DNA of 64,000 nucleotides from Macrostomum lignano (taxonomy: Eukaryota). The DNA is taken from assembly GCA_002269645.1 (NCBI GenBank), contig NIVC01001935.1, positions 1 to 64,000 on the forward strand, given 5' to 3'. Shown piece after piece: positions 1-64,000 of this stretch. The position numbers and the translations under genes were made by a program. The notes under the pieces are model-generated. The model ran no database searches and had not been told where the DNA came from. It saw only the letters and a program-made list of their open reading frames with translations. Every line of letters begins with the position of its first letter. Position 1 is the stretch's first letter.

Positions 1-779
1 CCTTATATTTACTTTTGCTATTATGGTATTTGTGCACCTTTTGTTTTAATCTTTATTTCATGTAATGATTTTTTAAATTCAATCAATGCTTCAAATTTGT
101 AGCTAAAATTAAAAATGAAACATTAGGAATAATAACCATGAAAATAAAATGAGTGTTATAAACAATTTTGTATGTTGTAAATTATTATATATCCAAAGTA
201 AAATAAATAACTTGATTATTATTATATAGTTGTAGAAGAGACTAAATTTGAAATTTACTTTCTCTATTGTAGGCCCTATAGTTTAAAAGGTGACATATAC
301 ACCAGATTTCCTAGCTTACAACAAAGGTCTTATCATTTTTTAGCATACATCAAAATATATCCTAGTATATATGACACAATAGATACATTGTGTCAAATGA
401 CATTTTTTGTATTGGTGCACAAACCTGGCATACAAATGAGGTCTTGTCATTTTTTCTAGCATAACCTGGCGTATACAATATACAATCTGAACTATGGCCT
501 AGGCCCCCTACATGGAAATCTTTTTGGCATATAGCCTAGCTAAAAGATAGGAGGGTAGTCATTTAAGAGCTGCAATGCAGCCCTTATCCCCTGCTTTTGC
601 ACTATTACTAAATACTAAATATTATTATTAGAATATTAAATTTATATTATAATTTATAATAAATAAAAGCTAAAAGTCAAAGAATAAGAATATATTTATG
701 ATTGCTAGATCTATTTAATATCCATGGCTATTAAATAGCCTCCTATTTATTGAAAATTAAAATAAAATATTAAACTTAC

Positions 780-898
780 TTTCCAATAATTTCAAGCATT
801 TGATATACATCATCAAACAATACTTCTTGATCAACAGATGGACTGGGACCAGAATTTAAATTGGGCTCATGGTGGCTGTTTCCTTGATGATATTCCAT
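780..898 (-). CDS. CASK: Probable first coding exon of CASK/LIN-2 (CaMK-like domain N-terminus); gene continues beyond the left edge
   Basis: Manual translation MEYHQGNSHHEPNLNSGPSPSVDQEVLFDDVYQMLEIIG(K) matches the CASK N-terminus pattern VLFEDVYELCEVIGK. The exon ends GGA AA|GTAAGT (phase-2 donor at 779-774). It is too short for the ORF track. Confidence 0.75.
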
Positions 899-2941
899 TG
901 TTAAATGGTTTGAAATGTAGAATAACTTTATTATGTAAAAAATAAAGGTTTAATCAAGGTTTTAGGTCTACAGTAATGATCTGATTCAGTAAATAAAACT
1001 AGGACTTAGGCCTACTAAAAATGAAAATTAACGTATGTGGCTCTCAATAATAGTCAATATCATAGGCCCTAGAAAATAACAGGTATTATTAATTTATTTG
1101 TCTTTTTACAACTCGAAAAAATCGAGAAATCAGTCAAAATGGTTTTATTTATCAAAACTTTGGCTTGGGCCTTGGGCCTCGTCCGTTAGGCCTAGTGAAC
1201 CCAAACAGAATTTTAAAAAAGACCAACACTGGAGGGACTGCTGTACAACAGAAACAAATATATTTACAGACAAGTGAACAAGTAGAGCAATCGGAGTAAA
1301 GATGTCTTCCACTAGACTCTTTAGTCATGCAAACTGATTGATTGATTGGATATTAATTTACCGACATTCAGACCGTCGACGATTCAAAAAACGAGTGTTT
1401 TTTAACAAATATGCTTAATGCAGACTGCATTTAAGCGTCTTTTTTGCATACGTAAGCTTTTTTTGATGCAAAAGTTTTTATTTTTATGCTAAAATTAAAG
1501 AAAAAATAAAAAAGACGGTCCAGCAACACCAAAATATCAGCAAGTTTTTACAGTGTGTAAGAGAATTTCCCAAACTTTTTGAACAGAAAATAATTTATAC
1601 ACATTCACACCATTTATTTCCATTTGTTTCCTACTCAACTCTCTAAGTCGACAAAGACACTCCGCTCTGTGTAACTGTCGACAGTTAATTTCAATGTAAA
1701 AGCACACCCAGCTTTTAATTTACATCGCGAGCGCTCCTAATCAACGTTTATAGTCGGAAAAAATTGCGCTTGAAGTGTTTCTGCACTGAAATTAGAAAGG
1801 CCTCGATAATACATCAGATTTTTGTCGCATCACAGTGTTGCTCTCTTTTGTCTGAGTGCTTGATATCAGTAGTGACAATTTTTACGCATGCCTCTTGTGA
1901 CGTTGCTAGTTTAAAGTGGTCCCGCAAAAGGGCCGTTGGACTACAATTTTCCCTTACAATTTCTCATTTAAAATTTCCAATTGTGTATTCTCACGTTTAC
2001 TTGTAGTAGCGCGCAACTAATCTGTATCAATTGCTAAATCATTGCGTACTTTGTAAGCGTTGCGTACGGCTGTAGGGTCTCGCGCGATCGATAATTTCTG
2101 TTTCTTGTTTTTCCCTCGCCAGCCAATGATAACTCTACGCATATATTATGCTAACCCTCCTGCGCTCCTTTATTAACCCCGCCTGGCGGCAGGCTGGGGG
2201 TTTTTTCACTTTCCTGTCCGTTCCTCCCTTTCCTTCCTTTCTTTTTGGCGTTTCTTCGTGGCCTCTTGTTTTCCTTCTCTCTTCTTATCTCTCGCCACGG
2301 CCCCCTCTGTCTGGGCCAGCCTGTTTACGCACTCTTACTCCACCGTGTACTGCCACGGGCTAACGCCCAATCTCGCCACTACTAGTCTGCCTGTCTACTT
2401 GCTACTCACTGCCATCACTGTGCTCACCGCCATCACTTACCACGTTGCGTCGCCACTGCATCTTTCGTCAACTACTTGACTTCATAACTCCAATTACATT
2501 CAAAACCATTGTTGCAGCCGCCAGTGCCCCAGAACGCTATAAGTTTTGTATTGACATTAATCAATCATCATATTAATAACGATAATAAATAGCATACGGC
2601 AGTCCCCTGCCTTTATACGCCAAGTGCTCCGCTACACAATCCGCTTCGCAAGAATTGACTTCACAATCTCGTCAAAACGGCCCTTTTAAGGGTTGTAGTC
2701 ACCACGCCAATAACGTGACACTCTAACCTTTGAAATGAAGCCTTTGGGGGCTTAAAATTACTAAAAAGTTTTTCCTATAGTTAAAAGAAAACTAGGAGAC
2801 AACACAACAGGAACAACCTGTGTTTGGATACAGGTTGAGAGACAGGACTTTGATAAAGCCTCCCATGCGTTTCATTCCGGGAAAGGGAGGAAAGTGATGT
2901 CTGCACTTTTATGTTTATGGTCTAAACCAAAGATTATATAT

Positions 2942-3002
2942 CCCAGGTTTTAAGGGCGATAATGGGAAAGCCAGAGGGCGCCGAAGGCCCTTAAAGCCTG
3001 GG
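2942..3002. repeat. Short inverted-repeat structure abutting the Helitron 5' end
   Basis: cccaggttttaagggc (2942-2957) pairs with gcccttaaagcctggg (2987-3002) at 15/16. Confidence 0.6.
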
Positions 3003-4000
3003 TAATCCATCCATCCGTCCATCTTATATACTAAATCTGAAAATGTTTGTAACTTTGTTTATAAGTTTCGCATCTCCTCTTGAACCACTTGGTAGATTTT
3101 CGTCAAATTTGTTTCATTCGATGTGGAATTCTACTGGGACCATGTGGTCTAATTTTCATTTTGATGTCGTAGTGTGAAGCCTCTCAAATTGGAGAAATAC
3201 TGTATTTCGCCTATCTAATTAGTGTATTTTTCTCGCAGTCAGAGTTAAATTTTCAATTTTATATCTATGGTGGTCCGTGAAGTTGACTACGCGGCCGCAG
3301 CATCAGCAGCAGCAGCAGCGGCGGGTGGCACGAGACCAGCGTCCAAGTCGCGCCCCTGGACACCCCGCCAATGTGGCAGGAGCTCCGTGCGTCCCTGCCA
3401 TCGACGGGGTGACGAATTGGTCTCACCTCCGGGTATGCAGCCTGGGAGAGCTGTCCCCCAACGTTGGGTTGGCGGTGGATGGCGGTTTTTACAGCGTAAG
3501 TCGGTCTTCGGAGGAGCCCTGCGCACCGGGACTCGGGTCCCCACGCTCTCTGGCCACCCGCCGCAGGCCGCAAATTGGATTCCGCCGTCTACTGCCCGCC
3601 CGCGCAGGGTCAGCGCCCCGGCTGCATGGGGCTACGCCCCCGGTCCTATTAGCTACGTCTAGCTACAATGTCCGTGACCCGAAAAAGAAAGAAAGAAAGC
3701 AGCAGCGGCGGCTCGAGTCTAAATAAAGTCTTTCAATATATAAAGCTAATTATATAGTGTATTTTTCTCGCATTGATTTTATAACCTTGAAGTTCTTTAA
3801 GGTGAGTTCAACCGGTGAGTTCAACCGGTGAGTCTGTTCAACTTCGATTCATTCGTATTCGTGCTGGATTGGAGTGATTTGTCTGATCTTCTGTTTGTTG
3901 TTCGATTATTTGTCGGCCTGAACCGGTTGACCGGTCTCAAAAATTTCATGTGAATGTGTCTCTTAGTTTTTGATACCTGGGCGCGGGTGTGCTGTCGCTC

Positions 4001-5473
4001 ATGCCGAAGAGGAAGCGAAAGAGTGAGTTAGTAAAGAGTCGGGAAGCAAAATTGCGTCGTCGGCAGGAAACAGCGGAGGAGCGTAATTCGCGGCTTGAGA
4101 AACAACTAGAGTATAGTCGGAAGCGTATACAGAACGAATCCATAAGTGCACGGTCTGACAGGTTAGATGCCGCGCGTGTTCGCGCGGCTGAAAGGCGAGC
4201 TAATGAGTCAGACGCAGGGCGTTTCTCTCGATTGAACGCCGCACGTGCCCACGACGCCGATATGCGAGCTACTGAGACAGACGCAGCACGCGCCTCAAGA
4301 TTGGATGCTGCGCGTGTTCGCGCTTCGAAACAACGTGCCACAGAGACTGACGCAGTGCGCGCAGACAGACGGGACGCAATTGGTATTCATGTCGCTAATA
4401 AACGCGCTACAGAGACTGATGCTGTACGGCATATCCGTGGCGGATGTTGTGGCGACTTTCGGCAGCTGCTGCCGGTCGTAAAACATGGAACACGCGCAAA
4501 CAATGTAATCGCCTGTGTAAGTCGATCAGCTCTGTGGTTAAAGTTTCAAAGACATCACTTGACACGAAACATTCGACTTTTTAACAGTGGCTCTGTCGAT
4601 CAATCGGCAAACTGGTATGCTGAGTTTCTACTTCAGGTAAGTTACTTTCGAATTATTGAAAGCAGGATGTGACAGTGGGTCTCATACTTTACTCTATTTT
4701 GTTTCTAACCATTTTAGGTTGGCGAAGGTTCGATACCGAGTGATTCAGACGCCAATATCGTGCTACCACCCGAAATCGTTTTGCCTGGTGACGCTACTGT
4801 TGTTGATTTGATCCGGCTTGTATACCCAACGTTCGCTGGGATCGAAAACAGGGAGAAGTTTTTTGAGAGCCGCGTCATTTTAGCTCCACTAAACGACTCC
4901 GTTGATAAAATTAACGATGCATGTTTAGATTTATTTCCAGGCGTTGATCGCGAATATAGATCAATTGACAGTGTCGAGGATGAGGATGACTTGACGCACT
5001 ATCCACCTGAAGTGCTGAATAGTATGGACGCACCTGGATTGCCAAAGCATCGGCTTCGTCTCAAATGCGGGATGCCTGTAGTTCTACTACGAAACTTAAA
5101 CCCACCACGACTGTGCAACGGAACACGATTAATCATTAAGGAATTGCGAAACAATATCTTACAATGTCAAATTGCTGCTGGTCAATTCAAAGGCGAAACA
5201 GTTTTGTTGCCGCGCGTACCATTGATACCAAGTAATTTGGATCTACCTGTTAAGTTCAGAAGGCTACAATTTCCTCTACGACCCTGTTTCTGCATGACTA
5301 TTCATAAAGCACAAGGCCAATCCCTTGACGTAGTTGGAATTGACCTTGCAGGTAGCTTTTTTGCGCATGGACAGCTCTACACTGCACTTTCCAGAGCAAA
5401 AAATGTTTGTAATGTTCGAGTTCGAATGTGCGGCGAAAGAACCAAAAATATCGTTTACCCAGAAGTTTTTTGA
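4001..5473 (+). CDS. Internally deleted Helitron RepHel: N-terminal Arg/Glu/Ala-rich repeats fused in frame to the C-terminal half of a Pif1 helicase (exons 4001-4636, 4718-5473; 463 aa)
   Basis: Pif1 motifs GDFRQLLPV, LLRNLNPPRLCNGTRL, RRLQFPLRPCFCMTIHKAQGQSL and HGQLYTALSR. GT-AG intron 4637-4717 gives LLQ|VGEG. No Walker A/B or HUH/Y2 Rep motifs are present. Confidence 0.8.
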
Positions 5474-5726
5474 ATTGGACGTCTTTATTATCTATTAATA
5501 ATTTTTTACAATTCAATTTAAAAAAAATATGTTGCTATTTTACTACGAGCCACGATTAAATATTGAAAGTGCATGCTGTCACGCAAAACGTCTATGAGAA
5601 AATGTGTGTCCTGAAACTGTATTTTTCGCGGAATGCATAAGCTTGAGATGCATTTCTAGCTTAAGATGAATTTCTAGCTGCAAGTAGTAAATTCCATTAA
5701 ATTTGTCTTCATCGTTATGTTAAAAG

Positions 5727-6765
5727 ATGGCAAGCAAGCTAAGCAAGTTAACGATTTCTTCTCTCTCTGTCGGTCCCATGCGCGGCGTAGTCTCCGGAAT
5801 TACTTCGTTAAGAACTGAGGTAAGCTTCCATAATTTGCTATTTTGCTTCATATATATACTTTTTTTATAAAATCAATCCACTTAAACAACATCGTTTTTA
5901 CTAAACCAGATTAGGGATGGCAAGAAGAACAAATGGTTTTCGTTTTTGATGTCAGATGAGTCAGGTGAAATCAGAGTGGCAGTTTTTGGCGATGAGTTGC
6001 AAGAACACTGGAGCATTTGCGAAAACGGGCAAACAATCTCCATCCGTGAAGGAATGGTAAAGTGTGCTAATCCAAAATTCAACCGAACAAGCAATATGCA
6101 TGAAGTTACTCTGTCAATCAATGAGGATAACAAGGACTCTCTCCGCCAGTGTAGCGATGCGATAGTTCCCATAAATGGTCCGTTCAAAGCGCTCTCCGAA
6201 CTACCAAGAATTGGAGTGAATGGGTAAGTCCATCCTCAAAATGTAGAATAAACAGGAAGATATATATACTTCACACATTTTCATTCTTCATATTTTCAGT
6301 TTTGTTGATGTTCTCGGTGTCATTGTCAAAGTGGAACAACCCGTTGACGTCAACACGCGTTCCGGAAAGTTGGTGCAGCTCGCAAAAGTCTGCATCGTAG
6401 ACAAATCTGGTTTTCAGACTTTTTGCAACTTCTGGGACGCCTCTGCTACCCAGGTACATTTGTGGAGACCAGGAGACGTAGTCGCCATTAGAAAAGCCAA
6501 GATTCAAGAGTACGCCGGCTCGCTTTGTCTTGGTTGCTCATCATCAACTATTTCGTATTCGCCTGTTCACGACACTGCTCAAGATCTGAAAACCTGGTAC
6601 GAAGAGTCCGAGAGCAGCACCCAATTTCTACCGCTAGCTAATAGCTCAACTATGGACATTACTGACACCGCAGCTGACGACGTGCTTGCATTTGAATTCC
6701 CAGCGTCGATGCAGCCGCATATCGACCGGATGCGTCGAGTTGTTATCCGCTGTGGAGCGCAACGG
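5727..6765 (+). CDS. Helitron-borne RPA70-like ssDNA-binding (tandem OB-fold) protein; exons 5727-5819, 5910-6223, 6300-6765, 3' end uncertain
   Basis: WFSFLMSDESGEIRVAVFG resembles RPA70 DBD-A. FVDVLGVIVKV...IVDKSG...NFWD...VVAIRKAKIQEYAG resembles DBD-B. GT-AG introns keep the frame. Confidence 0.7.
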
Positions 6766-7488
6766 GTACTTATATATACATATGTATATTAACGGGTATG
6801 ATTTGACTTTTTAATAGTTTGTACTTGAAGAACACATTAATACACTTTCCATTTTAGTACGTCGGCCTGTTGAACATTTGTAACGAATTCCTATGAAAGA
6901 TGGAAAGCTTACGGTAAAATCCCTGAAAAATACGGGAATCTGCTACAACCCCAAGTAACCGAGGATATTTTATGGTTAAATAATTATTTAGGATATGCTG
7001 CAAGTAATTTTAGGTTGCTGTTTAAGTTAATCGTTGTCGATTACGTTAAGATTCAATGCTGCTGAAAATTTCAATTTGCTAGATCAAACTTTTGTTCTCA
7101 AACTTTCAAGCAAATTAACTACTACTTAAATTTGTTCCAGAATTTTTAATCGAATAAAACTAAACTAACCCAACTAACTAAACTATACTAACTAACTAAA
7201 TTCACCCGCAAAAATACAATTGTAACCTTATGCCGCATGCTAAAAGTAATAATTAAAAGCGAGTCTCTGAAATAAAAAGTGATAAGTTTGCCCGCAATAA
7301 CTTCAACATGTCCATGGTCGGATGCTTTTCTTACTTGTTCTGTATATCAGCATACTTTTGAGTACAAAATGGACGTCGGTTTTATTTGATTGTTAATTTA
7401 GGCCTTAAAAATCCAATGGAAGATTGCGTCTAATCCAAAGAGAACTGTACAGTCTCCCCCCGAAGGAGGGGCAAATTCTCTAGTTAAT

Positions 7489-7844
7489 TCTCTAATTTCT
7501 GTTTGTCTGTTTGTGTGTCTGTCTGTCTGTAACGCTCTACAGATTGGTAGCTTTGATCAATTTTGATCGCGTTTTCACATAAATATTTCTCTTTTAACAA
7601 GGATGATACCATTAGTTTTTAGTGTGTTTATGATAATTCTGAGTACAGTAAAATGTCGAAAAACTGTGTTTTTCCTCTTTAAATAGTGTATTTTTCTGGC
7701 AGTCAGAGCTCAAATTTTAGTTGTTTGTTTATGGTTCTATTAATCTTAGTCTGTTCTATTAATAATTCTAAACTTTGCTTTTGCTGTAACCTCAGTTCTG
7801 TGCAACCTTTTTTATGCCACCCGGAGGGGGGGCTATTAGGCTAG
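7489..7844 (+). mobile_element. Small non-autonomous Helitron-like element in tandem with element 1
   Basis: (ctgt)n after the 5' end; shares the motif agtgtatttttct-gcagtcagag with 3221-3245 and ~24070-24095; ends in a GC hairpin plus CTAG|T at 7841-7845. Confidence 0.55.
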
Positions 7845-8279
7845 TAATATACTACTGCCGTATTACAAAGTGGCCTATCTAGAGAATATAAGATCTATGG
7901 TCTAAACACACAGACTTTGAGAGTGCTTAATATTCACTTTGCTACTTTGTGTTGGTTAGGCTTCGAGCCTGAGTGTTTGCCTTTACATTAGACGTGCGCT
8001 GAAAACATACGATCCGAACACAACACAAAAACGTGGTATCCCACTGCTGCACATTTCAACCCAACAGGAGCACGCTCGAATTGTGAGTTTACTGATAAAC
8101 GCAGAAGCTGCAGTTGTTGATCTTCAAGATGATGGGACATCGGCATTCCACTTGGTGTCGCAATTTGGTCACGAAACGGTGGCTGATTTCTGCTCCAGGT
8201 CAGTGCAACATTCAATATTCAGCAGACCACGGCCGATCGCCTCCGCGATCGCCTCCTCACCAGGCCAAGAAAAAGGCTA

Positions 8280-8965
8280 CCTGGAGGAACTAGCCATCAG
8301 GTCTTCTGGACCAAAGAGGAACCGATAAGGCTGTACAACTTCTATGCCCCGCCTAAGGGTAGCGGACCGGACCGAGCGGTGGGCAATCTGATCAGCATGG
8401 AAGAAGACGACTGGGGGGCTCTGGCTAGGCGACGCCAACGCCCACGGCTCCAGCTGGGATCTGGACGCGAGGACTGACAGCCGTGGCGAGAGGATCGAGG
8501 AGTGGATAGCCAACAGCAGCAACATCCTGCTTAACGACGGTACGCCGACCAGGAGAGCGAGAGGGACCGAACACCCCAGTGCACCAGACATTACGCTGTG
8601 CAGCAAAGCGGCTTTCCGTAGCTGGAACCCAAGCTGGACGGTTGCAAAAAGATTAGGATCTGACCACGCACGGATCCTGGTCAGAGGAGGTGCTAAGCAC
8701 GCCCAGGCCGTAGTCCAAGAATGCCTGGTGTGGTGCTGGGCGAAAACGGACTGGGAGGTGTACCGGCGAAAAGTGGCGGATAGCATCAACCTTATGGAGC
8801 AAGGGAAGACGGCGGCGGTGGACAAAGGAAGGCTCAGGTCGGTAATATTGGAAGCAGCGTACAGCAGCATCGGCCTGGTTAAGATCAAGCGCTTTGAAAA
8901 GACATCGCTGAGCGAGCGTGTTGCCGAGCTCCTCGAGAAAAGGGACAGGAAGGTGTTGCGCATTT
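8280..8965 (+). pseudogene. Non-LTR retrotransposon AP-endonuclease fragment (frameshifted)
   Basis: Manual translation gives IRLYNFYAPP, LGDANAHGSSW, SRGERIEEW, NDGTPTR, PDITLC and LGSDH, all APE-type EN motifs. No RT follows. Confidence 0.75.
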
Positions 8966-9046
8966 GTTCTATTGCGTTCAATGACTCGAATGCGCAGCAC
9001 TATATTTATACCGTTCTAAATAGCACCCTTCTTTTTATAATACTGA

Positions 9047-10340
9047 TGTTATAATGTAACTAGAAGAAATAAATAATATACAAGAGCGAGGAGCCCGGCT
9101 AGAAAAGGGCATCAGATTCATAAACCATATCTGTGCCTCATTGAATATACAACATGGCGTCGCGACGCGGGAGAGTAACCTCAGCGTCACCTCCTAGTGG
9201 ATTAACCGTGCCGACAGCAGAGATGCCTAAGATCGACATCCGCTCAGTTCCAAAATTCGACTATTCGACTTAGAGTCGCAGAGGAACTTGTTTTCTCAAT
9301 GGATGCAGACATGACAAAGTTTCGAGATTATCTCAGGACTAGCTGACCTAGGAGAGAGTGCCCGGAAGAAACGGCTACGACTATGCGCTCTTCAAACTGC
9401 CCTTAGCCTAGAAACTCTTAAAGTTGTGGAGAATCTGCCAAACCTTACTGAGAAGACAAAAAACGACCCTGACAGTATCCTGAAAGCACTCGAGTCATTC
9501 ATCACGGGTGAGAGAAACGAAACTTGTACGTAGGGAATTTTGGCTACGCAATCAGCAGGCCGACGAATCTTTTAGCAACTGGTTTCTGACACTAAAAGAA
9601 ATCGCCAGCAGCTGTAACTTTGCTAAGGTGTTGCGCCAACTGCGAGGCCTATCAGTTACGAGATCGAATCGTAACTGGACACCGAGATAGCAAAGTAGTA
9701 GAGCGACTGTTAGAAGAAGGGAACAGCCTGACCTTAGATAAAGCTAAACACATATGCGAATCGGCAGAGTCTTCAAAGAAGAAGTGCGCAATCATGACAG
9801 GCGAACACGATTTTTATCAGCCATACGAGGCCAGTCAACATATCGAAGAAGTAAGTCAACCGTAACTCGTTTAGCAGCAGACGGCTCGGACAAGGCAAAG
9901 CCGAAAAAGCACCAAATGCCAATAGACCGTGCAAATTCTGCGGGCGCCTACATGAGCACAAAAAAGTGCCAAGCGCGGAAAAATACTTGCGCAAAATGTG
10001 GCAAAGCCAATCACTTTGCCAAGCAGTACACATCAGCGAAAACAGGAAGAGTCAGCACAGTTGATTCAGAGTTAGTAGCGATATTAGCAGCTACTGAAAA
10101 CCAGCCCCAACTGGTAAAAATCAAAGTAAAGTGCTAATCTACATGTTCCACATTACACTTCCTACCTGACACAGGGGCCAGCATCAACGCCATCTCAGAA
10201 AAAGAGCTTCAGCTAATCGGTGAAGAACCGGAGAACCTACCAGACAGCGAGATTCGACCAAAATCAGTAGATGGACGTGAACTAGTGAACCTCGGGAGTC
10301 TAATGGTTGAAATGCGCATGGGAGCGACAACTCAACCAAC
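9047..10340 (+). mobile_element. Degenerate Ty3/gypsy 5' portion (possible LTR, PBS, gag, CCHC knuckle, protease)
   Basis: ...TACAACA|TGGCGTCGCG LTR/PBS-like junction at 9154. Gag-like NQQADESFSNWFLTLKEIASSCNF and LRDRIVTG; CAKCGKANHF knuckle; PDTGAS protease motif; stops and frameshifts. Confidence 0.7.
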
Positions 10341-10499
10341 ACTCAAATTTATGTCACAACTGGACGCTGTCGCTGTGCGATGCAAGAATTCTGGGATTGA
10401 ATCTAGACAAGAAGTGTCAGCCCTGAAAAAAGTTGGAGAACGTTGCGGTTGCAAACTATGATGTGGAATCGATGAATCGATGCGATTTTTGATCGAACA

Positions 10500-10861
10500 G
10501 CTCAGGCTTTCTTTGGTTAGTTTAAAGGGTCGCCGCTACGACATCTCGCTTGTACGGCAATCAGCATTGCTCTATCTGATCAGTAGTTCCGCCTACTCGT
10601 AACTTAAAAAACTTTTGCCGTTGCCTCATCCCAGAATTCTGCAACTGCAACTCGTCGGTACTGGGGAAGTTGGAACAGAAACTGATGCAGCACAACTGAT
10701 TCCGTCTGTTTTCCAGCCTATCAGAAGTGCAGCGTTTTGATGTTTGACGAAATTTATGTTCAGCCGTCAGTTCGATTCCGCTGCCGCCATCTTATGGGAC
10801 GATCAGCTGACGATCCGAGCCAGGCGGCTCGTACAATTTTAGCTATAATGATCAAGCCTTT
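10500..10861 (+). pseudogene. P-element/THAP9-like transposase fossil (resumes at 16683-16722 after the retrotransposon)
   Basis: AYS*LKKLLPLPHP and FDEIYVQPSVRF...ARTILAIMIKPL join across the insertion to FG*RPFIIRLLP. Confidence 0.6.
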
Positions 10862-10962
10862 GCCGGGGCTGTTGCCCCCAGGACCCCGGGTCCTGCACGT
10901 AATGGCGTGGTGAACTATCTGTGCAGTATGAGACTGGTATGGCCTTTATCCCAGCCAGCGAT

Positions 10963-11109
10963 GCTCACACCTGCCTCCCCTGGCGGGCTGATAGCTCAAG
11001 AGACTCTGTCTCCTGATTTTCACCTTGCAAGGCGCACTTCGAAGGGTACTCGTCCCGTGGGTGTTAAGGCAGGCCCCCTTGGGCCCTGCCGAGCTGATTC
11101 GTTGGCGCC
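10963..11109 (+). ncRNA. Predicted HDV-like self-cleaving ribozyme in the retrotransposon 5' UTR
   Basis: Manual fold: P1 GCUCAC 10963-68/GUGGGU 11057-62; P2 CGAA 11040-43/UUCG 11098-101 plus GGCGC 11031-35/GCGCC 11105-09; P3 GGG 11044-46/CCC 11054-56; L3 UACUCGU; P1.1 AC 11048-49/GU 11063-64; P4 11068-11090; J4/2 GCUGA with putative catalytic C11094. Confidence 0.75.
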
Positions 11110-11337
11110 GGGTCCTGGTGTGACCATAAACGCACCCTCTAATGTCCCAGTGTAACTCCGTGCTGATGGACGCTTGGCCAGGGAGTAGTCTGGTCGCTAA
11201 CGGTTCCCCTTGCGCTTTTGGGTCCCCCCGCAGGGTGGTATTTTGCTTTTTGGGGGCCTGCCGCTTGGTTTGGGGTTGCGGCCTTGCGGCTCTTTGCCTG
11301 TGTTCTGCAGGAAGTCCCACCTTTTTACTTCCAGCCA

Positions 11338-12857
11338 ATGGCTTCTAACCGAAGTAACAAACCGGCTGTGGATGACACAGTGCCTCCGGCCTCGGCTGGG
11401 GCCGTGGACTCCTCGGCCATACCACCTGCTACCATCGGGGACGCCTCGGCGAGACCCGTGGAGCCAACTCTGAGCGGTGCCTCCGAGAAGACACCTGCTA
11501 CTCCAGCTGCTAAGAAACGCAGCACCACCTCTGGAGCTGCCCGCCGTCGACTTAACAAGGCGAGGCGGGCCAAGGAGGGCGGAAGCCAAACCGGTGCCAG
11601 GGGCCAACGGCCCGCGGCAGCGGAAGCTTCCCAGTCTGGGGCGGTGGCGGAAGAGGGCCTCGAGCCCACGGAAGCCCCTGCCCAGGATAGGGAGGCCGAT
11701 GCAGCCGGGAGGGTGGACAGCCCACCTGAAGAAAGCTCCACTGACCCCCGGGCCTCCTACGCTGATGCGGCAAAGAGGCAACCGGCGGTTGTCATCCTGG
11801 GAAAGGACGCGCGCCTGTCTCCCGATCAGCTGAAGCAGGTGAGAAGTGCCGTTGATGGCCTCCTGTGGAAGCAAACTCTGAAGGGCACGCCTCTGAACAT
11901 TCATTCGAATGCGACGAGGGACTCGTGCCTTCTCATTTGGCCCAGTGATGCTGACTCGGGTCGGCGGCTCCTTGAGCTGCTGCCCGAGCAGAGCTGGGAC
12001 CTCAACCTAGCCTTCTGCAGAGAGGACGAGCGCCCCCGGACCAAGAGGCATCGAATCTGGGTCCCGGCCAGGAGCGTTGTTACCTCTGCTGACGAGCTCC
12101 GGAAAGGACTGCTAGCAGTCAACCGGGAGCTTCCCGCCGCGGGCCTTGTGGTGCATGACACCCTTAAGCGCACCGACGGCACTGGCTTCACAGCCATCCT
12201 GGGGCTGTCGGACGCCTGGATGAGGCGTTATCCACACGGCAGCTTCATCAACGTCGGCCTTTGGAAGCTGCGCATCCGCTCCTACGAGGCCGACCCTCCC
12301 GTGGCAGTGAGCAGGGCGGGCGGGATGCGGAGGCGGCCGGGGCCGAGGCGCAAGCCTCTGCTCAGACTGCCAAAGCAAACCGCCCTGCCCGGCAGCACGG
12401 CCGCGCGGGCAAAGCTGAGCGCGCTGCTGAGGGCGGAGGCGACCGACGCCCGGCGCGCAGCACCAAGCGGCGCGGCCTGTACCAGCGTGCAGCTGAGGCA
12501 GTCCGTACCGCCAAAATCTCCCAGCTGAGGCGAGAGGTCGCCGGGACGCCTAGGCGCACCAGTTCGTCCAGGGAGGGTGGGGACGTCCCAGCTGGGCCCA
12601 ACCCCTCGGGGCAGGGCCGACTGGAGACGGACCCGCCTGCCCAGGCGGCTGGCTGCTCCAGGGCATTGGGCCAATCTGAGGCGGAGGACCCCATGGATGG
12701 TGGGCAAAGGGCGGCGAACGCTGCCTACTGCCTTCCGGCCAATCGGGGGCCTTTTGCTGAAGAAGAGCCCATGGACACCGGCGACCCCGACCCGAAGCCG
12801 GTGAGCGCCGAGGAGGAGGAGGAACTCCTGGCGGCTGCAACATCCGATCTGCAATGA
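11338..12857 (+). CDS. Retrotransposon ORF1 (gag-like; probable frameshift near 12300-12360)
   Basis: ATG at 11338 with a SYADAAKR motif. A second frame (12261-12857) ends at a TGA overlapping the ORF2 ATG. Confidence 0.7.
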
Positions 12858-15800
12858 TGCCAGCGACTACCTGGTGTCTGCAGATCAACACCCAGCACTG
12901 CGTGGCGGCGTCGGTCAACCTGATGCGCACGGCAGAGCAACAGCTTCCGGGCCTGGTCTTCGTACAGGAGCCCTGGATGACTAAAGGTAAGCCAAATAAT
13001 GTGCCATCTGGCTACCACTGTTTTTGCATGGCGGGCTCTCAGCCTCGCCCAAGATCTCTGGTCTTTGCTGCAAAAGCTTTTGAGGCATGGATGAGACCTG
13101 ATCTCTCGACTGGGGACATCTGTGTTGTTCAAATCAATAACCTCATTCCCAATAAACCTGTGCTGGTAGCTTCTGCCTATTTCCCGGGCGATGCCCCAGT
13201 TGTCTGCGACGCGTTAGTCAACCTTACTGACTATGCTGCGTCCCATCGGTTCGAGCTGCTCATTGCAGGGGATGTGAACGCACACCACCTGCATTGGGGC
13301 AGCAAGAACATCAATAGCAGAGGCGAGGAGCTGCTGGCCTATGTCAGCAGCACTAACCTCAACTTCTGTAACGTGGGCAATGCACCAACGTTCAATAATG
13401 GGCGGTGGGCCGAAGTCATCGACACCACCATCGCCTCACCCGGACTGCTTTCCGCAGTTACGGGCTGGCGAGTGTGGGACGAGGACTCGCTCTCGGACCA
13501 CCGCTTTATCCGCTTTTGCATTGGGCCGACCAAGCAAAAGCCTAAGTCACTTGGAGTCGGAACGTCAGGAACACCGATTGGGCCGCCTTTGGCTCGAAGC
13601 TGAGCCGCGGCCTTCGGGATCTTGACCCCCCAGTGACCTCTCTGACTGCCAGGTGGTGGACGATCTCGCCTCCTCCCTGGGCGGGGCGATCACCACTGCC
13701 TTTGAAGCAGCCTGCCCCCTAAAGGCCTATAAAGGCAAGAAATCTGCTCCCTGGTGGAACCCAGAGCTCGGGGCCCTTCGGCGCCGAGCCAGGACCCTCC
13801 AAAGGCGAGCGCTCAAAACCAAAGACCCATCTGACAGAGAGGCCTATACCCGTGCGATCCACGAGTTTAAGGGCCAAGTCAGAAGGGCCAAGACGGCCAA
13901 GTGGCGCCAATATTGCGAAGGGCTTGAGGGCTCTCGCCCCGTAGCCCGCGTGGTTAAGGCACTCACTAATGACCGTTTTTCTAAACTCTCTGTTGTGAAG
14001 AGACCTGACGGCTCGGTCACAGAGAGTTCGGAAGAGACTCTAGAGCTCATGCTCAACAGTTTTTTCCCTAAATCTCCGACTCAGCAGGGCCCGCCCGACC
14101 ACACAGTGGGAGGGCAAGGCCTAGCAAAGTCTATGATCACCAAAGACCGCATTATTAGAGCGGCAAGGTCCTTTAACCCGTTCAAGGCGCCTGGGCCCGA
14201 CGGCATCTACCCAGCGTTCTTGCACGAGGCGGTGAAAAACCACCGCTTCCTGGACCTGCTCTGTCGTCTCCTTCGAGCTTGTATGGAGCTGGGCTATGTA
14301 CCAGTTGCATGGAGAGAGGCCCGGGTGGTCTTTATCCCCAAGCCTGGAAAGAGCGACTACCAATCGGTGAAGGCCTTCAGGCCTATCAGCCTCACTTCTT
14401 TCTGCCTCAAGCTCCTCGAGAGACTGGTGCTTTGGCGCCTACTTTCGGTCGAGCTGAAGCGCTTCCCACTCTCGCAGAACCAGCACGCCTTCCGCGCGGG
14501 CAGGTCAACCGAGAGTGCTCTCCATGTCATTGTTGACTTCCTGGAGAGGGCCGTTCTTGGCAGCGGCTTTGCCCTCTCGCTTTTCCTGGACATTGAGGGG
14601 GCCTTCGACAACGTCATCTTCGAGGCCTTTTGCAGAGCCCTGGAATCCAGGGCCACGCACCCTCACCTTGTCCGGTGGATCATGTTCATGATCCGAAACC
14701 GCACTGTTGTGGCCCACCTGAGCGGCAGCTCTCTTTCGGTGCCTGTCCTGAAAGGGGGCCCCCAGGGCGGCGTTCTCACCCCCGTTCTCTGGAACATGGT
14801 CATGGATGAGTTGCTTTGCAGTGATCTCCACGACCCCATTCTCAAGGTGGGCTATGCCGATGATGTGACCGCGATATGCGCGGGCCCCTCGGTTGATACC
14901 ATCAGAGACCTTCTGCAGGGCTTTCTGGGACGAGCGGAGCGTTGGGCAGACCAATGTGGCCTTAGACTCTCAGAGTCGAAAACCACAGCAGTCATGTTTA
15001 CCAACAAACTGCTCTGGACCATTAAGCCCCTCACCCTCTATGGAAAGAATATTTCCATGGAGAAGCAGGTCCGCTGCCTGGGCCTCACTCTGGACCACAG
15101 GCTTAACTGGACTCCGCACATTCAAACTAAAGCCAAAAAAGCCCTGGCTGTACTGGCTCAGATCAGGCGCGCCGTGGGCACCACCTGGGGGCTCACCCCC
15201 AGGAAGCTGTGGTGGATTTACACTGCCATCATCCGCCCCTCGATCAGTTACGCCAGCCTCGTGTGGGCTAGCGGCCTGAGCGTCAAGAGCAACCTCGACG
15301 CTCTCTACAAAATCCAGGGCAGAGCCTGCCGCATGACTATGGGCGCTCCACCCTCTACTCCTTTTGAAGGCATGAATGCTTCCTCTGTGCCCCTCCTTTG
15401 GATATTTATATCAAAGGAGAGGCGGCGAAGAGCACCCGGCGTCTTCTGGATGCTGGGGTGGCCTTCAAGAAAGTGCGGGCCTTTAAGAAGCGGTCGCTTA
15501 TCCCGCACTCTGACCTCTGCCTCAAGGCTCTCGAGGAGTGTGGCGGGCTCAACATCCTCACGGACTCGATCCCAGCCACCCTTCTCCTGAGCCAAAGGTA
15601 TAAGGTCACCATTCAGCCTCGACACGAGGCGAGTGACAGCTGGAGCGACTCTGAAGTCCACTGTTACACTGACGGCTCTATGAGGCATGGTCTTTCAGGC
15701 TTCGGAGCTTGCGTCTTCTTCAAGGGAGAAGTGGTGTGGAGCTACTCCCAGCACACTGGGCTCAACTCCAGTGTTTTTCAGAGCGAGGTGCTTGCCATCA

Positions 15801-16555
15801 GCTCCTGCGCGGCAGAGCTGCGCCGAAGGCAGCTTAGCGGCCGGAAATTTATTTTTCACTCTGACAGCCAAGCAGCCCTTCGGGCCCTCTGCCGCAGCAC
15901 CGCCAGCTCCAGGTCCGTCCTGGACTGCAACACCCAGCTCAACGGGCTTGCGCTAGGCAACCAGGTGGAGCTCAGATGGATCCCGGGCCACGCCGGCTTC
16001 CTCGGCAACGAGCGCGCTGACCTGCTGGCCAAGGCTGGCTCCGCCGGCGCGCTATTGGGGCCGGGCCCGGGTGCCCCCATCCCCGCCTCGGTGATCAATT
16101 CCCGCGTTAAGCGCTGGGCTGACTCCGAGCATCTCCGCAGGTGGCACGACACCCGGAATTGTAGGCAATCCCGTGCTGCCGTCCCCTGTCCCTCTCCTCT
16201 CCTGCGTAGAGCCCTCCTCAGGCTCAACCGCAGAGACCTCAGAGCAGTTAGCATGGCCCTCTCCGGGCATGGCTGCTTCTCTCGCCACCGCTTCCTTCAG
16301 GGCCAAGTACCCGAGGAGCGGTGCCCCTTCTGCCGCTCAGGCAGTGAAAACGCCGAGCATTTTATCTGCCACTGCCCGGTTTTCACCAGGGCCAGGCTTA
16401 CTCACCTCGGGCCAAACCCGGTTCTCTCCGACGTTTGCAGGCCCGAGAGCATCCCGCTGCTCGCCCGGTACCTCAGGGACACCGGACGAGCTGATTTCTT
16501 CCCCACCGTCGGTGAGGAGGACCGCGCTGCAGGCGAGACCGACGGGTCCCCCTGA
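12854..16555 (+). CDS. Retrotransposon ORF2: AP endonuclease, reverse transcriptase, RNase H, CCHC (frameshifts near 13550, 13635, 15380)
   Basis: FVQEPW, AGDVNAHH, SLSDH; PWWNPEL, KAPGPDG, FRPISLTS, GGPQGGVLTP, GYADD; CYTDGS, QSEVLA, SDSQAAL, GNERAD; CPFC...HFICHC. Confidence 0.9.
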
Positions 16556-16724
16556 GCGACACCACTTCAACGGAAGTCGTTGGTCGCCAGGGGCTAGCGG
16601 AATGGGCGGTCTCCTCCGCCTCCTCGCTGCATCCGCCGGACGCCCCCTGCAGCTAAGTCAAGTAAGTCAAGATCAAGCCTTTATTTGGATGAAGACCATT
16701 CATTATTCGACTTTTGCCAACTTA

Positions 16725-17385
16725 CGAGGGGTGCTCTGAAAGTATCCGGATGCAGCCAGATGGCTTGTTTTAGGGTTTAGATTTTTTATTATCATAAAAA
16801 AATTCGATAGTACCCCCACCCAGGAATACGCAGCAGCCATGGAACTCTCTCGTGAGCATTTTAGAGCCATGGTTTATTATGACTACAAAATGGGTTTATC
16901 ACCCCAAGAATCACTAAATCGGTTTCAAACTGTTTTCAAGACTCTGCACCATCGCGGACTACAGTTTTTGACTGGTATGTGGAATTCAGACGCGGTCGGC
17001 AGCACTCCAAGATGAGCCCCGTTGTGGCAGGCCTGCAACCGCAGTTACCCAGCAAAACATTAATGAGGCAGAGCGGCTTATCTTGGACGATCCTCGAATC
17101 ACCTACCGCTAGCTCGAGGCAAGCCTGTAGATTGGATCGGGGGCACTTAATGAGATTCTGCACCAACACCTTTGAGTGCAAAAGAGGTGTGCCCGGTGGA
17201 TCCCCCACTGCCTCACTGCTGACCAGAAACATGAACCGGAGTGGTGCCGGTTCATGTTCACCAAATTCAGCAGTGGACACCAGCGGTCTGTTTTTGCCAT
17301 TCTAACAGGTGATGAAACATGGATTTACAATTTCGACCCCGAGACAAAGCGTCAATCATCGCAGTGGTGCTTTCCCGACCAGGGT
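16725..17385 (+). mobile_element. Truncated mariner transposon (left TIR plus N-terminal half of the transposase)
   Basis: TA|CGAGGGGTGCTCTGAAAGT terminus; ATG 16839 MELSREHFRAM; EFRRGR, CARWIPHCLT and first catalytic Asp in TGDETWIY. Confidence 0.85.
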
Positions 17386-18719
17386 TTCGCCAAGCGACAT
17401 GCAAGAAGTGTGGCAAATAGGGTCACATTGCTTCAGCATGCCGTACTTTGAGTTCATCAGTGCAATGTGCTGAAATTCCAATCGACAGAATACAGACCAC
17501 AGATTTCACCTCAACTATTAACACCATAGTGTCCGTTAAAAACGAAACATTCAGAGGCTCGCTGTGGTTTAACAACTTTCACATCGGAAACCTCACGCCT
17601 TGCCACAGGATTTGGCCCTATTTGGCTCACCGAGATTCACTCATCCGTCACAAAAGTACTGAAGGTGTATGCAGGCCTCTGTTCTCGATGTAATAAAGAA
17701 TGTAGTAATGAAAAACGATGATGGCAGAAGTGTAATTGGAGCAATATTCGTAGGCCAACTTAGCGATCAAAGCAGACTTGGAATGAACTACATCAGACCT
17801 CTTCAGCTTATACCGTCGCAAGAGGTAACTTGCACTCCGGTCACATGCAGCGACATCGAAAGGTTAATTGCCAGCTTCCGTCTCAAAACTGATGCTTCTT
17901 TCAAAGGCATGTGCTATCCAGCCAGGTCACTACCGTCTTCCATGAAGACCATAGCTAGTTGAAACGGAGCTGAGGAAACTCCAGGCAGCCGGAATCATTT
18001 ACCCGGTGCAAAACCCGGTCGTCTCCTGTCCAATCGTTCTAGTGCTCAAGCCAAAAGGTTCTATTCGACTCCGTAACGCTAAATAAGATCATCGATGCTG
18101 ACCGCTACAAGCTGCCCAATTTGGAGGAAATACTGCAGAATATCCCTCATTCGAACTTCTACTCGGTAATTGATCTCCAAGACGGCTACTTACAGATGGC
18201 GTTGTCAGAAGAGAGCCAGCGACTTAAGTGCATCTCAACTCACATAAAATATTTCGCGTTCCGAAACATGCGATTTGGCACTTCCGCTACACCTCTAATT
18301 TTTCAGGAGGTAGTGGGCAAATTGCTACGAGATATTCCATGCGTTGCCTCGTAGGATGACATCATCGTCGGCACGCCAACTCTCACTGAACATCACAAAA
18401 TACTATTTCAAGTTAAAAGTCAACGCTAGCTTTGCACGGGTTCAAAATTAACGTTTGTAAGTCTCAGAAGTGTCAAAAGTTTTTGGGATTCCTACAGCAG
18501 GAAAGGAATCTTCGACCCGATCCCATACAAATGAACGCACTTGAAAACCTTCGTCAGCCGCGGACAAGGATCAACTAAGAAGTGCAATTTCTACGCTCAG
18601 ACATTATGGGTTGTTCTACAAAGACTTCTTGTTGACTATTAGACCACTAGGCATTAAAACGCGAACTTGGCACAGAAACGAAGCAGGCCTCCGTCAATAA
18701 AAAATGTTCCGAACTTCAA

Positions 18720-19776
18720 TCTAAATTTGGCTTAAAGCAGACTTAACACGAGAAAAAGAAGAAAAAAATTTCACTGCGAGAAGGCAAATCGCGCCAGTAG
18801 AGCGCGACGGGGGTTTAAAAACACCCCCTGCCACCCAAAGGGGGGGGGGCAGGCGGCGATGTACAATTAACGCGCTGGGCACTAAAGCCGGTTTGTAATT
18901 CTTCTTAAGCCTCTTAGCGAAGTTCTGGACACAGGTGAAACGCAGTCTCTGCTCGCTCTCGTAAGCGAAGTTGACAGACTTCCCTTGCGGCCGGCTGCAG
19001 TCATGGATTAAGCGAACGCCACCGTTGGACTTCGGCAGCGCACCAAGGGCGCTGACTATGCGAGGTTTGTCACCAGCAGCACAGAGACGATAACGACCGA
19101 GACGAAGCTCATTAACAATCTGATGCGCGACCCTGTCTTGGTGCTTAAAAACCGAAGAGTAGTTTTCCACCTCAACCAACTCATTGCCACGCATCTGACG
19201 ATCGGTGATGGGAAAGCCACTAGCAACGCCATCAAGGATAAAAGCCATCCGACCGGGCGGGAGATCCAGCTTGGACAACTCCGCCTGCCACTCGGCCAGA
19301 TTGAGATCAGAGGATAAAACAGGAGGAATAAAATTCGCGCTATGATCTAGTCAGTGTTGCGGTTTCTCCTCACCGCTCGATTCGTCGCGGTGGAAGGCTG
19401 CCTCAGAGTGCGCCAGGCCGCAACTTCGGCAGCGATGCAGGAACCGACGGCTCTTTCGTTCAAAGCCGTGTATCCTGTTGTAGTAGAAGCAAACCAGTTG
19501 ATTGCGCTTCTGGGCACCACCCCCCGATTGCTGCTTCTGGGGAGTCATGAGGTACGCCGCAACCAGACTCAGGTCCGAGCTGTGCGACTCCCACTTGCCA
19601 TCAGTCGCTTGGCTGAGCCGGCACTCGTCATCAAATCTCATGACACGGCTCTTGTCGAAGCCCAGGTCCAACAACTCGCCAATGCGTGCGGTGTACCTGA
19701 GATAGTCTCTGAGCTCTGCCACATCCACGCTCTGCCACGCTTTCCATGACGACGATTTCCATGATTCGGTCAACAT
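18720..19776 (-). mobile_element. DIRS-order (Ngaro-like) retrotransposon fragment: gag-like ORF and RT N-terminus
   Basis: CFYYN...RFLHRCRSCGLAH zinc-finger-like gag. SALGALPKSNGGVRLIHDCSRPQGKSVN matches the DIRS/Ngaro RT motif-1/2 pattern. No tyrosine recombinase is retained. Confidence 0.7.
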
Positions 19777-20187
19777 GCTTCACTTCAAAAGTCTGGATGA
19801 GTTCAAAGAATCCGACGCGCCACTGAAACGAATCGCCGATTTCAAAGATTCGGACATCCTACTGCTAAAAATTTTTATCACGCATGGTTGGCCTGATAAC
19901 CTACCAAAAAACATGCTGCCCTACGGCAAGGACAAGTCGGAGTACACTGTTCAAAATGGCATCGTGTTCAAGGGTATAAAAATAGTTCCTTCTACATCGA
20001 TGCGTAAGGATAAGAATGCGTAATTCCATTCCCAGAGCCAGAGCTTCCTCAAGCAAACAAGATCGAACAGATCTTGACGTCGCCAGGACATCAATCAAAT
20101 GGAATTGTAGAAAGAGTGATTTAGAAGCTCAAGATGATGCCGAAATCGTCACCTACTGAGATTGAATTGTCTGTCATTTTGTTCTAC

Positions 20188-23100
20188 TATAGCACTATGT
20201 GTTGTAGATATAACACTACAACACTACCCAGCCGTTGATTATATAAGTACGCTTCTATTATCTATGGCAGATGTTAACGATGAAATACTTTTCTACACGC
20301 TGAGCTAAGAAGCCAAAGCGGCATTCCATACCGCTAGTTTTACATTTCGTTCCACTGCAATTATTTTTTTCTTAGCTGTACCACCCGCTACAAAGTGGTA
20401 ACAGAGAGTGCGATAACAACAACTGGCTTACCTCATGATGCCCAGCAAACGCAACAAGCGGCAAACGGCGGCCACCAACTAATTTTCGACCGCTACGGAC
20501 ACCTGCGCACTCAACGCAGTAACCAAGCCAGATCGCTACCCGATACCCCACATCGGACACTTTCACCATCGACTCCACGGTTCACGAGTTTTCAGTAAGC
20601 TTGACCTAGTCAAGGCTTACCACTTTGTACCCATCGCGGCGGAGGACATAGAGAAGACTGCAGTTTGCACACCATTCAGTTCGTTTGAGTATCTGCGCAT
20701 GCCATTTGGACTGCGCAATGCAGCCAGTACCTTTCAACGATTCGTCGACGCGATTTTCTGCGACATGCCATTCGTGGTCACCTACATTGACGACATTCTG
20801 ATCCGGGAGGATCACGAGGCACACCTGCATTCCGTACTGCAACGCCTGTGCGACAACGGCCTGCGTGTTAGCCCTCACAAATGCCAATTCCATCAGATAC
20901 AATCGAGTTCCTGGGCCATCAGATTTCTGGAGACGGCACCCGACCGCTGCCCGATCGAGTGAGCGCCCTACGTGCTCTTCCTCCACCCAAGGAGAGTAGG
21001 GAGCTGCAGCGCTACCTCGGCATGTTCGGCTTTTACCAACGCAACATTCAGCACTACGCACAGCTTGTACTCCCGTGCGACAACTTGTGCACGGCACCTT
21101 CTGTTGGCTCCCAGAACACGACCAGGCATGGCGTGCGCTGCAAGACGCACTCGCTAACGCGGTCACTCGCTTTTCCGCATCCGGGAGCCAACTTCACAGT
21201 AACAGCGGATGCCAGTGCCATGGCGATCGTTGCCTGTTTGCATCAGATTGTAGACGGCGAGTCTACGCCTCTCGCGTTTTTATCGAGAAAGCTTTCGGAC
21301 ACCGAAACACAATACAGCACCTTTGATCGGCAGCTCCTTGCTATCTTCGTCGCCATCAAGGCATGGAAGCACCTGCTGCAAGGCTAGACAGTGACGGTGT
21401 TCTGCGACCACAAGCCAATTATCGTAGCCTTTGCAAGCAGCAAGGAACGCTTCTCGGACAGACAGCAGCGCCAGATGTCAGAAATCTCAGAGATTGTCAC
21501 GGAAGTGGTTCACATCGCCGGTAAAGCCAACGTCGTTGCTGATGCACTGTCCCGTCCCTCGAAAGACCCTGTGAACAACGTAACATCAGAAGTTCAGGTC
21601 GCTGCCGCACATGAGATAGCCCTAACGGACGAAGATACTCAAATGTTGCCCAGTTTTGACCTACCCACAATTGCACGCGCTCAACAGCTGGATGCAACGT
21701 TGCCATCTCAGTCCAGCACTTTCAAGTTGTTCGACATCGGATTGACTGACTGTCAACTGCTATGCGAAACGTCATACCCCAATCCGCGATTAGTCGTTCC
21801 ACCAGAGTTACAAAAACACATCTTCACATCGATTCATTCATTGGCCCATCCTGGTGTCAAGGCTAGCTGTCGATTGATCAACCATCGCTGCTTCTGGCCG
21901 GAGATCTCTCGCGATGTGCGCCGTTGGACGGAGGAATGCCTACAATGTCAAGCCAACAAGGTAACTCATCATGTACACCGAACATTACACCAGTTACCGA
22001 CTCCCTCTCAGCGATTCGCGACGGTACACATGCATATCGTCAGACCACTAACACCACCAGAGGCTAACGGTCAACAACAGCCACGTTATCTACTTACAGT
22101 CATCGACGCCTACACCCGATGGTTGAAGGCCATCCCGCTGATGGACATCTCTGCCGCATCTGTAGCGCAAGGATTCCTCAGCGCCTGGGTGTCACGCTTT
22201 GGCCCACCTCGGACGCTCATTACGGACCAGGGCGCCCAGTTTCGCGCAGAGCTCATGGCAGAGTTTACCAAGCTGTTTGGCATCCATCACATAAGAACCT
22301 CAGCGTATAACCCCGACCCAATGGCCTAGTGGAGCGAGCACACCGCTCTCTGAAGGCTGCTCTTCATGCGCGAGGTCGCTGTTGGTTGCAGCAACTACCA
22401 ATTGTCCTACTCGGGCTACGAATTCACCCTGACGATGCTGGCTACTGCCCCTTCTCCGGTGTAACAGGTGAGCAACCGATCGTACCACCGGTCGTCACAG
22501 AGGATGCCAGCCTGAGCCAACTATCCCATCGTCTTCACAATCTGTTCTACCCGTACCGTCTGCCACGCACGCGCGCAACACCGGTGCACCTTCCGGAAAA
22601 CCTACAGGGCTGCAGCCACGTCTGGCTCCGGCTCGACCGTGTCCGTAAGCCGCTGGAAGCACTCTACCAAGGTCACCGCTCACCGCTCACCTTTACACTC
22701 GACATCCACGGGACACCAACAAGCGTTGCAATCGACCGCGTTAAATCAGCACGGTTGCCCAGTCCCCAGCGCGATGAGCCTATCAAGACCTCCGATATGG
22801 ATGAGCCCATCCGAGCAAGGTTGAGACCCCGCCGTGTCACTTTTGCTTAAACTTTGTGTGGTTTATGCCCCTACGAACACTATGAACATGTTCTTGTTTG
22901 CGCATGAGGCCGTTTTCATGATGTTACTGTACCAAACCGATGCATATCTAGTTATCTTCCTTTTGAGAGGGGGGTAGTTATAGCACTATGTTGTAGATAT
23001 AACACTACAACACTACCCAGCCGTTGATTATATAAGTACGCTTCTACTTCGTATTATCTATGGCAGATGTTAACGATGAAATACAGTCCTACAACGCTAA

Positions 23101-23194
23101 GCTAAGAAGCCAGAGCGGCATTCCCTACCGCTAGTTTTACACTTCGTTCCACTGCAATTATCTGCCTTTTTTCTTAGTTGTAGCACCCGCTACA
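20188..23194 (+). mobile_element. Gag/protease-deleted Ty3/gypsy element with two LTRs (20188-20392, 22979-23194)
   Basis: 4-bp TSD CTAC (20184-87, 23195-98); PBS TGGTAACAGAG at 20396; PPT gagagggggg before the 3' LTR; degenerate RT (YIDD), RNase H and integrase; the LTRs differ by several indels. Confidence 0.88.
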
Positions 23195-23697
23195 CTACCT
23201 CTTCCCCAAAATTCAGCTCCAATTGCAATCGGATCGATCAGTTCCGGAGAGCCAAGTATTTCTAAAGCTTCCGCGTACTCTCGTCTCCTGTCAGCTACTT
23301 TCACTCAACTGCATCCACCGTCCGAGACAACAAAACCTGTTTACATTCGAGTAGAATCCAAACCAGACAAAATTCCGGAGCAGATTCAGTCTAAAGTCAA
23401 AACAAATACTTTAATCGACAGTCGACAAAGGAGAGCTCTGACCCCAAAGATCAGTCAGTGGTACACGAACCAACCGAGCCAAATACAGACTGATCGCGAT
23501 GCTCCAAAAAGAATGCACCCTGCGATTGCTCCAGTCGAACTTCGAAGGGGCAATCGCTTTCGAAAAGCACCAGGCCGATTGGCATACAATTAAAAATTCG
23601 AGCGTAAGCTTCATTTTAAAATCTCATGAGCATTTCTGACTAATCCAATCCACCTATACTAAATCTCTAAGATCAATATAACTAAATCTGAAAAGTT

Positions 23698-23878
23698 CCG
23701 GGACTCCGGCCGGATGAGGGTCGCCGATGCCTCCACTGCGGACCTGCCGACTACTGGCGGGGACTGGGCGCACCCCCAAGGCTAATCCTTGTGCTCTTTT
23801 ACCTTGGGGTTGCGATAGGGGCCTCGCGGCCTATTCGCGGCGCCTGCGCCCCCCGTCAGTAGTAAGTAAGTAAGTAAG
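23698..23878 (+). mobile_element. Short retroposed insertion (non-LTR 3' end or SINE) with (TAAG)n tail
   Basis: 15-bp TSD taaatctgaaaagtt at 23683-23697 and 23879-23893; GC-rich body. Confidence 0.85.
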
Positions 23879-24958
23879 TAAATCTGAAAAGTTTCTATGT
23901 ATGTATATATGTACATAATCCATTTTAAAGGAATTTATCCAGTCGATTTTTTTCAAACTTGCACCATTTAATCAGAAATTCTTGCGAATCGGTACAGTTC
24001 TCTTGGCTGAGAGATTGCTTCATTTTAAAGGGGTTAAATATTCGAAAACAGTATTTTCCCTATCTAATTAGTGTATTTTTCTTGCAGTAAGAGCTCAATA
24101 CGTCTACGGCCATAGACTAAACTTCGATTCTTGAGTTGATGCAATGAGCTAAAAATAAACGTTATACCTAGCTTATTGAGTGCAAGTTTCGTCAATCCAT
24201 ATACTCTTTTCTGATACTTACGCTTACCTATACTTATTTTGCCTTGACTTTTTATGCATTCATAAATTTTACAGTGTTTGAATTGTTTGAAACCAGAACT
24301 GGTTGTTTGAATTGAAGCCGGGTGTTACTAAAGTGCATAATCACATGAACAGAAATGCCTCGACGACGTTGTGCTAGCAACTTGAATAAAAGTCGGGAAG
24401 CCAAACGAAGGCGTCTTGAACAAAGCGAGTTGCAGCACGAGTTGCAGCGCGAAGAAGAGAGACTGAGGATGGCGGATCACCGGGCGAAGGAAACGGAAAA
24501 CTGAACGGCAAGCTAGACTGGAAGAGTTGCGCCAGCGTGCTTCCGAGAGCCGGGCAAAGGAGACGGAAACAGAACGGCAAACTCGGCTGGAAGAGTTGCA
24601 CCAGCGAGATTTCATTCGCTGAGCCAATGAGGAAGACACTGAAAGAGAAGCTCGACGTAAGAAAGCAAGAGTCAGTGCAGAGAAACAGAGAGCTTCTGAA
24701 ACAGCCACAGAGCGCAACGTTCGCTTGGAAGCAGAGCGGTTGAAGCGACGAGGGTATGTCGAAACAACTACTTTATTTATTTTTTGTTCCTGTTACACTT
24801 CCTTCTATTAGAATTTTGGTTACTAACTGTAACGTTACGATCGTTCAAAATACTTACGTAAAATTATCCTCCTTATGCCCTCCTACAGATTCGAGAAAAG
24901 TATTGCTGAACCATGTGGTTTATCTGTGGTACCTTTTACTTCTCTGTATAAATTACAG

Positions 24959-25570
24959 TCCCTGGTGATGGGAACAGTTTTTTCCATGCCGTATGTGACC
25001 AACTGCATGGCACTGAGTTTCAAACCAATGCTGCAGCCCTAAGGAATGATTTATCGCGATTTGCAGGCCAGGTGTTACCAGAGATAGTTCGGGATGGCTA
25101 TATTGACTCTCAAGATAGCATCGACGCTATTCTCTGTGCTTCTCTTTTTGACGGCACAGACGTTCCAGATTGCTGTGGGTTGAGCACAGCAAACTTATTG
25201 CGAGCTTCACTTGTATTTTCAAGCGTAATTCAGTTCATTTTTGTCTATGGCTGTGTAGGCAGCTAACGGCTGCTTGAGCCAGTAGAGCTCGACTCTCTTA
25301 AACATAATTAATAAATTTGAGAAAAGCTGAGAGCCCAAGAGCTCCAAAAGAACTTAAAAATTCAAGAGCGGTCTTTGCGCATCATGGTCTCCAAAAGCAT
25401 AATACGAAAAGCATAACACAGATGAGATAGTACCACTGCTGACCCGCTTTTTAAATGTAGATTTAGTCATTTATCAACTTAATGGTTCTGTGCTACAACA
25501 CTTTACGTCCGCCGTGCAACCGCCACCTGCTGTCGTTCGAGTGCTTCTGCACAATGAGCATTATGATTCT
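24959..25570 (+). pseudogene. OTU cysteine-protease (deubiquitinase-like) domain inside Helitron 2
   Basis: VPGDGNSFFHAVCDQL (Ser AGT at 24976-78 in the catalytic Cys position) and LLHNEHYDSL (His at 25559-61). Confidence 0.7.
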
Positions 25571-28500
25571 CTTAGATTACAAGATCCTTCTCAGGCTGCC
25601 CGAGAATTACCTAGAACTGCTGCAAGTCGAACAGTAGGCAGTAGGATTAGAGGCTATGCTGCAACTGAAGCAGAAAGATGTGATAGTGCTGGCGTCAGTG
25701 AAGATGGAGATGGATTCTCTGATGCTTATGCTTCGAGTCGCCATTACTCGTAGTTGGGTCCTGAATGTTGGGTTCAAAGCTAACATTGCAATAGCCATAC
25801 AATATGACTCCAGTTCTATAATTAACTTTAATTTTACATCCCTTTAGACCTTCCTGAGGCATGCTGCAGTACATTACAAATGATGAGGTATAACAAGGAC
25901 GTTATCCCAATGCATTAGTCGATTTAGCGATACATGAACACTTTTTCCGACAGGTCTGCAACGCCGGCTGCGCACTCAGCCGGGCGCATGGCCTGGCCCT
26001 GCGGCAAGTGCGGTGCGCTACGATGGATATTGGAAAAGCCCGGAATCTGCTGCAGTGGGGGCAAAGTCAATCTGGCACCACCTAGCGTACCAGAGAAGCT
26101 ACGCAAGCTGTATTCGGGGAGCATCAAAAGGGCAACAGCTTCCTAAATAACATCAGGAAATACAACGCGACACTTCATATGACATCTTTCGGTGTGAAAG
26201 AGTGGATGCTACTCCGAGGGTGCGCGAGTGTAATAATTCATGGAGAAATCCATCACAGGATCGGCAGCCTGCTGCCTGACGAAAGTGGCGCTGCTACATT
26301 CTGTCAAATATTTTTCTGTGACTCCGAGCTGGACACCCGACTGAAGATAGTGGAAGGCTTCGACCGGGAGCTTCTGCATCAGCTACAGACCCTGCTGCAT
26401 CACGAAAACTCTTATGTTCACAGCTTCAAGGCCGCCATTGAAAGGCTAGATGAGGATCCAAGACTGCAGAATGCATCCCTTTTGATTCGAGCTGACCGAA
26501 AGCCTGATGGGGAGCATTTAAGGTTGACCAACTTTATCTATCTTACCTTCTAAAACAATGAGAGAATCCCATAAAAGATAAGGCGTATAATGTGACGTAT
26601 GAGCAATATCATGTGCATGTACGCTACTTTGAGTCAAATTAGGATATATGCCGTAAGTCCACGAGCCAATGAAGTATTTTTCTTACGCCTGGCGCTTCTC
26701 TGAGTTCGAGGACCTCTAAGCTATGAATCCCTGATGAGAGTCGACAATGTTCTGCACCCTACCTTTAGAGAAGCGTGTAAGGCGATGGGTATGCTTGAAG
26801 ACGATGTGCATTGGCGGCTGTGCATGGTGGAAGCTGTAGAGACACAGGTGCCGGTTGCGCTGCAGTGCTTATTCTGTGTTATTCTTGTACATGGTGATCC
26901 CGTGGACATTCCCGATCTGTGGTCTCGGCTAGCAATGGGTGAGGACTTTGTTTACAGTGAATCCGCTGGGGAAAATTGGGTGGATAATCGAGTTCTTCAA
27001 GATCTTGCTTGACGACTTGAGACGATGGGTGGTTGCAAACTCTCGCAGTTTGGCCTACCGGAGCCTCAGCAGCATGCAGTCAGTGAAGCGGAATTCAACT
27101 TCCAGGAGTTAAACAGTTTTGTAGAGGAAAGGGAAAAGCTTCCTAGCAATGAGCAACGAGCTGTCTACGATTCAGTTATTGAAGGTTTGCAAAGGTGGTC
27201 TGCACTTAATCGACGCCGCTGGTGGAACTGGAAAAAGCTTTTTGCTTGAGCTTCTGGTTTCGCGTGTTCGTACTCAGGGAGATATTGCATTTGCGATGGC
27301 AAGTACTGGAATCGCTGCAACTCTGCTTCCAGGAGACCAGACTGCGCATTCTGCTTTCAAAATCCCACTGACATCTGCAAACCAGAGTGAAAGCTTCTGC
27401 GCAATCGGCAAGCAAACTGCTTTGGCAGAGAAGTTGCGGAAAACTACGAGCGTAAATTAATCGTTTGGGATGAGGCTCCAATGATGCATCAAAGGGTTCT
27501 GGAAACAGTTAAGCAAAGCTTGCGGGACATTGTTGCCGACAGACCATTTGGTGGAATCACTACTGTTTTAGCTGGAGATTTTCGCCAGCTTTTGGCTGTT
27601 ATTAAAGGTGGCACTGCAGCTAACACGATAAAGGCTTGTATCAACCAGAGCACCCTTTGGCCATGGTTTCAGCAGCACAAGCTCTCCCGTAATCTGCGGC
27701 TCCTAGCTGAAGAAAACTTTGCGGCTCTGCAGTACGCCGATTTTTTGCTTCAGGTAGGTACTGCACATTTTAGGAATACATTTCTGTAGGTGGGACATGA
27801 GTGGACAAGGGAGACCACACAACACGAAAATAAATTCTGGCTGAAGTCTAGCCGCATAAGTATGTAAAAATATAGCTGTGTGCTGGCCTGTTATAATTAG
27901 TAAGCTTCTTTTAAACAATGCGGATTTAAAAACTGCTTGACGATATTTCTTTGCTTCTAAAATGCCATATGTATGCCAAATAGTCTTTTTACTTTCCTCA
28001 AGGTAGGTGAAGGCCGACTGCCAGAGGATGACAGAGGCAACATAGAACTGCCTAACGAGATATGTATGCCAGAGGGATCGGAGACAATCGACCTGATTCG
28101 ACACGTATTTCATAGCTTTGAGTCATCACTAGATCGGGACCGGCTTTTTGAGTCAAGGGCCATCTTGGCAGCCCATAATCGGACAGTGGACGAAGTCAAA
28201 GCTGAATGCTTGGCAATGTTTCCAGGAAGCCTGGTGGAATACCGTTCAATCGACTCTTTCCTAGCGATGAGGATGCGGCAACCCAGTTTCCTCCTGTGGA
28301 GGCGCTGAACTCTCTGGACCCACATGGATTTCCGCAGCATCGACTGCAACTGAAAGTTGGTGTGCCAATCATGCTGCTCAGAAATCGACACGCTCCGCGG
28401 CTCTGCAATGGCACTCGCCTGATTGTGACAAGACTGGAGTCCAACGTTTTGGCTGCACGTATCGCTGCTGGTACGTTCAAGGGCGAGCCTGTTTTACTCC

Positions 28501-29185
28501 CTAGAATTCCACTGGAACCAAGCGCTGATGACATGCCAATAAAATTTCGAAGGCTGCAATTTCCAGTTCGCCCGTGTTTCGCCATTACTATTCATAAAAG
28601 CCAAGGTCAAAGCGGTTTTTTCTTATTGATTAGTTGAATTGATGAATTCAGACGCCTTGTAACGTCTTAAAAAAGACGTACTTTTTTTACAGCTCATTTA
28701 CTGTTTAGCGCTGTTGTTCATTAACTTATATTGTATATATTATGGTTATTTTTCAATTTTCGGAATTTCCCACTGCAAGTACGATTAAATTGTCTTTTCT
28801 CCATTACCAGTACCAACGTGTGTTTAGTGCTAGAATTGAGTTGTAAAAATTTGAATCCAGGCTAATTGAGCACAGCTATTGGTTATGGAGAAAAGACAAA
28901 TTAATCGTACTTGCAGATGGAAATTACACGAGAATGTATATCTACCCAGTCGCACTTTTCATAGTCTTTGGTCAAAAGAGCTCACTTACACAAGTAGCAA
29001 TTGGTACAGTTCTCTCTTAATAGTTAACATGACAAAAGTGTCAACAGTGGCATACGGTACAGCGGCATATTATTGCCACATCTATTGATTTGGATTTGAT
29101 AACTGCACTGACATATTACTGCAGGATATTTTTAAGTTATTGCTAAATCAAACTGCAAGAATATTTTATTTCAATATTTCAATAG

Positions 29186-30163
29186 AAAGCTCATCACCAA
29201 AAAAGCCGAAGTACGATTTAACAACTCTTACTACTGGAGGAGTGAGATACTCATTGGATGTCCAGATACAACATTGAGAACCTCTAAAGGCTTGGGCCAA
29301 TTCAAACTATTCCGGTGAGTTGTTCGGCTTACTTGTAGCAGATGAAACCACCGAAATAAGACTTACAGTGTTCGGTAAAAGCCTATCCGACCTGTGGACA
29401 CTTTGTGAGCCTACCAAATCTATCGTTGTCAGTGGGGGTAACGTGAAGACTGCCGACAGGCGTTTTAATTACGCTAGGAACAATCTAGAGTGGACCATAA
29501 ACAATGAAAAGGGTGACACTATTGCGCTGTCTGATCGAAATTTGAAAGGAAGCATCCATTATAGCTTTAATAAGATTGCTGACCTTTCCGTCGCAATTGA
29601 CACGTAAGTTTTCAATGTTACCAGTCATCTGTTGAAATTTGATAGACATACGTAATAATTTCATATTATTACCAACATTACACTTTAGGCCTGTTGACAT
29701 TTTGGGTGTCGTGGAGAGCATCCAGGCCCCCGTCGAAGTTGTCACGAAAAAAGGACCAACACTTTAGGCGTCCGTGCTATTAGTGGATAAAACTGGTCAC
29801 TCTGTCAGTGGGACATTCTGGGGTGAAAGTGCCGCTCGGACAGAGAAAATACTAGATGGTCGTCCAATAGCCTGCAAAGGTGTTAGGGTTACTGATTACG
29901 ATGGGCTGACACTAAATTTGTCACATGCCATAGTAACAGATGGCAGTCAACTTTCTGAGTCAAGTCTACTGACTGACTGGTTCTCGATGCGCGATTCATC
30001 ATCGCAGTCAATCCCCATTGGCTCTTCTCAACCATTGAGAACTCGAATGGATCTGTCCAAGCGCAATAAAATCGTGGAAAAAGACGATGATGAGGAAGTT
30101 GTTATTAAAATACCCTCGAGTGTCAAGCGGCTGAAGGGAGGTATTGAGGTAAGGAATCCATGA
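29186..30163 (+). pseudogene. RPA70-like OB-fold gene in Helitron 2 (spliced, degenerate)
   Basis: LFGLLVADETTEIRLTVFG; VDILGVVESI; LVDKTGHSVSGTFWGE...IACKGVRVTDYDG. Confidence 0.7.
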
Positions 30164-31883
30164 AGTGTTTTACTTGCTCTATTAATTAACTATATACGCG
30201 TACTGTTGCAAATTATACTTAATTTGGGGTCTGATATGTTTTTCTAACATTATAGCGCACCTACACCGTTTCCATCGACAATTAAGCAGGCAAAACCAAT
30301 GCTAAAGGCTCTCTAATGGATTACAATTACATATTCCGTAAAACCTATGCCAACTCTTATGTGTTCAAGTGTCGAATATTTACGTCACATGTTTCAACTT
30401 AAATATCTGTCACTCATGTTTGCTACATTCGTAACGGACTCTGTGCAGCACTTAAAGATAAAGGATTTTTCAAGTTAAATGTAACAATGAATGCTTATTT
30501 GGCCCAGTTGTTTCTCCCCATGGTACGTATCCATATTCCAAACTCTGAATGTCTATGTAATTTTTTTCATGATTATCTGTCAAATTTAACATTTAGCGTA
30601 TGTCTGCGTAAGTTGTTACTAAAATTTTTGTTACTACTAATAATATAAATGATATACATATATTGGTCTAATTAATTAAATATTTAGTCGAATTAAACCC
30701 CACAAAATGTAGGGATTATTACGTTCGTATATTGATAAAATATTTCCCATTTGGCCGAGTTTTTTATGAGAATTATATTATATATAGTATGCAAAAGACA
30801 AAAACTTAGACTGCTTTAATTTCATATCAATTTCAACCTTATTCAAAATTTACTAGTGTAACAGACCCAAAACTATTAGAAACTTCACGGCTTGGATAAC
30901 CAATCCCACCGCTAATGACACCAAATGTAACGGATTATAATTTAATTAAACTTGACGGTGTTGACAACAACTTAATGCTAACTTTGCTACTGTCATCTGT
31001 CGACAAGTAGTTTGTGTCGAAAATTAAATCTAACGTTGAGCCGAGACAGGCCCCTTGTCGCGAGTGACCTGTAACTTCCTACGGGCCCTATGTCTCGCGG
31101 AACTATATATTTCCTCTGGGCTCTCTGTCTCCTAGGCTCTTTGTCTAGTTGCAGACTATGAATCACTCGTACTTTAGCACGGCGGTGACTCAGCGTCTGG
31201 CCCAACTCAGACGGGCTTCTTGTCCGCGAAATCTTAGTGAGCGGAGTGACTTGGTTCTCTATTTCCGGTAGTGACAAAGGTCCCAAATGACTTAGAATTT
31301 CGGTAGCTCGAATTTCAGGCCACGAAATATGGCCTGAGGCTATACTGCTTATAATGCACCAGTCGAAGAGCGGTACCCTGAGATGGTCTGATAGAGTAAT
31401 GCCACTGATTTCTTGATAAATTACGTTCCACGATAAATCGATAATTCAATCCCAAAGCTATTTACGTCACGAAAGGTAGTTCGCTGCAACCAATCGAAGC
31501 TATGATTAAATGACTGAGCCAAGCCGTTCCTCAAAGAAAGATTTGCTTAAATTGAACCAAATAACTTAAATTGATTTCAAATTAATTATAGGCTGACAAT
31601 TGTAACTATAATTATCGAACGATAATTGAATAAATAAGTGTTATGTTTTCTTTTACACCGAAGAAAGACGGAAGATAGTGTTTGAGCGTTTGCGAGCTTA
31701 TGCCACTCGAGAGCATAGCCGTTTCAGAACCTTAATATATTTCTTTGGCTCGCGAGCCGTCTCAAGCATTTAATACTGTACCGAGTATCTAGAGTTTCAA
31801 CCCTAGACACTTTAGAAGCAGAAAGCAAACGAGGCCGAAGTCTATAAGAAGTCAGAAGTCACGTCACAACATCCCTCTTTCTT

Positions 31884-34800
31884 TCAATCTTGAGCCTGAT
31901 ACCTCTCCGGCGGTCTTCGCGTTCGCTGAGGGTATCTGCGATCCGCCATCGGTTGATCCTCAGCACTTGAAGGTTCTCTCACTGGCTCATTCGTTGCCTC
32001 GGCTCTGTCCCTGACATGGTCACGGTGCACGACCAGATCTCGTCCTTGCTCGTCCCGCACTCGTCTCAACTGTTCGCCGACAGCTTCGCGCAGCACTCCT
32101 TCCCTCCACTCCTTGTTAAACGGATCCTGGACCCAGACTGGGCTGTAGGCTTGGTCAATCCGCTTGTCTTGAAAGGACCGACGGTGCAGCAGTGAGAGTC
32201 TCGTGTTGAACTCGCGCCCAAACATTTCTCGGCACGGCGCGACTCCGTTGGCTCTTGGGCAGACTCGCACCGCGTACAAAGCCTGTTGCATCCGAACCTC
32301 CGGATCTGGGTCATTCAGCTGCTTCAGCTTGGTCTTCAGCTTTTTCACTGCAGCCTCTGCTACGCCATTTGATGCGGGGTGGTAGCGGGGAGACTTCAGG
32401 TGTAACACTCCCATCCGCTTCAGCCAGGCCTCCGTCTCATGCGCCACAAACTGTCGTCCGTTGTCAGTGACTAGTACATCTGGGATGCCAAAGTTGCAAA
32501 ATGTTCTGCGGAGTACTCTGATGACCGACGTTGCATCGATTTCGCGCACCCATTCGGCAGCGATGAATCCCGTCTTGGCGTCTGAAACCACCAGAAAGTT
32601 GCTTCCATCCAGTTGTCCCAGGTCAGCGTGCACTTGGCACCAAGCCTCCTTTGGTACTGGCCATGGTTTGAGCACCGATTTCTGGGATGGTCTCATGCGC
32701 TGGCACGTGTGGCATTCCGAAACGCACTTTTCTATCTCTGTCTCCATTAGCGGCCACCAGACATACTGGCGGGCCCACGCCTTCATGGCTTGCATTCCGG
32801 GATGGGAACAGTGGAGAAATTGGATGACTTGCGCTCGGAACTTCACCGGGATGACGATCCGATGGTCCAGTAGCAGTAGATGGTCGCTGCAATTCAGTCT
32901 GCACTGTACTCTTCTGTATGAGTCCGGCACGTCCTCACCAGATCGCAACCTCTGTAGAACGTCTTGGATCTCCTTGTCCTCCTTGGACGCCTGCTCCATC
33001 TGATCCTTCGTGACTGGTCCATCTTCTGACAGGGCGATGTCCACCGCAGCAACTTCGTTAACCGCTTCAGTCGCCGTTTTGTCGCTCCAGTTATTTCCGT
33101 CAGTTGGTAGTCTCGACAACGCGTCGGCATGAGGAATTTCGTGCGTTCTTTTGCCTCTGACTAGGTACTGGTACGTGGCCAGCAACTCAGCCCAGCGCTG
33201 AACTCTCTTACTTGCTCTCTCGGGCAGGTCTTTGTGTGATGCGAATAAGAATTCTAGAGGCTTGTGATCGGTCACAATCACAAAACTCCGATAAGCTAGG
33301 AATCGATTTAGCTTCTTGACGCACCAGACCACTCCGAGGGCTTCTCGTTCTAGCTGGCTGTATCGCGACTCCGCAGGTGTGAGTTTCTTGGACACAAACG
33401 CTACAGGCCTTCCATTCTGCTCCAGCACTCCTCCAATGCCGTAGGGCGATGCATCTGTAGTCAGAGTTAGCTCCTTACTTGGATCGTACGGCGCTAGCAC
33501 CTGCCTTGATGTAATGTCCTGCTTCAATTGCATCACGGCCTTCGTGTGTTCTTGTTGCCATGTCCAGCTGACATCTTTCTTCAGCAAGTTATACAGAATG
33601 GCAGTCTTCGTGGCCACTTGCGGGATGAACGGCGCATAGAAATTTATCAGTCCCAGAAATGTTCTCAGCTCTTCCTGGTTTCTTGGATCTTCCATGCTTT
33701 GTATTGCCGTCACCTTATCCTCGTTCATGCAGCATCCCTCCTTTGAGATCTTAAGGGCTAGAAATTCGACCTCTTCCTTGTCGAACTGGCACTTCTTAGC
33801 ATTCAGTGTGATGTCATTTTCTTGCAGCCTTTTAAGTATTATTTCCGTCTTCTCAGCTAAATTTTCCCGGTTTTTTCTACAGACTAGAATGTCGTCAATG
33901 AACACCACCACTCCGAGGACATCCCGAAGCAACTCGCATAGTGTGTTCTGAAACAATCCAGGAGCAGATGACAGTCCGTATGGTAATACCCTGTACCGAA
34001 AGTAACCAAAAGGTGTTGCGATAGTAGTGATATCCCGTGAGTCCTCGCACAGCTCCAGGTTATGGTATGCATCCTTCAAATCTAGCACAGTGAAACGGCT
34101 GCATCCTGAGATGGCTCGTTGCACATCCGCCTTTGTTGGCATATCGATTGGCGGTAGCCGTAAAAACTGGTTGACCCGTCTATAGTCTCCACACAGCCTG
34201 ATGTCTCCCGAGCTTTTGGGAACGACCACAATCGGACTAGCGAACACCGGCTGTTCTACTTTTTCAATTATCTTCCGCTTTTCCAGATCTTCTAATCTTT
34301 CCTTAACGGCTGGTACCAGCGAAAATGGGAGTGGTCGGGCCTTCGATACCACCGGTCTCGTGTTTTCTCGTACTTCCAACTTTACTTGAATTCGCTTATA
34401 AGCCACTGAAGCTTGACAACGGCGTTTGGTAATTTCGATACCCAAACTACTAAACCAATTTCGGCCAATAACCGGCTTTGCGTTCATGTCCATGACTACC
34501 ACAGGCAATGAGCACTCACTTTCATCTTCGGTCTGAACTCGAACATCTGCGGTACCACATACTGGTAGGTCTTGTCCTCCGTATGATGTTAGTCGACAAT
34601 TTGGGTCTGTCCAATGCAGTCCTAGTTGTTCAGCCAAAATCTTAGAAATGCAGGTCACTGATGCACCAGAGTCCACCATCATAGCAACGTCCTTATCGTT
34701 CAGTTTTACATTGATCCAGACGCTTAATCTGTCCCGGTCATCGCATAGGCTAAAAAGTTCATTGTCCTTGGCTGGTTCATCCTCCTCCTCGATTCCTGCA

Positions 34801-34931
34801 CACTCTCGCATTGACAACTTTCCTTTAATGGAGCCAGATGCCATCCTTCCATGTGAGCTAGCTTGCTTGTTAAGCTTACATGCAGCTTCAAAATGGTTCA
34901 TTTTTCCCACATTTTCGACATTTTGCTCCAA
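31884..34931 (-). CDS. pol of the young gypsy element (PR-RT-RH-IN)
   Basis: MVDSGAS protease; LDLKDAY and FIDD RT; TDASPYG, TDHKPL, ADALSR RNase H; H-H-C-C plus VHAD, TDNG, NGVAE integrase. Confidence 0.95.
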   Translation of the reverse strand: MEQNVENVGKMNHFEAACKLNKQASSHGRMASGSIKGKLSMRECAGIEEEDEPAKDNELFSLCDDRDRLSVWINVKLNDKDVAMMVDSGASVTCISKILAEQLGLHWTDPNCRLTSYGGQDLPVCGTADVRVQTEDESECSLPVVVMDMNAKPVIGRNWFSSLGIEITKRRCQASVAYKRIQVKLEVRENTRPVVSKARPLPFSLVPAVKERLEDLEKRKIIEKVEQPVFASPIVVVPKSSGDIRLCGDYRRVNQFLRLPPIDMPTKADVQRAISGCSRFTVLDLKDAYHNLELCEDSRDITTIATPFGYFRYRVLPYGLSSAPGLFQNTLCELLRDVLGVVVFIDDILVCRKNRENLAEKTEIILKRLQENDITLNAKKCQFDKEEVEFLALKISKEGCCMNEDKVTAIQSMEDPRNQEELRTFLGLINFYAPFIPQVATKTAILYNLLKKDVSWTWQQEHTKAVMQLKQDITSRQVLAPYDPSKELTLTTDASPYGIGGVLEQNGRPVAFVSKKLTPAESRYSQLEREALGVVWCVKKLNRFLAYRSFVIVTDHKPLEFLFASHKDLPERASKRVQRWAELLATYQYLVRGKRTHEIPHADALSRLPTDGNNWSDKTATEAVNEVAAVDIALSEDGPVTKDQMEQASKEDKEIQDVLQRLRSGEDVPDSYRRVQCRLNCSDHLLLLDHRIVIPVKFRAQVIQFLHCSHPGMQAMKAWARQYVWWPLMETEIEKCVSECHTCQRMRPSQKSVLKPWPVPKEAWCQVHADLGQLDGSNFLVVSDAKTGFIAAEWVREIDATSVIRVLRRTFCNFGIPDVLVTDNGRQFVAHETEAWLKRMGVLHLKSPRYHPASNGVAEAAVKKLKTKLKQLNDPDPEVRMQQALYAVRVCPRANGVAPCREMFGREFNTRLSLLHRRSFQDKRIDQAYSPVWVQDPFNKEWREGVLREAVGEQLRRVRDEQGRDLVVHRDHVRDRAEATNEPVREPSSAEDQPMADRRYPQRTRRPPERYQAQD

Positions 34932-35610
34932 ACGCAGGGCATGCCTTTGGCGGGTGCCTCTTCATACAGAAATTGCAAGCCTTGCTGAATGTGCGTCCTT
35001 GAGCTTGGGCCCTGTTTTGTTGTCGTACTCTGCCCTTAGTCGCACTGACTGTTTCCACCTTTCCATTAGCGCTCAAAGCACTCTTGCTTACTTTCTCTTG
35101 CGCCGTGGCAGTCTCCACCGCCAGCTCCAGGGTCAGCGGGTCTTTGATAAGCAGCTCTTTCACCACTGACTCACTGCGCAGTCCTGCCACGAATCTGTCT
35201 CGCAAAGCTTCTTGTAGGAAATCTCCGAATTGACATCGGTCTGCTTGAGCACGTAACCTGTTCTCAAAATCTGCCGCTGATTCGTATTCATCTTGCTTCA
35301 GTAAGTTAAACTTGTAGCGCTCAGCTACAACCAGTTTCTTCTGCGGCACGACATGCTTCTCAATTTCATCCTTCAATTCCTTGAAGGTCTTGTTCTCTGG
35401 CTTCGCCGGAGCGACCAGGTTCCGCAGCTTGTCGTAGGCAGTTTCCCCCATGAGGCTTATGAAGAAGTCGGTCTTGGGCGAAAACCCTTCCTCCTTCTCA
35501 TCCTTCACGCCGGATCTCCTGCAGACGGCTTCAAACCGCTCGATCCAGGCCTCGAATTTGTCCTCTGTCCAGGGAAGCTCCCGCAGGTTCTCTCGAGACA
35601 GCGACGCCAT
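34888..35610 (-). CDS. gag of the young gypsy element
   Basis: ATG at 35610 immediately after the 5' LTR; RYKFNLLKQDE, LRDRFVAGL, CNFC...CPA and CRKCGK. Confidence 0.9.
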   Translation of the reverse strand: MASLSRENLRELPWTEDKFEAWIERFEAVCRRSGVKDEKEEGFSPKTDFFISLMGETAYDKLRNLVAPAKPENKTFKELKDEIEKHVVPQKKLVVAERYKFNLLKQDEYESAADFENRLRAQADRCQFGDFLQEALRDRFVAGLRSESVVKELLIKDPLTLELAVETATAQEKVSKSALSANGKVETVSATKGRVRQQNRAQAQGRTFSKACNFCMKRHPPKACPAFGAKCRKCGKNEPF

Positions 35611-38348
35611 TGTTATGTTTTCTTTTACACCGAAGAAAGACGGAAGATAGTGTTTGAGCGTTTGCGAGCTTATGCCACTCGAGAGCATAGCCGTTTCAGA
35701 ACCTTAATATATTTCTTTGGCTCGCGAGCCGTCTCAAGCATTTAATACTGTACCGAGTATCTAGAGTTTCAACCCTAGACACTTTAGAAGCAGAAAGCAA
35801 ACGAGGCCGAAGTCTATAAGAAGTCAGAAGTCACGTCACAACAATAAGTAAACTAGCGCACCAGCAGAAGTAATAAATAGACTTAAACAATAATTAATTA
35901 GCAAAACACGAAAATAAGCTCGGCCTCCTGTGTCCTAACTAAACACAGTTTGTTAGAGCTAAGATTTAGACTTCTCTAACTAATCTCAGTACTTAAGAGC
36001 TTTGCTCATACTAAGACTTATATTGAGCACTAAGTACTAGCCATGAAATAAGTTAATTATCAGGCACAACGGGTCGGGCCTACACAAGACAATGTTACTA
36101 AATTGGAGCACACAGTCCGGGCAAAGAGAGGCATTTTAACTGGCCGTCTCGCGAGCGCGGAAATTCAAATCGGCGTGCGCGGTATTTATATACCCGCAGA
36201 ACTAGTGCATTAAAACAAACAGTAGACCCTTTGTCGCGCATATACGGTATGCTATACGTTTTCGCATGTGCATGAGCTTCAGTGAATTAACTTCGCGTGT
36301 TAGTATTCTTCCATTATTCATTAGTAATATAAAAATAATTACGTGGTTAACGAGGAATCCAAGGAGCCCTACCACACTCGCACCAGCAACGGTGTGTCTT
36401 TGTTTGTATTGTTATTTCATGTCTATAAAAATCCAAACGCTGTTCGAATTAGCTTGCAGTCTGAAGGATTGCTTGCAATCTAGGGAATGCTTGCTGTCTG
36501 GGGGATACTCGCTGTCTGGGGGGTTGCTTGCTACGTTACATCATTATTTAAAATTATTAAATTCTTTCTTTGCTCCCCAACGGGGGGCGTAAATTGCTAG
36601 TTATACTTGCTACACTTCTTTTGGCATCAGTCGGGGTCTTGTGTGTTGCGTACAAGACATTTTTAAGTTGTATGTTTATGGGCGCAAGTTCTGACGCAGT
36701 GCAATTGACTACAATTCTTCGTTATAATTTTAAGTCTATTCCTTTTGGTGCTAAGCAAATATGTAAATCTCTCTCAAAGTTCACGCATACTACTTCATTG
36801 GTCATTTCACCAACATACCAGCAACAGTGTTCTCATACTTAAAATCAGACCAGTGTTCCCTTTATCTAACCTTATGGCCACAGGGCCTATAAAAAATACA
36901 GAGCAGCAGCAGAATTATTCCGAAATTTGTAGATAACTCATTGCAGATATGAGGTCGTCCATAACTTTAATAATTTTTGTTGCTTTGCTGGCTGTCTGCA
37001 ATGATTTGGTAAATTAACAGTCCCAAATGAAGTGGTCAATCGATTAAGATTGGAACAAAGATGAATTTGAAGGCTCAACGTCGCCCAATCTCCGCCTCGC
37101 TACTAAGAGATCCTGAAAGTCTTTTTAGAACGAATAAAGTTTCATTGAGTAGCAATGGAAACAGGTCACTCCAAATCTAAATCCAAATCCAAATCCAAAT
37201 TCTTTTTTCGCTCCGGAAGCGTTCGGCAGACTATTCAATATATGGTAATTCGATAAACGCTCCAAGGGTTGGTGGTGTTTGAAATGGTTTACGACATGAA
37301 ACCCATAAATATCAAAAAAGACGTGGCTAAAGCTATTGCAAAGGAATCTCTCAAGTGCGTTGCTCAATACTCTTCTTGCGGCAATTCCATACACGCCTCA
37401 GAATGCTACACGGTCTTCGAGTGTTAACGGGACCCGAAAACGCTGGAGTATCGATGCATGTAAAATAATCTGTTCTACGGTTAATGCTAATACACTGGTG
37501 CAGGATGTGAAACAAACATTAATAGACAATTAATAATAAATCATAAATGTTGATTAATGACAATTATCTCCGGTTTAATCTAAATAATATGCTTGCATTA
37601 ATCAAAACTGATAAATAAACCAAAACTAAACTGTTTTAATGTTGTTAAAATACCGTCAAACCTGACTAAATTTTACTTGTCCAAATAAGCAACGAGTACC
37701 GTATGCAAGCTTTATAATGGATGGCAGTGGATGAACTCGCTTAACTGATTCGATACCTGTAATTTGAGTGAATTTTGCATTTTTAATACAAATAACTCCC
37801 CCCGTTGAGTTTATAAAAACAGGACTGAGCCTGATCAAGGATTTCTCTACAACTACCGGTAGAACGTGGAACGTGAATGAGAAACCTCTGTGTGGGGCGC
37901 ACAAACTGAGGCCCACCTACGAGCGCAATTCTGGCCCAGTCTTTCTCACCGAAGCAGTCCAGTTTTCCTCGCTAATTTTGACTAAATATTTAATTTTATA
38001 GTTTCAATATAGAACTTAAATTTAATCTTGAAGCTTGGAAAAGTGTATAATATGCCATAATTTTGATGTCGGGATGAGTTTAAATGCCGAGAAGCAAAGG
38101 TAATTTCGCTGATTTTAAGCTCTTAAAACTTATTATTTCATGTGACGGCTATGTAAACTCATAAATTAATCACTTTTATAGGCTTCATTCGTTGGTGAAT
38201 ATTTGTTAATATCATACGAGCAATTAAAAAATTGAATAAATCTAACCGTGTCAGCCAGTGCTGAAAAAATGTTTTAACGCTTTTCTAATACTTTACAGTA
38301 TTAAAGCTAATGGAATTTGCAATTTTAGAATTTAGCGAAAAGGGAAGC

Positions 38349-38412
38349 TGAGCATTGATGAGGCGCAATTTGAGCATTGATGAGGCGCGAGTTTTAGCAT
38401 TGATGAAGTGCC
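38349..38412. repeat. ~22-bp tandem repeat, 3 copies
   Basis: Unit tgagcattgatgaggcgcaatt. Confidence 0.8.
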
Positions 38413-38456
38413 AGTTTATTGTATGCACTGCTATTTCATCACCATTTCATAGGGGT

Positions 38457-40080
38457 TGTATCATAGTTGTTAATATAAGCACCTCCTGCAGACTGTCTTT
38501 ACTTTAAGTCTCAACGAGGCCTTTTTTACAACGGTCTGTTAGTCGGTCTGCACACTTGTCTGTTTGATGAATTGACTGCGGTACACGCCGGCGCGCAGCG
38601 GTTGCTTTTACTTCTCAACCGAAATAAGTTTAAAATTAACGCCAAACATAAGGTGTGGTAGTGGCTGCTAGCTAGAACTAGCGTTGTTGCACTTTACCCA
38701 ATCATATCCTTGTAATGTCTAGGGTAGCAACCAGCTATACATTCTTAAGCTTTCGTTCCCAGCCTCTCACTTATGTTATATTTTCTCTGCTTGAATAAAC
38801 TCGAACATTAACGCCAAAGTGCCGACAGCTTAGTTCAAACTACAAAAATGGCGTCGCGGCTTGGCAATCTGGATCTTGCTGACACGGTTCATGCATTAAC
38901 CTGGATTCAGGCATTCAAAGCCTTGGCTCGAACCAAGAAGTGGGAAGATAAAGAGGCAGATCGACAAATCATGGACAACTTTTTAGCGCTCTGTGGACTA
39001 GCAGCTCTCGAAAAAAGTTACTCATCTTGTCGCACCGAAAGAAGTGGAAGCACACACCTTTGCGGAGCTGGAGACTGCCATTACGAACTTTCTGCAACCC
39101 CAAAAGCACCTTGTCGTTGCTGAGAGAACTAAATTCTTCACGCTACTTCAGGCTGCCGATGAGCCCATCACGGAGTTTCTTTCTCGCTTGAGGAAGGGGG
39201 CCACGCACTGCGAGTTCGATGCTCTAAAAACCTGCACCAGCCTGGAAGAGGAAATGGTACGTCTGATGCTCATCTCTGGCCAACAGAACCCAGAACATCA
39301 ACGACGCATTCTGGGAGCCATGCAAAAGAAAGACTTGAAGAACACCGAAATCGTGGATATAGTCAGGACTATCGAACAAGTGACGAAGTTCGTAGACAGC
39401 AGGGATCTTCCAAACGCTGACACAGAGCCTACCCAAAAAGGACACTCCATCAACTTCGCAGGGGAGCTCGGCAGCATCGAGGCGGTAGCGTGACCATGTC
39501 CCATGAACGGCACATAGACGACTGCAAGTTTTGTGGCAGATCTCACCCAGCTGGCAAATGCCCGGCTTACGGCAAGACATGCAACAATTGCAACAAGCGC
39601 AACCACATTAGATCCGTGTGCCGCTTCAGTGGCGTCAAACAGGCCAACCATATGGACACGAAACTTGTAACCTCGGACTCCGACGCCTCTGATGTACTCC
39701 ATCTGACAGACGTAGATCTCATCCATGCTGTTTCGGTAACGACAAAAACTGTGCTGATCAACGGTGTCGCTATTCCGATGCAGATCGCCACCGGAGCTTC
39801 AGTTTCAGTGCTTTCTAGCCACCGCTGGGGATCGCTGCAATGCCCCAAATTGGACAAGTATCATCGGCGACTCGAGGCATATGATGACCAAATCCGAAAG
39901 ACATTGGGAAAGCTGTCTACCACCGTGGGGATGCGCGGTCGCATTCATCCAGCTAAGCTGATGGTGGTTTCATCTTCAAAGACATTCGGCCTGCTAGGAT
40001 GCGATCTTCTAGATGGTGCAACGGCTGCGAGTTGCTACCTAATTAATAGAACTCTCCCTTCCCGACTGACGCTTTAGGCG
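38457..40080 (+). mobile_element. Truncated Ty3/gypsy element (probable 5' LTR 38457-38844, gag, knuckle, protease)
   Basis: TGTA...TACA then aaa-ATGGCGTCGCGG; VVAERTKFF; CKFCGRSH...CNNCNKRNHIRSVC; protease motif degenerate (QIATGAS). Confidence 0.75.
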
Positions 40081-40363
40081 CAAAAACTCCTACTTCCCAC
40101 CACATCGTAGGGTGCCCGTCGCACCCTATCTGCTACCCCTAACAGCAGCTAATAAGAATACCTTAGAGCTTCATAGAAAGCATTACCTGGCGGTCGCTCG
40201 GCGCTCGGCCCTTTGTTGCGTATGGCGCCGTCCGGTACGCCTGCATCCCCTCGTCCAGAGCCTCGCGCCAGTCTTTGTTTTCATCGATGGCGGCACGAAT
40301 GACCCTGTTGATCGATCTCTTCAGGCGCTCGGTCATGCCGTTGGCAGCCGCATGTAGCAGATT

Positions 40364-43300
40364 TGTTGTATTATTGGTGTGCTAGCTCTTGTGCTGAGAA
40401 AAGAAAATGATCAGCCTCTGGGGCTGCGACTTACTTATCTGTATATTTGAGCACGGCTGAGTCATAGATATAAAATAAGCATTTGAATTTGCATTCGTTG
40501 AGAATACAATGTCTCTTCTCCCTTTGAACAAATACAGTCAGACCAACCAAAAATTGTTCAGGGATCGTTGCCCACATTATCCAGGCACGAATATCTCCGG
40601 CGGCTTTGGATTCTGTCGGAGACCGATTCCTCGTTGTCGATCTCTCACTGTAGGCTCTACCTGTACTGGCTAGTTTGCTGCTTTGAGCCTTGAGGGAACC
40701 TCCGTGTCGCATTTTTCTACTGAGGAGTCTTTCCAATTAACTCTCTTCAGTCACAAGAAGTTCCTTCGCACTATTCTGCCATCTTTGGTTTGAATCCTCA
40801 CAGTCGTGCCATTGGTCCCGACGACCGTTCCTGGTTGCACTTCATAAGGCTGTTCGTACTTGCTGTTGCAAAATTCTCGTCTCCAGATGACCTGATTGAC
40901 AGGGCAGAACATCTTCTGGTACTTGGCTGGTCCGTCTTCTGCCATTTTCTGTTTGTACTCGTCATCACGAGCTTTGATGTCGCTGTTCGGAGTCATGGCT
41001 CTCCTCTCCGGAATTGGTAACTTTCTGTCGAATTCCCTCTTAAAGAATAGCATCCCTGGGATTCTCCAGTCGCGCGGATCGGTGAAGATCTGTAGCTGTA
41101 CAGTAACCGTCCAAGTTCTTGTTTCAGGTTCTTCCTTTCCCGACTGAAGATCTGCAGGGTCTTGTTCAGAGTTCTGTTGAAGCGTTCCACTTCTGCGTTG
41201 CCACGAGGCCAGTATGGGGTGCTCTTTCGGTGCTTCACGTTGAATTCTCGCGTTATATTCTTGAATTCTTCGGATATGAACTGTGGACCATTGTCTGTGA
41301 TTAATTCTTCTGGTGCACCGTACGAGTGAAATACTTCCTTCATTTTATTGGTCACCTCCGTCGCATCAGCCTTCGGCAACACATAAAGTAGCGGATAGCG
41401 AGAATAGTAGTCCACGATGACTAATAGTGTTTTTTCCAGACGGAAGAGGACCTTTTAAATAGGTACCTATTAGCTTCCAGGCTCCTTCTGGTAGCTCCGT
41501 CGGAATGATTGTTGGTTTGATTTTTCCGGAAGTGCTCTTGAGCAGCTTTCACAGTTCACATGATGATACGAAGTTCTGTACATCTTCCGTCATCAGAGGC
41601 CACCAAACGCATATTTTAAGCCGCTCAGTGATTTTGGTGATTCCCAAGTGCCCTTCGTGCATTGTCTCTAACACTGCCATAACAGACTTTCTCGGAACTA
41701 CATAACGGTCTTGGTACAACAGGACTCCATTTGTGCTGGAAAGTTGGCTTCCGACGTTGTGTACTCCAGTGCCCCGTTTGTAGCGATCTCAAAGCTGATT
41801 AAATCCACGGGTCGTCTTTCGAATCGTTCTCAATGTCACTTTCAGAGATTCCCCAATATTGAGCTTCTGTAGAAATTTGCTGGATGAGACGTTCGTCTGC
41901 CTTGACACTTGATGCTTTGGGGTTCTCCACGTTCATTGGTTGTCTGGATAAATAGTCTGCCTCGTTCGCCTCTCCTGGTTCGTACTTTAATTTGAAATTG
42001 AAGTGCTGGAGGCGCATCGCCCATCTCTGGAGACCCACCGGTGAAGCGTCGACTCGCAGTTCGATTATTTTTGAAGTGTCAAAGTAGGCCAGTGTTTCTG
42101 AGGTAGAAGTTCGTTTGATGATTTCTGCAAAGGCTTCCTTCCGTGTTGTGATCCAGTTCCAGTTGACCTGCTTTCGCGTTAACTTCTGAATCGATTCTGC
42201 CATGGTCGCCAGGTTAAGGATGAAGTGTGAGACGAATTGCACTAGGCCCATGAATAACCATACCTCACTGGGATTTGTAGGTTCTTTGAAAGTCCGAATG
42301 GCTTGCACCTTTGCGTCACCAATTCGCAATCCCTTGCGAGTCAGTAGCATTCCCATGAAGGTTATTTTATCCACTGAGAAACTGCACTTATCCTTCCCGA
42401 TGGTTATAGGACTTTTCTCAAGCGGTCATTGTACTCTAGTACCACCGTAGATCCCGATGTCATCTTGGATATTCAGAACACCTGAAATGCCAGCAAGAAC
42501 TCATTGCATTTCCGATTGCAGTGCAAACGATGAGTTCACCCCATTGTTAGTCTCTTGTATCTCATAAAAGGCCAGTCTTTCAAGCCTGTTGAGAATGTTG
42601 TGAGCATCCTGGAGTCTTCGTGCAGTTCTAGCTGATGAAACATTTTGTTGCCATCCAAGTAGGACTTAGCATCGCCAACGTTAATCAGTACGTGTTCGTC
42701 GATGCTGGGCAGTGGGTAGTGCTCTGTAGAATTGCGTAAATAATTGAGGCGTGAAACGCGGTGGTTCGTTTGCTTTAATTTTTCTTTGATTGTTTTCCGT
42801 GTGGAAAAGAATAGAGTTGAGTAATTGCGTGTTAGGGTGCTATATATTTATATACGTGTTGATAGAACATTCCGGAATCCGGAAAGTTCGAGAAGCGGTT
42901 TTTAGAAAGGGGTGCGCGGGAGTTCAAAATGCCAAATATAGAAAGTGCGTGTTTCGCGGAAGTTTCTAGAATACAAGTATTGTACTTACTGTACGCTATC
43001 TCATACCGTATACGCGCGTTGTTTAGTTGGGGAACTTTCTAGAATATGAAGATTTAAGCATGTTATAGAATATTATAAAAAAATAGAAATACGCTACAAT
43101 ACTTATAATATAGTGAATACGCTACAGCTCCTTTCTAGTAGCCTTGTTTAGGTCTCGGAGATCAACCGTGGCTCTCAATTTACCGTTGGCCTTCGGAACA
43201 GCCACTAATCTTGACACCCATTCAGTAGTTCCCTTGACTGGCTCGATTATGTCTTCTCTTAACTGCCCTTCTAGTTCTTCGCGCAGTTTCTGGTGAAGGT

Positions 43301-44907
43301 GTGCTGGTATACGCGATGGTGGATGAACAATAGGATTAGCGTTCTCCTTCAGGCGAATCTTAACTTTGCTGTCTTTCAGTTTTCCTATTCCACGGAAGAC
43401 ATCTTTGAACTCTTCCAGACTTGCGTTGGCTGCTGAATGTTCTCGATATGAAGGCAGCTTTTTCCGAGCCCCATGTCAGGAAACCGTGCTTGAAGGCGTC
43501 CTCAAATCCAATGATAGTGCGTGCATCCTTTACTGGAGTTATGTGAAACTTCATTAGCTGTGTACTCTCGTTGAGAGTAACTTCCAGATGTACTATGCCT
43601 TGGGTTTCAATGGGGATCCTGGCTCCGTACGACCAAATATTGATACGTGATCTCGAGTTGAACTGATCCGGACTCACCATTTTAGCAACTGTGTTGTAGG
43701 ATATTAGATTTAGATTGGAGCTCGAGTCAATTAGTACATCGCATTTTCTGCCGTTGATGACAGCTTGCTTTGTTGCACCGTTCATCTTCGCGTTGACGCT
43801 TGCTATCGTATGAATCTCCTCTAAGTCTGACGATTCAGTCACGCCTAATTCTTTCGTTTCGTAAACTTGAAGTTTACTTTTGGTAGGTAGTTTGGTTCTG
43901 CACACCTTGGCATGATGTCCCACCTTGTTGCACTTCTTGCAAGTATCGTTGCGCGCATAGCAATTTTCTGCTGTGTGTGAGCTTCTTCCACAGCGGCTAC
44001 AGACATCGCGAGCACTGGAATTTCTTCTGGGAAAATGCTTGCTGTCAATTCCAATTTTTTCGATTTAGGGAATCTTCTTAGTCCTTTTGACTGTCCAACT
44101 GCATTGACGGTGCTTGGGTCGGAGACGTGCTTTTCAATGACGCCGCTCTGGCTGTTCGTCGATTCGAAGCACCTTCCAATCTCGACGGCTCTCTTCAGAG
44201 TCAGAGTTGACCCTTCTTGGATGAGCTTCCGTCTGAGGCTGTTTGAGTTGCAGTTTAGGACAAGATCGCGAATTATTAGGTCTTCATAGGACAGTTTGGT
44301 TGTTGCATCAGTGATTGACACCTCAAGATCGCAGTATTTCGCTGCTTCCCGCAGTCGGCCATGGAAAGAGTCAATGGCCTCACTTTCCTTTTGCTTGATT
44401 TGCAGCAGGTTGAAGGTTTCGTATACCACGTTTGTTCCGTCCTTGAAGTACTCGTTCAGTCGGGTCTGAGCCGTTTTGAAGTCAGATCCTGTGTTGTCCA
44501 GGTTCTCCAGTATTTTTCGAATTTTCGCACCGGCACAGAGCAGAATTGCAGATCGCTTTCGTTTGTCGTCTGTTATTCCGCAGGTGTCCAACCACAGGGT
44601 GATTTCCTGCAGGTAGTCCTCCCATCTTTTCACCACGTTCGATGGATCCTTTTCCGGGTCGAACGGAGATGGCTGAGGTAGTAGGCTCATCTTTGGTGTG
44701 CCGCCTCTGCCCTGCAGAGGAGATGCACTTTCGCGCCAAGTGCGCTTTTACTGCTGCCACCAATGTTGTATTATTGGTGTGCTAGCTCTTGTGCTGAGAA
44801 AAAAACTGATCAGCCTCTGGGGCTGCAACTTACTTATCTGTATATTTGAGCATGGCTGAGCCATAGATATAAAATAAGCATTTGCATTTGCATTCGTTGA
44901 GAATACA
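40364..44907 (-). mobile_element. Degenerate Ty3/gypsy element with two short LTRs (40364-40508, 44764-44907)
   Basis: Slightly diverged ~145-bp LTRs; PBS TGGTGGCAGCAG (tRNA-Leu type); PPT aaagggagaagag; gag ORF 43845-44690; fragmented PR, RT, RH and IN; no TSD found. Confidence 0.88.
42725..43126. mobile_element. Solo LTR (402 bp) inserted in the RT of the host gypsy element
   Basis: TGTAG...CTACA termini; 4-bp TSD GCTC (42721-24, 43127-30); the RT reading resumes on both sides. Confidence 0.88.
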
Positions 44908-46554
44908 ATACGATTGATGGCCTGATGCCAGATTCCGAAGCTTGTGAGGAAGTCCTTGAACTGTCGGGACGAGAACGGAGGTCCATTATCTGAAACGATC
45001 TCCTTCGGGATGCCGAAACAGCCGAATGACCCACGCAGCCGTGGGACGATGGCGTTCGCAGTTTTAGACCGCAGGACTTGAACCTCTGGGTACTAGGAGT
45101 ACGAGCTAGTGATCCACTCAGAGGAGCAGCATCTTGTTCTGAATCGGGCCCAGCAGGTCGGCGCCAATTGACAGCCAGGCGCCCTAGGGTATTTTGGATG
45201 GTTGCAAAGGCGTCGCGCCTACCGTTGGTGTGTGTGACGACTCGACACAGCTCCGGCACCGACATCGGCGCTCATTTTTGGCCACCAGACCTTGCTGTTC
45301 AGCCTGGCCAATGTCTTTCGGAGTCCCAGATGCCCTGTGTGTGCGAGTCGCAGCATTGTGTGCCTGGGGCTGCTTGGGACGACGATTCTGTTCGATCGCA
45401 GCAACACTTCGTCTTCCTCTGTTAGATCGTTCTGCAGTTGCGTGGAGCGACCTCATCTCAGGGTTGCTGAGGTCCCAACGAGCTGCGTCCGCTAGAAACA
45501 AAAAAATTGAAGCAACTTGGGCTCGACTCGATTCCGGGCTAATTTACATGGATGTACTGTGGCGCCGCTTGGCGGGACTCATCAACTATATCTGACTCGC
45601 CTTGCGTATCTGCGTACTTAATATCTAGTGTACTCATTACCAATGTACATGCTAAAGCTTAAAGTTTGATCGCGCTGTACTCGTAATGTAGGCGGCATGT
45701 TGCCGTCGGTCGTTTTCAAGTTAATATAAAGGTCGGTTTGGCTATCAGTTGCAGTCTCGGATTCTATGCTCAGCTAAGAGCTCTCTTATATAGAAAGGAG
45801 TCCTTCTTATTGCTACGACACGACAGCCTGGGCTTAGAAGAAACAGCCTGGGTTGTTGAGCAACATGCCTGTGTAGACTGACCTCAAGGCTCACAGCTTG
45901 TCCTCTGCCTAACAATGGGGCAATCATACTTGAGAAGGAATTAGACCTTCGACAGCAGCTGAAAGATTCCGGGGACTTTTAGTATAATGGATCGTTACTG
46001 TATTGTTTATGAAGAAAAATTGTTAGAATGACTACTACTACATGTACGACTACGAGTAAGTGGGAAGTCGGCCGAAATGGGCCACAACCACAATGCTAGA
46101 CTATATATGAGTAATCGGTGCTGGAAACAAGGACTTGTTGTATTTGTGATTCTTTATCAATTTGTATTCTTTTTTTAATCATTGCAGACAGTAAGCAAGG
46201 CAACACAAACAAAGAGCGACCTTCATATTGTAGCCATATGACGCCTTCTATGTTTTAGCAGTGCTATCAATAGATTGATGTTGTCTATGGAAACACAATC
46301 CTGTAATTGTTATGTTTTAAACTGCGATGACTAAAGAGAGCCACAGATAATATACGCTCGTAAGAATTTGGTTGCACGCTCTAAGAGAGAGACAGCTGAA
46401 ATCTCAAATCCCCAAAGCAGCATTTGGTTTCCTAAGTTACCCAATTGGATAAGAAGACCAACACATATCGAAAACGTATTGGACATGGAAATGGAGTTGG
46501 AAATATCAGAGTATTTAAGTCTGATTAGTTTTGTTGGTTTAGTCTGGGTTTTTG

Positions 46555-46616
46555 TTAGGCTAGTTTAGTTTAGGCTAGTTTAGTTTAGGCTAGTTTAGTT
46601 TAGGTTAGTTGTTTAG
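46555..46616. repeat. 15-bp tandem repeat, ~4 copies
   Basis: Unit ttaggctagtttagt. Confidence 0.8.
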
Positions 46617-47373
46617 CCGCAGGCGCTGGGGAGGCATTCGCCCCACGGTCCAGGTCGAGTGCAGCTACTGGCAACATGGGGGATGGGGGGCATATTCGAA
46701 TAAGTGACCTGTTTCTATTGCTACTCAATGAAACGGCCTAACGAATAACGTTCTGGAGTGACTTTCAGGAGCTCTTCGAAGCGAGACAGGCAACAATGGT
46801 AAAAGCAAAGCCACCCAGATAGATAGCAGCCTCGATGCAGTGAAGATGGAGGTGGACAACTCAGACACCGTCACACCTGACTCTGATTTCTGATTTCTCA
46901 AAATTTTCTAGCGAAAATTCTCAGTGTGCGCCTTGTGCTCTGGCAAAACGGCTGCGAAACATGGTGCGTTCAAGAGCGACTCGAACTAATCCATCTTCGA
47001 TCGAAACTTTTTATAATGTTTCGTTTCAAGTTTTTAAATTATTTTAGGACTTACTAAGAAGCTGAAAACTGGCAGTATTGCATGCATCTTTTCTAGGTTA
47101 CATGTAACACTACACGCAGTACCAAACCAGTTGACCAAATGAAAATCTTCGTCGAAACTGACAATATAGACATGCAATTAGTCCACATCTTCGACTTAAA
47201 TTTTTAACAGTTAAAAGCCAAAGACGACGTGGTTATAAAAATTTCTCGAAATTTCTTCCGGCATAAAGATAGTCAAATAAAAGACAGTGTGTTAGTACCA
47301 GTACTTCCTTAAAAATCGTCCGAGATCTCAATAAAAAACTGCCTTTAGATTTTAGCTATCCTTCTAGTCCCTA

Positions 47374-47904
47374 AGGGTCGCCATCATAAGCTCGAAAAAT
47401 CACATCGTCGAAAACAAGGCTCCATCACAAGCTCGAAAAGTCACAAGCTCGAAAAAGCATATCGTCGAAAAGTTTAGCAACCACCATCACAATCTCGAAA
47501 AGTCATAAGCTCGAAAAATCACATCGTCGAAAAGTTTAGCAAACATCATCACAAGCTCGAAAAGGCACAAGCTCTAACCCTAACCCCAAGGCACTAACCC
47601 TAACCCTAAGGCACCAGTACCCTAGCCTAACCCTGAACCACAACCCTAACCCCAACCCTAACCTAACCCTAAACCCTAACTTAAAGGCACTAGTTCTAAC
47701 CCCGACCCTAACCCTAAACCCCAACCTTAAGGCACAAGTTCTAACCCCAACCCTATTCAAGCTTGTGATGGTGGTTGCTAACCTTTTCGACGATATGATT
47801 TTTCGAGCTTATGATTTTTCGAGCTTATGACTTTTCGAGCTTGTGATGGTGGCTGCTAAATCAGTTTTCGAAGATGTGATTTTTCGAGCTTGTGATGGGC
47901 CCCC
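47374..47904. mobile_element. Foldback/MITE-like element with modular inverted arms and a telomere-like (CCCTAA) core
   Basis: Left arm of repeated (c)atcacaagctcgaaaa modules (47380-47570) mirrors the right arm ttttcgagcttgtgatg (47760-47900). Core 47574-47755 consists of degenerate ctaacc repeats. A 7-bp direct repeat gtcccta lies at 47367-73 and 47905-11. Confidence 0.75.
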
Positions 47905-48740
47905 GTCCCTACTACTCCCTATCCCCTACTCTAGGTGTATAAGTATCAGGCCCAATACAAGACGGCTCCTGTGGGCGCGCTATACTGTGGCGTGTGGCGG
48001 GCTTTTGCGGTTGGTTTTATTTACTGCTTAAAAACCGGCCCATCCCCCAAAAACCAATCCCCCTCCCACTTTGACTGAAATTCATTCAACTGCCCTTAAG
48101 CCTCTCAGCCAATAAGAAGAGAGCTGGGGGGAAAGAGAGCCAGCAGAGCTCATAGATTGTCTCTGGGTTTGGGGCAAGAGGTGAGTTTATCGATCGATCG
48201 AAGGAGCCTTATCAATTTAGGGTCCCTCATGTTTCTCTAGGGTGCTTTGTTATTGTTATAGTTAACTGCATGATTTAACACCCCTTCCCCACTTGTTTTT
48301 CTACTGTGCAGTGTTTGTGAAAAGTCATGTCCGACGCTGGCCTTGTCTGATGCCGATGCAAATCTGGTTCAGTGAAAATCGATAGAACAGAGCTTTCGCT
48401 CTCTGTCTTAATACAAAATTTTCATTTAAGCTGAACTTAAATCGATGCAAAATAGCTGGCAAAAAAGGTAGAGATGTTTAAAACTAAAAATAGACCGTTC
48501 TATTAAGCTAACATTTTACTAGGAGATTTATGTCTTATTTCGACTAAAATGCGTGTTCTTTTAATAATCAAGCAACGTTAAATCTGCGATCATCTGCGTT
48601 ATCTGCGCTAGCTGCGATCAACACCCGATACCCCAGCTGGAAACATCGCTTCCAATTTGTTAAGTTGACCACGTTGACTTATTTATGTTGCTCTATTAGA
48701 CAAAAAACGCACAGTATCCTAAGGAGATCGGGTATCTCCC

Positions 48741-49260
48741 TAGGGAGGTCGGTCATAAACTTACAGAATCTCAAATATCTGCTAAATTTGCATTCTACTC
48801 AGTGGCGATCGATATTTTTTATACATGAGTTGTTTCATCAAAAGCGGCTCAGTGAAAAGCTATTTCAAAAGACTACGGCTGCACCAGTTGTGTGTCGAAA
48901 CATTTTCACTGTTGCTCAAATTTCATCCGTGTATTCAGACTGAGCAGCGACATACCACCTTTACCCTTTTGGAGCTCCGGATGCTAAGCAGCTGATATTT
49001 ACAGGCAAATCTGCACTGCTCATGGCCACCATTCCATCAGCGACAGTGAAAAAGTGGGTGAAATGAGTTCAAAGGTGGAAGAACTGACGTGAGCGACATG
49101 CCAAGGTCCGGACGCCCTGAGATCCGTGACAGCGGCTGCCTGATTGCATTCTCGACTTGATCAATGGAGAGTAAAAACCACCAAATGGCAGTGAGTGCCA
49201 CCAAAGCATCAATGTCCGCAACAAGTAAAAGTAACATTTTTTCCGGACACCCTTTGTATT
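48741..49260 (+). pseudogene. Degenerate mariner remnant
   Basis: EFKGGRTDVSDMPRSGRP HTH motif near 49070-49120; TIR-like ttttttccggacaccctttgta ending at ~49259. Confidence 0.5.
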
Positions 49261-49589
49261 TCCTGTTTAGTTATATTTATATCATTATATAATCCACTAA
49301 CATTGCGAGAAAGTCAGAAAGTTTCTATCCAGTTTAATTCTGGGCAATAAAATTATTAAATTAGACAGACTTCTATCAATATATCCATTAACCAAAAGTG
49401 CCAACTGCAAAATTAGTCGTTCGCTTACCTCGCTTTTTAGAAGTTGGTTGACATGGGACGCGCAAGTGCTTAATAATAAGAAAATTATAAAGTTGCAGCT
49501 CTGCACACTCTTCTGTTTAAATTATCTGTGCTCTCAAAGCGCCAGCGCCTCGAAGACCTGTACTGGTACGCTCGTAGACTAGCCTTTGG

Positions 49590-49802
49590 GCCATAGACAA
49601 TTATTTTTCTACCATCAGCAAGTTTTGACTGCAAGCCGCGGGCAAGGACTGCTCAAAAACTCAGGACGCAGAACTTAAACTTGGTAGGAATTCTTTCAAG
49701 GCCCGCGCCTGAAAGCATTCTCTATGGTAAAAATTAGTTCTGCGCCCTGAGTTTTCGAGTAGTCCTTGGAAAGGAATCGATTTCAATAAAGTTGTCTATG
49801 GC
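49590..49802. mobile_element. MITE-like element with 11-bp TIR and internal 33-bp inverted repeat
   Basis: gccatagacaa/ttgtctatggc termini; internal arms 49643-49675 and 49736-49768 match at 30/33. Confidence 0.65.
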
Positions 49803-50998
49803 TGAAGTTGCCAAACCATCGTTTTTTAATGCACGCCAAAGATCTATGATGCACACAGAGAGCAAGAAAACAAGCCAAAAATTAAATATGACCAAACATC
49901 ATACAATGTACTTTTTAAGAATTCACAATCTTATAAAGTTGAATCTTCTTTTAAGACAACATTTTTAGAGACGGAGTTATTACTCTCAAAGTGGGTGAAA
50001 ATCAAGAGATGGCTTCTGAATCTGCATGGTTGCGTGACCCAGAAATTGAGGATCCGGGAGGGTGGACCAGCAAATTGAAGGATCTCAGTGGGTGGCTAAA
50101 TAACAGAGGATCCGGGAGAGCGGCAATCGCTCAAGCTCTGCAAGTTACAACTGTGAAGGGGGGGCAGAAAAATTGATTGTGTAGGTCAAGTTAAAGTAAA
50201 ATCAGTGATTTTCCAAATCATAAACTTTGCTCCTGCAATCATCAACGAAAACATCTCTAGTCATCGCTCCTTTATATTTTGTATTATTCCGTTTCTTAAT
50301 TTTCCTTAGTAAAAATTCACCTGTAAGTCCAGACTTTTACATTTCAAAGCAACTCCATGACTAAACGTAAGCACAAGTATGCAGAAGTTATAAGTAGAGA
50401 GGCTGAACAACACCGTCAACATAAATGCTTGCCCGATAGAGAAGATCGACTGCGGTTGCAGCGAGGTGCAGCCAAATCTCAAGGGGGTCAACGAGATATC
50501 AATGCTCAAGGGGAATCAATGAGCTCCCTCACAAGCACGCTCAAAAAGGCGTTCCTTTCACGATCGAACCATCCGCCAGAGAAGGAACTCAACCTACTTA
50601 GGTCGAGAGCCGCCGCTTGCTCTGGATGGACTACGGACGTGAGTGGATGCCGAACCATATCAGCCCATTTCTTACGACAGCTACGAGAAGGCTCAGCTAA
50701 CGACTAATGAAGGCCAGCCTTATGTTGAGTCTTCTGGTGCTGCATCATAACATTTTCGCCATTTTTAATCGCTGCATTAGCCGTTCCGTCTGGCTACATG
50801 AATAGTAGCACTTACAGTATAATTCAACACTTGCATCAAGTCGGTTAGAGTAAGTCACACGAACCAGTTATCATGTAATTAATTTTTCAGTCAGTCAGTA
50901 CATGTATGTATTAGTCTCTAGTCTCTCTCTATTAAAGTTAACAATTCAATAATGCAGTCTCAATCAAGTCTTTTGTCATGCTTCCAGAGTGTTTTCAA

Positions 50999-51209
50999 GG
51001 TCTACCCCCGATTGGACGAATCCCGATTGGCGGAATCCCGATTGGCCGAGTGCATACTACATCTAGTACTGCATCGAAGCAAAGTGAAGGATATAGACAA
51101 TAGTAAAAGAGTAAATAAATAAAGTAAGCAAGGCAGAAGAAAGAGGGGCTGAGCACAAGCAAGTGTCAGGGACTGGATGCAGTATGAATTCGGCGAATCA
51201 GGGTAGACC
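50999..51209. mobile_element. MULE-like MITE
   Basis: ggtctaccc/gggtagacc termini with subterminal cccgattgg repeats; near-identical flanks gttttcaa and gtttttcaa as a candidate 8-9 bp TSD. Confidence 0.55.
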
Positions 51210-53547
51210 GTTTTTCAACACTCGCAATTCAAGTCAGTGTCAAATTTTATCCAGTACACAGACGATAAATAAAAAGCCTGATGTGATGCATCTTTGTAAA
51301 AATCAGAATTCAGCCCGTCAGTTTTTTCTCTAGCATTCTGAAAATTGCATTTCAAGTCGAAAAGTCTGATTGACTTTTGCAAAAAAGCTTGTTTTTCGAA
51401 TATTTAACCCTATTACATTGAGCATTGAGCAGATTTCAATGTATCAGGCGGCCACCTGACAACTTCAGCTACTCCAAAATGACCGATACATGTATGTCGT
51501 GTATTGTCGTGTATAAACGTATTGGTTAATTGAACCAATTAAGGGTTGCGAAGCCATTTTGGACCATGGATGCGCATTGCATGAGGCTTGCTTGTGCTGT
51601 GTGTTCTTCATGATACGAGTGTACCTGTGTGGATCCGTGCGAGCGTACACAAGCTTTCGGCACACTCGTATCAAACCCAGCTAGTTTAGTGCGATAGTCA
51701 GCTCTTCACCAGAGAAAGAATGCCGGAAATTACTCGGCGACATGCTCCCGATGGAGCTGCAAAAAGAGAAAAATGAAGTCCGTTGGGTGCGTCTGCAGCT
51801 GTAACGGCTAGAAAATAAAGCCTCTCCAATATGGCCGATGAGATGGCGAAGGCTTCATCGCCAGCAGCTCTGCAAACGAGCCACAACGGCACTTTCCAAT
51901 GCGATGAGAATCATTAAAGTAGATACATTAACCAATAGACACAATTTTCAGAATGACGTTATTATCCGTCGATTGTGATGTAAAAGTACAAATTATTTGT
52001 CATAGTTGTCGCCGACGTCGAATTGGTGTACAGGTTCGGCCGAGATGAAGCCGAAGACTTTTTGCCATAGACACCAAAGGAACAGACACCCGATCGTACT
52101 TGTACTTTTAATTGAAAGATTAAAATCGAGTCTAAGAGCAGAGATTAGAAAAGGCAAAGATAATAAAATTTTAGAATAATTTTGAGCGGATTCTCAGCGT
52201 GTTCATTAAAACTCTCTCTTTCATGTTCAATTTCAGTTCTGTCTCTCAATTTAAAAAATACACTTTCTCGCTTCTGACTCAGTTCTCAGGCCTCATTTTG
52301 AATTCTCAGGCTTCATTTTTAGCGAGTTATTCTACTATTCTACTACTCTATATTTCACTACAATCATTCTACTTGTAAAAAGAGCCCAGGAAGTACACAT
52401 GAACTATCATATCTGGCTGGAGATAAAAAGAAGAATGCACAGACGAGCTCAAAGCCAGTTGATAAAAAAAATCGTAAATACACAAAATGGGTCACTCATT
52501 AACCACGTGTGGCCATAGGTGTGAAAACTTTTGCAACTCGCGACAGCCCGAAAATCAACTACTGAATTAAATTTCGTCAGTAGTCTCTGCAGTGCATGTA
52601 TCAATCTTTGTTTGACTGAGTAGCTTTTTATTTAATTCGTGAGAAGTTCTTCAAATTCTCAAAAATAGCGCCCATGTCCCTAAGCTACTGAACTCAAAAT
52701 TCAAGCAACCCATGTTGGCTTTTTTGCCCAAGTGACAAAAAACAGCAGTCGCGCTTTCCTTATTGCTGCAATACAAAGTGCGACTGCTGTTGCTTGAATT
52801 GCCAACATGGGTTGCTTGAATGTTGAGTTCAGTAGCCTCTGATTTTCCCATTAAACCACTTTAAATCTCACTTTCAGGGAGGTTATTGACATAGATTTTA
52901 TTTTGCGGGATTGAATCGATCACTTTGCCGGACATATTGCAAGGATAATTGTATGTATCTAAATAAGCGAGCTTCTCTCTTCTCTTCCTTCGTGACTCGA
53001 GAAATTTCTTAATGAAATTTTGTCTATGGTAAGAATGTGGGGGCGAAGCCTTCGGCTCTCGGGATTTAATCACATACCGATCTCAAACCCATAGAATATG
53101 TTATACTTAACTGCCCGCTAATTTGCATTAAATTAAGTTTGACATAGACAATTTGTCGATATTTCTTTCCTGCAAGCGAGCTTAAATGTAGTCTATGGCA
53201 TTAAAAGGCAAGAATAAGTGCCCAGCGGGCACAAAGGGCATGGTACAATATAAGATCTATGGTTGAGAAGAGGCCGCAACAGCAGAAGCCTAACGCAACC
53301 AATAATGTCTACGACGTTTTGCTCGCATCGGGTAAATAGGTAGCTAAAGCCGAGGCGAAGCCTGAATAAATTATGAAGTTCAACATTTTTGCTGGCATAG
53401 ACAGGAGTGCCAATCCATTTTCATTGCCATAAACGCTATACCGATGAAGAGATACAGTACACGCAGTGGGGGAGCATAGCAACTAGCAGGATAGTATGCA
53501 GTTTTGGGATGGAAGAATTTTGACTAATACAGTTGGCCAGAATTGGG

Positions 53548-54048
53548 GCTACTCAGTGATTGAGCAGAGGGTAATGCTGGCTACTCAGTGATTGAGCAGA
53601 GGGTTATACTGGCTACTCAGTGATTGAGCAGAGGGTAATACTGGCTACTCAGTGATTGAGCAGAGGGTAATACTGGCTACTCAGTGACTGAGCAGAGGGT
53701 TATACTGGCTACTCAGTGATTGAGCAGAGGGTTATACTGGCTACTCAGTGATTGAGCAGAGGGTTATACTGGCTACTCAGTGACTGAGCAGAGGGTTATA
53801 CTGGCTACTCAGTGACTGAGCAGAGGGTTATACTGGCTACTCAGTGACTGAGCAGAGGGTTATACTGGCTACTCAGTGACTGAGCAGAGGGTTATACTGG
53901 CTACTCAGTGATTGAGCAGAGGGTTATACTGGCTACTCAGTGACTGAGCAGACGGTTATACTGGCTACTCAGTGATTGAGCAGAGGGTTATACTGGCTAC
54001 TCAGTGACTGAGCAGAGGGTTATACTGGCTACTCAGTGACTGAGCAGA
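53548..54048. repeat. 32-bp minisatellite, ~16 copies
   Basis: Unit ggctactcagtga(t/c)tgagcagagggttatact, contiguous with no spacers. Confidence 0.95.
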
Positions 54049-54971
54049 GAGAAAATTTAGAAATTTTCTGTCGTTCGGCAGCTTGATAAATTATTCAAAG
54101 GAAACAGAAGCTAGCAGAACACACAAGCCTACTCAGGTGTATTTCGAAACTCAAATTATTTTAATAAGCAAGCGTGAAAAATAATAAAAAATGGGAACAA
54201 TTAAACAACGCAGAGTAAGAAAGCAAATTCTTAGAAGCAGATTACATGCGGAAGTCGCTTCAGCGTTTTCAATGCGCAGCATTGAGATTCAGGATTTCAA
54301 GTAGCTGCAGAGACCTCACAATAATACTGTAAATTTTACAGTTTGGGAATCGCTTGGTTGCAGGCATGACAACTGCTGATTGTAATTAAATCTCATTAGC
54401 ATAAAATTATAAAGTATAGGCTCAGCAAAAATTCATGCAACAGAAACAATACTCAGTACTCGTAAAACTGCTTCTTCAAAAAGGTAAAAAATGGCACCAT
54501 TAAACAGATGAGAAACAACAACAGTTTTTTTAAAAGATTTCTGTTAGCTATCACAGCAGCTGAAGAGAAAAGTAAATAGTTTTTATATAAAATCGCTCAA
54601 AATCCTTGGCTGCTTCATTTCGTGTACAGCTATTTTGGTATAAAGCATAAATATGAATACAGAAGCGGAACGCAATCATTTACATGCTGCAGTCTTAACG
54701 GCTTTCCTGATTTTTCAATATTCCTATTTCTTTTATTGAAAGGAAAAAGAATAAACAAGTACACACTTGGCAAAGCATTTGGCTTAAGCTGCAGTGGCTC
54801 AGCTGAATTTCACTATTAATTATGGATGCGATGGCAAATCTGCGGCTTAACAGAGAGTAAAAATGTTCACAAAATTTTGAATCTCACAAAAAATATTTAA
54901 ATTAAAAACAGTTACCAGTACACTGCAGACATTTTGTTGCAAAAAAGTACAAATAAGTCCAGACTGGCTGG

Positions 54972-55127
54972 CTGACCAACAACCCCTCCCCCTAATGTAC
55001 ACTGACTAACAACCCCTCCCCCAAATGTACACTGACTAACAACCCCTCCACCTAATGTAAACTGACTAACAACCCCTCCCCCAAATGTACACTGGGCCGA
55101 CAAAAATTCCTCCCCAGATGTACACTG
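54972..55127. repeat. 30-bp minisatellite (4 copies plus 1 degenerate) just downstream of the calpain stop codon
   Basis: Unit ctgactaacaacccctcccccaaatgtaca. Confidence 0.85.
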
Positions 55128-55159
55128 GCCTTGTGGAGATCTTGTGGCCCTGCGCGGAT

Positions 55160-58100
55160 TCAAACTGTCAGGCAGATGGCGAAGAACTGAAAACAAAACA
55201 GGGAATACGATCAAAATATTGTGAAAGTGTTTTTTTTAAACTGTCTGTTGTTGCTTATGAGGTATAATGCCGAAAGGGAGCAAAATGGAAAAGGAAGAGC
55301 CGATTTGAGAGAAAGAGAAGAGAGAGGCGCCAGCACCAGAGGCGCCAGCACCAGAGGCGCCAGCACCAGAGGCGCCAGCACCAGAGGCGCCAGCACCAGA
55401 GGCGCCAGCACCAGAGGCGCCAGCACCAGAGGCGCCAGCACCAGAGGCGCCAGCACCAGAGGCGCCAGCACCAGAGGCGCCAGCACCAGAGGCGCCAGCA
55501 CCAGAGGCGCCAGCACCAGAGGCGCCAGCACCAGAGGCGCCAGCACCAGAGGCGCCAGCACCAGAGGCGCCAGCACCAGATGCGCCAGCACTTCAGGCCA
55601 TCATAGGCAAGAGGGAGAGTTGATGCAGAAGAGAAGAGGAGCACACTGAGGCCTCACCTCTTCCATCGTCATCTTAGCGTAGGCCTGTCCCCTGGACGCA
55701 TTCTGGAACAACCGGAAGGCGCTCACGACCGCCGCCATGGCGCGCAGGAATCCAGAAAGGTCCAGACGGCCGTTGCGGTCCTCGTAGCGACGTCTCAACG
55801 ACATTATCTGGGGGTATTGTGCGGTTTTTGTCTTTCTGACTTTCTAATAGATGTACAAGTGGCATCCATGAAGCCACTCTGTAGATCTTCATTCAGCCTA
55901 CTGATCAGAGCCTCACTGCCTGACTCCCAGCCTGAACTCACCTGACTCTCAGCCTGAACTCACCTGACTCCCAGCCTGACCTCACCTGACTCTCAGCCTG
56001 AACTCACCTGACTCTCAGCCTGGACTCACCTGACTCTCAGCCTAAACTCACCTGACTCCCAGCCTGAACTCACCTGACTCTCAGCCTGAACTCATCTGAC
56101 TCTCAGCCTGAACTCACCTGACTCTCAGCCTGGACTCACCTGACTCTCAGCCTAAACTCACCTGACTCTCAGCCTGAACTCGCCTGACTCCCAGCCTGAA
56201 CTCACCTGACTCTCAGCCTGAACTCACCTGACTCTCAGCCTGGACTCACCTGACTCTCAGCCCGGACTCACTTGACTCCCAGCCTGACCTCACCTGACTC
56301 TCAGCCTGAACTCACTTGACTCCCAGCCTGAACTCACCTGACTCTCAGCCTGAACTCACCTGACTCTCAGCCTGGACTCACCTGACTCTCAGCCCGGACT
56401 CACTTGACTCCCAGCCTGACCTCACCTGACTCTCAGCCTGAACTCACTTGACTCCCAGCCTGAACTCACCCTGACTCTTAACCTGAACTCACCTGACTCT
56501 CAGCCTGGACTCACCTGACTCTCAGCCTGAACTCACCTGACTCTCAGCCTGGACTCACCTGACTCTCAGCCCGGACTCACTTGACTCCCAGCCTGACCTC
56601 ACCTGACTCTCAGCCTGACCTCACCTGACTCTCAGCCTGACCTCACCTGACTCTCAGCCGGACCTCACCTGACTCTCAGCCGGACCTCACCTGACTCCCG
56701 TGGAGGCGGTAGCCGGATTTGCTCAGCGCCGAGTGCAGTTCGGCCCCATCGATGGAGCCGCTCCTATCACCATCGGCCTCGAAGAAGAGTTTCAGCCACC
56801 AGACCAGCAGCGACCACAGGTAGTTGAACTGGGCGAAGCTCAGCTTGCCGCTGCTGTCGACATCCGTGACGCCAACCAGCTGCTTGCAGGCGTCGATGCT
56901 GAGTTCCAACCGGCCGATGCTGGCCAGCATCTGCGGCAGGTGCTGCTGCAGCTCCCACGGGTCCAAGGCCATGTCCGAGCCCGACTGCTGGGCGAACACC
57001 TGCCGGAATCGCGCCTCATCGTAGGCCAGGCGCTTCAGCGCCTCTAACGCGGATGACTCGGCACTGCCGCCGCGCCTGCGTTCCTTCGGCGTCATCGGAG
57101 ACAGCGGCTCACCGCCGCCGCCGCCGCCACTGGCCGGCGTGAGGGGAACCGCGGGAGCAGCAGCTTCGCGTTCGGTGTACACTCGAAGGAGAAATTCTCC
57201 ATGCTGAAAGGAATTTATTACTTTTGTAATACTTGGGGTAAACTTAGGTCACAGACACCTGAATGGCGAGAGACCTGTGGTGGGTGCTGGGGCTGCAGTC
57301 ACCTGTGGTGGGTGCTGGTGCTGCAGTCACCTGTGTCATGGTGAGTGCTGGAACTGCAGTCCCCTGTGTCATGGTGGGGGTACTGGGGCTGCAGTCACGG
57401 TAAAAATAAGTACAAGTGTCTGAGTGAGCTCAGGCCCTCACCTGGTGCGCATCGAAGGTGCACGGCACAATCACGTAGTTCCCCGGCTGCAAGTTGAAGC
57501 GTTTCACGTTGGCTCGCGAATTGATGAAGTAATCGCAGGCCGCCACAAAGGCGTTTCTGTTGAAGAAGTCCCGGGGAAGCTGCCTACCAACCAGCTGCGG
57601 TGTGGGCAGGTGGTACACCACGAACCCGATCTGCAGGTAGTCCGACTGACGTCTCACGCCGCGATTGTCCTGCGGTGCAAGTGGCGTTTAGGGAGTTGTT
57701 AACACCTGGGCTCAAGCCATTACAAATTGGTCGTGGGGCACCGATGGTCTCTTGACTCTTTCGAGTCAAACAGTTGTAAAATTTCGAGGGTTTCTCATGG
57801 ATACCCCACAATGTACCGATGATCTTATTTAGCTATCCTAAAATATTTGACTCCCACACTCAGACGTCTCGGGACCTACTCACAAGGCTCTGGATGTCTC
57901 GGGACCTACTCAGAGGCTCTGGATATCTCATGATCTAGTCACAGGGTATTGATACTTCAGGACATACTCACAGGCTCTGGATGCTTCAGGACATACTCAC
58001 AGGCTCTGGATGCTTCAGGACATACTCACAGGCTCTGGATGCTTCAGGACATACTCACAGGCTCTGGATGCTTCAGGACATACTCACAGGCTCTGGATGC

Positions 58101-61100
58101 TTCAGGACATACTCACAGGCTCTGGATGCTTCAAGACATACTCACAGGCTTTGGATGCTTCAGGACATACTCACAGGCTCTGGATGCTTCAGGACATGCT
58201 CAGAGGCTCTGGATATCCCAGAATCTACCCACACTCAACAGGTCATGAGTTTTCTAGAAAAATCATTGTGATTTATAATGGCAAGGTTATTCAATGTCAA
58301 GGAGATGCCCACCCTCTGCTGCAGGCCGATGATGCAAGTCGCCAGATTGTCATCGTCATCGTCCGAATCAACCAGGCGCACGTGGAACTGCGGGTTCATC
58401 CAGTGCGTGTCGCGGTAGGCGGGCCGGCCGCCCGCGGTCTGGCCGGGCTTCCAGACCCCCGTCATGGCCTGCACCGCCCAGCGCTTGGCGGAGTCGCCGC
58501 CTGCCTCCGGCGGGGCGTGGCACATGTCCAACGTGTCGAAGTTGGCCACGAAGTCCTCCCAGCGCATCCAGAATTCGCCGTCGTCGCGTGCAACGAGCCC
58601 GAGGGCCTGGCGGGCACCGCTGCCTAGCTGGGACCATTCGGGACTGCGATCGCTCCAGGGCCCGTTCCACTCGACCTTGTCGCCCCAGGGGTTGCGCACG
58701 CGCACCAGGGTGGTGAGGATGTTCCGGTTCGACTGGTCAGTCAGGCGCAGCTGCCGTATGTCGTTGATGGTGTAGGCGTGCCCGGCAACCAGACCGTTGG
58801 GCAGGATGCGGCCCGTCAGGGTGACGGTGCCGGGACCCTGAGATGGGCGTGTTTGGGGGCGAAACAAGTAAGTGATTGAAGGTACACTTATGAACAAGTA
58901 AGTGTGGCTTTAGTTCATCCAGCTGTAAAATGGGTACCAGCATTAGCTGAAGTAATTGAGGGTGTGCTTGGCGAACCCCCCAGTCTTTGGACTGAACAGC
59001 CGTACGCAGCCTTCTGATGCGCCGCGCAATAGCTGCGGGTGAGCTGTTGATTGCACGTCTGACCCTATTGGGGAAGGTGTAATCGATTTGGTGCAGCTGG
59101 GGGTGCCGGGTTTGACAAAGCTGTCGTTTGCACGGAATGCTGGCTTAAGCTTGTTAAGATTCACGCTCGTAGGGGTCAGGCTCCGTGACTAAAAATCAAG
59201 ACACAGAAGCAGTTTGCGCTGGCATAATTTGTTTGGCTGTGGGTCAAGTGAAGTTTCACAGCAAGGTGAAAAGTTAGGGAAAAAACAGGTTCTCAATTTA
59301 AAGCGGCAGTTGTGATGTACGTGGTCAAAAGTCAGTCGAAGCTCGCGACTAAGTAGCTTATCGAGCAGAATCGCTGTTGTCGTTGTACGATCCGACGCCA
59401 AGAGCCTCACAGTCCACAGACCTGAGCACAGGCCACGTGTCAGTCCTCATCAAGTTTTCTCTAAACAGCAACAAGTTTGTCATCCTTGAAGGCTCGTATA
59501 CCACCAAAATAGCAGTGGGGCTGTGTGTAAAATATCGAGACGCTGCTCTGGCGCGAGACCTGTTCCCTGGGGGCAAGCTATCCTGGCACGACAGTTACAG
59601 TTTATCGATTTATCGATCGATATCGGAGAATCAACTTTATCAACGATTGTCGATTCTTCATCAACTAGAAGGTTACAGCTGGAAGTTCATACTCTAACCC
59701 TAATAATACTGTTATATTATGTACACCACCATTATGTATATTATGCACTAGGGGATGTAGCATAGTGGTTCACGAAAGTCGGGGGTTCAATCCAACTGGA
59801 GCACACTTAACTCTGCATTGCTTCAGTTCACCCAACTGTAAAATGGGTAACAGCATTAGCTGGGGTAATTGAGGGTGTGCTTGGCGACCCCCCCCCCCAG
59901 TCCTTGGACTGAACAGCCGTACGCAGCCTTCAGATGGAAGCGCAATAGCTGCGGCTGAGCTGTCGGTAGCATCTGACCCAATTGGGGCTGGTGTAATCCT
60001 ATATACTATTATCTGTTGTGTCTGGTAACTGATGTATTTGTCTTGTTGCAGATTATCTCTTATGGCTGATATTGCTTTTTATTTGTCATGCGATTACGAA
60101 AGCTTTAAGCCGAAGAAAAACTTAGAGAGAAGACGCGCTCGGGGGGAGGCAATACGAGGGTTTTAAGGTCGTGGTCATAGACATAAGTGAATGGGGACTA
60201 CTACAGTTAGCACGTAATAAAAAGGGGACGAAACTTGCAAAGTACGAGTATGGGCTACAATTATTAAGTGCATTTGCCATGCACTTCATTATCCTATCAT
60301 GAGCCAGCCGCAGCTCAAAACTCTCATGCAAACCTTGTTATCCAAGATTCCGGCGCCAACCAGCGAGTTTCTGTCGAATGCCTGGAACAGGTACCGCGGC
60401 ACGCCCCTCAGACTCTCCGGCTTGACGCGGTTCAGGTTGAAGGACTCCGACATGCCGCCGGTGAAGTCGTCAAGCGCGTCGCCAATGAGACCGCCAGAGA
60501 GGCTCTCGTAGCAGCCGAACAGCTTGGCGTAGGCCTTCTCGACCAGGGCGCTCCAGAACTCCCGCTGGCTGGCCGAGTGGATGTACACCAGCTCGCCCTG
60601 CCGCGTGGGCAGCCGGTCGTCCACAAGGACTTCGACCCAGCGGCCGAATCGGAAGAAGCGAAACCGGAAGACGCCGCAGTAGCCCTGGCGCGGGTCCATG
60701 GTCTGGCCGGGCGGCACAACGCGTTGAAGAGCTTCCTCGTGGTCGGCAAGCGAGGCGAGCGCCGCCACCACCCAGCAGTCGCCGAGCTCGCCCTGCGGGG
60801 TGAGTTCAATGCGAACAGCTGCAGGGCTTCCGAGGGACTAGCAGAAAAAAATATAATTTGTTTGTCAAAGTCGCTAACAGAAAAACCAGGGAGGGGGGTT
60901 GCTGAAGCGGCGAACCTGGCTAACAACCAACCCACCTGATTCAGGTCGAATCTCGAGTAGCCGTCATCAGCAAAGAGGGCCTCCTGCCCGTACTGCTTGG
61001 CAATGTCGTGTGGCCGCATCCAGCTGATGGGATAGGGCGGCCGCTGGGAGAAGAACAGGCTGGCATTGGTTGCTGGGAACTCCGGATCCTCGTAGAGAAT

Positions 61101-61151
61101 GCGCTGTCTCAGGCAGGACTCCACTATGGAGCGGTACTTTGAATCCGCCAT
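55160..61151 (-). CDS. CAPN: Classical calpain (CysPc, CBSW/C2-like and penta-EF-hand domains), 7 exons, 705 aa; family-level symbol only
   Basis: Exons 61151-60936, 60792-60334, 58837-58313, 57669-57442, 57203-56691, 55807-55658, 55186-55160, all GT-AG and open. Catalytic triad QGELGDCW (Cys 60775-77), GHAY and RNPWG intact; EF-hand loops DVDSSGKLSF and DGDRSGSIDGAE. Confidence 0.93.
55323..55592. repeat. 15-bp minisatellite in calpain intron 6 (17 perfect copies plus 1 degenerate)
   Basis: Unit agaggcgccagcacc. Confidence 0.97.
55912..56699 (-). repeat. 22-bp minisatellite built from the calpain exon 5/intron 5 junction (35 units)
   Basis: Minus-strand unit GAGAGTCAG|GTGAG(T/G)TCAGGCT; the first unit is the in-frame donor at 56691/56690. 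Confidence 0.95.
57277..57400. repeat. Degenerate ~28-33-bp repeat (~4 copies) in calpain intron 4
   Basis: Unit cacctgtggtgggtgctggggctgcagt. Confidence 0.75.
57871..58220. repeat. 29-bp minisatellite in calpain intron 3 (8 near-perfect plus ~4 degenerate copies)
   Basis: Unit ggacatactcacaggctctggatgcttca. Confidence 0.95.
58883..59088 (+). mobile_element. 5'-truncated copy of the CORE-like SINE
   Basis: Aligns by eye to 59800-60000 (ctgtaaaatgggt...ttggactgaacagccgtacgcagcctt...ggtgtaatc). Confidence 0.8.
59751..60000 (+). mobile_element. tRNA-derived SINE with CORE-like central domain, in calpain intron 2
   Basis: A box TAGCATAGTGG (59758-68) and B box GGTTCAATCC (59784-93). cacttaactctgcattgcttcagttcacccaactgtaaaatggg resembles the CORE/MIR motif cacttaacctctctgtgcctcagtttcctcatctgtaaaatggg. 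Confidence 0.75.
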
Positions 61152-62579
61152 TTCGTCTGCCCAGCTTCTGCAAATCAGTATCGAATTCTAGACTGTGTGC
61201 TTCAGAAAATAGCTTCCCAAATACTTGTGAAAATATATACATTGATGACAAAATTGGCTTCTTCAGGTGTATTAACTACCAAATCCCCAACAAAACAGTT
61301 GTTAAATAACTAGTATTCAAACACTTAAATCTATGCAGCTTAAAATACCAAAGCAAAAAAATTTAGCACCTCTAGAAAATATTAAAATGTAGATCTACAT
61401 AGACCAATGTCAATTAGTCATTGAAAAACCTAACTGAACTGTTAGAAAAGTGCAATAAATTTCTTAAAATGCATAATTTGATGAATGTGAAATTGTCAAG
61501 ATGGATTCACATAAACCATTTGAAAAGGTTTTGAAAGTTAAGAGTTGATAGAAAAATTTTATTTTAGGTACTAGTATTAGCAATATCTGACTAACTGTGC
61601 TGTCAATTTTACTACAGATATCTTTGCAAGAAAATGTCTAGCTATTACCTACATAGAATGACTATTTAGATTCATAAAATTTATGATTTCAGCATTTAGG
61701 CTTGAAAACTACTTTTGAAAAAGATAAAATTAATTGAAAGAAAGTGAATGTAGAAAATATGAAAAACATGAAAACCAGGCAAACAACATTAATCTAGAAG
61801 TTATGCGTCTCCTCAAGTTCTAGTATAGTCATCATCTATTGTGGAATCAAAGCTGATCAAAGCTTCTCCAAAAATTACCCGACCTAGGAAAATTTTGCAA
61901 CAACTAAAATTTAAAGACTTTATGAATAAATAAATAATTTATCTTATCTATTTTCATGCTCTAGAGTCTACTAGTCGCAGAAAGGCACTCTGCTGTAAAA
62001 TTAAAATATCTGTTTCGCGGATGTTTGAGAAGTTAAAAACAAATCGTATTATAATCGTCGTGCCTGGAAATAACAAGGGTAAGAAGACACTATAACTAAA
62101 AACTTATGTGTTATAAATATTTTGCTTTAACTTTTGCATTTCATTTATTATCTGTCTATAATTTACGCATAGTTTATTTAAGAAAGCTTTTTAAAGCATT
62201 TGATTTCAGCCTCTTTCGTCGACAAACAATGGTTCGAATTTAAATGTCTTTTCGTTTTAATTTATTTTTCAGGTCATCATCATCAACATTCAACATTCGT
62301 CAGATTAATTGAGGTTGCCTCTCTTACTGTAGTTGAAGTTGAATTAGTTGTATAATAATTATTTTGGCTCATGTCTTTAGTCTGACTTTCAGTCATTTTT
62401 TTGTTCACACACACATCGCTTACCATTTTAGTTCTTTCAGTTTCGGTTATTACATTTCGAGTCTACAGTAAAAAATCTTGCACCTAGGTCTAAAATCTAA
62501 CTTAGTGAGCCTAACTTATTTTCCATTGGGCATAGGCCTAGAGTGTGACTAAATTAACTACTCTGGTTTATTGATTATA

Positions 62580-62706
62580 ATGGCACTTCTAGGACAGAGC
62601 AGCTTCTTCCCACATTCACCTATTGCACCTACGGGGAATAGCCCAAGCTTTCATCAACAAAACGATTTTGGCAGTCCTGTGCAATTTCCACCTGCAGCTG
62701 GTCTCT
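62580..62706 (+). CDS. Possible first coding exon of an unidentified gene
   Basis: MALLGQSSFFPHSPIAPTGNSPSFHQQNDFGSPVQFPPAAGL followed by a GTAAGC donor; a GC-elevated island in AT-rich DNA; no recognisable domain. Confidence 0.4.
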
Positions 62707-62957
62707 GTAAGCATTTTTTGTTTTTCCTATGTTTGTCTTTTTATGACAGATTTTTAGTTTAAAGTACTTGTATAAGTATATATGTCATTCATTTCATTTT
62801 TCTATATAATTAAATTAGAGATTATTGAATTTAAAATATTACAGGATATGCCTATAATATGGTGATAATCATTTATTTTGTTTAAACTTAGACTTGTTCT
62901 TAGTAAAGCAAATCTAAAAAATATGTGCAAGTATATATATATATTTTAATCCTAGAG

Positions 62958-63513
62958 GGGAGAATTTCTGAGATATCAAGGCTTATATATGGATTCATTA
63001 AGATATAATAAATTGCTAATTAAGCAATGTGGGTTCAATTTTTTTGAACAGTTTTTTTGAGTGTCAAGTTTATTTATTAATTTTTTTAATTTCTAGAAAA
63101 ATATTAAAAAAACTTTTAAAAATATTAGATGAAAATGGAAAAAGCATCATGTTGGACTAAAAACAGTGTCATATAAGACATTAAAAGAAATTTTATGTTA
63201 AACATAAAGAAGCATCATTTAAAATATGAAAAAGTGCTATATCATACTTTATAGAAGCTTTATCGTTTATGTTAGATATAAAGACTTTAAAGAAATCATA
63301 TTAGACTTTAATTTAAAGAAGTGCCATGTCAAGCTTTAAAAAAGTATCATATAGACAAAAAAGCATCATATGACAAATAAAAGAAGCATCATGTAGAAAA
63401 GAAACATCATATTGTAGTTTGAAGCATGAAACATAGCCTGAAGCATAAATAAAGCATTACATAAAACTGTAATATGACTCTTAGGGAGAATTTCTGAGAT
63501 ATCAAGGCTTATA
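62958..63513. repeat. Exact 30-bp direct repeat (62958-62987, 63484-63513) flanking degenerate aagcatcat repeats
   Basis: gggagaatttctgagatatcaaggcttata occurs twice. Confidence 0.8.
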
Positions 63514-64000
63514 GGTGGAATTGCTAAGATGTCAAGGCTTGTTGGGGCAATTGCTAAGCTGGTAATAGTTGAAGACCTTGTGGGTGGGATATCCTTAATT
63601 TATCAACTATTCAAGGGATTTATAGATTGTTATATGATTGTCTAGAATGTTTTGGGGAATCCTTGATATTAATTGTAGGGTACATTGCAAATTTATAAAA
63701 ATATTAATAAAGCAGGAGACTTTAGACAAAATGAAGTACTTATTGACTAAATAGGAAAATCTTTAAGTCAATCCTTTCTTCAAAAGTGCATTTTAAAATG
63801 TCAGTGTATATGGAATGCATTCCAAAATATCAGTGTGCATGGCATGCAACTGAAAGAAAGTGTAGTTGTTAGGGTATATAATTGTAATGCAAGGTATATT
63901 ACTGTAATGGCGTTCCAGTGTGGGGCATATGATAAATAGACATTAAAGTTATTTGCAACATAGACAAAGAAATCAGGTAAAGTGGCTTGCTTACTGAAAA

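What the first reader, a model, noticed from the sequence alone, without database searches (positions are those of the whole stretch)
10963..11109. Complete HDV-like ribozyme fold with a compensatory A-U pair in P1.1
Seen: every element of the nested double pseudoknot is present in order. These are a G.U wobble at the first P1 pair (G10963.U11062), a 62-nt J1/2 with its own hairpins, P2, P3 GGG/CCC, a 7-nt L3 UACUCGU with U at position 1 and G at position 6, P4, and J4/2 GCUGA. The usual L3 CC / J1/4 GG pairing is replaced by AC / GU, so both partners changed together (A11048-U11064, C11049-G11063), which supports a conserved structure. P1 is 6 bp rather than the usual 7. Established: HDV-like ribozymes process the 5' ends of R2, RTE and several other non-LTR clades. 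Inference: an active variant ribozyme, possibly undescribed in this lineage.
Basis: partly seen in the sequence, partly recalled or inferred. Interest (0 to 1): 0.8.

Follow-up and report, generated by a model that had tools for sequence, protein, structure and literature searches.

The report
HDV-like ribozyme in flatworm retrotransposon

Summary
The 3' two-thirds of the fold (11031-11109: P2, P3, L3, P1', P1.1, P4, J4/2) recurs at the same place in two related elements (L002, L007). P2, P4 and P1.1 covary, and L3 (U..CGU), GGG/CCC and a J4/2 C-U-G are conserved. This is a genuine HDV-like ribozyme family in the 5' UTR of an APE-RT-RNaseH non-LTR retrotransposon (10862-16670, 12-bp target-site duplication), most likely from Macrostomum lignano.

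- The G/U-rich P1' finds such a partner by chance about once per 128 nt.
- 10963-68 is homologous to the 3' strand of an internal helix of a large, conserved J1/2 peripheral domain.

By homology with L007, whose perfect 6-bp P1 starts at contig base 1, the P1 strand is 10895-10900 and the predicted cut is 10894/10895. A 4-nt linker, a P1.2 closing helix and an extended P2 follow, as in Agam-2-type ribozymes.

In this copy that P1 has an A x G mismatch and the ORFs carry frameshifts, so activity is doubtful. No Rfam model matches. This is a new member of a known kind.

The parts
10850..10861 (+). Target-site duplication, 5' copy (GATCAAGCCTTT)
   Evidence: Identical 12-mer at 16671-16682. The flanks join into one decayed P-element/THAP9-like reading frame.
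10862..16670 (+). Non-LTR retrotransposon copy: 5' UTR, ORF1, then ORF2 with APE, RT and RNase H. Degenerate.
   Evidence: Pfam hits to Exo_endo_phos_2, RVT_1 and RNase_H. ORFs are split by frameshifts. The 3' end is a (TAAGTCAAG)n tail. Macrostomum lignano UniRef proteins are 99-100% identical to parts of ORF2.
10862..10894 (+). 33-nt segment between the target-site duplication and the predicted cleavage site; origin unknown
   Evidence: No counterpart in L007, whose contig starts at the equivalent of 10895. No significant similarity elsewhere in the element or the window. Contains the hairpin CAGGACC/GGUCCUG.
10895..10900 (+). P1 5' strand by homology (GCACGU); predicted cleavage between 10894 and 10895
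   Evidence: Aligns with L007 nt 1-6 (GCCUGC), which pairs perfectly with L007's P1' GCAGGC. In the window 5 of 6 positions pair; A10897 x G11060 is a mismatch.
10901..10904 (+). AAUG linker between P1 and P1.2
   Evidence: Identical and unpaired in the independent MFE folds of the window and of L007.
10905..10914 (+). P1.2 closing helix of the J1/2 domain, 5' strand
   Evidence: Pairs with 11019-11028, 9 of 10 positions with one U x U. The L007 equivalent is 11-19/154-162. Two positions show both-sided changes.
10915..11018 (+). Interior of the J1/2 peripheral domain.
   Evidence: The independent MFE structures of the window and of L007 share 25 of 46 pairs in the same alignment columns. Shuffled controls share 0.27 on average, maximum 7. 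RNAalifold gives 9 pairs with both-sided changes.
11019..11028 (+). P1.2 closing helix, 3' strand, followed by the AA linker at 11029-30
   Evidence: The spacing 'GC-AA-G' before P2 is the same in the window and L007.
11031..11043 (+). P2 5' strand: distal GGCGC 11031-35, internal loop, proximal CGAA 11040-43
   Evidence: Pairs with 11098-11101 and 11105-09. The proximal part covaries with L002 and L007 (A-U to G-C and G-C to A-U).
11044..11056 (+). P3 (GGG/CCC) enclosing L3 (UACUCGU)
   Evidence: P3 is invariant. L3 fits U-N-Y-Y-C-G-U in the window, L002 and L007.
11057..11062 (+). P1 3' strand (GUGGGU)
   Evidence: Identical in L002; GCAGGC in L007.
11063..11064 (+). J1/4 (GU), pairing with L3 A11048 and C11049 to form P1.1
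   Evidence: Window A-U and C-G; L007 C-G and U-A; L002 U x U and C-G.
11068..11090 (+). P4 hairpin
   Evidence: A stable hairpin of unrelated sequence sits at the same place in L002 (117-144) and L007 (201-226).
11091..11097 (+). J4/2 (GAGCUGA) with the candidate catalytic C11094
   Evidence: C-U-G is conserved: L002 GCACUGA, L007 (UA)GCUGC. The catalytic role is inferred by position.
11098..11109 (+). P2 3' strand
11128..11215 (+). Conserved downstream 5' UTR block with two hairpins; function unknown
   Evidence: 24 nt are identical to L002. The hairpin GGCCAGG-GAGUAG-UCUGGUC covaries in L007.
11338..12528 (+). ORF1, C-terminal part frameshifted
   Evidence: Homologues P0001 to P0003. The conserved C-terminus continues in another frame.
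16671..16682 (+). Target-site duplication, 3' copy

Best explanation
The region holds a large HDV-like self-cleaving ribozyme belonging to the 5' UTR of a non-LTR retrotransposon with APE, RT and RNase H domains and a separate ORF1.

Proposed layout: P1 5' strand 10895-10900; AAUG linker; a structured J1/2 peripheral domain of about 125 nt closed by a P1.2 helix (10905-14 with 11019-28); AA linker; an extended two-part P2; P3 and L3; P1'; a 2-bp P1.1 (AC/GU); P4; and J4/2 with C11094 as the general-acid cytosine.

Inferred mechanism, by analogy with R2, L1Tc, Baggins and RTE ribozymes: the element is transcribed, probably as part of a longer read-through transcript. The ribozyme folds co-transcriptionally. 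The P1.2 domain pinches P1 and P2 together, and the RNA cuts itself immediately 5' of G10895. This releases an element RNA with a defined 5'-OH end, which serves as mRNA and as template for reverse transcription.

This particular copy is a decayed insertion. Its P1 is weakened by A10897 x G11060 and it may cleave poorly or not at all.
For: Shown:
- The core is conserved with covariation in L002 and L007: two double changes in proximal P2, both P1.1 pairs changed, P4 replaced wholesale, and invariant GGG/CCC, L3 U..CGU and J4/2 C-U-G.
- The strict descriptor hits the window once and L007 once, against 0.07 expected per shuffled window.
- L007 has a perfect all-Watson-Crick 6-bp P1 whose G1 is the first base of the contig. 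It is the only perfect partner in 175 nt.
- The window segment 10895-11030 and L007 1-164 fold independently into the same architecture. They share 25 of 46 pairs in the same alignment columns, against a mean of 0.27 and a maximum of 7 in 200 shuffles. Nine pairs have both-sided changes.
- The layout (short linkers, a P1.2 helix, an extended P2, a 6-bp P1, a P1.1 of 1-2 bp) matches the 'pinch' architecture of Agam-2 ribozymes (PMC4908430).
- The element context is established: a 12-bp target-site duplication, Pfam domains, and a 3' repeat tail.

Inferred:
- Catalysis by C11094.
- The biological role.
Against: - The homologous P1 in the window has one mismatch and three G.U pairs. Its duplex energy is only -3.3 kcal/mol, against -10.2 in L007.
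- 33 nt (10862-10894) lie between the target-site duplication and the predicted cut, and they are unexplained.
- Only two relatives carry the core, and only one of them (L007) reaches the P1 strand. Its contig start may be an assembly break rather than the element's true end.
- A local hairpin (10896-10900 with 10905-09; L007 2-6 with 11-15) also covaries and competes with both P1 and P1.2.
- No Rfam HDV-type model matches the window, L002 or L007.
- There are no cleavage data.
Confidence: 0.6

Rival explanations
1. P1 is GCUCAC 10963-68 with GUGGGU 11057-62, J1/2 is 62 nt, and the cut is at 10962/10963. The ribozyme would remove a 101-nt leader.
For: It is the only perfect 6-bp P1 inside the element that starts with G and has a G.U first pair. 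U is at -1. Its duplex energy, -5.8 kcal/mol, is better than that of the homologous site. R2 lineages are known to shift cut sites when P1' drifts (PMC3774820).
Against: - A match of this kind is expected by chance about once per 128 nt for this G/U-rich P1'.
- The strand lies inside a conserved inner helix of the J1/2 domain. Its L007 homologue GCCCCA cannot pair with L007's P1'.
- Freeing it costs +8.5 kcal/mol.
- The apparent L002 counterpart GCUCCU came from an unstable pairwise alignment and has a mismatch.
- A cut there would delete 101 nt that this copy nevertheless inherited.
- Described elements cut at or upstream of their 5' end (PMC3774820).
Confidence: 0.17
2. A conserved 5' UTR structure that is not catalytic, for example a protein-binding, IRES-like or promoter-associated element. 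It would resemble the HDV fold without cleaving. Alternatively, a family whose ribozyme has been lost.
For: - No Rfam hit.
- P1 is imperfect in the window and unobserved in L002.
- The competing 5' hairpin covaries.
- The strict descriptor still has a chance rate of 0.07 per window.
Against: - The sequence-specific catalytic-core features are all conserved in three elements: L3 U1/C5/G6, 3-bp G-C P3, a P1.1 that covaries exactly 6 nt after P3', and a J4/2 cytosine.
- L007 fulfils every feature, including a perfect P1 at its first base.
- HDV-like models are known to be poorly captured by sequence-weighted covariance models when J1/2 is long (my own knowledge).
Confidence: 0.13
3. Cleavage at the element's very 5' end (10861/10862), using GCCGGG as the P1 strand, so that the whole 169-nt leader is J1/2.
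For: It would match the rule that the cut defines the element's 5' end as marked by the target-site duplication (PMC3774820). The first three pairs, GCC with GGU, can form.
Against: Only 4 of 6 positions pair. No homologous segment is seen in L007.
Confidence: 0.05

Closest known systems
drz-Agam-2 ribozymes of Anopheles gambiae RTE retrotransposons (large HDV-like ribozymes with a P1.2 peripheral domain; Webb et al. 2016, PMC4908430)
   Same: - Nested double-pseudoknot core.
- A structured J1/2 domain closed by a P1.2 helix, with short single-stranded linkers (here 4 and 2 nt).
- An extended P2 (here 4-5 bp distal plus 4-7 bp proximal).
- Location in a non-LTR retrotransposon 5' UTR.
   Different: - No detectable sequence or covariance-model similarity; no Rfam hit of any kind.
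- The host element has RNase H and a separate ORF1, unlike RTE.
- The J1/2 domain is larger and branched.
- P1.1 is AC/GU.
L1TcRz, the HDV-like ribozyme in the first 77 nt (Pr77) of Trypanosoma cruzi L1Tc (ingi clade) (PMC3185411, PMC6765202)
   Same: The host element has APE, RT and RNase H domains and 12-bp target-site duplications. [quoted passage not shown] The proposed role is release from co-transcripts.
   Different: L1TcRz is compact (77 nt) and doubles as an internal promoter. L1Tc has a single ORF. The taxon differs (a kinetoplastid against a flatworm).
R2/R4 ribozymes (Eickbush and Eickbush; PMC3774820)
   Same: - An L3/P3/P1.1 core of HDV type.
- Very long J1/2 loops (216-498 nt in silkmoths).
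- P1 covaries while the core is conserved.
- P1 mismatches occur in dead copies.
- Non-templated 5' additions occur at junctions.
   Different: R2 is site-specific for 28S rDNA, has a restriction-like endonuclease and a single ORF, and often forms P1 with upstream 28S sequence. Here the target is not rDNA.
Mammalian CPEB3 ribozyme
   Same: As far as I recall, it has L3 UUCACGU and J1/4 GU. That is the same weak P1.1 (U x U plus C-G) as L002. The window differs from it by U to A, which gives A-U. This comes from memory and was not checked against a sequence here.
   Different: It is intronic, compact, and not part of a retrotransposon.

Membership tests
HDV-like self-cleaving ribozymes | Strand order P1-(J1/2)-P2-P3-L3-P3'-P1'-J1/4-P4-J4/2-P2', forming a nested double pseudoknot | tested here: met
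   My descriptor scan and pair tables find this order in the window, L002 (which lacks the P1 5' strand) and L007.
HDV-like self-cleaving ribozymes | A 3-bp P3 closing a 7-nt L3 with U at position 1 and C-G at positions 5-6 | tested here: met
   GGG/CCC with UACUCGU, UUCCCGU and UCUCCGU.
HDV-like self-cleaving ribozymes | A P1.1 of 1-2 bp between L3 positions 2-3 and J1/4 | tested here: met
   A-U and C-G in the window; C-G and U-A in L007; U x U and C-G in L002. That P1.1 has 1-2 bp is stated in PMC4908430.
HDV-like self-cleaving ribozymes | An unpaired cytosine in J4/2 at the position of HDV C75 | tested here: met
   C11094 lies in a conserved C-U-G in all three sequences. Its catalytic role is not testable here.
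HDV-like self-cleaving ribozymes | A 6-7 bp P1 without mismatches, starting with G at the cleavage site | tested here: inconclusive
L007 meets it: perfect GCCUGC/GCAGGC at nt 1.
HDV-like self-cleaving ribozymes | Mg2+-dependent site-specific self-scission | not testable with these tools
   Requires an in vitro transcription and cleavage assay.
HDV-like self-cleaving ribozymes | Match to a curated Rfam covariance model for an HDV-type family (not defining, but the usual filing test) | tested here: not met
   No hits at gathering threshold. No HDV-type hit up to E=10 in the window 10700-11400, L002 or L007.
Large HDV-like ribozymes with a P1.2 peripheral domain (Agam-2 type) | A structured J1/2 closed by a helix with short linkers, plus an extended P2 | tested here: met
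   AAUG linker, a 9-10 bp closing helix, AA linker, then a two-part P2, in both the window and L007. Structure overlap is 25 of 46 pairs, against at most 7 in shuffles.
Retrotransposon 5'-processing ribozymes | The cut coincides with, or lies upstream of, the element's 5' boundary | tested here: inconclusive
In L007, P1 starts at contig base 1.
Non-LTR (LINE) retrotransposon with RNase H | APE, RT and RNase H domains, a target-site duplication, and a 3' repeat tail | tested here: met
   Pfam PF14529/PF03372, PF00078 and PF00075. A 12-bp target-site duplication. A (TAAGTCAAG)n tail. The exact clade (I, Nimb, LOA, ingi or other) was not determined.

The most novel reading that the evidence does not exclude
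The ribozyme may not simply trim the element's 5' end. In this lineage it would sit 33-101 nt inside the transmitted element. It would be governed by a conserved, covarying 5' hairpin (10896-10900 with 10905-09; L007 2-6 with 11-15) that is mutually exclusive with P1 and P1.2. Under this reading a folding switch partitions transcripts. Uncleaved, full-length RNA would be the template for retrotransposition. Cleaved RNA, with a 5'-OH end and the ribozyme at its head, would be used for translation.
Probability: 0.1. Interest if true: 0.6.

Novelty: new member of a known kind. Interest (0 to 1): 0.4.

Why it matters
HDV-like ribozymes are the established 5'-processing device of several non-LTR clades (R2/R4, RTE, Baggins, L1Tc).

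- **New lineage.** This family appears to be undescribed. It comes from a free-living flatworm and from an RNase-H-bearing, two-ORF element.
- **Contrast with other flatworms.** Schistosome non-LTR elements were reported to use twister variants instead (PMC8501958, abstract seen).
- **Second natural example of the peripheral domain.** It gives an independent instance of the P1.2 'pinch' architecture, with covariation support.
- **A model organism to test it in.** Macrostomum lignano is a transgenic model, so ribozyme-dependent retrotransposition could be studied there.
- **A lesson for scans.** The catalytic core can be recognised from a single sequence. The P1 strand, and with it the cut site, cannot be assigned without relatives when P1' is G/U-rich and J1/2 is long.

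Tried and rejected
- **Rfam covariance models.** I scanned the whole window at gathering threshold, and 10700-11400, L002 and L007 at E up to 10. Only spurious miRNA and CRISPR-repeat hits came back.
- **Second copy in the window.** blastn of the element against the window found none.
- **Metagenome scan.** An exact-pattern scan for the core found 4 bacterial chance matches with no P4 or J4/2 context.
- **Genome collection scan.** A scan for the conserved downstream block found 0 matches.
- **Profile search.** A search with a 4-sequence alignment of the ORF1 domain returned nothing, not even the sequences in the alignment. This looks like tool behaviour and yields no information.
- **Purely structural descriptor.** It gave about 100 hits per strand and was useless without the L3 sequence constraints.
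- **Leader homology by local alignment.** Smith-Waterman alignment of the leaders against shuffles was not significant (p = 0.04 to 0.5). Homology became clear only through structure.
The pairwise MAFFT alignment suggested that L002 GGTGCTC matches window GATGCTC. I rejected this. The three-way alignment and the L002-L007 local alignment place L002 nt 8-81 opposite L007 92-165, so the L002 contig is truncated at its 5' end and lacks the P1 strand.
- **L001.** It has the closest ORF1, at 73% identity, but its contig begins downstream of the ribozyme region, in a tandem duplication.
- **P0005.** The contig has no retrievable DNA.
- **More distant relatives.** L008 to L012, at 34-45% ORF2 identity, show no descriptor hit.
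- **Origin of the 33-nt 5' segment.** No significant match was found in the element or the window.
- **Pfam on ORF1.** No family was found.

Full report
**Observation**

- P1: GCUCAC 10963-68 with GUGGGU 11057-62.
- P3: GGG with CCC.
- L3: UACUCGU.
- P1.1: A11048-U11064 and C11049-G11063.
- P4: a stable hairpin at 11068-11090.
- J4/2: GAGCUGA with C11094.
- P2: two parts, 11031-35 and 11040-43 with 11098-11101 and 11105-09.

Rfam finds nothing. There were no matches at gathering threshold in the whole window. At E up to 10 around the site, there was only a spurious miRNA hit.

I wrote my own descriptor. Using structure alone it is uninformative, at roughly 100 hits per strand. With the HDV-type constraints it hits the window exactly once, at 11044. 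Those constraints are L3 = U...CG., a 3-bp Watson-Crick P3, a 2-bp P1.1, a cytosine in J4/2, and a G-initiated 6-bp P1. Markov shuffles give 0.07 hits per 64 kb.

**Context**

The fold lies in the 5' UTR of a non-LTR retrotransposon.
- ORF1 starts at 11338.
- ORF2 carries APE (PF14529/PF03372), RT (PF00078) and RNase H (PF00075).
- The 3' end is a short (TAAGTCAAG)n tail.
- A perfect 12-bp target-site duplication, GATCAAGCCTTT, sits at 10850-61 and 16671-82. It delimits the element as 10862-16670, inserted into a decayed P-element/THAP9-like sequence.
- ORF1 and ORF2 are broken by frameshifts or stops near 12300-12400, 13560-13650 and 15390-15400. This is a dead copy.
- UniRef proteins of Macrostomum lignano are 99-100% identical to parts of ORF2. 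The window is most likely from that flatworm.

**Relatives**

An ORF1 search and an ORF2 search gave two Logan contigs from one sample that carry a 5' UTR. L002 has 47% ORF1 identity. L007 has 63% ORF2 identity and is a full element.

Both contain the same core at the same place:
- L002: ...CCUCAGA GGG UUCCCGU CCC GUGGGU GU UAA [P4] GCACUGA UCUGAGG.
- L007: ...CUCAGA GGG UCUCCGU CCC GCAGGC AG ... [P4] GCUGC UCUGAG.

What covaries and what is conserved:
- Proximal P2 shows two double changes (A-U to G-C and G-C to A-U).
- P4 is a strong hairpin of unrelated sequence in each element.
- P1.1 is A-U/C-G in the window, C-G/U-A in L007, and U x U/C-G in L002.
- GGG/CCC, L3 U-N-Y-Y-C-G-U and J4/2 C-U-G are conserved.

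L007 satisfies the strict descriptor completely.

**The P1 strand and the cut site**

- P1' in the window (GUGGGU) is G/U-rich. It pairs perfectly with 10917, 10963 and 10969, and with 10827 in the flank. A G-starting perfect partner is expected about every 128 nt, so the match at 10963 carries no weight.
- In L007 the only perfect partner of GCAGGC in 175 nt is GCCUGC at contig bases 1-6.

I folded the two J1/2 regions separately, window 10901-11030 and L007 7-164. Both give the same architecture:
- an unpaired AAUG;
- a long-range closing helix (window 10905-07 and 10909-14 with 11019-24 and 11026-28; L007 11-19 with 154-162);
- an unpaired AA;
- then distal P2.

RNAalifold on the MAFFT alignment of window 10895-11030 and L007 1-164 gives 32 consensus pairs, nine of them with both-sided changes. 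The two independent MFE structures share 25 of 46 pairs in identical alignment columns. Two hundred shuffles gave a mean of 0.27 and a maximum of 7. Window 10895 is therefore homologous to L007 base 1.

That is the 3' strand of an inner helix of the domain (window 10920-23 with 10966-69 and 10925-29 with 10961-65; L007 27-30 with 75-78 and 32-36 with 70-74), and one pair there is compensatory.

The L002 'GCUCCU' that seemed to match came from an unstable pairwise alignment. L002 nt 8-81 align with L007 92-165, so that contig lacks the first 85 nt or so and says nothing about P1.

**Resulting model**

The P1 5' strand is GCACGU at 10895-10900, and the predicted cut is between 10894 and 10895. 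It is followed by a 4-nt linker, the P1.2-closed peripheral domain, a 2-nt linker, an extended P2, and the core.

This is the architecture shown experimentally to activate Agam-2 ribozymes by pinching P1 and P2 together. The same paper states that 6- or 7-bp P1 helices and a P1.1 of one or two base pairs are normal for the family (PMC4908430). Very long J1/2 loops, of 216-498 nt, are documented in R2 (PMC3774820).

**Problems with the model in this copy**
- The homologous P1 is weak: G.U, C-G, A x G, C-G, G.U, U.G. Its energy is -3.3 kcal/mol, against -10.2 in L007. P1 mismatches are associated with inactive R2 ribozymes (PMC3774820).
- 33 nt (10862-10894) separate the target-site duplication from the predicted cut and match nothing else. 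They could be a junction addition. They could be 5' transduction from an uncleaved read-through transcript of a parent with the same weak P1. Or they could be a true 5' extension that the L007 contig misses. Non-templated 5' additions are known for R2 (PMC3774820).
- A local hairpin (10896-10900 with 10905-09; L007 2-6 with 11-15) covaries at two positions and excludes both P1 and P1.2. The window's A10897 and U10908 keep this hairpin while breaking P1 and P1.2. That is unexplained and leaves room for a folding switch.

**Comparison and novelty**

Described retrotransposon HDV-like ribozymes cut at the element's 5' end (R4, Dong, Baggins, L1Tc) or upstream of it (many R2) (PMC3774820).

L1Tc shares the APE, RT and RNase H layout and the 12-bp target-site duplications (PMC6765202).

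A full-text search for Macrostomum plus ribozyme found no relevant paper. Schistosome non-LTR elements were reported to use twister variants (PMC8501958, abstract).

I file this as a new member of a known kind: an HDV-like ribozyme with a P1.2 peripheral domain, in a flatworm RNase-H-bearing non-LTR family. The ribozyme and the P1.1 variant hold. The cut site and J1/2 assignment do not, and activity of this copy is doubtful.

**Confidence**
- About 0.85 that the family encodes an HDV-like ribozyme.
- About 0.6 for the full model, including the cut at 10894/95.

Noticed in passing
window 11128-11215 (L002 228-315, L007 405-490, L001 205-290): This is the most conserved part of the 5' UTR, downstream of the ribozyme. 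GCTTGGCCAGGGAGTAGTCTGGTC is identical in the window and L002. It forms two hairpins. The second, GGCCAGG-GAGUAG-UCUGGUC, has a conserved GGAGUA loop and compensatory changes in L007. Its function is unknown; it could be IRES-like, a protein-binding site or an internal promoter.
   Followed up: partly
window 10896-10909 and L007 2-15: A local 5' hairpin with a conserved AAUG loop covaries at two positions. It competes with both P1 and the P1.2 closing helix, so it could act as a folding switch or as a structure of the processed 5' end.
   Followed up: partly
window 16650-16682 and L007 5950-5965: The element ends in TAAGTCAAG repeats, and the target begins GATCAAG. The shared TCAAG suggests microhomology-guided priming or a target preference. 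L007 ends similarly (CAGCTAAGTCAA).
   Followed up: no
window 10300-10861 and 16683-16760: The insertion target is a decayed P-element/THAP9-like transposase sequence on the same strand (...MFDEIYVQPSVRF...ILAIMIKPL...). The retrotransposon could therefore be co-transcribed with it.
   Followed up: no
window about 16830-17400: An ORF beginning MELSREHFRAMVYYDYKMGLSPQESL looks like a mariner-type transposase N-terminus. The region is a nest of transposons.
   Followed up: no
window 9754-10137 (+) and 18721-19278 (-): One ORF has a CCHC zinc knuckle (CAKCGKANHFAKQ), which is gag-like. Another has an RT-like motif (VRLIHDCSRP). These are probably other retroelements.
   Followed up: no
L002 2049-2130: A very stable GC-rich hairpin spans the ORF1 stop and the ORF1-ORF2 spacer. 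It gave several weak miRNA-model hits with E of about 1. It may relate to ORF2 translation.
   Followed up: no
L001 1-334: The closest ORF1 relative (73% identity) has a tandem duplication of about 107 nt of a 5' UTR segment homologous to L007 from about 303 to 375. Its contig starts inside this duplication, so its ribozyme region was not recovered.
   Followed up: partly
window 10862-10870 with 11111-11119: In the MFE fold, the first 9 nt of the element pair with the 9 nt just after P2' (9 bp, four of them G.U). This would extend the P2 stack and enclose the whole ribozyme. It is seen only in the window and may be fortuitous.
   Followed up: no
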